A stretch of DNA of 64,000 bases from Octopus bimaculoides (GCF_001194135.2 NC_068996.1:53189297-53253296), one strand, 5' to 3'; shown: positions 1-64,000, counted from the stretch's first letter. Numbers and translations: made by a program. Notes: a model not told the origin generated them from the sequence alone.

Positions 1-72
<72 letters not shown>

Positions 73-184
73 TGAGAGACGGACAAATATAGATACATAC
101 ATATAGATAAATATACATAAAAACCAATACACACACATATATATGTATATATATCTGTGTATGTATGTATATATATATATAATC

Positions 185-447
185 AAGCAAAAGTAATAAA
201 CCTCATTAAGAGATCATAAATCTAATGAAAATACTGGTTAGTTACCAATCTATAGAAAGATCAACTATAAGGTAACCATATAAACCGTGGTTCATATATA
301 TTTAAAGAAAATGGAGAGGTAATTAATAAAATTATTTATTAATTATAAAATATGACAACATCTCTGACAGCTGTTTCAATTCAGAAATCTTTAGATAATT
401 AATTTATAAAATTAAAATCATTATAAGATGAATCTCTTCAGAGGTAG
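185..447. repeat. AT-rich dispersed repeat (segments A+B), hammerhead-bearing
   Basis: 299-447 matches 6063-6216 directly; 185-268 matches 6271-6353 in reverse complement. Confidence 0.8.
359..447 (-). ncRNA. Minimal hammerhead-like motif, copy 1 of an AT-rich repeat
   Basis: Minus strand: CTACCT-CTGAAGA-GATTCA...TGAATT-GAAAC-AGCT-GTC-AGAGATG. Palindromic ACAGCTGT stem III; stem I has only 2 contiguous bp. Confidence 0.55.
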
Positions 448-1281
448 AAATTCTCTTTGCAACCATGTGGCCTTGGGTTCAATTCCACTCTACAGAATCT
501 TGGGCAAGCGTCTTCCACTATAGATCCATCCTGACCAAAGCCTTGTGAGTGGATTTTGTTGACAGAAAGTATAATAAGCTTGTGAGTGTGTGTGTGTGTG
601 TGTGTGTACACACACACACACACATTCCTACCACTTGTCCTCACCCATCCAACACCCTTCTATATCCCTCTATCTTCCCTAACTCATAATTGTCCACCCA
701 GCCTTCAAATCCCACCCATTTTTGCAGTCTGCCTCACCGTTGCTTTATCTCCTTCCCATTCAATCTTGCAAACCACTCACCCATTCGCCCACCCCTACTC
801 ACTTTGTGCCTTCTAAAAAAGGTCTGCCTGGACACCTCATTGCCATTATTCATCTCTTGCAGCCCCTACTGATCAGTTTCTCTTCTTCTATCTCTCCTTT
901 TCCCTGCTAGATATGATTAGCCATGAAGATCCTCTACAAGGCTCTACTCCAATCACTCACCCCCACCTCATAGTTCCACACTCCCATCCTCTAGCTTGAT
1001 GCTGACACCCTAGGGGGGGTTGTAGTCCTGCGAGCTGCATGGTGACTCCAACTGAACAGGTGGTATAAAAATGATGATAACATCACTTAATATAATGTTA
1101 AAAATCAATTAATAAAAGGAAATATTTTAATATAAGTCAAACATAACATATTGGATGATATATATCAATTTCATATATGTTAAATTATAATGAAGGATAG
1201 AACAGCATTGAGTTATAACTTAGTCTATTAAGCTATTCAAAGGTAAATGAAATTATAAGAAGTATATGTTCTTGTAGCAAC

Positions 1282-1327
<46 letters not shown>

Positions 1328-1370
1328 ATATACAGTGACTGAGGTATGTAGCAGTATATATACACAAAGT

Positions 1371-1706
1371 AGCGCATGGCTCAGTGGTTAGAGCATCGAG
1401 CTTATGATCATGAGGTTGTGAGTTCGATTCCCGGACCGGGCTGTGTGTTGTGTTCTTGTGCAAGACACTTTATTTCATTTTACTCCAGTTCATTCATCTG
1501 TAAAAATGAGTTGAGACATCACTGGTGCCAAACTGTATCAGCCCCTTTGCCTTTCCCTTGGATAATATCGGTGGCGAGGTGAGTGGAAGCTGGTATGGCA
1601 TGGGCGACTGCTGGTCTTCCATAAACAACCTTGCCTGGACTTGTGCCTCAGAGGGTAACTTTTTAGGTGCAACCCCATGGTCATTCATTTCCGAAGGGGG
1701 TCTCCT
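1371..1706 (+). mobile_element. tRNA-derived SINE, family 1 (Meta-domain-like centre)
   Basis: A box TGGCTCAGTGG, B box GTTCGATTCC, then TGTTCTTG...CAAGACACTTTATTTCA. Other copies at 38958-39289 (+), 39749-40052 (-) and about 9010-9135 (-). Confidence 0.85.
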
Positions 1707-1989
1707 CCTCATATACACAGTTGTACCATGCCAGCATGGGTTGGAGAGTTTGACAGCAACCAAGGTTTCCAAGGACAGCATTGAGCTCTAATATCTGCTT
1801 TGGCATTGTTCTTTTTGTGAGTGATGGTAGTGGGTGGGGTGAACAGCAGGAGTAATAAGATGATACAGTTCCTGGGTGGGGATGGACAAGAGAGAAAAAT
1901 GACATGGTTGGGTAGTCTGTAGGAGCCATGGGTGGTGGGGTAGAGTCATTGTAAGACGGGTGAGAGCACAAAACAGCAATTCCAGAACT

Positions 1990-2240
1990 CAATTTCACTT
2001 AGGATGTCAAGTCTTTTCAAGAACTTCCAGAGATCCTGGTCCAGAGTTTTCTTTTCCATCAGGCTCAGGGGTCTGAGGTCAGCCTTCACCACTTCATCCC
2101 ATATTTTTTTGGGTCATTTTCTGCAGGCTTCAGCCACAATAAATGATTGGCATTTCTTTATAAACCTGTCCTCATACATCACAAGACAATAACCAGTGCA
2201 GTGTTCTTTCTTGCATACTACACCTGATTCCTCTCATGCC
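1990..2240 (-). mobile_element. RTE LINE 3' ORF remnant
   Basis: Degenerate PKKIWDEVVKADL motif, as in the other RTE copies. Confidence 0.55.
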
Positions 2241-2378
2241 CAGATATATATGTAACTGCCAACTCTGAAGAGCTCAGAGTTACATAAACATGCTGTTACC
2301 TAACATCTGGTTGAACCCCTAGTGTGAAACCAATTGGTAAGAGTATGCATAATGGTTATATAGTACTGTATACTTCGA

Positions 2379-2422
<44 letters not shown>

Positions 2423-2486
2423 CTTATATATGTTTCAACCAAAGATTGGTCCAGGCCATGTCCAATTTAATAGCACCACCTGATAG

Positions 2487-3465
2487 GATTATCTAAATCC
2501 TTTTTAAGTCAAGTTTTGTAGTATCATGGTCCATTTGAGTAGGGAGTTCTTGTTGAGTGAGTTGTATCCAGGTGTAGGTGGCTTATCTGGTATTCCTTGA
2601 AGAAATTTGTCCAGATTCCGTTTAAAGGAAATGGGATCCTTTTCCTTTTTGATCTGTTTCGGGAAAATGTTAAATAGGGCAGGGTCTGTTGAAGAAAATA
2701 AATTGTGCTGCTGTGTATTTATGTGTTGTGATCCTGAATTGGGTAGGGGACATATGGCCCATGGTCCTAGCCATGGGTGAATTTTGAAGCTAATGTTGAG
2801 GTCATTCAGACAATGCTGGTGGTATGTATTCCTCATCGTGCAAATGATGTATCGCTCACGGCAGCGCTGGAGTGAATAGAGTTTCAATGCTTTAAAGCAG
2901 TCCCAATAATCTACATCAGCCATGACCTTAATTTTTTTAGTGAATGCCCTCTGGGGTGATTCAATCTTTGAAATGCTTTGTTTTGTATGGGGAGACCACA
3001 AGGGGCAGCAGTATTTGAGGTGTGGCCGTACAAAGGAGGAGAAAAGTGGAATGATGACACCTTGTTCTCTGGACCGGAAGGATCTTAGGATCCAGGAGCT
3101 CATCTTATGAACTATATTGGCCTTATTGTTGATGTGGGCACTCCGGCTGAGACTGTTGTCAACAGTTACTCCTAGGTCTCTGATATAATTAGATACTTTG
3201 AGCGGTTCCCCTGAAGGAAGAGAGTTTGGCTGTTTTAACATAGTCTTTCTTTCAAAATACATCAGCTCAAATTTTCCTTCATTTAGTTGCATTTGTTTTT
3301 GTCTGCTCATTGACTCACAGCATGTAGATCAGTCTGGAGTCGGCTTCGGTCTTCTTCATTGATAATTTTCTGGAGCTTAGTGTCATCAGTGAATATTTTC
3401 ACTTTGCTGTGTTTTATGATGCTGGAAAGGTCATTTATATGGATTATAAAGAGGAGCAGGCCCAA
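2487..3465 (-). mobile_element. CR1-like LINE, 3' fragment of ORF2
   Basis: PLLF-like VLGLLLFIIHINDL...KIFTDDTK (degenerate YADD), RDLGV, VRPHLKYCCPLWSP, IESPQRAFTK, LYSLQRCRERY. Confidence 0.88.
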
Positions 3466-3714
3466 AACATCATCATCATCATCATTTAACATCCATTGTC
3501 CATGCTGGCATGGGTTGGGCAGTGTGACCAGGGCTGGCAAGCTGGGGAGCTGCACCAGACTCCAGTCTACATTGGCATGGTTTCTATAGCTGGACGCCCT
3601 TCCTAATGCTAACCATTTTACAGAATGTGCTGAGTGCTTTTTATGTGCCACTGCACAGGCACTTATACATGGTGCTGCAGAGGCACTTTGACATGGTATC
3701 ATATACATACATAT

Positions 3715-5027
3715 ATCATCATCTTTTAACATCTTATTTCTTTATTGCCCACAAGGGGCTAAACATAGAGGGGACAAACAAGGACAGACAAAGGGATTAC
3801 GTTGATTACATTGACCCTGAGTGCATAACTGGTACTTAATTTATCGACCCCGAAAGGATGAAAGGTAAAGTCAACCTCGGCTGAATTTGAATTCAGAATG
3901 TAACAGCAGACGAAATACTGCTAAGCATTTCGCCCGGCATGCTAACGTTTCTGCCAGCTCACCGCCTTTTAACATTTGTCGTCCATGCTGGCATGGGTTG
4001 GATAGTTTGACCAGAGCTGGTAAGCTAAGGGGCACTAGACTCCAGTCTGATTTGACATGGTTTCTACAGTTGGATGCTGCCCTCCCTAATGCCAACCACT
4101 TTACAGAGTGTAGTGGGTGCTTTTATGCACCACCGGTATGGGTGCCAGTTGCATGACACCAGTATCTGCCACAACTATGATTTCACTTAGCTTGATAGGT
4201 CTTCTTCTCAAGCACTGTATATTGCCTAAGGTTTCGGTCATTTGTCATTGCCACCATGAGGCCCAATGCATGAAAGGTACTCTTTATGTGTCACCAGTTC
4301 AGATGCCTGTTAAATGACACTGGCATCAGCCACATTGCCTCTGTGAGGCCCAACACTCAACAGGTGCGTTGTACATGCCACCGGCATGGGTGCCAGTTAC
4401 ACAACACTGGCATCAGTCACATTGCCTCCATGAGGCCCAACGCATGAAAGGTGTTTTTTTTATGTGCCACTTACATGACTCTGACATCAGCCACGACTAT
4501 GATTTCACTTGGCTTGATGGGTCTTCTCAAGCACAGCATATCACCAAAAGTCTTGGTCACTAGTCATTGCCTCCGTGAGGCTCAACATTCGAAGATCATG
4601 CTTCACCGCCTCATCCCATGTCTTCCTGGGTCTGCCTCTTTCACAGGTTCCCTCCATGGTTACAGATCAGCAATCCCTTCCACAGCTGTCCTCATCCATA
4701 CATAACACATGACCATACCAGCGCAGTCATTTCTCTTGCACACCACATCTGATGCCTCTTATGCCTAACTTTTCTCTCAAGATGCTTACACTCTGTTGAA
4801 CGTGCACACTGACATTACACATCCAGCAAAGCATACTAGCTTCATTTCTCTCATGCCTATGCATGTCCTCAGCTGTCACAGCCCATGTTTCACTGCTGTG
4901 TAGCTGTCTTCACACAGGCATCACACAATCTGCCTTTCACTGTCAGGGAGAGGTCTTTGTTACCAAGAGGTAGGAGCTCTCTAAACTTTGCCCAGCCTAT
5001 TCCTATTCTTGCAGCTGTGCTCTCACA
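3715..5027 (-). mobile_element. 5'-truncated RTE-clade LINE (ORF2 C-terminus, repetitive 3' UTR, (GAT)n tail)
   Basis: Homologous to 31440-32055 (FRELL, HSSET-like, RPRKTWDE motifs); the tail is interrupted by a SINE. Confidence 0.85.
3733..3968 (-). mobile_element. tRNA-derived SINE, family 2 (Nin-domain-like centre), inserted in an RTE tail
   Basis: Contains CTTTCATCCTTTCGGGGTCGATAAATTAAGTACCAG; flanked by direct repeat CTTTTAACAT (3723-3732 and 3966-3975). Other copies near 11977-12195, 13097-13310, 17958-18120, 55400-55575, 59130-59320 and 63597-63810. Confidence 0.85.
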
Positions 5028-5042
5028 GGGTTAGGGTTAGGG
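5028..5042 (+). repeat. Short telomeric tract GGG(TTAGGG)2
   Basis: Exact 2.5 units at the end of RTE homology. Confidence 0.6.
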
Positions 5043-5299
5043 AAGAGAGAGAAGCAGCAGATAGATAAACACAGCTTACAATTATTTACGTGGTGCATGT
5101 AAATGATGGTAATTGTATGTCTCAAGCCTAATTAGGTTTATTCATTTACTACCTCCATAACAGCTCAATTTGAATTTTCTCCTATGGCCACTCTCACTGT
5201 CATGAGCCTTGCCCTGGCAGAAAAAGTCGTTGGAATTTAAGTTCACACTCATTTGAGCATCATGATGTATATACTGAGCTTATTCTGCTCTCACCAATT

Positions 5300-5565
5300 C
5301 ACTGTCTGTCTGTCTGTCTGTCTTCTGTCTGTCTTCTGTCGGTATGTATGTGTTTGTCTGTATGTGTGCACGTGTGTGTATGTATGTATGTATATATGTG
5401 TGTATGTATGTATATATGTGTGTATGTATGTGTGTATGTATATATGTACGTATGTACATTTGTATATGTATGTATGGATAAATGTATGCATGGATGGATG
5501 GATGTGTGTATGTATGTATATATGGATAGATATATGCATTCATTCATTCATGCATGCATATGCAT
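5300..5565. repeat. Compound microsatellite (CTGT/GTAT/GT/GGAT)n
   Basis: Direct reading. Many other (AT)n, (CA)n, (AG)n, (TTA)n and (CAT)n tracts occur throughout (e.g. 1-68, 10490-10560, 12200-12260). Confidence 0.9.
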
Positions 5566-5801
5566 GACGGTGCCACATACTCCTGTGCTGGTGCTACATA
5601 AAAACCTTCCAGTACACTCTGTACAGTGGTTGGTATTAGAGAAGTCATCCAGCTGCAGAAACCTTTCCAAGACAGACATTTGGAGACTGCTAAAGCTACT
5701 TTTGCCAGCTCCTGTCAAACCGTCCAACCCATGCCAGCATGGAGAATGGACATTAAATGATGATAATGATGATGATGAAGAAGAAGAAGATGGCTGAGGA
5801 T

Positions 5802-5841
<40 letters not shown>

Positions 5842-6062
5842 GTGCGCGAACGAAAGTTGCTTAGAAGGTATGTTGACCTGATAAAGGGATGGTTACATCC
5901 AAGGAAACACTGGTTCTGTACCTAGTATTTTTGCGAAATGAAATTTCTTTAAATCAATAGGTATATGTATTAAGCATATAATTCGTGTTCAGTTAACTGA
6001 AAGAAAGAAAACGAAGAGTTAAAAGTTAATGATTATTTATTATTAAATATATATATATATAT

Positions 6063-6353
6063 ATTTAAAGAATAAGGAAAAAATGGAGAGGTACTTAATA
6101 AAATTATTTATTAATTATAAAATGACAACATCTCTGACAACTGTTTCGATTCAGAAATTTTTAGATAATTAATTATAAAATTAAAATAATTATAAGATGA
6201 ATCTCTTCAGAGGTAGTAAGGATATACCATTTAGAAATACATGTTGACATAATGGCTATAAAACCGTTAACAGTTGAACTTTCTATACATTGGTAACTAA
6301 TCAGTATTTTCATTAGATTTATGATCCCTTAATGAGGTTTATTACCTTTACTT
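6063..6353. repeat. AT-rich dispersed repeat (B + inverted A), hammerhead-bearing
   Basis: Second copy of the 185-447 family, bounded by (TA)n on both sides. Confidence 0.8.
6129..6216 (-). ncRNA. Minimal hammerhead-like motif, copy 2
   Basis: Minus strand: CTGAAGA-GATTCA...TGAATC-GAAAC-AGTT-GTC. Perfect 6-bp stem II with canonical G-C closure; stem I weak. Confidence 0.58.
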
Positions 6354-9300
6354 ATATATATATATATATATATATCAGACTGGAGCCTGGTGTTGCCATC
6401 CGGTTTCACCAGTCCTCAGTCAAATCGTCCAACCCATGCTAGCATGGAAAGCGGACGTTAAACGATGATGATGATGATGATGATGATATATATATATATG
6501 TATGAATGTATATATATAATCATGTAGTTACATACCCATACTTACCCACATCCAATCGTAGATAAGGCAATAAAATTAATTCAAAATTTTGGGGGTCAGA
6601 CTGGTGTGGGGACAGGAGAGTAGCATTATATCCAAGCATGAAAGAAAAATGGATAGGTACATAAAATATAGATATTATTGTATTTGATTTTTAGTTGCAA
6701 AAAGTAAGAAGCTTGTACTATTTATATGCAAATAGTAAATACAGTAAATTCAGTTTGTTCAAAACAGGAATCAGAATGCTTCTTACATTCTAACTAATAT
6801 ACTCTATATAAAGATTATTAATGTATATAATTATCTGTATAAAGTGTATGTTAATTAAATTATTTTTTATAAACATGCTATTTTTGAAGCTGAAAACAAT
6901 TTAGAAATGTTTATTTTCATGCCTACCCTATCTCAGTTCAAATCCCACTGGAATCATTTTTATATTTCTTTTCTTAGAGTGATAAAAAACAAATAAACAT
7001 TTAAGTATTCTACTAACGTTCATATCTTCTCTCATATTTTATTTTACAAAATTAATCATATGTTCAAGTTGGAATTTAATGTGAAATAAATAGGACACGA
7101 TGACATATTTTTAAATAGTTTTTAGTTGGATAATCTTTATTGAATTTATATTTAATTACAAGGAAACAAAGAAACAGAAAAATAAAAAAAAATGTATGGG
7201 GTGTGGAGGAATCAAGCAGCAGAGGTGGAGGGGAGGGATGATGGGTTACACACCCCAGAACAAATGTACATCTGTCCTGGGGTGTGTATTTTGTATTGGC
7301 TGTATATGTAAAATTTATATGTGAATATTCATTTTCCTGAGACATAGTCAGGGAGACCCCTTTTCCTAAAGAAAGGACCAGATTAACCAACCTTTCTAAA
7401 ATTATAATTTTCTACAAACGTTATCAAGTATTTTGACCCTAATCAATACCCAATTGTAAGACACTCTTTCTTTTCTAATATAATTTCATTCCCATCAACG
7501 ATGCATTATCAAAATATAAATCACCTGATCATATGACCAACACTCAGAAAATAAGAAAGGTGAAAATTAATCTGAGCAGGGTTTGAATGTAGAAAGTAAA
7601 AATCCTTAGCTAAACATCCTCATCAACATCACTTTACATCCACGTTTCTATGTCACCATGGTCAAAGACATTTCTTATTGGAAGATTGGTGCTTTTGTGT
7701 GTCATTTGGCTTGGCTTCTATGACTGCCCTTCCTATTGCCAACCATTTTACATGGCACCAACACTGGAGGAGTTGGTGAGACTGGGCCAAAGTAACTTCG
7801 GGTCTTTTTTATTCCCCGCCTTTTTGTGGCAGTTTTACTTTTTCGCTGTAGAGATGGAGGTTCCATCATTGTACGAGCACAGGAGGTTGGGTGTCTTGTA
7901 CTCAACTCAGTAAATGGGGAGTGTACAGAGCACTCAGCAACCTAAGGCATGTGGAGCAAGTAGGGAGGTGCGAAAGCAAAAATGTGTAGGTTGAGAGGAG
8001 GGACAGAAGTATGAGTGGAAAAAGTACTCAATAACCAAGAGTTTGGGTGATAAAGGAAGAGAGGGAGAGAGCAATGACATTAGAAAGACTAGAATGGACA
8101 GGAGGGTGAAAAGAGCAAATAGGAACAAATGGCAGGGATATTTTATAAATAGAGTCAAGACTGGAGAAATGATTTGCAATAGCAGAGGTGGATAACAGTA
8201 AGAGTGTTTGGTGGGAGTAGAGGTGGCCCCCCCAAAGAAAGAGATTGCCAGGTGATAGTATATAAGAGTGTATTGGATAAAGGGATGATTGTTGTCTTAT
8301 ATGTTGGCCTGGTGAAGGACGAGGGGTCAGAGTGATGAGCATATTGCAGTCAGCACAAATGGTAAAAAGATGAGAGACTGAAGGCTACAAGCTGAAAGAA
8401 GAGGGTGAGAAATGGGTAGCTGAAAGTGAAGATGTCAAAGATGTAAAGTCAGAGAGAAAGAAATATTATCTTCACAGATTTCTAAGCCTCTAAACACTTC
8501 ACTCATTTCAGAATAGTCAGGCCTTCTGCAGCACCACATATCACTAATCAGTACTGGTCCTTGTCATCTCCTCTGCAGTATCTTCAGCTCAATCTTCATT
8601 ACTTCATCTCAACTCTTCTTTGGTCTCCATAGGTTCCACTAACTTGTGGTGTTCAACACGTCCTTACACAGCAGTCATTCTCTACACACATCAATACAAT
8701 CTCCTTCCTTGTGCACTTTACCTGATTTCTCTTATACCCAGCCTTACCCCTCAGCTCATTTGTACTCTCTACTCACATTATGCATTCATCAGAGTGTGCT
8801 TGCTTTGTTTCTTCTTAGTTTTTGTAAATCTTCAATATTCAAGCCTGATATCTTGCTAGTACTATATACAATCTTCCCTTCACTCTGGGGAACAAGGAGG
8901 GCTAATATCTCCCTGATCTTTTCCCAACCTTTTCTTACTTTTAAAAAGAAGGTTACCTTCTTGAGTCATGCTGACTCATAGACAGGACGCCAGTCTATTG
9001 CAGGATTACTCACTTTTGCCAGCTGAGTGGACTGGAGCAAATGAAATAAAGTGTTTTGCTCAAGAACACAATGTGTCGCCCAGTCCAGGAGTTGAAACCT
9101 CAATCTTACAATCACAAGTCCAAAACCCTAACCACTAAGCTACTTCTTCTTACTTTGGCCATTATACTTTCTATTTCTAAACTAGGCATTTTGTCCGACA
9201 TTCTGCTGATTAACTGTTACTTCACATCCACCCTGCATATAAAAAGAAAAATTGTTTACTTGTTAGAAAAGCTTTCAATCACTCGACAGTGTGTCTCTGA

Positions 9301-10786
9301 TTTTCATCTTCTACTGTTGGGTGACCTACAAATAACAAAAGTAGATTTGGGTCTCTGGTTGTGAGAACTTGCTAATTTTCATGACACCTCCACCTGAATG
9401 CTGTCATTGAACTCCTTTATCTTTCTTTTTTTCACCCTCACCCATGCTATCCTATCCCTTTTCTCAGGTTATTCTTTTGTATTTTCTATAACATACTCAT
9501 ACAATTTCCTCTTGATCTGTTTTCTCACTGGTGACACCTCAAAGTGAACATTATCATATTAATGTCAGCCACTTATTTCTTTCTATAGCGTTCATGGTTG
9601 TAACAACACAATTATTACTACTACCCCACCCTCTGCAGCCTTTGAATTTTTCTTTCCAAAAGAATTTTTCAACCCAATGTATATATATATATGTAATATT
9701 AATGGTTTCTTGTTAGGAAACCAATAGATTTTATACAGGGCTGTAAGGAGAAGTGTTCAGAATAATTGAGACAAGAGTAAAATATTAGTTATAGAATAAA
9801 AAGACTGGGTTAACAACTCAACATATCACACCCCCTCAATGAACATATATAAGAAATACAACATAATCTGTCAAACATAAGGAATAAGAAGATATAATGT
9901 AAGAAGAAATAATAAATAAAAGAATAAGAAATGTATAAGAAGTAAGATGCAAGAAATAGAACATATAGTATAAAATAGTATACATGCTATTATTTATAAC
10001 TTTATGCGTTTGCTTCAAGAACCACTGTTTGAAAAAAGAATTATTTTAAAAGAATGTTTAGCTTTTATAATTCATAGAAGTGTATAATAAAGGAAACCCA
10101 GACACAGCTTGTATTTGTTGTGAGGTTTTGTCTTGTGAGTTCCTAGGTGACCTCACCAATGTTGGTGCCACATAAAAAGCACCCAGTACACGCTGTAAAG
10201 TGATTGGGGTTAGGAAGGGTAACCAGCCACAGAAACCATGCTAAAATAGACAGTTGAACAGTCCTTCAAAGTCTTCTGCCTTGCTAGCTCCTGTCAAACC
10301 ATCTAACCCATACCAGCATGGAAAACAGGCATTAAATGATGATGGTGGTGGTGGTATGTATGTATGTATGTATGTATGTTATTATTCAGTTTATTTCAAG
10401 ATTTCTTGCTAATAGAGAAAGAACCCATTTCTAACCTAGATCCAAGGCCCCTTCACTGGAATTTCAACATCAACAACAGGGTGTTTTTATTTGTTTGTAT
10501 GTATGTATGTATGCATGCATGTATGTATGCATGTATGTATGCATGTATGTATGCATGCAGATTTGTATGTTTTATGTATGTACTCTCATGCATATAGTTG
10601 CATATCTAGACATGCTCATTGATGGAAATGTACGTATGTATATTTGTTCCAAAAAAGAATTATTTCATATTCTCCCGAAAGTTTATGAATTCCTTTTTTG
10701 TTTCAAATATATAAAGTTATTGAAAATTACATTGTGTTTCTTACATTCCATTTATCCATTTTTGTTTTGTATCTTTTATTCTAAAG

Positions 10787-10866
10787 GAGCTGATGCTATA
10801 GTAATGCATAGCAAAAAGAGTGATCCGTCAGATATTGAATCATTTATGAAAGCTTGGAGCAATCAG
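10787..10866 (+). CDS. pepM: Phosphoenolpyruvate phosphomutase (PEP mutase), internal exon (first exon visible in window)
   Basis: AAG acceptor, CAG|GTAAG donor, phase 1 to 0. Encodes (G)[26 protein letters not shown], very close to Mytilus PEP mutase [27 protein letters not shown] as recalled. Confidence 0.92.
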
Positions 10867-11262
10867 GTAAGGTATTTTTTTTATCAGGTAAGATATTTTT
10901 TTAAAACTAACTTCCATTATGCCTCAATCTTCCTGCAAGTGATTGACTGAAAAAAATTCAGAACTGCATCTGCAACATCCAGTACATATCCAAAAGGTCT
11001 TGCATTGGAGAATCTGGGAAACCACTAAAGATAAGTGTGAATGGAGAACATCTAGATCAGGAATGGTTGAACGATTAATTTGCTGAAACAGAAAATCTAT
11101 AAATCTATGGAAGGAAAATCCATGCTTGATTCAGAACCACAGTGGAAATTTAGAAAGATAGAAGAAGCTCGTTGAAAAGCTACCCTGTAAGGCCAGCACA
11201 TATATCAGTTCAACATGATTTCCTGTACTGAAAAACATTATTTTTTTAAATGTTACATTAAT

Positions 11263-11481
11263 TACAAAGGGGTGCTGAAAAGTTCCTGGTTTGGGGTAAA
11301 ATAAAATACAGGAATATCTGTTAATTATGATTCTATTCAATAAATTCCCCTCTGAGGTTCACACTTATAGCAGTGGTCCTTCACTTTTTCTAAACCCCAT
11401 AAAAGAACTCAGAAGGTTAGTCCTCCAGTCAGGTCTTTCGCGATACTCTTAAAGCCAGGAACTTTTTAGCATCCCCTTGTA
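11263..11481. mobile_element. Mariner-derived MITE
   Basis: TIRs with GCTGAAAAGTTCCTGG core, TA TSD; reverse-complement relative of 54913-55130. Confidence 0.85.
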
Positions 11482-11976
11482 TACCTGCAGTTCCTGGCAT
11501 GTTGCTGCTGGCTTTGTCCTCTTGTCCATTACTGTTGGCGCCATCCTCTGTCACAGTGACAATCCTGTGCACATCCAAAACATCACATGGCATGCCATTT
11601 CATGAAAAGTGAGGAATATTTAGTCTTGAGAAAATGCAATAATTCTTGGTCTTAGGTACCAGCATTTTTCTTATACGTGATTTCAGCTTTGGTGTATGCT
11701 GAATAATTGTCCAAAAGAAAAAGATTTTTGCAGTTTGCTGGCAGACCTACAGAAGTGTAGCGTGCTCTGGCTTCTAGCACAAAAAATTTTCAAAACCAAT
11801 CTAGCATAATTTTTTTATTTGCATCGTATGTTACTGAGTAACCATCGACATGCAAATATGTGTGTGTGTGAGTGTGAGTGAGAGAGTGAGTGTGTCTTTG
11901 TGCATAATGAAGATGATGATGACTATTATTGTTATTATTATTATTATTTATTATTCTTGTTATTGTTGTTATTATT

Positions 11977-12195
11977 AAGGTGGTGAGCTGGCAGAATCAT
12001 TAGCACACCAGGCAAAATGCTTAGCAGCATTTCATCCGTCTTTAAGTTCTGAGTTCAAATTCCACTGACGTTCATTTTGCTTTTGATCCTTTTGGGGTCA
12101 ATGAAATAAGTACCAGTTGAGTACTGGGTCAATGTAATTGTCTATCCTCCTCCCCCAAATTTCAGGCCTTGTGCCTAGAGTAGAAAAGATTATTA
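11977..12195 (+). mobile_element. tRNA-derived SINE, family 2
   Basis: Head AAGGTGGTGAGCTGGCAGAATC, central GGGGTCAATGAAATAAGTACCAG, (TTA)n tail. Confidence 0.8.
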
Positions 12196-12196
12196 A

Positions 12197-12247
<51 letters not shown>

Positions 12248-13096
12248 CATTATTATTATTGTTCAGTAGTTTTATTTTTATAACATGCTTTGACTTCACT
12301 ACCAAGTGCAGCTCTGTGTGCCTTAGGTATGTGCTGTGGTTTGCTGTGGTACACTTATTGTTACTGTATTGAAAGTGTTTTACAGAGAATGTGTGCAGTG
12401 CCTAGTAGTGCTATTTTCAGTATGTTATATATACTTGTTATATATATAACATACTGAAAATATTATATATACTTGTTAATCCTTCTTCATTTTCCATAGC
12501 CTGGCTATTTCGTACTTAAGAGGGTTGTATCTATCTATCTTTGCGCCTTCCGTCTTGACTATTCATGGGTCAAAGAGGCATGCAACATCAACTGTATAGC
12601 ATATGTGGTGCACCTTGTCCACCACCACTAGGTTTGGTCTGTTATGCTCAAGCACCTGATCTATTTGGATTGGGAAATCCCAGAGGATTTTGCTCCACTC
12701 TCTGTGGTTTGCGCTCATTCCATGCCTTGCCTCTCTCTACCCCCCACTTTTCACACAGTTTCCAATGTAGCACTTTCACTACCTGGTCATGTCACTACAA
12801 CTTGTAGTGGTTTTGTATTATTATTATTATTATTATTATTATTACTTTTAATCTGCATCTTTGTTACAGTCACTTGCTGACCCAGCATCCTGGGGCAAGT
12901 GAAGGATAAGAGATGTTACAATATGACTGAAAGCTTGAGGAAGGGAGGTAGTGAAATACCCTCGTGTAATACAACACAGACATTTAAATGGATAGGGTTT
13001 GTCAGCACAATCTTTTGGGATTCCTCTGAGACATGGTTCTCCTGGGATCTTTTCTAGATCTTTATGACATCCCTGTGCTTGTTGTTGTTGTTTATT

Positions 13097-13310
13097 AAGG
13101 CAGTCAGCTGGCAGAATCATTAGCATGCTGGGAAAAATGCTTACTGGCATTTCATCCACCTTAATGTTCTCGGTTCAAATTCTACTGGGGTCAACTTTGC
13201 CTTTCATCTTTTCAGGGTCAATAAGATAAGTACCAGTTGTGTACTGGGGTTGATGTAATCAACTCAACTCCTTCCCTAAAATTTCTGGCCTTCTGCCAAA
13301 ATTTGAAATC
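13097..13310 (+). mobile_element. tRNA-derived SINE, family 2
   Basis: Similar to 11977-12195. Confidence 0.75.
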
Positions 13311-13474
13311 ATAAAATTTTTTTTTTTCTAAACCATTTAAATATTTGAATTTTCAGAATTTACTTCTTTATGCAATTAAGGAAATCTAAATCTTTATTGA
13401 AAACCTATTTCAATATTCTTATGATCTTCTAACAATTAATGCTATGTTTCTAATTTATATATTTACTTAATTAG

Positions 13475-13651
13475 GCTCCTGTGATAATAATTCCAACAAA
13501 GTATTACACAGTTCCGACTCAACATTTCCGAGACTTAGGATGTTCTATGGTAATCTGGGCTAATCACAACTTGCGCGCCTCAATCACAGCTATGCAAAGT
13601 TTATCTGCGACAATCTACAAGGATCAGTCTCTTGTAAATGTTGAAAAAACG
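13475..13651 (+). CDS. pepM: PEP mutase, penultimate coding exon
   Basis: TAG|GCT acceptor, ACG|GTAAG donor, 177 nt in frame. Encodes [59 protein letters not shown] with the PTKY and VIWANH motifs of PEP mutases. Confidence 0.95.
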
Positions 13652-13952
13652 GTAAGAAGTTCTTTCAGAATCTATAAAGATTTTCGTTTCCAAAAAATAG
13701 GAACATATGTTAATATTCCTTTCCCTAAATTATATTGTTATCTTTATGTTTTATCTTTTACTTGTTTCACTCATTGGATTGTGACCATTCTGGAGCACTG
13801 CCTTGAAGAGTTTGGCTTATCAAATCTACCTCAGTTCTTTTTTTTTTTCTATTTTGTTGGTTTCTTTTTGCCAAATTACTATGGTGATGTAAAGAAACCA
13901 ACATCAGTTGCCATACAGTCGTGGGGGACAAAGACAGACACACACACACACA

Positions 13953-14823
13953 NNNNNNNNNNNNNNNNNNNNNNNNNNNNNNNNNNNNNNNNNNNNNNNN
14001 NNNNNNNNNNNNNNNNNNNNNNNNNNNNNNNNNNNNNNNNNNNNNNNNNNNNNNNNNNNNNNNNNNNNNNNNNNNNNNNNNNNNNNNNNNNNNNNNNNNN
14101 NNNNNNNNNNNNNNNNNNNNNNNNNNNNNNNNNNNNNNNNNNNNNNNNNNNNNNNNNNNNNNNNNNNNNNNNNNNNNNNNNNNNNNNNNNNNNNNNNNNN
14201 NNNNNNNNNNNNNNNNNNNNNNNNNNNNNNNNNNNNNNNNNNNNNNNNNNNNNNNNNNNNNNNNNNNNNNNNNNNNNNNNNNNNNNNNNNNNNNNNNNNN
14301 NNNNNNNNNNNNNNNNNNNNNNNNNNNNNNNNNNNNNNNNNNNNNNNNNNNNNNNNNNNNNNNNNNNNNNNNNNNNNNNNNNNNNNNNNNNNNNNNNNNN
14401 NNNNNNNNNNNNNNNNNNNNNNNNNNNNNNNNNNNNNNNNNNNNNNNNNNNNNNNNNNNNNNNNNNNNNNNNNNNNNNNNNNNNNNNNNNNNNNNNNNNN
14501 NNNNNNNNNNNNNNNNNNNNNNNNNNNNNNNNNNNNNNNNNNNNNNNNNNNNNNNNNNNNNNNNNNNNNNNNNNNNNNNNNNNNNNNNNNNNNNNNNNNN
14601 NNNNNNNNNNNNNNNNNNNNNNNNNNNNNNNNNNNNNNNNNNNNNNNNNNNNNNNNNNNNNNNNNNNNNNNNNNNNNNNNNNNNNNNNNNNNNNNNNNNN
14701 NNNNNNNNNNNNNNNNNNNNNNNNNNNNNNNNNNNNNNNNNNNNNNNNNNNNNNNNNNNNNNNNNNNNNNNNNNNNNNNNNNNNNNNNNNNNNNNNNNNN
14801 NNNNNNNNNNNNNNNNNNNNNNN
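13953..14823. other. Assembly gap (N run)
   Basis: Other gaps: 20886-20964, 24750-25080, 28413-29287, 29933-29990, 48751-48760, 62729-62738. Confidence 1.
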
Positions 14824-14975
14824 NTCCTGCTCCTTCCCTCCTCCTCCTTCCCTCCTCCTCCACCACCACCTTCCTCTCTTCATTATTGCCACTGTTTCCA
14901 TTGCGAAAATCTTATTTTTCACAATTTCTGTTGCACATCTAATAAAGAAAGAAAGAAAGAAATATGTTTATAATA

Positions 14976-15358
14976 GGTGCAGAAATGGCTGTGTGGAAAG
15001 AAGCTTGCTTCCCAGCCACATGGTTCCGGGTTCAGTCTCAGTGTGTGGTACCCAGGAAAGTGTCTTCTACTATAGCCTCAGGCCGACCAAAATCTTGTGA
15101 GTAGATTTGGTTGACAGAAACTGGAAGAAGCCCCTTGTATGTATATATCTATGTTTGTGTGTGTTACCACCACTTGGCAACAGGTTTTCGGTTGTTTACA
15201 TTCCCACAACTTAAGTTGTCTGGCAAAAGAGACAAGAGACTAAGTACCAGAGTAAAGAAGGAAGAAGAAAAGAACTAGGATTGAATTGTTCAACTAAACC
15301 CCTTCAAGGTGGTGCCCCAGCATGGCCACAGTCCAATGAGTGAAACAAGTAAAAGATA
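14976..15358 (+). mobile_element. tRNA-derived SINE, family 3 (CORE-like centre, internal microsatellite)
   Basis: GGCTGTGTGG head, CCACATGGTTCCGGGTTCAGTC, TGAAACAAGTAAAAG tail. Copies at 23479-23855, 33037-33767 (-), 56288-56673 (-) and 63130-63350 (-); fragments at 444-600, 38130-38270 and 54200-54510. Confidence 0.8.
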
Positions 15359-15471
15359 AATGATGTCAATATTATGAAAATAAAACACGAAATAGCAATC
15401 AAATCATATTAAATTTTCAATCTTTAATTTTAATTATTGTTAAATTTTATCTTTATCAATATAATTTGCAG

Positions 15472-15555
15472 GTAGCTCCTGTGAAAGAAATATTCCGTTT
15501 ACAACGTGACCACGAACTGGTTGAAGCTGAAAAAATCTATTTACCTCAAAAATGA
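15472..15555 (+). CDS. pepM: PEP mutase, last coding exon
   Basis: GCAG|GTA acceptor; VAPVKEIFRLQRDHELVEAEKIYLPQK then TGA, matching the PEP mutase C-terminus (VKEIFRLQ...YLP). AATAAA at 15609-15614. Confidence 0.93.
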   Translation, partial: VAPVKEIFRLQRDHELVEAEKIYLPQK

Positions 15556-15976
15556 GCTAAGATGATATTCAAATATTCTTTTGAAATAAGAAACAAATCA
15601 TTTTTGGGAATAAATTTTGGGACTATTGTTTCTTTTTTTTTTTCTTTTTTTAATTTTCAAATCATTTTTCTGTATAGGTAAACATTGGTATTTTTCCTAA
15701 CTGATAAAAATTTCAGTTAACATTCTGATCGTTTTCTTTTTTCTGGCCTTATATGGTGTTATTACAGAATATCAATGAATGATAATGACTTGACTTTTGT
15801 CTACGATTTTTTTTTTTACATTTTTTGAATGGAAATTATATTTCTTAAGAACTTTGTAAAAAAAAATTATTTATATACATGTGTATACACAAATATATAT
15901 ACACATAAATATATATATATATATACATACAGACCGCATATATACACTCACCCACACACACACACATGCACACATA

Positions 15977-16879
15977 TACAAGGTAGTATCAACAAGTTCC
16001 TGGATTAGTTATGTTTAATAAAAACAATAACTTATTTACCTAAATTTTAACATCATCTCCTTTGAAATAGTCACTTTGAACAGCAATACACCAGTTCCAG
16101 TGTTCCTGCCACTTTTGGGATCCAGCCTGGAAGTCCGTTTCCATAAGCACGTTGAGGACCTTCTGCGATTCAATCTGGATCTCGACAACAGTGATCATTA
16201 AGCTGCATTTTCATCTTGGGGAAGAGATGGAAGTCCACAGGTGCTAAATCTGGCGAATAGGGCGGATGCAGAAGTGATACTGTATGGTTTCTAGTGAGAA
16301 ACTCAAGAATGACAAGAGCTCAGTGACAAGGTACATAGTCATCATGAAGAATGCAATTCTTCACGCTCCACAGACCTGGTTGCTTTTGCTGAATATTCTC
16401 TTGCAAATGGTTCAAAACATTGTTGATTGTCCTCTGATGATCGTCATGCATAAGCTGATGAATTTTCTCCACATTTCTGGGGGTGACACTCATGGCAGAT
16501 CTTCCAGATCACTCGTCGTCTTCCAGGGACATTCTTCCACTTTTGTAGCACCTGTGCCACTTGAAACATTGCATATGACCCATTGTCTCATCGCGGTAAA
16601 CTTGCCAAACCATGCTCAATGTCTCTGTATCAGACTCCCTAATTTTAACACAAAATTTCACGTTGGCTCTTTGTTCCAACTTTCTGTCCATGACAAAATC
16701 ACATACACACATTGTCACAAAAACACAAATTTCACAACTTGTCAAGTAAACACAGTGATGTTACTTGGCACACTGTCTCATGAAGGTCACTGCTAGCTTT
16801 CACTGCACACACAACCACATGCTGCCATCTGTTGGCATGCTACAGAGCTAGTCCAGGAACTTTTTGATACCACCTCATA
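15977..16879 (-). mobile_element. Mariner-type DNA transposon, internally deleted
   Basis: ~30-bp TIRs (AAGGTAGTATCAACAAGTTCCTGGATTAG / CTAGTCCAGGAACTTTTTGATACCACCTCA), TA at both ends; MDRKLEQRANVKFCVK...SLEDDE HTH remnant. Confidence 0.9.
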
Positions 16880-17445
16880 GAGCTTGGTGCTGTCTACATT
16901 GGCAAGGCTTGTCTTATTTAGTAAAATCCATAAAAAGGAGCATAGGGAAGTTACTATGGGGAATGGAAAATCGAGCATTTTAGACAGACCTTATCACCAT
17001 GGCAAGTCCATTGTACTCTTTTTAAGGATTTTTTATAAATATTCATACATACACACACACATTATTAAAATAGTGAGTCCAACAAAAGGTGTTTTGTCTT
17101 ACTGGAGAATCTGCTACTCTTTATATATACTGCTATTAGCAGTATAAGTAGCAGTATACTCCTTATACTGCTACTCCTTATATACCTAGTGGCAGAGTAG
17201 ATTGTATTTGAAGAAATAATGAGGGTGGTAGCAATAACAATCATCATCATCATCATGTATCCATCTTTCTATTCCATTTAAATTTGAACCATTCTTTATT
17301 TTGGAAAGCCATTTTCTATCAATTCCTTTTTCTACTTTTTTCCATCAATTATCCACCCATTTAATTTATTCCTGATTTTAGTTTTTGCATTTCCCTTACT
17401 TCATCTTCATCACCATTATTATCTGTACTCACACATTTTGTTCTG

Positions 17446-17480
<35 letters not shown>

Positions 17481-17481
17481 T

Positions 17482-17513
<32 letters not shown>

Positions 17514-20500
17514 TACATATTAGGGGTAGCAGTTCCTCAATCCTCCAAATTGTTCTTGATCAAAGCAATATACCTTTTGTTTAAACTCACTGTTTTAACA
17601 AAACTTATTTACATTGTTTGAATATTTTATTCTAAGTGTCCTTACCATGACCCCACTTGCACAAATACTTCATTATTATTATTACTATTTACTAATATTA
17701 TTAATATTTATTAAATATTCTTATTATTACTATTTATTAAATTGAACAGTGCATATAAGATATGAAATATTATAATACAGATAGATATTTTGATAGCTTT
17801 AAATAATAAATGTGTATTTAACTACTATGGATTTTGGAAAAAATAAATTATTTTGTATAACGTTTAGATAATTTTGTTAAAGATATATTTAATATTTTAC
17901 CAATTTCATGCTCAATTCATATAAAACTACATTATTATTATTATTATTATTATCCATGAGCTGGCAGAATCATTAGAGCGTCGGCATTTATTCCAGTCCT
18001 TTACATTCTGAGTTCAAATCCTGCCAAAGTCAATTTACTTATGTTTTTGAAGTCAATGGTATTCATTTATCCGCTCCCATCCCAAGCTGTTGGCATTATG
18101 CCTAAATCAGATATCATTTATTATTTTGGGGGATGGGGGTGAAATATTAATTATTTTTTGTAAAATAATTAATTGTAGGAGAAACAGTATTAATACCAAA
18201 GAGCAATCTTTATATCCAACTTAATGTTTTTTGTTATTAACACTGTTTCTATCACTATTATCTTTTAATAAGCCTGCTTGCTATTTGTGACATCAGTGCT
18301 TGGAAAGTTACTGAAATTCTTTATCCCATTGACAGTGAGATTCAACTGTTATGTTGCTACTGGACTCCTGCCATTGCAGGGCAAAACCATGTGACCTGGC
18401 AGTTCCAGCAGCTGTAGCAGACGATTCCCATCTAAATGTGAGTGCTTTTATGCACCACATATCCATATGAGAGGTCCTCTCTTGGTAAATAATGCTGTAT
18501 TTTATGTTCTAACAAAACATCTATTGATTGCTTTTTAATTATTTAAAAAATGTTCATGCTGTTTTGCTGTCTCGTGGAAATTCGCTCAATTCTGCAATGT
18601 ATATTTTTATCATTATTGTGATAATGTAAACACATAATTTATTTTGTTTCCATTACTGGTTCTTTGTGGAAAAAATTAGCATCATGCTATTGTTATTACT
18701 TTTGTTCCATTATCTTAGAATAATTACTGAATACAAATTTAAAGGGGGGGGGGGAAATCACATTTCACTGAACTGAATTCTGAAAAAAATAAGTCATAGG
18801 TTTTAAGATCTCAGTTTTTGGATATGAGCAAAATGTTTGTAGAAAAGAAATGTTACATTTCATTGAAATGAATCGAATAAAGAAAACCAGAGAAAACATT
18901 AAGTAAATTAATGCTTTAATGTTTCATTGTTATATTTAAGATATTCTTGTTTATTGCTCAGGAATAGGAGATGCAGGGTTTGCAAGCACACCCTCTAAAA
19001 TTTTGGGTGGGGTAATGAAAACACTTTCATCATCCTAAATTAGGCCTGGGTTTGAACCCACTAAGCAAATTTAATTCCCACACTTATGTAAGCAACTAAA
19101 AATTTTATGTTTAATTACTCTGTTCCTTATAGTATTTAAATGAAATGTAACTTTTTATCTTGCAACTTTCTTTATTGAAATTTTTATAACCTTTTTCTGT
19201 GACATTTTCCTTTGGCTTTTTAAATTCCTGGATTCAAATAATCTATGAGTTTATCCTCATTATCGGCAGTAGATGTTTGTTAGTTAATTTATATCACGTT
19301 TTAACTCAAGCCTGATAAATGAAAAAGTACTGAGTAGTAGAGTAAAGAAAAAGATTACTGATGTTATAAAAATGTTATAAACATTCTTGAGAATGTGAAA
19401 TAATTCCTTTTTTGGAATATTGGATCTCAAAGCACATATATAAAGCTATAAACATTTTGGATGGGAAGCCTTTTACTTATTCTGTCCAAAACAGATTTCA
19501 ACCCAATATTTGCTTGTTATTTTTTATAGCTTTATATGTGCTTGGAGATCCACTATTCCAAAAATAATTATATTTCCGTTAATTCTTTAATGCTAGCTTT
19601 CTCTTGATAAACATACAATTTTAAATGATTCCTTTAGATGTGATTTTTTTTATATTACTTATTTACTTTCATTTTAGGACATAATTCCTTTTCATTTGCC
19701 AAAATCTCTAAAGGCTATGATGTTGTAAGCATTCCTCAAAGGAATTTCCTGTAAAATCTTGAAAACTCTATATTCAGAGTTCTTAAAAAGTTTTTTTGAT
19801 TTACTTCTAAACATAACACATATACACATGCATATACACATACATACATATATATATACATACATAGACATAGATATGTGTCTCTGTCTATCTATAGTTA
19901 GTTTGCTTGTTTGTCCATCTATTTATCTATCTGCCCATCTATCTCTATAGATTGATCAATAAATAAATAGATAAATAAATAGATAGATAGATAGATAGAC
20001 AAACAGACAGTCAGTTACAATGAATCAAATTAATATTCGTATAAAGTATCCTAGACACTTATTTATGGAAGAAGAAATTCAAACAATTATTGCTTCTTAA
20101 AACCAATCATAAAACTATTTGTTTTTTTATTTTTATTTTTAGACTTCTCTACCATTTTTCTTAATCTTCTCATCATAAACATATCCATTATATGTTTATT
20201 AAATTTCAAATGGATTTAAGAATTGACAAGCTTTAGAATTGTGCAGAACAAGTATAAATTATGAAACAATTGCATAGATTTAATAGAATTTGATTAGATT
20301 TATATTATTAAAAAAAGGTGGCAGCTTGGCAGAATTGTTACAATCTTAAAATTCTTCTTGGTATTTGTGGCGCCATTCTGTGCTATGGATTAAAATTTTG
20401 CTGTGATCAGCTATACCTTTTCTCCCTATAGAACCGAAAAAAAATAAATAAATAAATAAAAGGTCCTAGTCTCAGATGTTGGATTGGCAGAATACTTAGA

Positions 20501-21184
20501 ATGTTGGACTGGATGTTGCCTTGTGGTGTCTGTTTAAATTTTAAATTCTGTCCCTAACTCTAACCCTGTCACTTGCAAGAACAGTGACACTTTTGTCAGG
20601 AGTCGTAAGTAAGGGAGAATTTTAGCTGTTTGTAAAAAAGAAAAAAAGAAAAATCTGTCAAAAATAGTTTTTTTGGTTCAATCAGAAAATATACTGCCAG
20701 TTTTATAGTACTAAAAGAAGGAATTCCTGGCTAAAATTAGCTGTTGAGGAAAGAAAAGTCATTGGAAATATAACATTTCATCTTATTGGTATTTTATTGT
20801 ATTTAAAATAAAAATATTTATCAATCTTGAATGGCTCCCTTTGTATTTCACACACACACACACACATATATACATATACAGTGGCNNNNNNNNNNNNNNN
20901 NNNNNNNNNNNNNNNNNNNNNNNNNNNNNNNNNNNNNNNNNNNNNNNNNNNNNNNNNNNNNNNNTTTGTTAAAAGTATTCTTTTCAACTGTCTACAAAAA
21001 CAGCCAGGCTGAAATGATTAATGCATTCTTCCTGGAGTGAATAAAAAATTCTCAAACTTGAGGGGATGGGCCCCTTAGATACTAACATGGGCCCCCATAT
21101 ATGGATTCTAATGGCGCAGGGGCCCACTTGCCATCAGGCAAGCTGGCAACCTGGCCAGTCTGCCACTGTGTGTGTGTGTGTGTG

Positions 21185-21238
<54 letters not shown>

Positions 21239-22771
21239 TTTACACACAGAAATGTATTTATTTTTATAAAATTTTCTAATATTGGCTTATTGTGTTTTCA
21301 TTTTGATGCAATAAATATTTAGAAAATAAAAGAACAGTTATTATTTATTTATTTATTTTACATTGAACTATGTTCTATTAAACTTACAAACATTGTTTTA
21401 CATTATTCTTTGACAAGTAATGTTCCATATGTCATTGATCTGGTGTAGTATCCTTAAAGAATTTAGCTTTGAGATTTAACCCTTTTCTCACCATATTTCT
21501 GTTGAAATAAACTGCCTTTGTTCAGTTAATGAAAATAATAAAGAAATTAGTAAAATAACATTGTCATTATTAAGCTTGTTTTTGGTACAGAGATTAACAT
21601 GAAATTTTGATGGAACATTTTAATTTAGATTACTTTAAAGCAAGAAGTTTATATCATAGAACAAGAAGCAGCCTCAGGCAGGTTGATATCAAAAAGACTT
21701 TTGTTGTCTTTCATTAGAAAATGGAAATATTTAAACCAGTTTATTTGCAAGCTGTTGAAACACTTGATGTTGAATGAAAAGACATTGTCAAGGATGGCAA
21801 CCTCATTTGAAGTTACTGGGTGTGTCCCATTATTGGTGGAAAATTGGTGGAATTAAGTGTAAATGCTGAAGCTTTCTCAGTAGGAGAAATGCTTACATTT
21901 GAGAAATGGTGAGAGGATTATACAATGTTCCTTGAGATCTTTTAGCAGCAGACCTAAAGGATTGGCTGCAATTTGTAAGGTAATAATAATGTAAGAGAAT
22001 TTGCAGAGTGTGAGATGGAAATAGGTATATTTTGCTTTTTAGTTGGTAATCTTCCCTAATTTGCAGCAGTGACTAAAAGTCACCTAATTGGGTGAGGTGT
22101 GGTTGTTCCAGGATTCTTCCCTAAAATACATACGAACCATACAGAATACATAGGGCTTTGGTTGTGTGGTGGATGTGAATGGACATGGTTAAAAGGACAA
22201 CATCAGTTATATGCTTAGCTACCTCAGATGTATTGAGGCAGACCTCAATTCTTATATTTTGTCATAATTGACAAAAGAGAAGTGAATCCAAATCCACAGA
22301 AATACAGTGTTACAATTAGAATGCAGATAAAAAAAGTGCCATCAGTGAACAAGTCACAGTTTCAAGCAACAAAAATGTTGACACCAAATAATAAATAATA
22401 AAAGTGAAGTTAACATTCATTGTGTTTTTATGAATGACTGACTTGTACATTCTATGCTGCAATCATTTTAGTTTCAACACACAATTTTAGACCAAATCTC
22501 TTGTCTCATAAAGTATTCACGTGTAAACCTTTTTATTCATTTTCTCTTTTATTCTCCCTTCATTTACTATTTCAACCATTCATCTGCAACTACAATTTTA
22601 ATTCACCAAAGACCTTTAGGAGCAGAAATAATGAACTAATTTTGCTTGCATTTCTACTTTGTTAAAGTTTAGAGGATTCCTTAAGAAAATGCATGCAAAC
22701 TAATTCAAGAATCGTACTTCAGTCTCAGCCATATTTGGTAGAACAACATTTTGCATCTGTAGTTTCAACTA

Positions 22772-22810
<39 letters not shown>

Positions 22811-23448
22811 TTAATGTCTGTTTTCCATCGTGCTGGTAAGAGCTGAATGATCTGACAGGAGCTGACAAGCCAGAGGACTAGGCCAAACTCTACTGTCAGC
22901 ATTGGTATGGTCTCTATGGCTAAATGCCCTTACTAATGCCAATCACTTTACAATGTATGCAGAGTGCTTTTTATGTGGCACCAACCCTGACAGGCAGGGG
23001 TCACCAAATAACTTGCAAGACAAAGACCTCATAGCTAGTAGGGGGAGTAGTGAATAGTGTTGAAGGGGGTGATTTTTTTACCTGTTGATTAGAGATTTAA
23101 ACATCCCCCAGAGCAATGACACTAAAATTATCAATAGAAATCTGTTATTCAGAGCACAAAGTGGATGCTGTGAAACAGTGTCCCCAAGGCTTGCTAATCT
23201 TACATATAATAAAACGCATTGTGTGTCTCATCACTTGTGCGAGGAAGAGAAGAGTGGGAGTGGGTGACAGTTACAGATACTGAAGGCTGGTGAAAAGCAT
23301 TCAACGGTTTTGCTCTGAAGAAGCTGGTATTTTAATCAAAATAAAACTGCAAATTTTTATTGTAAATTGTATTTAGTCATCAGTTTCACACACAGACATA
23401 CATATACAAATATAAAGATGAAATCAAATTTTAAACACGTTTGTTTTC

Positions 23449-23478
23449 AACCCTAACCCTAACCCTAACCCTAACCCT
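23449..23478 (-). repeat. Interstitial telomeric repeat, (TTAGGG)5 on the minus strand
   Basis: (AACCCT)5 exact on the plus strand. Confidence 0.9.
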
Positions 23479-23855
23479 TACCAACCACATGGTCCCGGGT
23501 TCAGTCCCACTGCGTGGCATCTTGGGCAAGTGTCTTCTACTATAGCCTCGGGCCGACCAAAGCCTTGTGAGTGGATTTGGTAGACAGAAACTGAAAGAAG
23601 CCCGTCGTATATATGTATATATATATATGTATGTATGTATGTGTTTGTGTGTCTGTGTTTGTCCCCCCAACATCGCTTGACAACCGATGCTGGTGTGTTT
23701 ATGTCCCCGTAACTTTGCGGTTCGGCAAAAGAGACCGATAGAATAAGTACTAGGCTTCTAAAGAATAAGTCCTGGGGTCGATTTGCTCGACTAAAAGGCG
23801 GTGCTCCAGCATGGCCGCAGTTAAAAGACTGAAACAAGTAAAAGAGTAAAAGAGT
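23479..23855 (+). mobile_element. SINE family 3, young 5'-truncated copy
   Basis: CpG-rich near-consensus copy; the head is replaced by telomeric repeats. Confidence 0.88.
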
Positions 23856-23897
23856 ATTCACATAACATATACATATAGATGTCAAGTGAACAGGAAT

Positions 23898-23929
<32 letters not shown>

Positions 23930-24707
23930 CATCATCATCATCATCATCATCATCATTATTTAACATCTATCTTTCATGTATGCATGAGTAGGACTGTTGA
24001 TGGAAGCTGGCCAGGTAAAAGACCACCTCAGGCTACTGAGTTTGTTTTGGCAGAGTTTTTACAGCTGGATGCCCTTCCCAACATTCTGCAGAGTGGATTC
24101 AGTGCTTTTTATATGACACTAGCACTCAAAAGATTCAAACTTAGACTCTGATGTCTTTTCAGGGGATCATTCCACAAGGTAAAGAACGGCTACAACTTAC
24201 TTGTACATATTCATCATATATGTACATGTATTCACTGGTGATTCATCAACTGAATGACCTGTGAATTCTTGAAGGTCAGCCAAGGAAAATGGAAAATGTA
24301 ACCAACCATGAAGAATGTATTAGCAGTAGAAAGAAATAGAATGGCACTCCCTTTAATATGAACCTAAATACTTACCATCCATAGTATAGCCACCCTTGCA
24401 CTCCATCTGTACTTTTAAAGCACTTTCATAAACAGACTTTCAACCACAACACATTTTTTGATACACTGAGTGACTACTGCTACCTTGCAGACAGAAAGGA
24501 TGTGATTGAAGCTGAGAATTTAAACTTACAGAAAACAGAAACAATATTTATATACCATCTGAGGAAACACAACAAGATCTCATAATGTGGGGAAACAGTT
24601 ACATAACCAAATACCTGCAAAGTTGGAGAGCTATGTTGTGTGGAAACACTTGTAGTGATTACAGATAAATGCTCCTTTGTACTCCTTCTTGTTGACTCCA
24701 ACTTATT

Positions 24708-24749
<42 letters not shown>

Positions 24750-25080
24750 NNNNNNNNNNNNNNNNNNNNNNNNNNNNNNNNNNNNNNNNNNNNNNNNNNN
24801 NNNNNNNNNNNNNNNNNNNNNNNNNNNNNNNNNNNNNNNNNNNNNNNNNNNNNNNNNNNNNNNNNNNNNNNNNNNNNNNNNNNNNNNNNNNNNNNNNNNN
24901 NNNNNNNNNNNNNNNNNNNNNNNNNNNNNNNNNNNNNNNNNNNNNNNNNNNNNNNNNNNNNNNNNNNNNNNNNNNNNNNNNNNNNNNNNNNNNNNNNNNN
25001 NNNNNNNNNNNNNNNNNNNNNNNNNNNNNNNNNNNNNNNNNNNNNNNNNNNNNNNNNNNNNNNNNNNNNNNNNNNNNNNN

Positions 25081-25357
25081 GGGACAAGCTGAAGAGTAAC
25101 CTCTTAGAAACGAAGATAGCTCACAACACTTTTGAGCAAACAGCCTTGGAACGAACAAAACGGAGATCGTTGTGTCAAAATGGTATAAGAAACTTTGGTG
25201 TGACCAGCATTAATAGGCTTCAGGGTGCAAGACAAAGGAGAAAAACGGGTGAAAATATATCACCTGCACTGACTTGTAATCCTCATACTTGCAGGATCTA
25301 TGGCCTTCTTTGTAAAACGTTGGCGGGACTTAAATGTCACATTTGACATAAGCATTA
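25081..25357 (+). mobile_element. 3' end of a second RTE-type LINE family (C-terminal Cys/His finger remnant)
   Basis: DKLKSNL...ALERTKRRSLCQNG...TCRIYGLLCKTLAGLKCHI*HKH. Confidence 0.6.
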
Positions 25358-27130
25358 TGACTGACAAAGAAAGAGTATGTTGTCAGAGGCTCATATGTCG
25401 AAACTGACAGAAGAGTCCATCATATATGTGTGTGCGTGCATGTGTGTCTGCATGAGTGTGTGTATACGCGTACACACACTTACATTATGTAGGTGATATT
25501 TTCAATCAAGACAGTGCAACCCTATCTGATTTTTCAAGTGCTTCAATTCTGTTTATGTACATTTATTTACTAGATTTCCTGACATTTAGCAATGGTTCCT
25601 CCCATTGTGTAGATGTGCCGTTTTCTGTCATTAATAAAACTGTCAGCATTTCTCATGACACGAGTGTGGTAGTAAAATAAGAATGGAACTAAACTAATTA
25701 AGTTTAAAATACAAAACAAAATCAGAAATAACTTCGGCTGCAAATTTAATTACAAGTTATATTTAATCCGTAAACAATCAGTAGAATTTGCTCTCTATTT
25801 GTGTAATGTAAGCAAAATGGAGATAAAGTTTTAAAAATCAGGCCACTGTTGTTATAAGAAACATAAATAGAAAGCTTAAAATTATTTACTTAGCTTTTTA
25901 TTTTCAGATCAAAATATTTAACCACTGAAACTCTGAGGAGTAAAATGAGTAAACAGGTCACATGTCAAGTCGTTAACTGATAGTCTATAGTTGCTAATTA
26001 GCACTAACACAATCACTAAATGAAGCACACATAATGTGATAATTAGCAGACAATTCAATGTGAAAATAGATTTGGTGGTGGGGGTCACATTTAAATCAAC
26101 AGAAAAATTGATATATGAAAAGTTCTATTGCTTCTGGTTTAGCTCCACAATTTGGAAAGAATGCCAAAAGCACAAGAAAAATTTGTTTTTAGATGGTGTT
26201 GTTATGTATAAAAATAAAGTTCTATGTTATTTTTTTTTTATTAATATCAATGAAACATAGATTAATGTTTAATGTTGTTCACTTTCTTGGTCCTAAAAAT
26301 GTTTTGTATTCTCTTGCAATGTCCATATCTGGTCAGGAATGCCCCTCATAAATTAATGGCTCTTGTCAATCCATCCAAATTATGACAGCATGGTAAACAG
26401 ATATTAAATGATGATGATGATGATGATGGAGTAAAAATATAGATGTAGAAAGAAACATGTACAAACATTTTTTTTAGATATTAACAAATGCGAAGGAAAA
26501 GGGAGACAACCTGTTTCACGTTTATCATGCTTTTCTCTGGTTGGGGCTGAGCTCCAGCTCAAATAACTAAACATATATTGATAAAATGCAGCCATGAGTG
26601 ACTAGCAGAAAAACAGAAGAAAAACAATTTGGTAATGTTCTACAAGAAGATAGTTTGGTGAAAAATCTAAAGCAGTACAAAGATTCAGAATAAGTTTTTC
26701 AATGACAATTTCCTTTAGCAACAATGTGAAAAAAAAAAGAAAAAAAAAACGGTAAAAAAGTGTAACCGTATTATTTGACAATTACTCAACGTATATTTTG
26801 TGTAGAATAAGCTTCAAATCTCAAACAGAAATAAAATACTATTAAAGATATTTTTTGCATATCTTACTTTTAATGTGGCTATACTATCGGAAACTATAAA
26901 ACTGCAGCTTCTCATATAAAGATAAATACTTGCTACTGAAGACATGCAAAAACACAGAAATCTAGATTTATCAATTCCTCCACCACTGCTGAATGGTTTT
27001 TGTCAGCAACTGATGCACTTTTGTGATTTTTAGTAATGTACATCTATATGATAAGCTTTCTCAAGTCAAAACTGCAGTTTTGTGGCTTTCTACGGTATAT
27101 GCAAATTAAGTAAGATGTATATAGAATGCT

Positions 27131-27293
27131 AAAACCGTTAGATTCACTTCAACATTTAAATTTAATTTGTCAAAATATTTTCATCACTTTAAAACCATGA
27201 CCTGTTCACTGACAAAATTCTGTGCTGCATCTCAAAGCGAAGAAAATATTTTGACAAATTAAATATAAATGTTGAAGTGAATCTAACGGTTTT
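27131..27293. repeat. Near-perfect 52-bp inverted repeat (MITE/foldback)
   Basis: 27131-27182 versus the reverse complement of 27242-27293: one mismatch. Confidence 0.9.
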
Positions 27294-28202
27294 TGTGTGT
27301 TTTTAAATGGCTTATAAACACTTTTCACACTGCAATTGTTTTTGTTTCAGCACACATTCTCACATCAGGTCACTTGCTATGCAAGTACATCTCTGTTATA
27401 TAGAATGCTATTCAGAACCAATACTGTTTCCATCACTAATAACGAACTAAGGATATGTAGTGGATCTTGCATGCATGAAGTGGATTTGATCCACCATAGC
27501 CAAATTTAAATTAACACTGCAACAGAACTTTTCCCATGGTGGAACAATAATTTTTCTCTGACAGCAGTTTTACATTTTCCAGATGCCTTTAGCTAGGCCG
27601 AAATGATGTCTTCACCACTTGACCCTTTCTAACCTCTTCTACTTCACCAAAAGCTAGAACAGAGATAACAAGACCACCAACTAAATCTATTGTTCTCAAT
27701 GATATGTCTATCCTTCTGAATAGTTATAAAAGCAAGAACACCCCAAGCAAAAATCAGTTGGTGATGACTCAGTGAGAACGAAGTCTGGCTGACCAACTAG
27801 AACCTTGGCCAGAGGGAGAAATGAAATTTACTGTCAGCAACTGTGTAACAACGTCCCACAACCCTACAACTTTCACTAGTTCTAATTCTATTCTCTTACA
27901 ACATCATTCTATCGTTACCTGTGGATTACTACTAACAATTCGTATATGCCAAACTATGCAAAGAAACATTCTACCACATCATTCTTTTGCATGCTCTCGG
28001 ATGTTATAACCTGCCTGTTGAGGTATGGTATTTTTCAACGTAATGGTAAATATTGTAGTGGTATTGGTGGTGGTGGTGGTGGTGGTAGTAGCAGCAGCAG
28101 CAGTAGTAGTAGTAGCACTGAGCAATGATGAGGAATAAATGAACTTTAGGCTTTGGGTTACTTTAAATATATCACAAACATATATCAACCAACCTAAAGT
28201 CC

Positions 28203-28228
<26 letters not shown>

Positions 28229-28233
<5 letters not shown>

Positions 28234-29490
28234 CCCTTCAGGTAGATGGCCCTGCTCAGTATGTAGAAAAGGAGTAGGTAGTAACTCTATAAGATGTACC
28301 CGGTGCAAGCTATGGACACATAAGAGGTGCAGCAACATCAAAGGCAGGTTAACTAGCAAGTTAGTTTTTGTTTGTGGCAGATGTTCAGGTGCAATAAAGA
28401 CTGCAAACAAACNNNNNNNNNNNNNNNNNNNNNNNNNNNNNNNNNNNNNNNNNNNNNNNNNNNNNNNNNNNNNNNNNNNNNNNNNNNNNNNNNNNNNNNN
28501 NNNNNNNNNNNNNNNNNNNNNNNNNNNNNNNNNNNNNNNNNNNNNNNNNNNNNNNNNNNNNNNNNNNNNNNNNNNNNNNNNNNNNNNNNNNNNNNNNNNN
28601 NNNNNNNNNNNNNNNNNNNNNNNNNNNNNNNNNNNNNNNNNNNNNNNNNNNNNNNNNNNNNNNNNNNNNNNNNNNNNNNNNNNNNNNNNNNNNNNNNNNN
28701 NNNNNNNNNNNNNNNNNNNNNNNNNNNNNNNNNNNNNNNNNNNNNNNNNNNNNNNNNNNNNNNNNNNNNNNNNNNNNNNNNNNNNNNNNNNNNNNNNNNN
28801 NNNNNNNNNNNNNNNNNNNNNNNNNNNNNNNNNNNNNNNNNNNNNNNNNNNNNNNNNNNNNNNNNNNNNNNNNNNNNNNNNNNNNNNNNNNNNNNNNNNN
28901 NNNNNNNNNNNNNNNNNNNNNNNNNNNNNNNNNNNNNNNNNNNNNNNNNNNNNNNNNNNNNNNNNNNNNNNNNNNNNNNNNNNNNNNNNNNNNNNNNNNN
29001 NNNNNNNNNNNNNNNNNNNNNNNNNNNNNNNNNNNNNNNNNNNNNNNNNNNNNNNNNNNNNNNNNNNNNNNNNNNNNNNNNNNNNNNNNNNNNNNNNNNN
29101 NNNNNNNNNNNNNNNNNNNNNNNNNNNNNNNNNNNNNNNNNNNNNNNNNNNNNNNNNNNNNNNNNNNNNNNNNNNNNNNNNNNNNNNNNNNNNNNNNNNN
29201 NNNNNNNNNNNNNNNNNNNNNNNNNNNNNNNNNNNNNNNNNNNNNNNNNNNNNNNNNNNNNNNNNNNNNNNNNNNNNNNNNNNNNNNTTTCGTGCGGGTG
29301 ACACGTAAAAGCACCCACTACACTCTCTGAGTGGTTGGCGTTAGGAAGGGCATCCAGCTGTAGAAACTCTGCCAAATCAGACTGGAGCCTGGTGTTGCCA
29401 TCCGGTTTTCACCAGTCCTCAGTCAAATCGTCCAACCCATGCTAGCATGGAAAGCGGACGTTAAACGATGATGATGATGATGATGATGAT
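28229..29490 (+). mobile_element. 5'-truncated RTE LINE, young copy, middle in gap
   Basis: Intact WPCSVC...FVCGRC segment before the gap; CpG-rich tail ending GGACGTTAAACGATGATGAT after it. Confidence 0.8.
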
Positions 29491-29990
29491 ATATATATAT
29501 GTGCATGTTCTCTTGTTGTTTGTTATTTTTAATGCTCGTTTATTTTATTTTATTTTATTTGGTTATATATGTGTGTGTGTATGTATATATATAATAGCAG
29601 GGTGGGCCAGTTTATGGGGTTATCCTGGGTTTCTCACTCATAAGGAGTTTAGCCTTATGGTGTATCTTCAGACCCCAAACACTGCTGGCCTGAGACCTCT
29701 TTAAAATATGGAAGAGGGAAAAGCCTCATTTTTAAGGGTAAAACCCTCGGTGATTATCTCCCTTTGCCATTGTCCACTGATCTTCGGCTGCACTGCCATC
29801 TTGTGATCAACAAAGTGCCATGAAGATAAACAATTGTCTCCCTTCAGCCTTTGCTATTGGTTTCTAGCTGTGGTGCCATCATGTGGATTCCAAAAAAGTC
29901 AGCAGGAATTTTCTAAAATGTAATATATATATNNNNNNNNNNNNNNNNNNNNNNNNNNNNNNNNNNNNNNNNNNNNNNNNNNNNNNNNNN

Positions 29991-30106
29991 CCAGGGTGGG
30001 AGCCCACACCAACATCTCTTCAGTTATCCGGCCATTGAAAATTCCTATGAAAAATGAATTTTCAATGGCCAGATAACTGAAGAGATGGCGTGGGCTCCTA
30101 CCCCGG
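29991..30106. repeat. Short inverted repeat (pseudo-LTR-like)
   Basis: 29991-30044 is the reverse complement of 30056-30106 with few mismatches; the left arm runs into a gap. Confidence 0.8.
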
Positions 30107-30129
30107 CATCCGAAACTCGGAGTTATATC
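30072..30129 (+). ncRNA. Hammerhead-like motif in an inverted-repeat element
   Basis: GATAA-CTGAAGA-GATG...CATC-C-GAAAC-TCGGA-GTT-ATATC. Near-palindromic stem III ACTC(G)GAGT; 4-bp stem I after an A-A mismatch. Confidence 0.5.
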
Positions 30130-30224
30130 ATGACTACTGAATGAGTGTCACATATTATTTACAGATAAATTCCTCTATTTGCATAATATTGAGGTCTCTT
30201 TCTTTCTTTTGTTGTCCTTCCTAT

Positions 30225-30258
<34 letters not shown>

Positions 30259-30317
30259 AAGAAAATGAAGTTTGAACCCAGCATAATCAATTTATTTACA
30301 TTTTGTTGATTATATAA

Positions 30318-30407
30318 GCCTACGATCGTTTCCATATCAATCTTCAATTAAATCACAATTAAAATTTCATTATGAAATATCGAAGGTATATATTTCTTCA
30401 GGATGAA
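30318..30407 (-). ncRNA. Degenerate hammerhead-like motif
   Basis: Minus strand: CTGAAGA-AATAT...ATATG-GAAAC-GATC-GTA. Palindromic ACGATCGT stem III; stems I and II weak. Confidence 0.35.
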
Positions 30408-30682
30408 AAATTGATACATTTGTTTTTACATCCTAATAGATTGAGTGTTCAATAGTAAAATATTATCTTTATGATATATTGCTATAACTATACCCACATA
30501 TTTTGATGAGAAGTAAACATTTATAGGAAATACTCGAACTCCAAAATGTGTATAACACTACTACTAGCACAGAAAAGCAGGATTCCAGAAAGTTCATCAA
30601 TATATATGGTATAATCGGAGGACACTTGGATGTTGACATCCTTTAAAGAGGAATCTACCTCCTCACAAAGCCTCATATATAC

Positions 30683-30721
<39 letters not shown>

Positions 30722-30727
<6 letters not shown>

Positions 30728-31130
30728 CATCATCATCATTGTTTAACGTCCGCCTGCTAGCATGGGTTGGACGATTTGACTGACGACTGGCGAACCGGAA
30801 GTCTGCACCAGGCTCCAATCTGATCTGGTAGAATTTCTACAGCTGGATGCCCTTCCTAACACCAACCACTCCGAGAGTGTAGTGGGTACTTTTACATGCC
30901 ACCAGCATGAGGGCCAGTCACACGGTACTGGCAACAGTCATGCTCAAATGGTGTTTTTTACGTGCCACCTGCACAGGAGCCAGTCCAGTGGCACTGGCAA
31001 CGATCTCGCTTGAATGTTTTTCACGTGCCACTGGCACAAGTGCCAGTAAGGCGACGCTGGTAATGATCACGCTCAAATGGTGCTATTTACGTGCAACTGG
31101 CACGGAAGCCAGACAGCTGCTCTGGCAATA
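30722..31130 (-). mobile_element. RTE 3' UTR/tail copy
   Basis: (CAT)n-GTTTAACGTCC tail and TTTTACGTGCCAC subrepeats. Dozens of shorter copies of this tail occur across the window (e.g. 3468-3700, 5560-5790, 6375-6487, 10140-10345, 22780-22990, 40850-41010, 62330-62540). Confidence 0.8.
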
Positions 31131-31151
31131 ATATATATATATATAAATATA

Positions 31152-32765
31152 TCATCATCATCATCATCATCATCATCATTGATTAACATTTGTTTTCCAT
31201 GCTGGCATGGACTGGACAGTTTGACTGAGGTCTGAAGAGCCAGTGGCCGCACCAGGCTCCAATCTGGTCTAGCAGAGTTTCTACAGCTGGATGCTCTTCC
31301 TAACACCAACCACTCTGAGAGTGTAGTGGGTGCTTTTTACGTGCCACCAGCACAGGAGCCAGTCAGGCAGGCCTGGCATTGACCATGTACGGGTGGTGCT
31401 TTTTACGTGCCATCGGTATGGGAGCCAGTCAGGAGCCACCAGTTCCAGCTACGATATTGGTTTCACTTGACTCAGCAGGTCTTCTCAAGTATATCATATT
31501 GCCTGATGCATCAGGAGTATTCTTAACAGGGCTGGACATGCATGGCTGTGATCTCACTTTAGTTACAAAGGTCCCGGTCTCCTGTCATTGCCTCTGTGAG
31601 GCCCAGTGTTTGAAGGTCATGCTTCACCACCAAATCCCATGTTTTCCTGGGTCTACCTCTTCCACAGGTTCTTTATACAGTTAGGAAGAGGTACTTCCTC
31701 ACACAGCTGTTTTCATTCATACGCAATACATGACCATACCAGGGCAGTCGCCTCTCTTGCACAACACATTTGATGCTTCTTATGTCCAACTTTTCTCTCA
31801 GGGTGCTTACACTCTGTCCTGTGTGCACACTGACATTACACATCCAGTGGATCATACCAGCTTCATTTCTTTTGAGCCTACGTATGTCCTCTGCAGTCAT
31901 GACCCATGTTTCACTGCCATGTAGCTTGGCAGTTCGCACACATGCATCATACAGTCTAGTTTTCACCCTGAGTGAGAGGCCCTTAGTTGCCAGCAGAAGT
32001 AGGAGCTCCCTAAACTTTGCCCAGGCTCTTCTTACTCTAGTCGCTACACTCTCAGAGCAACCAACCTCACAACTGACTTGGTCACCTAGGTAGCAGAAGC
32101 TATTAACTACTTCTAGTTTCTCCCCCTGGCATGTGATGGAATCAGTTTTCTGTACATCTTCAGTGTTTATTGCCCCAGTGCATCTGCCACACACAAAAAC
32201 TATTTTCTCAGTCAACCTTCCTTTGATATTGCTGCACCTTTTATGTGTCCATAGCTTACCCCAGGTACATCGTATGGAATTTCTACTATGCCTTTTCTTC
32301 AGATTGAGCAGGGCCATCTACCTGAAGGTGGTTGTGATTTGACAGCCTTCCTACTTACTAAGACTTTGGTTTTGACCAGGTTAACCCTAAGGCCCTTCGA
32401 TTCTAGACCTTGCTTCCACACCCTAAACTTTGTCTCCGATTCTGGCAGTGACTCGGCTATTAGAGCAAGGTCATCAGCATAGAGGAGCTCCCAGGGGCAG
32501 CCTGTCTTGAATTCCTGTTATTGCCTGGAGGACTACAATGAATAAGAGGGGGCTGAAGACTGATCCCTGATGAACCCCTACTTCTACTTGGAATTCTTCA
32601 CTATACTCATTGTCAACCCTCACCTTACTGACAGCATCCCTGTACAAGGTTTGTGCAGCTCTTACAAGCCACTTGTCTATTCCCAGTTTCCACATTGACC
32701 ACCAGATAAAGGATCAGGTGACCCTGTCAAAGGCTTTCTCCAAGTCAACAAAAGCCAAGTACAAA
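31152..32765 (-). mobile_element. RTE-clade LINE, 5'-truncated, RT domain to tail, decayed
   Basis: FVDLEKAFDRV, GVHQGSVFSPLLF, ELLYADDL (YADD 32470-32481), GLRVN, FCYLGD, HGSETW, LPWYGHV; stops and frameshifts. Confidence 0.92.
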
Positions 32766-32768
32766 CGT

Positions 32769-32803
<35 letters not shown>

Positions 32804-32932
32804 CCTGTATGTATACACATAAAAATCAAAATAAGAGGACAAAGAAAAAGTTTAGCACATCTTTACTGTCTAGTTACAACTGTTTCTGATTTTACACCAT
32901 TGCACATGAAAGTTCCATCTGGAAAGTTACAT

Positions 32933-33033
32933 AATATTTGTGGTTTTAAGCACTAGAGTGACATTTCATCAGATCTGTATAAAAAGAAGTGTGTTCGATG
33001 AAGTTCCACTCTAGTGTTTTAAGCCACAATATT
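32933..33033. repeat. Small imperfect inverted repeat
   Basis: TGTGGTTTTAAGCACTAGAGTG...CACTCTAGTGTTTTAAGCCACA arms. Confidence 0.65.
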
Positions 33034-33036
33034 ATT

Positions 33037-33489
33037 CTTTTATTTTTTTACTTGTTTCAGTCATTTGACTGCGACCATGCTGGAACACCACCTTTAGTTG
33101 AGCAGCCTTTGACAGGGTCCCCCGATCCCTTATCTGGTGGTCAATGCGGAAACTGGGAATAGACAAGTGGCTGGTAAGAGCTGCAGAAGCCCTGTACAGG
33201 GACGCTGTCAGTAAGGTGATGGTGAGCAACGAGTATAGAGAAGAATTCCAAGTAGAAGTTGGGATTCACCAAGGATCAGTCCTCTGCCCCCTCTTATTCA
33301 TCATAGTCCTCCAGACAATAACAAAGGAATTCAAGATTTATTCTTTGTAAACCTAGTACTTATTCTATTGGTCTTTTTTGTTAAACCGTTAAGTTACAGG
33401 GAAGAAAACACACCAGCATCAGTTGTCAAGCAATGTTGGTGGTGGTGGTGAGGGACAAACACAGACATGCAAACATATACACATGTATA

Positions 33490-33539
<50 letters not shown>

Positions 33540-33767
33540 AAATCGTCCAACCCATGCTAGCATGGAAAGCGGATGTTAAACGATGATGATGATGATGATG
33601 ATATATATACGACGAGCTTCTTCCAGTTTCTGTCTTCCAAATTCACTCACAAGGCTTTGGTCGGCCTGAGGCTATAGTAGAAGACACTTGCCCAAGGTGC
33701 CACGCAGTGGGACTGAACCCAGAACCGTGTGGTTGGCAAGCAAGCTACTTACCACACAGCTACTCCT
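33037..33767 (-). mobile_element. SINE family 3 with nested RTE pieces
   Basis: Interrupted by an RT fragment (33105-33336) and an RTE tail (about 33536-33601). Confidence 0.8.
33105..33336 (+). mobile_element. Internal RTE RT fragment inserted into a SINE
   Basis: AFDRVP...MRKLGIDKWLVRA...GIHQGSVLCPLLF; no tail. Confidence 0.88.
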
Positions 33768-34379
33768 GAAAGAGTAGCTAGTGTTAAGCTCATGTTGAAT
33801 GCTGTCTTTCTACTCTTCCAGGACCTCAGTGTGTGTGTGTGTGAGAGGGAGCGATGAAATGATAATGATAAGATATATCACATCTCTACTGCGTCTCAAA
33901 TAATATCATGAACCAAGAACTTTTTCCATTCAGTCTAGAGAGGAAAAAGACAAACTTAGAATTCATTTCTCACTCATGTGTTTCTGAACAATAGTTCCAG
34001 TGAAACATCAAAGATACGTTGAAGAAAGGATAGGGTAGAAATAGAAGTCCAAGTAGTCGCTTAGAGGAAAAATGGTACACAGTTCGTAACACATGGTGTG
34101 AGACATTAGATATGTAGTGACTCCCATCCGTACCACCTATCTACCTACCTAATTAGAGAAGAAAGAGAGGTAAAAGTGAAAAAAGAAAGACAGAGAGGAG
34201 TGAAATCACATTCTGCATGACATGAACTCAATTATTTTTAAAAATATGAATGTTAGAAACGATAGTATCTATGATTATGATGGCCTTTATTAACATTTTC
34301 ATTGGCATGCAACCATCATCATCATCGTTAATGTAATTACAAAATCTGTCTGCTTGAAAGTGCCTGTAATGCATTATCA

Positions 34380-35464
34380 AATTCCTTTGGCGAATGAAGG
34401 CCCGAAAAGAACAGATTTAATTCCCAGGAATTGACGACGGGATAGTACGAAACGAAAAATAAATAAAACTATCTTTCTACTATCTAGGAATAAGGTGTCT
34501 TTCGAAATCGCATATTTTACGGGAAATATCAGTGACGAAGTTGGGGGGAAATGAAGAAAAAAACCCTGTAATTTTTGGAAAAATTTTATGATATTTATTT
34601 ATTTATTTTCAGGATCGTAATTTCCGTTGTTTGAAACACCTGAATATTTTTTTTATTTTTAAGAATCAAAGCTAACCCTTCTCCAAATAAACACCCTTTT
34701 CCTTTCATATGGGTTTATAAGGACTTCGAGGGTCAACTATTCCAAAACTCCGCCATATAATGAACATTAGAATGTTAGTCTTCTTCAGAATTTAATCGAA
34801 CATAATAATTAGATTCTGCTTATAATTGTCTAGAATTAAAAAAAAAGCTTGAATTGAGAAATAAATTTTTATTCTTTAATATAACTTAGCTATTATACTA
34901 GATTTATTATTTGCTCTAAAGCTGCTAAACGCTTCTAGATTATTTATAAAACATAAAAACATAGTCCAACTATATATTCAACAATAATTCCTTTCTCCTT
35001 TTGGAATTTTTGATGCCTAAAAGAAAATGTTAGCTTTTACGCTTTTTCCGTGCATCTCTTGTTGTCAGGTTTTTGTGGGAGGGGTCAATGGGTCCATAGT
35101 TGTTTTAGTTTCGCATTCCTTTATTTAAGTCGGTGAAAACAAAATAAGTACCACAAATTAGACTAAGTAGGATACGGAAATCGTATCGAATATGTTCCAC
35201 GTGTAACGTCTAAATTAAGCTATTTCATTTCACTTCTGTGCCTAATTTATTCAGAAAAGCAGCAATATCTATATTAACCATTTTCCACACTCTTCTGTTG
35301 ATGTGAAAAACGAAATATTTAAATTTCAAAATGAGAAGCTAAAACGAAATACGGAGGAAGAACTAACAAGAAGCCGACTGCATCGTCATAGTGAGTGACA
35401 CTCGAAGTTGGAGTATAAGTAAAGGAGAGTCACTCATGATTGATGGTAATTTGAGTCAGATATA
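34380..35464 (+). promoter_or_regulatory. Probable SMARCB1 promoter / 5' UTR region
   Basis: Repeat-poor stretch with visibly more CpG dinucleotides than the surrounding DNA, directly upstream of the start codon. The TSS cannot be determined from sequence. Confidence 0.4.
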
Positions 35465-35557
35465 ATGGCCGCTCACACAGCAACAAAGACTTTCGGTGAG
35501 AAACCCAAATCATTCCAACTTGACGATGGAGGAGAATATTATTATATTGGCTCAGAG
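35465..35557 (+). CDS. SMARCB1: SMARCB1/SNF5/INI1 exon 1 (start codon)
   Basis: ATG at 35465 with in-frame TAA upstream at 35447; MAAHTATKTFGEKPKSFQLDDGGEYYYIGSE; GAG|GTAAG donor; 93 nt as in human exon 1 CDS. Confidence 0.93.
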
Positions 35558-37319
35558 GTAAGTATATTATAGATATATATATATTTTTTTTTTTCATGAA
35601 GATACCAAAATAAAAAGAATTAGTTTGTTAATCGTTACCGTGGAATCAAACAAGAACCTAGTTAACCGGCCGGTTATTCATCTCGCTACCAATATAATAT
35701 AATCTAATGTATATATATAATATATATTATATGTATGTATGTGTGTATTCAAAAGCAAATTATATTAATAAATTTTTGTTGAAAGATACAAATAAAAGAA
35801 AAGGAAAACAGCAACAGAAACAAAGAAAAGAGCAACTTTAATCCCATATTTATTGGAAATGTATATATTTTTGTTATATCTTATTTTGTAATTAAAGTTA
35901 ATTAAAGGCTGTTGCAGAAATACGGAAATAACTTGGTTAACCCGAAGCGCTGCTACCCTTTTTTTTTACAGAGGCACATGGTTGTTATTAACTTGATACA
36001 TTCTTTATTCAGAAATATGGCTGAGACTAAATTTATATTTCTTTTTTGTATCAACAAAGATATCTACGTGGTCGCTCGGCCTGTTTATTTAATCTCACCC
36101 AAAGCTCCTTTTTATTCACATAGTCCTAAAAAGATGAGTGAAGTCATAGCCGAAATATTTTTGGCCATAGTTCTCGATCCGAGTTGTCCTGGTGCTAAAT
36201 AATAAACTGCTGAGAAAAACAATTATGATAAAAATATAACAATTAGAAAATATGGCTGTTCAGTTTTTCAAAGAAATATTGGTGTGATGGTCGTAATTTG
36301 CTCAAGTTTCATTTATCAGCAGGAAACAATTTTTCCACTCTATTATTCTTCTCTCTAATTACACGGAACAAAACAACTTTTCAAAAGATTGCCAAGCGAT
36401 TCTTCAGCACCAAAAACGATTTCTTTCTTTCTGAATTTCAGAGGTGGCTGCTACTGTAGTTGCACATTTAAAGCAGACACTCGTACGTTTATTTACACAT
36501 ACATATATATACACAAACTAAGTGTAGATCTTGTTTATGTATGTTGTTTGTATAATTATGCTGTCCAGGATGCGGCATTGGCGTGTCCTCTTTCATTTAC
36601 CTTTCATTTTTATGTTTACACTGATAATCAGATGAAGAAGGCATACCACGCACGCACGCACACTCACACACACAAATCTTTCTGTCTCTATACGTGTGTT
36701 TATGAATATACAAAAATTATTTCTTGCATAAATTTTGGAAAAGGGAACAGTCGAAGATAATGACCCCTGTGCTTGACCAGCACTATAGCTTATCGACTCC
36801 GGAAGGATCAAAGATAAGTTTACCACGGTGAAATTTGAGCCTTAAGAACCAGAACAAATACGCTCTAACTAGCCAACCAATTTACCGCTTGTAGTAGTAG
36901 TCGTAGCAGCAGCTGCAACATCAATAATAATAATAATAGTATTAATAATAATAATAATAATTGGAAAATGAAATTGATATTTCGAAGATTTTTTTTTTTT
37001 TTTAATAGAAACAATGTTAGTGTTTTATTTATGAATTTTTAATACTGTTTAGCTTGATTTTTCCTAGTCTGTTTAGTTGTATAAGATTCAGTTGCCTGAA
37101 TATTTCTTTTATTTAGGGGGTGGAAAAAAAAAGGTTCAAAAAGTTAGATGTTGGAGCCAAAACATTTTAATTAAAATTCAGAGTCGTCTCCCCTGTTTTG
37201 CTGACAAGTTAATTATTTAACATGGTTTTTGTATCCTCGCTATGTACGTAATTTTAACCAATTAAGATATTTGGATTCATTACATTAAGTATGCTAGAAT
37301 CTCACTTAATTATTTGTTT

Positions 37320-37680
37320 TTATGCAGAAGGCGTACGTGTGCAATTTTCCTCCTGTTATTCTCAAGACAAGGACAATTCAAAAAAGGACAGATGGGCTTG
37401 ACTATATAGCATTTGTGCTATCTAGGTACCTAACTGAACTCATATCATTTACAATCTACTTGCCCCTGTTCGTGTCGCTCCTACTTGAAAATTTCCAACT
37501 CACTTGTCTCCATTTATTGCGTCCAACCTCCCAGAATTCATATTAATAACTATGCCCTACCCTCTTTTCACAGAACAGTTGCCCTCTGGAATTTTGTCCC
37601 TGCTCATGTTTTCCCAAAGGTGATAACTTATAAAGATTCAAGGAAATCAATTTCATTGGTCTATGAAGATCCTGAATAAT
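37320..37680 (+). mobile_element. CR1/L2-like LINE 3' remnant
   Basis: SFHRTVALWNFVP motif typical of LINE ORF2 C-termini; heavily decayed. Confidence 0.45.
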
Positions 37681-38957
37681 CCTGTACTATCCTCTAGTCC
37701 CAGCAAGTTAAAAAGGGAAAACCCATAGGGTATTGTTAACTTGATATAAAATACTATTAGGGAGTAAGATAAAAGAAGTTTATCAGCTATACATACAAAG
37801 ACATATGGAGCATTGGTGGGAATCTGTATTTTTAGTTCATTTACTTAAAATCTGCATATTTCCACATTTGTATATACAGCAGGCAAACCTCCTTCATCAG
37901 GATCCTTTATGATAAAATATGCCAAGTTTACAGTGTTTTGTAGTTCTTTACTTAGAATATATTGTCTTACTTGACAATGTTTTTTAAACTGAAAATAACC
38001 AGTTTCCTTTTAGAACTGGTGCTTAATAAACTTGTATGAATAATTAGCATTTTTATGACACACGTGCATGTGTGTGTGTATGAATTTTAAAAAAATTATA
38101 GGCACATGCATTGTAAATGACTGGCACTTCTATTCTTGGTGTGGTTAGAAGTTTGCTTTCCAACCACATGGTTCCAGGTTCAATCTGACTATGTGGCACT
38201 TTGAGTAAATGTCTTCTTTTATAGCCTCAGGCTAATCAAAGCTTTGTGAGTGTATCTGATCGATCGGAAACTTTGTGTGTGTGTGTGTCTTTCTCTCCTT
38301 GTCTTGATATTGCATAATAGTCATAAATAAATATCATAGTCATGCGTTGTCGATCAGTCTGCAAGAACTTTTGACCGTGGGAAAATAATACTTAGCTTGG
38401 AAACAGGTGAGGATTGGTGTCATTGAGGGCATCCAACTATAGAAAATCTGCCTCAAAGAAACTCTGTCCAGCCTATGCAAGCATAGAAAATGGATGTTAA
38501 ATGATGTTGATGATTATCCAAACTTAAATCTGTTCCAAATTTCTTAGAAATATTTGACATGTTTTATTCCTAATCTTGATTTGTAAGTCCTTCAGTCCCT
38601 GGAGAGAATTCCCATTATGAATACAACTAGCCACTTTCTCAATCATCATATTAATTATAAGCCTCTACACGGTTACTCGATTTATACTTCTTCATGGCCC
38701 TAATATATGGAGCAATCACATCTGGAATGACATTAATTATAGATCTACCCAAACAAGGGCTAAATCAACTAAATTAGAAATAGAAGAATGTCTCTGTTTC
38801 ATTATTCTTATTTGAAAGCATTTCATTTGTGTATCTCTTCATATAAACTTATGTACTAAGCTATCTGAGCTTCCATCATCATCATCACCATGTTTAATTT
38901 AACTTAAAGTTGACCATGGGGAAATATTAGGCATAATTTGCATCAGTATGCAGTGAA

Positions 38958-39289
38958 GGCGCATGGCTCAGTGGTTAGAGCTTTGGACTCACAATCATGA
39001 GGTTGTGAGTTCGAATCTCAGACCGGGTTACATGTTGTGTTCTTGAGCAAGGCACTTTATTTCACATTGCGCCAGTTCACTCAGCTGTAAAAATAAAGTT
39101 GTGATGTCACAGGTACCAAGCTCTATCAGCCTTTGCCTTTCCCTTGGATGACGTTGGTGGTGTGGAGAGGGGAGACCGGTATGCATGGGCGACTGCTGTT
39201 CTTCCATAAACAACCTTGCCCAGACTTGTGCTTGGGAGGGTAACATTCTAGGTGCAATCCCAGGGTCAGTCATGACCGAAGGGGGTCTC
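38958..39289 (+). mobile_element. tRNA-derived SINE, family 1
   Basis: Full-length match to 1371-1706. Confidence 0.85.
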
Positions 39290-39748
39290 AGCATGCAGTG
39301 TTGCATCATTTAAATAAGAAACATAATGTTAGTTCATTTTACCTAATTTCTTCAGTTTTGTAGCTTATGACACTTAAATATAGATTAAGATGGTTCAGGA
39401 ATGAAATTAAGCCAGTGCTTCATATTACAAGTAATCTTGGTTAGCTGTTGATAATAATGGTAGTGGGGACTAGATAATTGAAAGATCTATTCTTTAAAGG
39501 ATGGCACTGATATTCATAAAATGACGTGATTTATTTTTATGTGTTAAAATGTATATTTTATTTAGTATATCCAAGTAAGACAATACTGTATTGTTGCTGG
39601 CTTTATTTATTTTAGGCCTATGAAGCTACATTATTATGGAACAATCTTAATCTCAGTCCAAAATTAAAATTTTTAATGAGTAATTTGAAGAATATTCAAA
39701 ACCACAGTTGGAAACTGTTTGACAGCCCAGAATGAAACAACAGGGTAA

Positions 39749-40052
39749 AGACCCCCTTTGGTCGTGACTGACCATGGGATTGCACCTAGAGAGTTCCCCT
39801 TTGAGGCACAAATCTGCACAAGGTTTTTTATGGAAGATCAGCAGTCACCCATGCATGCCACTGATATTATCCAAGGGAAAGACAAAGCTTGGCACCAGTG
39901 ATGTTGCAACTCATTTCTACGGTTGAGTGAACTGGAGCAACGTAAAATAAAATGTCTTGCTCAAGAACATAACACACAACCCAGTCCAGATTTCAAACTC
40001 AATACCTCATGATTGTGAGCCCTACACTCTAACCATTGAGCCATGCACTTTC
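39749..40052 (-). mobile_element. tRNA-derived SINE, family 1 (internally deleted)
   Basis: Reverse-complement match to 38958-39289. Confidence 0.75.
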
Positions 40053-41311
40053 ATTGCTCTTTACCAAACAACAAGACTACATTAGAAAATTACTATTTGT
40101 AAATCTCATAACAAAAGATAATCAGCAACAGTACTTTGGAGCAAAGTGGAAATTGGCAAAACAAATGCAATTGATATTATATTATGAAATGCGACAAGCA
40201 CTATTTAACCACTAAACACAAAGATTAGACTATAATAATAATTTGAAATTTTGAAAAGTAAATGTTTGGTTTAAAATTCATTCTCTATTTCTTACGTAGT
40301 TTATTTTTCAATTATATTTCAAAAACAGTTTCTAAATTAACTGTTTTAAATTTCATCCGATGGAATTTTATTTGGTTTTTGGTTGTGTCATTAAGATGGT
40401 TATGGCTGGATATCTATGAAAGTTGTATATACCAGTATCTAGTAGGAGTTATCCGACAGTAGATTCAGACAAAGAACTGCAAAAGATTGTTTTAGTCAAC
40501 AGACTCCATTGTGAACATGATCAGGGTTAAAGTACTAAGAAATTGCCAGTCCTGCAGCCCAACCCTATCCTCCTTGCCCTGCCAGCTTTATCATTGCTAT
40601 TCTGTTGCCCCCTCTCCGTTATAGACCCAGGTTTCACCAGTTACTGCATTCCTTCCTTCCTCCTTACTTGCATATCCTTGGTGATCCTCTTCCATCCCAT
40701 TTGTATTCTCATCCTCACGAGCATATGCCCTGGCACATTCACCACCATATCTCTTGCTATCTCTTCCTCCTTCTGTTATGCTCTTATCACCTGGCACGGA
40801 GCCACCTCCTTCAATACTACCACCCCTCTCAAAGGATCTTTATCTTGCAAGATTCTTGGTCACCTCACTGGTGCTGGTATTACATAGAAAGCATCCAGCC
40901 ATGAAAACCCTGCCAGAACAAACTGGAGCTTGGTGCAGTCCTCTGGCCTGTCAGCTCTTGTGAAATTGTCCAACCCATACTAGTATGGAAGAAGGACGTT
41001 AAATGATGATGAAAGTAAGCTTAAAAGTGAGGAAGTGATGATTAGTACAAAAAACTTAGTATGCATTACAATCATTAGAAGACTGATGATACTAACATTT
41101 TAGAGATGTTACATCAACTAGTAGCTACTAGTCAGTCTAATACACCTAAAATATTAGTGCACTATCAGATTGCTCAAGATATTAATGTATACTTAGTCAG
41201 CTCTTTATACTAATCATTTCCGGAAGTGGTAAATAGTCTGTTACCCATTTGATATAAATTAGAAATGATCTAATTATAAATCTCTCAGAGAAACTTAAGC
41301 AGTAGTGATGC

Positions 41312-41732
41312 GATAAAGTAGTTGTATGCTGCCAACTTAACGTGACAGTCCCAATAAGGGAATATACTACTGCTATTTAACTCTAGGAAGCTGGACCGCT
41401 TTCTGTCAGCCTTGACACATTTCCTGTGTCCTTATGTTTGTAATCAGTGAATGTGTTTCACTGAAATAGTATATGTTTGCGAGTGTTAAACAGACTTCTT
41501 CAACCAGCTGGTCATGCTACTTCAGGCTGATGACGAGCAAAGACTCAGAAACATGTCCCTGAATGCAGGCTAGGCTGGGTGGAGGAGTTTGTCTCCCCCT
41601 CGCAAACATAAGGACACAGTAATTGTGTCAAGGCCGACAGGAAGCGGTCCAGCTTCCTAGGTCTAACCAACAGTAGTATTATTCCCTTCAGGGGACTGTC
41701 ACATTAAGTTGACAGCATACAACTACTTTATC
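41312..41732. mobile_element. Foldback/MITE-like element with ~130-bp imperfect inverted arms enclosing a hammerhead
   Basis: 41312-41440 is the reverse complement of 41603-41732 with scattered mismatches (GATAAAGTAGTTGTATGCTG...CCTTATGTTTG). No TSD recognised. Confidence 0.75.
41521..41563 (+). ncRNA. Minimal type I hammerhead ribozyme motif
   Basis: TTCAGG-CTGATGA-CGAG caaaga CTCA-GAAAC-AT-GTC-CCTGAA. Perfect 6-bp stem I, intact core, palindromic ACATGT stem III, GUC triplet; stem II closes with a C-A mismatch. Confidence 0.72.
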
Positions 41733-42144
41733 TTTTATATATTTGTAAAGAAACTAATGCTGGAGCTTGAGCTGTTGATGACTGTCAAGTGATTAGTGTT
41801 TGAGAGACAGGATATTGAGAAAATTTAACCAACTGACATCTTTCTTTTCGAGTAGTGTGGTTCCTGACTAAAAGTGAAAGATGGTTAATGAATGCTGGCA
41901 TTCTGCAGTTATGGAATTTGAAGTAATTTTGTGTGTACCATAAATTGCTAGGATATTAACTGCAGTGGTGTGACTGCAGAGAAAATTAGCAATAGTTACA
42001 ATGTTTTTTCAGATTGTTGAACTACAGAAATAAAGTCACACAGGATCAAGAGGACAGCCAATATATTAAACTCCATGCTGGCAGAAACATTGGATATAAA
42101 AAAAAATTTAAAACATCATTTACTATTTTTTTTTTAAATTCTAG

Positions 42145-42250
42145 GTTGGGAACTATCTTCGACTGTTTCGAGGTTCACTTTACAAGAAATATCCTTCCAT
42201 GTGGCGCCGGCTGGTTACTGTGGAAGAAAGGAAAAAGATAGCAGCAATGG
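42145..42250 (+). CDS. SMARCB1: SMARCB1 exon 2
   Basis: TAG acceptor, G|GTAAT donor; [35 protein letters not shown] (winged-helix region). Confidence 0.96.
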
Positions 42251-42625
42251 GTAATTTTAAAAACATTTTTTTAATTTATTAAATTTACTTGTAATGTTTC
42301 TCTAATGTTTGGAAATTCACAAAACTACTTGTGATAGAATTTTATATATGTATATAAAATCGGTAAGTTATATAAAAGAATGCAGAGTAAAAGACACTTT
42401 AAAAAGATGGAGCTTGTCTAATGTTTTAGAAATGATATAAAAATGCAGATATGCTAGTTAGAATATTTATATTCTCATAAAAGATTTTTTTAGTAATTTT
42501 CATTAATAAGTATTTAGAAATTTCTTTTTAATTAGTATTTATAAATTTTAGTTTAAACTTGCATTTATTTATAAATATAACTTTTTCCTTTTTCTTTTCT
42601 TTTTTTTTTCCTTTTTATTTTGTAG

Positions 42626-42752
42626 GTTTTGGGCAACATACTCTTGCAACTAACATCACTTTGTTGAAAGCTCCAGAAGTAGATGAAATTTTTGAAGGAA
42701 ATGATGACAAGTATAAAGCAGTATCTCTTTCCAGTGATCCCTTTCCCACGAG
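42626..42752 (+). CDS. SMARCB1: SMARCB1 exon 3
   Basis: TAG acceptor, AG|GTTTAA donor; (G)FGQHTLATNITLLKAPEVDEIFEGNDDKYKAVSLSSDPFPT(R); phases consistent with neighbours. Confidence 0.94.
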
Positions 42753-43341
42753 GTTTAAATTTTGTTATTCTAAAATAAATTATTAAGTAGAATCTTTGTT
42801 CTTTCGATCAAATTATCTCAAGTTGCCTTTTTAAACCAAACCTGATAGATCTGGCATTTATATTTCAATCAATATTTTCTCACTGCATTTGTTAACTTTA
42901 AATTTCATTAGTACAATGTACTAATGTTTCAAAGGACAAGCTGCAATTATTTATTCTAAATGATTTTATATGATTAATAAGTAATATAATCTCAATGGAA
43001 AGGATCTTCATTGATAAAAATTTGATTTTTTTTTTTTACCTTTTTTCTTTCTTTCTTTCTTTTTTCATCTGTAAAAGAAATTATTGCTGCAACTTGCTAA
43101 AATACTTCAAATAATTCAACAAGCAATATAATTATTCCATTTTCAATAAAAATGTTAAAATACTTTGTAATTTACATTCTTTCTAATTAATCTTTTGATG
43201 GAAATTTTCATTAATTCTTAAGCATCTTTGCAATTATATGCATTTCTTTTATAGCTTGCTATTTTATACTTTATAATATAACATTTCTTCATTTCTGATT
43301 TGTAAGTTTTTAATGTTTCATTTTCTTTTTCACTTCCAAAG

Positions 43342-43476
43342 AGAAAACAAATCCAAGCGAAACAATTGGGTACCTGCTCTTCCTAGTAGTTCACATCATT
43401 TAGATGCTGTACCATGTTCCACACCTATCAATCGCAATCGGCTTGGAAAGAATAAAATGAGAACATTTCCATTATG
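43342..43476 (+). CDS. SMARCB1: SMARCB1 exon 4
   Basis: AAG acceptor, TG|GTTAGT donor; [44 protein letters not shown](C). Confidence 0.95.
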
Positions 43477-44145
43477 GTTAGTGCTAATATTTTATATTTC
43501 GTCATCATCATCATTTAACATCCATTCTCCATGCTGACATGGGTTGGACAGTTTAGCAGGAGAGCTGCCTGGGCTCCATGTTTGTTTTGATTGGGTTTCC
43601 TAATGCCATCCACTTTACAGAGTGTACTAGGTACTTTTTATGTGGCACCAACACCCTTGAGCCCACAAGATTAGGCATGCTCGGAGACATGCAAGCATGA
43701 CTATTGTTTTACTTAGCCTGACAAAGCTTCTCAGTTACAGCAAACTGCCAGATGTCTCGGTCCCTTGTCATCTCCTCTCTGAGCCCCAACATCTGAAGAT
43801 TCTTTCTCACAACTGTAGTCATTGTCATCATTTTAACTTATCCATGTTTGCATGGGTCAGGTGAAATTTGTTGAGGCAGACTTTTCTATGTCTGGATGCT
43901 TTTCTTGTTGCTAGCCCCCCCCCCCCACTTTTTTCCACCCAACATATTATCTCTTCTAGTGCTTCAGACATGAACAGATCAATGGCCAGACATGTTTTCA
44001 TGAAATATTGCAAACAAATGACTTTGTTTGCAATATGCACATACATGCACACATAGTTGGTTTCTTTCAGATAAGGTTACCAGACTTGCTCACAAGGCTT
44101 TCGTTGGCCCAGGGCTATACAGTATAAGGAACTTGCCTAAAGTGC

Positions 44146-45330
44146 CACTTTATGAGGGGGCTACCCAAAGGTAACCAGAAACGTTCTCTGTGGGACAAGC
44201 CTGGTATTGTTCAGGCTTCCGCCACTAGAATCCACTTGATGCAACCCTCTGGCATCAGTCTGCCAACTGGTGGCACCGAGTGATGTCTTACTGTCATGTG
44301 GCGTGTCTTTGTCTTGCAGTGCTTCTTCCCTGTTCATCAATTTTTGTGGTGGCTGAAATGAAGGAACAGTGTGCTTCCACGAAATTCCATTTTCTGCTGG
44401 GGAAAACGGTGGCCGGATGCTGCCATGAGCAAAACAAGTTTATAGTAGTTTTCACGCTTTAGGAATGATAACTTGTTGCTTGAAGACCAACCTTGTTCAG
44501 GGCGACCATTGATCTCCCAGACAAATGGAGGACTATCACTGAAAAATTGACGAACTTGTTGATATGACTGGTGTGTCCTGGAGCTCCTGCCAATGAATTT
44601 TGAGTGAGGAATTGCGAATGAAAAGAGTTGCAGCAAAATTTGTGCCTCGCTTGCTCACAGAAGATCAAAAGCTGTCTTGACTGAATGCATGTCATGAACT
44701 GGAAAAACAGTTGGAAGTTGATCCTGACCTTTTTTTTTAAGGTCATCACTTGTGACAAAAGCTGGTACTGCAGCTACAACCCGGAAACAAAGCAGCAATC
44801 AAGTTATTGAAGGCATTCAATGTCACCTTGACCCCCAAAAGCACATCAAATGAAGTCCAATGTGAAGGTGATGCTGGTTCATTTCATTGATGTGAAAGAA
44901 ATTGTTCACACAGAATTTGTTCCTCCTGGTCAAACTATTAACCAGACATTTTATTTGGCAGTTCTGAAGCATTTGTGAGACGCAGTAAGATGAAAACGCC
45001 CTGACCCATGGCAAAGTGGAGGGTGGTGATTTCAATTTCATCAGAACAATCTATTTGTGCACATTGCCTTGAATGTGAGACAATTTTTGCCAAAAATGGC
45101 TTACCCACCCTCCCTATTTGCCTGATCCTGCTCCCTGCGACTTTTTGTTTTTGTTACCCTGAATGAAAAAAGTCCTTAAAGGAAAATGTTTTGCAGATGT
45201 GGAAAAGGTGAAGAAAAAAAAACAATGGAGGCATTAAAAGGCATTACTTGAAACAGTGGAAAACATGTCTGTACCAATGCATTGTTTCAAATGAAGAATA
45301 CTTTGAAGGCAAGAAAAGTGTAAACATGTA
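44146..45330 (+). mobile_element. Mariner-type transposon remnant in SMARCB1 intron 4
   Basis: MKEQCASTKF..., MKRVAAKFVPRLLT, VITCDKSW, IVHTEFVPPGQTINQTFY; many stops; right TIR not seen. Confidence 0.85.
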
Positions 45331-45676
45331 AAACTAAGGGAATAAAATGTGTCCTATGCTTATTTAAGATGATAGGGTGATCTGGTTGTTATTTCTAGCA
45401 GATTGACCAAGCAAATAGTGGTTTTCTCTTGGTTCATTATAACCTTGTGGTGTATGAATACAGCTGCTGATTGGTGTCTCTTGGTACTGGAAATGATGAT
45501 ACAAGTTTATGGAAATCAGCTTTCATTATTTGTTAGGTATTGAACCAAGAAGCTACCTCATTAGAGATAAGTCATTAGCTGGATAAGGTAGTGTAATAAT
45601 TTTAAAATTTTACTTTGTTTTTTTCTTCGCTATCTCAGTATTTGTATTTATCAACCTTCAATTGTTCTGCTTTTAG

Positions 45677-45804
45677 TTTTGATGACACAGATCCCTCACA
45701 AATACATGAAAATGCTTCAACTGCTGAAGTGTTAATTCCAATCCGTTTAGACATGGAGTTCGATGGTCAAAAGTTACGAGATTGTTTCACTTGGAATAAA
45801 AATG
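45677..45804 (+). CDS. SMARCB1: SMARCB1 exon 5
   Basis: TAG acceptor, G|GTAAG donor; [42 protein letters not shown] (start of RPT1); 128 nt. Confidence 0.96.
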
Positions 45805-45966
45805 GTAAGCAAAGACTCGTTTTTTTGTTTTTCTTTTTGTTTATTCAGCATTAATTTCCTTGTAAATATTTATTATCCTTTGTTTTTAGTTGTATCTTTG
45901 TGAACAGTAAAAGAATTTTGGATAAATTGAAGAATTGTAATGATTTTTTTTTTTGTCCCTAAACAG

Positions 45967-46133
45967 AAGCCCTTATATCACCTGAACAGTTTGCAGAAAT
46001 ATTGTGTGATGATTTGGATCTTAACCCACTCAACTTTGTTCCAGCTATTGCTCAGGCAATTCGGCAACAAATTGAAGCTTATCCATTAGATAATCTTCTT
46101 GAAGAACAGGCAGATCAACGAGTTATTTTAAAG
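45967..46133 (+). CDS. SMARCB1: SMARCB1 exon 6
   Basis: CAG acceptor, AAG|GTAAA donor; (E)[55 protein letters not shown]; 167 nt. Confidence 0.96.
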
Positions 46134-46402
46134 GTAAAATTTTTTTCAATAAGTTGAATTCTTATCCAGTTTTTGCCACAGTAAACAATTTAATATATAA
46201 GCATTATGTTAATCTTTTACAACTCTGTAAACTGATCACTACACCAGAATCTCTTTAATACTTGGAATAAATGTGAAATATATTTTAAGAGAAAATTACG
46301 TTCATTTTTTTTCCTTATCTTCACCTAAAAATAACATTATTTGATTTATTCATTTTTTTAAGTCTCTCTTTTTTTTTTTTTTTAATACTTTTACACTTCC
46401 AG

Positions 46403-46511
46403 TTAAACATACATGTCGGTAACATCTCCTTAGTGGACCAGTTTGAATGGGACATGTCAGAGGTTGATAATAGCCCTGAAGAATTTGCTATAAAACTTTG
46501 TGCAGAGTTGG
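46403..46511 (+). CDS. SMARCB1: SMARCB1 exon 7
   Basis: CAG acceptor, G|GTGAG donor; [36 protein letters not shown] (RPT2). Confidence 0.96.
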
Positions 46512-49500
46512 GTGAGAAGTTAAATTATTTAAATTTTTTGTTTTTGGTGTAAATTTTTTTTATTTCACACAATTGTGAATGTATGGTTAATTGTAATAAA
46601 GAGAAATATTATTTGTATGACTTTCTCAATAGTTCTTCTGCCATAAGTTACCATCAGGAATCAACCAATTTGTAGGAATTTCTGTAACCTGCTAGTTGAT
46701 AATTTGACTAATGCTATATTTCCTTTGGTAGTAAAAAGAGTGGCTTCAAGTTTATGGTGCTAAACTAACTAATCCACATAGTCACGAGTTCATATCTTTC
46801 TGCTGTCATTACTCTGAGCCAAGGGCATATATTAAGTTTCAGTTTGCATGGCTGACCAAAAAAAAAAACCCCTCTTATTTCATAGTTGGCAGTTGGAAGG
46901 ACATTCAGCTGTAAAAACAAGTGTTTGATATATACGGTACTAGTCAGGAAAATTCTTAGCACATTGGCCATGGTAATGTGCTGATGGAGCTCTCTAACCA
47001 TTCTTCCCCCACTTGCTCTTTCTTACAGTTTTGTTTGTAACTTTACGTCTTGACTTCATTATCTTCTTCAGATTCTCATCTCAGTTAATAATCAGTTACT
47101 TATCATGGTATGCACCTTTTACATACATGACACCCTTATAATCCTATCGCATCTTCAGCACACGTATCTACCACAGCCTCACCTACATATAATCTAATAT
47201 TGTATTAATCAAGAATTAATCTTCTGTTATTGCTTTACCTGCTAAAAATAACTACCAAATTCCCCTCAGATCATACCTTCCTTAGAAAACAAAAGATATT
47301 TTGGAAACCTTAATGAAAACTAAATGACCTAAGGGTTACAGCTATAATGCCTTTGGTCTCACCTGGAATTGTTCCTCTTTTATACAACAGCCCATTATAT
47401 ACCGACCTATTATTGAACCTGATGATTTTATGTTGCCTCCACCTAATTCTACTGGTTGTTGCCCTTAACACACCAGTTCTGTATTAAGCATAACAGCCTA
47501 TTCATTTGTATAGTTGCTCTCTAATTTCAAGGCCTGTTAATGTTTTCTTCCATCAGCCATAAATCTACAACTTAAATGGATGAGATTATTAGTTATATTC
47601 GTTTAGGAAGGAATTAACTGCTCCTGTTTTGACTGACCATCATAAAACGAGCATTGCATGTTGTAAGCTAAAACTTTTATAAGAATATTGATATGAAACA
47701 TTTTATAAACTATTTTTCTTTTATTTAAATACTTTTCTTGTTTTCCTCTCAGAATGTTAGATGCTGTAGGATATCTAGTTGTAAAGCATCAATAATTTCC
47801 TTGAGTGTCATCATCATCATTTAATGTCAATTGTCCATGCTGGTAAGGGTTGGACATTTTGATAGGAACTGGCAGGCCAAAGAACTGCACCAAACTCCAA
47901 TTATCTGTTTTGGCATGGTTTCTATACTGGATGCCCTTTCTAATGCCAGCCATTTTACAGAATATACTGGATGCTTTTTATCTGGTACCAACACAGATGC
48001 TTCAGTTAATAGTAAATTTGCACCTTAGGCAATTTTATTTATTCTTTTATTGAATCAGTATAAGAATAAATAAAATTTCTTTTAATTTTCATATCATTCT
48101 CAATAAGATTAATTTAGTATTTTATTAACTTGACTAAAATAATTTACAGAACTCTCTTTTCTTGGCACAAAAATTTATTCAATTTTGTGAAAGTTATTCA
48201 GTGGATTTGTATCACTACAATGTTAGCATGTTGGACAAAATGCTTAGAAACATTTCTTGCAACTCTCAATGTTCTGAGTTCAAATCCTATTCAAGTCATT
48301 TTGCCTTTCGTCCCTCAACAGCAATATCTCAGCATGGCCACAGCCCCTGTAAATGATAAAAGATATAACATTTTATTCTCATCAGATATTCAGTTTCCGT
48401 TGCACCTGTTGATATATCCAGTTAGCAGGAAAGCATCCGTCATCCAAAGACCAATGGTTCTGTGTTTGAACTTCTGGTTCTGTACTATTATGTTTTCCAT
48501 TGCATAGAGTATATGTTGTTCTGGATGAGAGTCATGGTATACTGTATCACAAGGGACAAAAGCCAAGCAATGTGGCTTAACATATATAAAATCCCACACA
48601 GAAATGAAAGACAGCATGGAGAAGGTGGATATAGAAACTAAAAGACCCCATAGTTGGGAATAAATTTAGAGAAATGTTACTTGACATATATGACTGTAGG
48701 GAGGAAAGCTTAGATACTGGGAATTTCTATTAATAACCTGCTTAGGACTANNNNNNNNNNGACAAGGCTGGAGCAAAGTTCCAGCCTTCCTGAAGGTGAT
48801 GTAGTGATAAGATGACATGATTGATAGGTGGGGGGGGGGGTAAAAGCTAAGCGACAGGCTTAGAAGGGTGTAATAGAGAAGATTATCAAATGGCTAGAAG
48901 AGCAGGCAAGTGATAGGGATATTTGGCTATGGGTGAGGTTAGAAGGGATGTGAGGATTGTAAAGTGATAAAGGTTGCTTGACATTGTGTGTGAGAGAGAA
49001 TTAAGATGTTGTTGGTGAGGAATGTATTCGGAATGATGAAGGCACATTCATCCATTGATATTGAAGACAAGAAAATGGTATGGAAGTGCTTATTATTTGA
49101 GGTTGTTGAATGTGGAGAATATGTTGGATAAAGAGAATCTACCTCATGCTGACCAGACATAGGGACAAGCAATTCCAATTGATAGCAGTGTGGTGAATTA
49201 AGGACATAGAGAGGGGAAAGGCTGCAGAACCACCAGTTATGGAAATACACAAAATATTTGGTGAGAAATGATATGTAATTACCAACTAGAAGTGATGCAG
49301 GAAGGTGCCATACCTAATGAATGGCTTAGCTGCAGCATCTTAAATTGTTACAAAGGCAATTGAGATGCGTTGGAAAGAAATTATTAGGTCATACAATGGT
49401 TTGTGGCACAAGTGATTCATGACAAACTAGGCCAAAATGAGATGCCTGGGAAAGGTACCGTGAATGCAATCTTCCTAGTGGAGCAGCTACAAGAGTAATT

Positions 49501-49698
49501 CCTGGCAGTCAGTGACTTGCAGAAGGCATTTGACAGGGTACCACATTCAGTAATTTGGTGGTGACTAAGGAAGTTAGATGATTAGGTTGTGAGGGTTGTT
49601 ATACAAACTATATACAAAGATGTAGTAATGTGTGTGTGTGTGCATTTATGAGATGGTGTATCATTATGGAAACGTTTTTGTTTATGCCTTGTGTACAG

Positions 49699-49780
49699 GT
49701 CTTGGTGGTGAATTTGTGACAGCTATTGCATATAGCATTCGAGGACAACTGAGTTGGCATCAAAGAACATATGCATTTAG
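49699..49780 (+). CDS. SMARCB1: SMARCB1 exon 8
   Basis: CAG acceptor, AG|GTAAG donor; (G)[26 protein letters not shown](S). Confidence 0.96.
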
Positions 49781-52700
49781 GTAAGTTGTGGATTGACCTT
49801 TTTTTTTAGTGATGCTGTTACTGCTGTGTTTTGCTTTATTTTGGTTTCTGCATACTCTTAACATTTACAAAGCTACTTTACCATAGTTAGTATACTGACA
49901 ATTTCCTTACTAAATATTTTTTTCTACTTTACTAATTTTGTAACAATTTTTCTAACACTGATTAAAAAAAAAAAATAATGTGAAGTTTATTTGGGGTTGG
50001 GATTAATTTTAATTTTTACTAAGTTTTGTGTTGTTGCTTGATGTAAAAGGCTTCTGCATTATTTCCTCAAGTTTCATATTTCTGTGGAAGAGATATAATA
50101 AAATAAGAAATAGTAAATGCAAAACTATACATGTATATACATATAAATAAATATATTTATATGTATATATATATATTCTTTCAAAAAGGATATTAACACT
50201 TTTTGTAATCTTGGTTAATTAATTTATTCTGCTTGTTAACTTGCCCATTTTGACTGGAGACAAACTATCTGACCTCTAAGAAGCACGCATTTAAAATGAA
50301 ATTTAGATGTAAATTTTATTTAAATATTTAATAAACTTGTTTTAGTTTGTATTTTTTCTGTTATCCACATAATCATTTAGCTGTTATTAGTAATCAAAAA
50401 TCTTATTCACAATTTATATTAATGTTCTGGTTTCTTTTTACATCAATTCTAACAAAATATTTAACATTTGTGATATTTTGTGCTTAAAAAAAAAATGTAC
50501 TTTTTAAAAAATTTAAATTTAACTGAAAAGCATTAAACCAAAATTTTAATTTTGTAAATTTTTTAAAAATTTACAATAAAAATATTGTTTATTTTTTATT
50601 ATTGTTTGGTAAATTTAATACAAAATTGTCTTACAATTATTCATATAAATTTGTAATCTGTATAGTCATTGCAGAAACACTAAATCCCTTTTAAAGAAAA
50701 TAAAGATTAAATTGAAATAACTGTTGACTTTAAACTGTAGAGAATATTAATTATCAGTTTTAATTTTAAATATTAGTTGAATACATCATTTAAAATTTTA
50801 AATAATTCTGTAATTTGGCCTTTTAATTATTGTTCAGATATGTAATTCATTATTTAACTAATCTGATTTTCATTCTTATTTAGTACAATAAAAGCTAATT
50901 TTTAACAATGTACCAATTAGGCAACTTATTATGTATGCACTATATTTACATGCTCCATTGCAAACACAAATGACCCACACTTAAGTCACTGATGACCCAC
51001 TGCTGGATAAAAAAGCCTCTTCTATAATATGCTGCTTCTTTGTCTCTTTCTGTATACTTTAACTTTCTCATAATCCTATCTCACTCTTCTGCTTCATTTC
51101 GGTTAACCTTTTTATAATTGTGTAGTTGACACCATATAGATTTGCTAAGTTCTTTTCTTCTATCCCTTCCTCTTGAATAATCTGGTTATTCAAAATAATC
51201 CACTATTTTTCCTAATCTATTTCTCTACAGTTTGCTGGTGTCATCTATTTTTTATTGCATGTTCATTCTCATTGTAAACTTTCAATATTATATAGTTGCT
51301 GTATTCTCTTGCTTTCACTGATTTAGCTAACTCCTTTGAACATGAAAGTATAAAGCATCTATACAATCTTGTATTCTCTTTGTAGTTACTTCTTCTAATA
51401 ATTAATACAAATTCAGTTTTTGCAGAGGTTTGTTTCTATTTTAAGCTATTAAACAATTTAAGTAGTTCTTTTGTTTTTAGACTATCAAATATCTGGGATT
51501 ATTTTATGTTGTGGTTCAAGTATTTGAAATGTGTTTTGAATCCACCAAAATATCAGTGTATTGTCTATACATTTGGAATTATTTTAGTTAGGGATAACGA
51601 AAAATTTTAATGTTTAGAAAACTAATTTTTAGTTGTGCATAGAACAAAGCAGTTATAAATTCTTAATGGTATGAGAGTAACTAAGTTTAAAGAATTTGGT
51701 ATCCTTTCTAATGTGAGTATGGAGTAGACTAGCTGCTAATCGGATATAGTTGCATTATTGGCTTGATTACATAGTTATAGCACAAATCTGGTATGTAGGA
51801 TGAAAAGTTAAAAAGTAGAAATTTACAACTTTGTAGTTAAAAGCAATGAGCAATAGATAAAAGTTTATGAAGCTAGAATATAGGTTAAATCATGTTATGA
51901 TTTCAATTTTGTGATAAGTCCAGTTTCTATTTTATTCACTAATATGTTCCTACAATATAATTTATGGAATTAGTCTTCATATATTTTATGCTTTTAATTG
52001 TTAATGTTTTTCTTACCTCAGTTTATCTTTCACGTTTGTGGATATGTGCATAAGAGGATTTGATTATTTTCTTAAGAGAACAAATCTTACCCATTGTAGT
52101 GAGCATTTTTCGGATAGGAGATCCCATTATATATTGGAAATTGGTGCTTAATAGCAACTGATATCTTAGGAGCCCCATGTAACACCATTCTAATATGAAA
52201 CTGATGTTTTTTATGCTGTTTTACTTAGAATATTTCTTTGGAATTGATAAGTAGATCATACGTATTAATCAAATGTTTTATGTTTAACTTTTCATTATTT
52301 AAATTAAATACTTTTCAAGTTTTAATTGCTTATGTGGCTTGTAAGTTTTTATTATGTAGAAAAAAAAATTGTTTGAAAAGTTGTTTACATTTTGTCTATC
52401 TTTTTATTATTTCAATATAAATTATTCATCTAAATTATATTTATAGAATACAAATTTATTGGGTGGTTTTTGTGAAGTTTAATGACTGTTTGTTGTTAAG
52501 AATTAGTGTTATATTAAAAGATATTGTCTATTTCATGATTTTTTACTTAGAATAGCTTAGCATTTAAACTACTTGTTTGTTTGCTGGGGGTGCTTTTGAA
52601 ATAGATAATTGTATTTCTATCATTATTATCATTTTGAACATTATTCTAAATGGTGTTTTTGTTTTAATTATGTCTTGATATCTGCTGTCAATTTTGTATT

Positions 52701-53108
52701 TCGGAGTAGAGCTTTCACTGTTGTCTGCAGTTTATGTTGTGTGTTATTGTTTTTTTGTAGGAATAATTACTCTTTTTTTTTTTTTTTTTTAATTATTTCT
52801 GCTGGTTTCTATTATTCTTATTTTTATTTAAGATATATTGCTTCTGTCTTTCATTTTGTGAAGAATATATATATATATAAGAGTTTTCTTTGTGCATAAT
52901 TTTCTGTATTGTATTTTATTTCAATTTCGAAGGCTGTTTGTGTTCTTCTTCTTTAGCTGTTCTTTATCATCTTGTTGTAGTGTCCTTGTTGTTAGTACAT
53001 CGTTCAATGTCCTGTCAATGTCTCCTCAGTGGTCTTCACTACCGCACACACTCTGACCCCAACATTCGTTGATATATTCACTTGCAGCCGTCAGTCTGTG
53101 TCTTTCAG

Positions 53109-53240
53109 TGAGGCACCTCTGCCCACAGTGGAAGTCGCTATTCGCAACCAAAATGAAGCTGATCAATGGTGTCCATTCCTGGAGACGCTCACTGATGCAG
53201 AAATGGAGAAGAAAATAAGGGATCAGGATCGTAATACCAG
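53109..53240 (+). CDS. SMARCB1: SMARCB1 exon 9 (followed by a GC donor)
   Basis: CAG acceptor; [43 protein letters not shown](R); 132 nt. The frame is preserved only with AG|GCATGT as donor. Confidence 0.93.
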
Positions 53241-53464
53241 GCATGTATTTACTTTCCCCTTCAATACGTCCCCAAACTTGGGTTTTTCTTTCTTTTTTTT
53301 CTTGTAGAGTTACAGTGAAACCAATAAAAAGATGCTGACATTCCAGAAAGTTGGATTGGGTTTTGTCTTTGAAAAAGAAAACATTTTCTTTGTTTCAGAC
53401 TTAATATACATTTGCACATTTACAATTACTCTAGATATTAATGAAATTCTTTTTTCTTTCGTAG

Positions 53465-53504
53465 GAGAATGCGACGACTTGCAAACACTGCACCATCCTG
53501 GTGA
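53465..53504 (+). CDS. SMARCB1: SMARCB1 exon 10 (stop)
   Basis: TAG acceptor; (R)RMRRLANTAPSW then TGA TAA. Joined CDS is 1119 nt = 372 aa + stop. Candidate AATAAA at 53898-53903. Confidence 0.94.
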
Positions 53505-54912
53505 TAAGGAATTCATTACTTAGTGTCATTATTCTATCGGGAAAGGAAAAAAAAGGAGCCAGAAAATACTGAAAGAATTCCTGTATTTTCCAGCAACTCT
53601 CAAGTCCTTTTATGAGAAGATGAAATGAACCTGTTACTTCTTTTATAGTCTCAGGAAATATAAATCTGATAATGTGAGAAGAGTTCATGAATTGGTTGTG
53701 TTTCAAGAAAATACATCACTAGATGTGAGGACAACTTTAGGAAAGAAAAATACCTAAAAACCAATGTAATTCCTTGTTAACATGTAAGATATTTTTCAGT
53801 GAATTCAAATCAGATGTCATTACTGTTTAGGCATTACACTATGCAAATCATTTCATTTCATAAGGATTGTATTCATCAAAGCCCGAATTTATATTTAAAT
53901 AAAATTCATTTACTAATCTCATACATACATTGAAAATCTTGAAATATAAAATTGCATCAAAAATTGAATGACTTGAATTTTTATTTGTTTAAAACCTGAA
54001 GAAAATTATATTAGCAGTAAAACAGTCTTATAGTTGTTAGGAAGAGATGTTTGATATGTTACATGCATTGACTAAGTTCAGATGGTACTTTTTACATGCC
54101 TCCAGCACAGGGAGCCAGTCAGGTGGCACTGGCAACGACCCATGCATGAATGGCTCTTATTGCGTATATATACTCCTCACACACACACCTTATATGTGCA
54201 GGCATGGCTGTGTGGTTAATGATTGAGAAGCTTGCTTCTCTACCATGAGGTTTTGGGTTCAGTCCAGCAACACAGCACCTTAGGCAAGTGTCTTTTACTA
54301 AACCCTAAGGTTGACCTAAACCTTGTGAATAGTGCTGATAAACTGAAACTGAAGGAAGTCTGTTTTGTGTGTGTGTAAGTTATGGCACAGACATAATGAT
54401 TTTGAAGTTTGCTTCTTGACCACATGGTTTCTGGTTCAGTTCCACTGTGTGAGACCTTGGGCAGGTTGAGTAATTCTTTGCGAATGAATTTGGCCGACAG
54501 AAATTGTATGAGACCCTATATGTGTGTATTTGTGCAAATGTTTTGTACTTTGTGGGTTGAACTACATTTTCCTGTCAACAAATCATCTGCTGATTCTGTG
54601 CTTTCAAAGATGTGTGGAATAAAAGATTACTTGCACGAAAAACAAAGGTTGGAAACATTAAGGATGTCTAGCTTCAAAACAATGCCTCAGTAATGTATAT
54701 TTTGCCTGAGAGATATTTGAGTTAAGTCCATCTTTTAAACTCTTATTTAAAATATTTTATCAAAGATCTGTGAGCAAAGAATCTAATTCTAAAATGTAAG
54801 CAGTTAAGTAACTAAGGAAAGTATTATTGCAAATACAACCCTATCTCATTACAAGATACATAATGTATAGTGAATCATTTTATTCTTTGCAAGGAGGCGA
54901 GGAACAATAATT

Positions 54913-55130
54913 TACAAGGGTGTGGCTGAAAAGTTCCTGGCTTTAAGGGTATCAAGAAAGGCCTGGTTGGAAGCCCAACCATCCAAGTTCTTTTACAGGG
55001 CTTAGAAAAACTGAAGGACCACTGCAATAAGTGTGTTAATCTGAGAGGGGAATATGTTGAATAAAATCATAATTGATCCTCTTGCATTTTCTTTAACCCA
55101 ACACCAGGAACTTTTCACCACCCCCTCGTA
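54913..55130. mobile_element. Mariner-derived MITE
   Basis: TIRs, TA TSD; same family as 11263-11481. Confidence 0.85.
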
Positions 55131-56287
55131 ACTCTTTAACATTCGGATTACTTTGTCAAATGCAATGCTTATTTATCCCTATTGTATTGAATTAATCGTG
55201 CATTATCTCATAGCTTTGAGGTTTCAATGATGTAATAAGTTTACTTTTAGAATGATATTGTAGGGTAGGTGTGAGAGGCTTGATCTGGTCAGTTTGGTCA
55301 CAAAAGAATTAGGTTGGTTTGAATGCAAAAGTTACTGGCCATTTTTCTTAATAAGTAAACTCAAATCATTTTACATTTCCCTTTTCCCTTTCACCTTAGT
55401 GGCAAGCACTCTGTTCATTTCTGTATGTTCTGAGTTCAAATTCAGCTGCGATCGACTTTGCCTTTCATCCTTTTGGGGGGTCGATAAAACAAGTACCAGT
55501 CATGCACTGGATCAATGAAATCGACTGTCCCTCCTCCCCTAAATTTCAGTCCTTGTGCCTGTAGTAGAAAGGATTATTATTATTAGTGTTAATTAGCTGG
55601 GTTATTTTTTTCTTGCCTAGTGTTTAAAAGCAAATCATCTTAACAACCTAATTACATATTTTCATTAATATCAAATAGCTGATTAATTCTTGGTAGTATC
55701 TAATGGTATTTACTACGTTTACAATCCTGTTCATTTCTCACTTCCACCTCCATGACATCTGTATCCCCCCCCCCCATCCATACGTAGCCACTATATTCAA
55801 TAAAGTGATAACATTTACGGTGGTGCCAGTTTTCTGTAGCTATTGTAATTGTTGAGTATATAAACAGATTGGCTGCTTATTCTCTGGAATTGGTCAGATT
55901 GATGGAGACACCTCTGATGAAAACAAAGTTTGAAAATCAAAGTCAATCTTTTTTTTTTTTTTTTTAATCTGCAGAGAAATAACTAAATTAGGTTTGTTTA
56001 TTTATCCACCAAATATAATGATTTGTTGACCTGCTACACTAACTTCAAGAAACCAATCAACCATTTGATCACTTATCAATCTGGTGGGAACACCATCTTC
56101 ATAGACTACATTCTCTCTAGAAATAGAGATAAGTTAATGTGAAGTCATTCCTTGTAAGACTGAACATAGTTTAGTGGTTAGTGACTTCAGATTTAGACCT
56201 AAAAGGATTCATAGACACAAACCAGTTTTGTAAAGGAAAAGCTGAAACACAAAGATCCAGTGAGCAGTCAGAAATTTAGAGAAATAC

Positions 56288-56673
56288 TACTCTTTTACAC
56301 TTTTACTTGTTTCAGTCATTTGACTGTGGCCATGCTGGAGCACCGCCTTTAGTCGAGCAAATCAACCCCAGGACTTATTCTTTGGATGCCTAGTACCTAT
56401 TCTATCGCTCTCTTTTGCCGAATTGCTAAGTTACAGGGACGTAAACACACCACCATCGGTTGTCAAGCGATGTAGGGGGGAAAAACACAGACACACAAAC
56501 ATATACACGCACATACATATATATATATATATACAACGGGCTTCTTTCAGTTTCCGTCTACCAAATCCACTCACAAGGCTTTGGTCAGCCCAAGGCTATA
56601 GTAGAAGACACTTGCCCAAGGTGCCATGTGGTTGGTAAGCAAGCTACTTACCACACAGCCACTTCTGCACCTA
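56288..56673 (-). mobile_element. SINE family 3
   Basis: Reverse-complement match to 23479-23855 with a small head deletion. Confidence 0.85.
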
Positions 56674-56689
56674 CTAGTTGAAGTATTAC

Positions 56690-57220
56690 AAGAAAAGGAA
56701 GTGGAAATAGAAGCAGATAGCATGGAGGAAAACTGGAAGTTCCTGCAAGACAATCTACTGAAGGCTACAGACTGAACTTGTGGCAGGAACAAAGTTTCAA
56801 TCGGACTAAGTTCGATGTGATGGTGGAACTGAGATGGGCTTGGAAAGATTGGAAGAATAGAGGTAGAGAGAAGAGAAGCAAGGTAAGATTTGCTTAGAAA
56901 GCGAAGAGGTTTGCCAATATTCTACAGTATGAGGTTCAGAAATCTGAAGCGTTCAAGATTACCAAGCAGTGTAATCAAGATGTGGGAGAGAAGTGTGTAT
57001 GGATGCACAATGATATGTTTTGGTGACTCTGTAAAAGAGGCATGACAATGCTACTATGAAACGTTATTAAATGTGGAGAATGCACGGAAGAAAGCCTTGC
57101 TATTGTGAACTTGATGGAGACACCAGGTATTCTAGTTGACAGCAGTTAAAGATATTAAGGCAGAGAAAGCCCCTAATCTATCAGGAATTATCACTGAGAT
57201 ACATAAAGCATCTGGGTGAA
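56690..57220 (+). mobile_element. Decayed RTE ORF2 fragment (region between APE and RT)
   Basis: EENWKFLQDNLLKATD, WWN, KQCNQDVGEKCV, LLNVEN motifs with stops. Confidence 0.6.
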
Positions 57221-59403
57221 GGAACATCTGTTTAACATTTTAGTTTAGCTAAGGCTGAGAATTGAAGAGCAAATTGGATTGCTTTTGTCAAGTAAAATAC
57301 TCTTTCGAAATCGCTTTGCTCACCATACATTCTCAAAACAAATCTGCTATCCTTTACAGTAAAGAAACAATACTATTGTTGAGATTTACATAATGCCAGT
57401 GATCTTTTTTTCGTTAGAGATTTATATGCCCTAATATTAGACTATTTTCTATAGACAATATATGGTGAAAGTTTATAATTATCTTTCTAAAATTATCAGT
57501 ATTCAATTTCATTCTGTCCACATTCTTATGGGTTTTTATTTTTGGCATATTGAGCTTGATAACTATCTGCTTGACTTTTGTCTTCATTAGAGAAGATGAC
57601 CAATTTGTTGTTAATAATAAACAATTATTAACTTCCTAATCTCCATTTTCTTTTAAATGGATATAAACTACATATATATACACACACACATATATTGTAC
57701 ATTCCCTTAAGCAACAACACAATTAGTCTGGATAGTAAACTAGATGTCAGACAGCCAAGCTTATGCCAAGCACAAGAACAACAATTCTTGCAGATTCTAT
57801 AATTTCTTTAGTGGAGAACCACAAGAATCACCCTCTCATTTTGCACTCGTTATTTCAGCCTATAACCTAATGACATTTTCATACTCCACACAAAACATAC
57901 AGTCTCACACAATGATGACATTACAATCTTCCTGCAGTTTTCCAGACACTTGCTGTATAAATACTCCAACTACATTTTAAGTCACCTAACCTGGCTCCAC
58001 GATTTATAACCTCTCTTCTTAACCTGCAACACTAAAGAGCATGAAATACAACCAACCATCACACTCACATTCTTGGAGAGACAGAGACAAAATACAAAAC
58101 CTTTAAGAATCATATGATCCCTCAACAACATTCACAGCAGACTGAAATGACATTGTACAAGTAAAACAAGAATACTTAGAGCAAACAATGATCCATTGGA
58201 TCTATTTTTGACCCAACCAGTCTTACCTGGAACCCAATCTTTCTATAAGAAACCACAATAAACTATGAAGAACATAAAGCAGTGCACTATACATCGCAAC
58301 AGGTTGTAAATAGAATTACTCAAAAATGTAAGAGTAATTGTGTAAGAGGATCACAATTTGATGTTGCAGCAAACCTTTAGCAATACCGTTAGGTTCTGGT
58401 ACTATACAAAGAAAAACTACCTCCAAATACACACAAACATGTATGTCACTTCAGTGCATTACTACGACATCCTGAAAACACTATCTCCCTGACTCAGTCC
58501 TGGCAAGCACAAAGGACATGTACACAACTGTGACAGCCAATAACTTCATTTGATCCAAACATATTTGGAAGTACAACACCAGTCATAATTGCAGAGGAAC
58601 TGTAACAGTTGTGCTCTGAGTTCACTTTGTTTACCCCCCACCACGGTGGTTTCATAAGAATAGACGAGACAGTGAAGGTGCAATGTATCCAGATTGATAA
58701 TACACTGCATCTAATACCTTCATTGTAGTATGTTAGCATGGATAGTTTGATCCTCAGCTAGATGGATATGTCGTACAAATGGGAAGATTGGATTGGTGGA
58801 TCTGTTTTGGCTAACAACCTGCATGCCACAGACATACCCTAGCTGGTATGACCTGGGATTACACAACAGTAATACTTCAACTAAAGAGTTTTTAAGGTGA
58901 TAGGAAGGTATATTTAATGCTTGTTAATATATCAAACTCTCTCTCTCTCTCATTTGACTTTTTATTTAATGTCTAAAGTAATTTCTGTAAAAATGATTCT
59001 TGAACAGAAATTACTATCAACTTTGATTTTTTATACTCAACTCCTTGAAAAAGATTTAGGAAAAAAACCTGATTGACAATCCAATTGATTATCAGTCATT
59101 ATTATAGGAAATAAAAAGGCAGATTGTTTAGCATACCAGCCAAAATGCTTAGCAGCATTTCACCCATCTTAATGTTCTGAGTTCAGATTCCATCAAGGTC
59201 AACTTTATCTTTCATCCTTTTAGGGTCAATAGAATATGTATCGGTTGGGCACTGGGGTTGATGTAATTGACTCCTCCAACTCCTTTAAAGTTGCTGGCCT
59301 TGTGCCAAAATTTAAAACCATCATTATGGGAAATAAAGATACCACCTCTTGTATAAACCAAAGTCTATGCAGGAGAATCTCTTTTGCAATATAGTCTAAG
59401 TTA

Positions 59404-60654
59404 TATTGGGTTGGCAACTAAGTTCCCCCCGTCTTTTTCAAATTTAAATTTTTAAAAAGGTTTAATAAAAAATAACAACTAATTAATCAATAATGTATTC
59501 ATCCTTGTTTACGAATTCCCAACGTTCAACAAGATTTTCAATACCCTGTTGATAGAAATCATTTGATTTTGAGTCGAAAAATTGATCCAACCAAGCTCTC
59601 AATTCTGCATCAGTATTGAACGAAACTCCGTGCATAGCATTTGGAAGAGATCGAAAGAGGTGGAAATCTGTTGGTGCCAAATCAGGAGAGTACGGTGGGT
59701 GTGGCAGCACTTCCCAGTCATGCGTTTAAATGGCTTCTTTGGTCATATTGGCAATATGAGGGAGGGTGTTGTCATGCAGAAGAACTCCATGCTGCCGATT
59801 AGGTCTTTTCTCTTGAATAGCCGTGTTGAATCATTCCATCTGTTGAACATAGAGTTCCGCGTTGACTGTTTGGCTCCGTTCAAGCAATTTGTAATGGATA
59901 ATCCCTTCCCAGTCCCACCATACACACAACATCATTTTACGCAGATAAAGATCTTGTTTCATGTGCGGTGTCGCTTGTTTACCAGAGCTAAGCCATTCCT
60001 TACGCTGCTTCATATTGATGTACAGGCACCATTTTTTGTTGCCAGTAATGATTTGGTAAAGAAATTGTTGTTTGTGTCCATGAGTTGAGCGGTGATGAGC
60101 AAGCAAACCAGAAGAGATTGTGGCTCGCTGATTTTTGTTGTTATTACTTAAAGCATGCGGAACCCATGCTCCATACTTCTGAACCTTTCCCATCAAGTGA
60201 AGATGCTTCTCTATAGCAGTGTGGGAGCATTCCACTTTCTCTGCCAGTTCCTTTGTCGTTTGACAAGAATTTTTGTGCAAAAATTGGTTTAATCACTCTC
60301 CATTGAACTCAACTGGACGGCCAGAACGAGGTGCGTCTTTGAGGTCAAAATTTCCATTTTTGAACTTGGCATACCAATCACGAGTGGTTCTTTCAGCTAT
60401 GGCACCCTCTCCATACACAGCACAAATGTCGTGAGCAGCTTTTGCGGCCTTAGAACCTTGATTAAAAGCAAAAAGAAAGAGGTGTCAAAAAATGCTCGCT
60501 TTTCTTAACTTGACATTCCATTTTAATGATTTGGACATACACAAAAATTAACTAGAAAAAAAATAAATTCCAAAATGATTCAAAAATAGAATTCTTGAAA
60601 AAAATACATTTCAAAATTTAAAAAAATGGCAGGAACTTAGTTGCCAACCTAATA
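59404..60654 (-). mobile_element. Full-length (~1.25 kb) mariner with pseudogenised transposase
   Basis: TIRs TTGGGTTGGCAACTAAGTTCC / GGAACTTAGTTGCCAACCTAA with TA TSD; WVPHAL, ITGNKKW (first catalytic D is N), HDN, YSPDLAPTDFHLF; frameshifts and stops. Confidence 0.93.
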
Positions 60655-61443
60655 TAACCCCATTAAATGATATATTTCTGTCTCATGAACACAAACTCAT
60701 CATGTGAATTTCTTAAACCTTCATCATCATCTTTTAACATCTGCCTTCCAAGCTGGCATGGGTTGGACAGCACAAAAATGGATCTAATGGGTCAGAGGAT
60801 TGCATCATGTCTAGTTTGGCACACTTTCTATGGCTGGATCCCCTTCCTAATGTCAACCACTTTACAGAGTATACTAGGTGCTTCTTTCCATTAGTGAGAC
60901 TGCATGTAGCTTACAAGACTAAGATTCCATTTACCAATTGGGACTGCAGCAGAGAGAGAACACTTTATGCAAGGTAATGAAAGGTCAGAGAGAAGAGAAT
61001 GGAACGAGTTTCTTGTTGTAAAAGAGATTCATGGCTAATTGCATTATACAAGAGTGGGTGAGAGTGTATAGGGTGGAGCTGGAAAGAGAGATAAAGACGG
61101 AGGTGACAAGGTGTCATCTGGTACCTCAAAGTGTAAGAAGGTGTATAGAAGTGAGTAAGGATAAAAGAACAGGAAGGGTAGAAATTGCTGGAATGTATGG
61201 TGAGAGTTGAGGTGGGAGAGTAGTCAATGATGAAAATGAGTTGGAGAGAAGGTAGGTAATGACTCTGAAATTGGATTGAGGGATGGATGTTGTAAATGAT
61301 GATCAAGGGTGGAGGAATGATCAATGATACAAGGGAGAGTAAGTGATGACTGGCAGAAATGGGCAAAAAGTAACAGAACACTAATCCCTGAAAAATTAAA
61401 TGCTTTTCCTTGCACGCATGACTGCAAATATTAAGGCTCGTTG

Positions 61444-61752
61444 AAGTGGTTCCCAAACTTTTGCAGGCTGCTGCCCCTTTGGCACTCAAGCCACATTCCT
61501 AGCCCCCCACCCACCCACCTCCTCACTCAGTACCACAAACATAGATCACTTTCTGTAGCAAATTCAAATCAATATTTCACAAATAAAACTTAATCTAATA
61601 AACCCATTATTTTTTCGGAGGGGTGGGGATGGGGTTACATCCATCGCCCCCTCCCTTTGGCCACCCTATTATTGCCCCACTTTACTTCACCCCCCCCTCT
61701 TGATCTTTCTGCTGCCCATGGGGTGCAGTACCACCCATTTTGGGAACCACAG
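61444..61752. mobile_element. hAT-like MITE
   Basis: Termini AGTGGTTCCCAAA / TTTGGGAACCAC. Confidence 0.65.
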
Positions 61753-62597
61753 GTTTAAGTAGCAATGCATGAAATTAGGTAAAGCGCAGGTAAATTTACA
61801 ATTAAATTTGTATATGATTAAATATTACAATCCTTCTGCAATAGCAGTTTGCCTTACAGGACTAAATGATTTAGACAGAACATCAGCAAAATGAGCATGA
61901 TGATCAAAGCCATGTTTATCAAGTGTTTGTATGAGTCTAGAAATAGATGTGCCATGAATAATTATTTAGAATGTAGAGATATTCTGCTGATATTCAACTG
62001 AGTTGAATCACACGTCTGATGGTGTTAGCTCACTGGCTCAACATTCTATTTATACTGATTGATATTAAGCAACCACAACGACGACCATCATTAACCGAAC
62101 CTGGCTTTCCAACTTGCTTAACATCATCTCAATCATAAGCCAAGTGAGACCGTAACCGTGGCCTATGCCAGTGTTGCATAACCAGCCCATTTAAGAGTAC
62201 CCTTCACTCATTGGGCAATAAATTGCGCTTGTGAAGACCTGCTGAGTCAAGTGAAATCATTGTCATGGCCGATGACAGTACTGCCTGATTGGCACCCATG
62301 CTGGTGGCACCATTCAAGTGTAGTCGTTGCCAGTGCCACCTGACTGGCCACCGTGTTGGTGGCATGTAAAAAGCACCCACTATACTCTCAGAGTGGTTGG
62401 CATTAGGAAGAGCATCCAGCTGTAGAAACTTTGCCAGATCAGATTGGAGCCTGGTGCAGCCTTCTGGCTTGCCAGCTCTCAGTCAAACCGTCCAACCCAT
62501 ACCAGCAAGGAAAGCAGACGTTAAATGATGACGATGATGTTAAAGAGATAACTTCTGAATTCTTCCATTGTTGAAGAACAGAAATTTGGATATTTGT

Positions 62598-62790
62598 GGC
62601 CTTAGAACCTTGATTAAAAGCAAAAAGAAGGAGGTGTTGAAAATGCTCGTTTTTCTTAACTTGACATTCCATTTTAATGATCTAAAAATTAACCAAAATT
62701 AACTAGAAAAAAATCAAAATAGATTCCANNNNNNNNNNTAAATTCTAAAATTAAAAAAAAATAGCGGGAACTTAGTTGCCAACCCAATAT
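62598..62790 (-). mobile_element. 5' fragment of the same mariner family
   Basis: TIR GGAACTTAGTTGCCAACCCAATA and MECQVKKNEHFQHLLLFAFNQGSKA. Confidence 0.85.
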
Positions 62791-63361
62791 ATATAATATA
62801 TTATATATATATATGCGTTTTCTGTGATTATTTGTTAAGTGGTGCTGAATATTTTATAAGCTTAAATCTTATAAACAATCACTGTGCATTGACTCATATT
62901 GGGGCATATAAGCCCTTAACGGAAAAAAAGAAAAGTAGGGTTTGCCATATCCTCTGTCATCGCTTGACAACTGATGCTGGTGTGTTTATGTCATTGTAAC
63001 TTAGTAGTTTGGCAAAAGTGGCTGATAGAATAAGTCCTGGGGTCAATTTCTTTGACTATAACCCTTTAAGGCAGTGCTCCAGCATGGCTGTAGTCAAATG
63101 ACTGAAATATATAAAGGAATATCTTTAGATGTCTCTTTTACTTGTTTCAGTCATTTGACTGTGGCCATGCTGGAGCACCGCTTTTAGTCAAATAAATCAA
63201 ACCCAGGACTTATTCTTTGGAAGCCTAGTACTTATTCTATCAGTCTCTTTTGCTGAACCGCTAAGTTATGGGGGCGTAAACACACCACCATTGGTTGTCA
63301 AGCGATGGTGGGGGGACAAACACAGACACACAAACACATATATATATACGACAGGCTTGTG

Positions 63362-63395
<34 letters not shown>

Positions 63396-63596
63396 CAAAC
63401 ACAAACACACAGTCTTCATACATATAATCTTTATGTATAATTTTAATAGCCTATGCCAAGCTACCAAACAAAAAGCCAGCTAAATGGATAAGGAACATTT
63501 GGAAGTTAAAGGGACTACATACTATAAAAGGTCATTTACTTATGTTAAACACTGCTTAACTACAAAGTGCCATGTAGAAACATACTCTTATAGTAA

Positions 63597-63810
63597 GCTG
63601 GCAGGCAGAATCATTCGGACGCCAAAGCAAATGGTTTGCGGCATTTAGTCCCTCTTTATGCTCGGAGTTCAAATTCTACCAAGGTTAACTTTGTCTTTCA
63701 TCCTTTTGGAGTCGATAAAATAAGTACCAGTTGAACACTGGAGGTCCATGTAATTGATTAATCCCCTTCTCCGAAATTGCAGGCCTTGTGCAAAAATTTG
63801 AAATTATTAA
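63597..63810 (+). mobile_element. tRNA-derived SINE, family 2
   Basis: Similar head and central domain. Confidence 0.7.
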
Positions 63811-64000
63811 GATATGTTATCTTGAAATGATGACAGTGGAATATACATATATTTTTTAATATCTTTTTCTGGTGAGTTCTTTAGTCTGTTCATAACATTA
63901 AATGCTTTAGCATTTAAACTGGCCATATCCAGCCTCTCACACCTAGCGTACAATGTCATTGTAGGTACAAGAGGATGAATGTGAGAGGAATGTAGTGTGG

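Follow-up and report, generated by a model that had tools for sequence, protein, structure and literature searches.

A probable retroelement-borne type I hammerhead ribozyme in the first intron of SMARCB1 of Octopus bimaculoides

Background

The first intron of SMARCB1 in Octopus bimaculoides contains a short motif with the appearance of a hammerhead ribozyme, which raises the questions whether the motif is genuine, how it came to lie within this intron, and whether it has any consequence for the gene. Type I hammerheads of the retrozyme and Penelope-derived kinds are present in many animals in thousands to over a hundred thousand copies per genome, and intronic monomers are common among them. 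Canonical type I hammerheads are also known from short non-autonomous repeats, such as Schistosoma Sm-alpha and newt satellite 2, which are high-copy SINE-like or satellite units, and the octopus motif is like these in being a canonical type I hammerhead on a short non-autonomous repeat. The motif was noticed in a 64-kb stretch of O. bimaculoides DNA (the window, within which all octopus positions are counted), and the original prediction described it as a minimal type I hammerhead whose residual activity would cut the nascent SMARCB1 pre-mRNA.

Results

Position and predicted structure of the motif

Over 8 kb, the window is 100% identical to the O. bimaculoides assembly GCA_001194135.2, and the gene is the octopus orthologue rather than human SMARCB1. 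A tblastn search with SMARCB1 placed exon 1 at 35465-35557 and exon 2 at 42145-42250. Because both exons are on the + strand and flank the motif, it lies in the sense strand of intron 1, as had been predicted, and the 3' splice site of this intron is found 582 nt downstream. The motif itself covers 41521-41563 on the + strand, and the surrounding features are as follows.

35558-42144, + strand: intron 1 of SMARCB1, the host of the insertion, with GT...AG ends and phase 0 (tblastn and splice-site inspection)
41513-41520, + strand: 5' strand of the outer part of helix I, CATGC, and loop 1, TAC, aligned with the consensus '...UUAC' located 5' of helix I in the Rfam family HH9
41521-41526, + strand: helix I, 5' strand TTCAGG, forming six Watson-Crick pairs with 41558-41563
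41527-41533, + strand: catalytic core C3-A9, CTGATGA (from the sequence and the HH9 alignment)
41534-41537, + strand: helix II, 5' strand CGAG
41538-41543, + strand: loop 2, CAAAGA, whose HH9 counterpart is CAAAAA
41544-41547, + strand: helix II, 3' strand CTCA
41548-41550, + strand: core nucleotides G12 A13 A14, GAA
41551-41556, + strand: helix III, palindromic ACATGT
41557, + strand: C17, with predicted cleavage at 41557/41558
41558-41569, + strand: helix I, 3' strand CCTGAA, followed by U41564 and the outer strand GCAGG

The earlier base-by-base description (stem I, core, stem II, GAAA, ACATGT and GUC) agrees with the sequence at every position. The conserved type I core is complete and comprises C3 U4 G5 A6 N7 G8 A9, G12 A13 A14, the pair A15.1-U16.1 (A41551 and T41556), and C41557 as H17. 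Three helices can be arranged round this core: helix I, with 6 bp, has an extension, helix II consists of three Watson-Crick pairs and a C41534·A41547 (C10.1·A11.1) mismatch at its base, and helix III is reduced in cis to one A-U pair, A15.1-U16.1, that closes a palindromic CAUG tetraloop, the intermolecular alternative being a helix of 6 bp. The canonical G10.1-C11.1 closing pair is absent, and cmscan marks the closing pair as non-canonical. Beyond loop 1, an outer helix between 41513-41517 and 41565-41569 pairs at four of its five positions. Judged by these elements, the sequence is genuinely that of a type I hammerhead ribozyme, and cleavage is predicted 3' of 41557, after the GUC triplet. 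In the canonical metazoan type I plan, a tertiary contact is made by loops 1 and 2. Loops 1 (UAC) and 2 (CAAAGA) of the octopus motif seem to follow this plan and may form the contact. The designation as a minimal hammerhead is appropriate for helix III only, whereas loop 1, the 6-bp helix I, the four positions of helix II, and the 6-nt loop 2 correspond to the canonical tertiary-contact plan as aligned to Rfam HH9.

A lineage-specific insertion folding into a long hairpin

The motif is part of an insertion into SMARCB1 intron 1 that is specific to O. bimaculoides when compared with O. vulgaris and O. sinensis. At the orthologous positions, the introns of O. sinensis (L033, ~15422-15429) and O. 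vulgaris (L034, ~16044-16050) contain only about 6-8 nt instead of the insertion, and the intron flanks on both sides of it are 88-93% identical to those of the two species. The insertion comprises the following parts.

41256-41732, + strand: lineage-specific insertion of ~477 bp, delimited by the empty sites in two species, with boundaries uncertain by about 12 nt per side
41256-41311, + strand: unpaired left tail of 36-56 nt outside the inverted repeat, with no counterpart at the right end
41312-41508, no strand assigned: left arm of the inverted repeat, from alignment against the reverse complement of the right arm, with repeat pairs 78-91% complementary
41574-41732, no strand assigned: right arm of the inverted repeat, from repeat pairing and alignment

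No clean target-site duplication can be defined at the O. bimaculoides insertion, the junctions being decayed and ambiguous. The right end, AACTACTTTATC, is similar to AATTAC[A/T]TC, the sequence of the empty site, and 41256-41275 may represent a decayed copy of the target site, followed by a tail of ~36 nt. The one-sided tail separates the left arm from the junction, and there are no inverted repeats at the very termini of the element.

The 421-nt hairpin folds with -250 kcal/mol (z = -24). An alignment of the left side with the reverse complement of the whole sequence downstream of the cleavage site shows that the palindrome extends as far as helix I. Helix I therefore continues into a duplex of ~200 bp, and the ribozyme caps its apex. 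Both arms end in the shared sequence ...CAACTACTTTATC, beyond which a tail is found on the left arm only. The left arm contains an extra segment of 39 nt (41433-41471 or, equivalently, 41441-41479) with the direct repeat TATGTTTG at its borders. Complementarity of the outer arms is 87-91%, the differences being of the transition and CpG type, and the divergence of 9-13% between the arms is similar to the divergence of the introns between species. On the + strand, the arm mismatches comprise 7 G·U, 7 A·C, and 15 others and have no overall bias towards G·U. The innermost stem (41484-41520) has lower complementarity and is rich in + strand G·U pairs. The GC content of the element is 42%.

Covariance models, descriptor matches, and chance expectation

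Infernal had been proposed as a check of the motif, and the outcome was divided. No hammerhead was matched in the whole window at the Rfam gathering thresholds, nor in a 500-nt stretch at E <= 10, both searches returning only miRNA-like hairpin noise. However, a focused cmscan of 86 nt with laxer filters ranked Hammerhead_HH9 (RF02275) at the top of 4227 families with 23.3 bits and E = 3.6e-4, which is below the gathering score of 52 and would correspond to E ~0.3 if scaled to the whole window. The match is missing from the 500-nt search because of the filters. The motif and HH9 have in common the UAC directly 5' of a 6-bp helix I, the four-position helix II, the 6-nt loop 2, and the outer helix.

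A type I descriptor demanded a helix I of at least 4 bp, the boxes CUGANGA and GAAA, H17, and a helix III that is palindromic; helix II had to have at least 3 bp, and a single unpaired base was tolerated on either side of it. As a null, 40 Mb of first-order Markov sequence with the composition of the window gave two matches at the loosest setting and none when the helix III palindrome had at least 4 nt. The expectation at the observed stringency, obtained by extrapolation, is ~6e-5 per 64-kb window and only a few per octopus genome. Cephalopod DNA amounting to 524 kb, counting both strands, contained two convincing matches to the descriptor. The 6 bp of helix I come partly free and are not independent evidence because they form the innermost part of the 421-nt inverted repeat.

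A metagenome scan with the pattern GGCTGATGAN{10,18}GAAACATGTCC yielded 31 matches to the core, helix III, and the innermost pair of helix I, mostly in high-GC contigs. None of the 31 combined a helix I of at least 6 bp with a helix II of at least 3 bp, and we regard these matches, which do not have the helices, as chance occurrences.

Search for further copies and parental elements

In blastn searches of the window and of the loci of O. sinensis, O. vulgaris, another cephalopod, and Sepia (262 kb), the element matched only itself. The window contains neither a second hammerhead, also when one mismatch in the core was allowed in the descriptor, nor a tandem arrangement, a second hammerhead is likewise absent from the orthologous loci, and the element consists of a single unit with a single hammerhead. 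A 20-mer from the arms had one chance match in prokaryote genomes (an Akkermansia MAG) and none in viral contigs. A 52-aa open frame of the element had no match in a protein-index search, and the exact look-up of a 41-aa ORF was likewise negative. With an approximate Penelope consensus as query, which makes for a weak test, tblastn did not find a Penelope ORF (RT/GIY-YIG) in the window or in the O. sinensis and O. vulgaris loci. A LINE ORF from the window, used as protein query, gave 21 proteins and one usable locus.

A motif in Sepia (L038:39164) is surrounded by AT-rich sequence and adjoins a (TA)n stretch. Given this context, the lack of a TAC loop, and a position away from any hairpin apex, it is doubtful as a counterpart of the octopus hammerhead.

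An element of the same architecture in a distant cephalopod

The descriptor also matched at L037:39440, in the SMARCB1 flank of a distant cephalopod (GCA_054771915.1), a locus of which only the exons and a few repeats can be aligned to the window. The motif there consists of TAC, a 7-bp helix I (TGTTGAC and GTCAGCA), the core CTGATGA, a 5-bp helix II (AAGGC and GCCTT) with the loop CAATTA, GAA, the palindrome ATGCAT, and A as H17, directly preceding GTCAGCA. Position 10.1/11.1 is A-U. Rfam gave no hammerhead match for this motif. It caps a long hairpin with imperfect pairing (-187 kcal/mol, z = -11) within an insertion of 483 bp (39166-39648), the exact boundaries of which are known from an intact copy of the repeat that it interrupts. 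The insertion is flanked by an 11-bp target-site duplication, ATTGTATTCAT, and carries 29 unpaired nucleotides as a tail on its left side only; inverted repeats are absent from its termini.

The octopus and L037 elements have no significant similarity outside the ribozyme. They have in common their architecture, namely size, layout, and ribozyme plan, and not their sequence. The pairing of helix II is kept between GAG/CUC in the octopus and GGC/GCC in L037, which is no independent proof of a conserved structure because the descriptor required pairing. The 11-mer CAGTAGTGATG, which is common to the octopus tail and the L037 flank, was considered as a part of the elements and rejected; in L037 it is located outside the target duplication within a GAT-rich unrelated repeat.

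The second element also bears on the possibility that the octopus motif is a chance look-alike of a hammerhead in the loop of a foldback or MITE-type DNA transposon. The palindrome would supply helix I free of charge, helix II has only three Watson-Crick pairs, there is no Rfam match at the gathering threshold, and the loci compared offer no second copy for comparison. However, the loop would have to supply CTGATGA, GAAA, helix II, the palindromic helix III, and H17 in register, for which the 40-Mb null gave no instance, and by the same coincidence loop 1 (UAC) and loop 2 (CAAAGA) would be on the canonical plan as well. In addition, the unrelated L037 hairpin element has a ribozyme of matching plan at its apex. 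Neither element has inverted repeats at its termini, the tail being one-sided, and the 11-bp duplication of L037 is atypical for most MITEs. A look-alike arising by coincidence is therefore very improbable.

Discussion

Relation to known hammerhead elements

The original prediction had assigned the motif to the type I hammerheads of the retrozyme and Penelope-like kind, and the core, the helices, the plan aligned to HH9, and the palindromic helix III bear this out. The ribozyme closely resembles those of the non-LTR retrozymes (such as axolotl HHR_Amex1 and HHR_Amex2, coral, and mussel; Cervera & de la Peña 2020, PMC7229834). These also have a helix I of 6 bp with internal loop 1, a helix II of 4 bp with a 6-nt loop, and a helix III that consists of one pair and a palindromic tetraloop. 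They further provide a precedent for a mismatch at the base of helix II, as one axolotl family tolerates a natural U·U mismatch there (PMC7229834). Metazoan retrozymes are a few hundred base pairs long and low in GC, and their RNAs circularise and have a high degree of self-pairing (PMC7229834); dispersed monomers of them, many of which are intronic, are found as well. The octopus unit falls within the retrozyme class in size (~477 bp compared with ~170-970 bp), in its low GC content (42%), and in its strong self-pairing (z = -24). However, it is a single unit, whereas the defining active genomic form of the retrozymes is the tandem array. It also differs in its one-sided tail and in its arms, whose complementarity is almost perfect over ~200 bp and which place the ribozyme exactly at the hairpin tip. 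A target-site duplication of more than 4 bp, another trait of retrozymes, is clear in the L037 element (11 bp), and the octopus junctions are too decayed to define one.

The minimal hammerheads in the pLTRs of Penelope-like elements (Cervera & de la Peña 2014, PMC4209133) are like the octopus motif in their type I topology and palindromic helix III. Most of them are solitary copies from truncated elements with very low activity as monomers, to which the octopus copy can be likened. In their plan, helix I is short (4-5 bp) and helix II long (6-8 bp), a nucleotide is bulged after A9, and the G10.1-C11.1 pair is conserved (PMC4209133). In contrast, the octopus motif combines a helix I of 6 bp and a UAC loop 1 with a helix II of four positions and C·A at 10.1/11.1, and no RT/GIY-YIG ORF was matched nearby. 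The hallmarks of Penelope insertions are nevertheless present in the octopus element, namely inverted arms with identical outer ends and a tail (36-56 nt) on the left only. According to a preprint, retrozymes are derived from the pLTRs of Penelope-like elements and their monomers are dispersed, with ~43% of them intronic in Xenopus.

With Hammerhead_HH9 (RF02275), the best-scoring Rfam family, which is found in a RECK intron of amniotes, the octopus motif shares the intronic position, the sense orientation, and the layout of the loops and of helices I and II. HH9 differs in having a stable helix III hairpin of 3 bp and a G-C closing pair, both of which the octopus motif does not have. HH9 is conserved across amniotes, whereas the octopus copy is specific to one octopus lineage. 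A full-text literature search for octopus hammerhead ribozymes gave nothing relevant, and cephalopod examples may thus be undescribed.

Origin of the element

On the structural counts considered, the octopus locus fits a retrozyme or Penelope-derived setting. We consider it likely that the motif is a genuine metazoan type I hammerhead on a ~477-bp non-autonomous retroelement, either a non-LTR retrozyme or Penelope-derived, that was inserted after the split from O. vulgaris and O. sinensis. We infer Penelope-type retrotransposition, an origin of the hairpin at the RNA level, and low activity. The source would have been a highly self-paired, hammerhead-containing transcript, linear or circular, which a Penelope-type reverse transcriptase may have copied in trans, with start and end opposite the ribozyme. 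The product of such copying would be a one-unit 'monomer' insertion.

Two sub-models of this process are each favoured by some of the features. The apical position of the ribozyme in two unrelated elements and the G·U-rich inner stem favour the first, in which a rod-shaped hammerhead RNA was opened at the loop facing the ribozyme and copied as one unit. A Penelope-style head-to-head or snap-back duplication of cDNA is favoured by the near-perfect outer arms, their identical outer ends, and the one-sided tail. The arms are more complementary than those of a typical viroid-like rod. As they are near-perfect and their mismatches have no G·U bias, an inverted duplication at the DNA or cDNA level fits at least as well.

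Taken on its own, such a duplication would mean that the hairpin arose during integration and was not inherent in the RNA. Two 5'-truncated cDNAs of one 3' end would have been placed back to back, one of them with an optional tail and the other long enough to include the pLTR hammerhead, or the second arm would have been generated by snap-back copying at helix I. Penelope-like insertions are typically 5'-truncated, often with an abutting, inverted, and likewise 5'-truncated copy, and have a tail of 30-40 bp at one end only. With the purified Penelope enzyme, nicking and extension occur on both target strands, and the tail is set by two internal start sites of reverse transcription. The common outer end of the octopus arms and the left-sided tail are in line with this. 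Arms that were identical at insertion would be expected to have become 87-91% complementary by transition and CpG-type changes, and their divergence is similar to that implied by the interspecies identity of the flanking intron. However, the inverted arm stops exactly at helix I in two unrelated elements, which is unexpected from random 5' truncation, although it is expected from snap-back priming. Furthermore, the ribozyme follows the canonical retrozyme plan and not that of the Penelope minimal hammerheads, the innermost stem with its + strand G·U pairs resembles a native RNA structure, and the tblastn search with the approximate consensus, itself a weak test, found no Penelope ORF. We therefore regard this integration scenario as possible but not as the probable one.

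Activity of the octopus copy

If the element is a retroelement monomer, as we consider likely, it would be unable to excise itself, since helix III needs a second hammerhead to form the active dimer. Amphibian retrozyme hammerheads of type I in which helix III is a single pair under a palindromic tetraloop depend on dimer formation for efficient cleavage (PMC7229834), in agreement with the earlier proposition that the palindromic helix III implies dimer-dependent cleavage. Of intact comparable monomers only a few percent are cleaved per hour in vitro (PMC7229834), and monomers of the Penelope minimal hammerheads show no detectable cleavage (PMC4209133). Because the octopus copy has no dimer partner in the pre-mRNA or elsewhere in the 64-kb window and carries the C·A mismatch at the base of helix II, which should weaken the ribozyme further, its self-cleavage is probably negligible. 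The mismatch plausibly results from CpG decay (CUCG to CUCA), given that the ratio of observed to expected CpG is 0.32 and that CpG-type differences are found between the arms. The present copy would thus be a decaying relic, and at most a negligible fraction of the SMARCB1 pre-mRNA would be cleaved.

Consequences for SMARCB1

The proposed consequence for the SMARCB1 pre-mRNA is not supported. The insertion is absent in O. sinensis and O. vulgaris, the window has no second hammerhead, and introns that are cut by a slow hammerhead have been reported to splice normally. The SMARCB1 protein cluster has entries from O. bimaculoides, O. sinensis, and O. vulgaris. The protein P0121 (379 aa) is identical in O. 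bimaculoides and O. sinensis and is also listed under an O. vulgaris accession, the longest annotated isoform of which is P0125 with 410 aa. A host function of the insertion is very unlikely because O. sinensis, which does not have it, encodes the identical SMARCB1 protein.

One could imagine that the ribozyme was exapted and tunes the expression or splicing of SMARCB1, in the way of the amniote HH9 in RECK, or, in a variant, that the dsRNA hairpin serves as a substrate for editing or dicing. The sense orientation, the intronic position 582 nt from the 3' splice site, and the resemblance to HH9, a conserved intronic hammerhead, would be compatible with such a role. However, the orthologous sites are empty in both other species although P0121 is the same, the base of helix II is mismatched and there is no dimer partner, the arms decay at about the neutral rate of the intron, and cleavage of introns by slow hammerheads is reported not to block splicing. 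We give exaptation hardly any credence. We take the motif for an ordinary relic of a retroelement, with no regulatory role for SMARCB1.

Implications for cephalopod elements

For the biology of SMARCB1, one more solitary and probably crippled copy of a well-known and abundant hammerhead class alters nothing. The value of the locus is modest: it provides the first documented cephalopod hammerhead within the literature searched, on an insertion that is dated by empty sites in two sister species. The recurrence of a ribozyme at the tip of a hairpin is a hint that could inform how such elements are copied. Two sequence-unrelated elements in distant cephalopods have one design, and the hammerhead-capped hairpin might therefore be a systematic feature. 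It is a speculative and rather unlikely extension of these data that cephalopods have a distinct class of ~480-nt units in which a ~200-bp duplex is capped by a type I ribozyme and a short tail is present at one end only. These hairpins would be propagated as single units rather than as tandem arrays, either as rod-shaped circular RNAs, with copying from the loop that faces the ribozyme, or through cDNA that primes its own copying by snapping back at helix I. If this were true, long sense-strand dsRNA hairpins would be scattered through the introns of animals that edit their RNA heavily.

A second hammerhead-capped hairpin element

The SMARCB1 locus of a distant cephalopod (GCA_054771915.1; L037 in the following) contains a second hammerhead-capped hairpin element of 483 bp at L037:39166-39648. 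It is bounded by an 11 bp target duplication, ATTGTATTCAT, carries a tail of 29 nt at its left, and was inserted inside another repeat. Its ribozyme was located as follows.

L037:39433-39479, + strand, hammerhead

Helix I of this hammerhead comprises 7 bp and is directly preceded by TAC, while helix II has 5 bp and is closed by the loop CAATTA. The palindrome is ATGCAT, and H17 is an A. About 118 nt upstream of the hammerhead, the stretch L037:39318-39358 (GCCAATTAGCATT...) shows a weak similarity, in direct orientation, to the ribozyme's 3' half. Aligned locally, the two score 25, to be compared with a mean of 16.9 and a maximum of 29 for shuffled sequences. The stretch could be either a decayed tandem unit or a chance similarity.

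The octopus and L037 loci also have the 11-mer CAGTAGTGATG in common (window 41300-41310 and L037:39136-39146), and 18 of 21 positions are identical if the flanks are included. It is present in one copy per locus, in both cases upstream of the hammerhead and on the same strand, and further copies were not found elsewhere in the loci compared. The L037 copy is located outside the target duplication, within an unrelated GAT-rich repeat.

A hammerhead-like match is also present in the SMARCB1 locus of Sepia pharaonis (L038:39164-39210), which consists of CTGATGA, a helix II of 6 bp, ATAT, C, and a helix I of 5 bp. The match does not have the TAC loop and is not positioned at the apex of a hairpin. 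Its surroundings are very AT-rich and it adjoins a long (TA)n tract; (TA)n targets are said to be favoured by Penelope-type elements. The Sepia match is probably due to chance.

Other features of the octopus window

The following additional features were identified.

2504-3732, 28139-28400 and 31673-32317, LINE reverse-transcriptase fragments
13481-13650, + strand, open frame with a stretch that recalls the PEP mutase / isocitrate lyase superfamily
59831-60280, - strand, open frame resembling, as judged by eye, the N-terminal part of mariner-type transposases
~13.9-14.9 kb, 24.7-25.1 kb and 28.4-29.3 kb, assembly gaps (2235 N in total)

Two of the LINE fragments include a PHD-like zinc-finger stretch. 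The fragments have a small set of 21 homologues, most of them octopus sequences, and the one labelled as a Herbaspirillum MAG protein probably represents host contamination of that assembly. The open frame at 13481-13650 may be an exon of an upstream gene. The assembly gaps have (TA)n and (CA)n-like microsatellites at their edges. SMARCB1 intron 1 contains another inverted repeat pair (38950-39288 and 39749-40057, ~340 bp each, 74% identity), which is also found in O. sinensis and O. vulgaris.

The octopus hairpin as an RNA duplex

The left arm of the hammerhead-capped octopus hairpin contains an extra segment of 39 nt (within 41433-41479), which has the direct repeat TATGTTTG at its bounds and appears to have arisen later, by slippage or insertion inside the arm. 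Through the insertion the intron has acquired, on the sense strand, an RNA duplex of ~200 bp with almost perfect pairing (41312-41732). Because RNA is heavily edited in cephalopods, this duplex could be a substrate of ADAR or Dicer.
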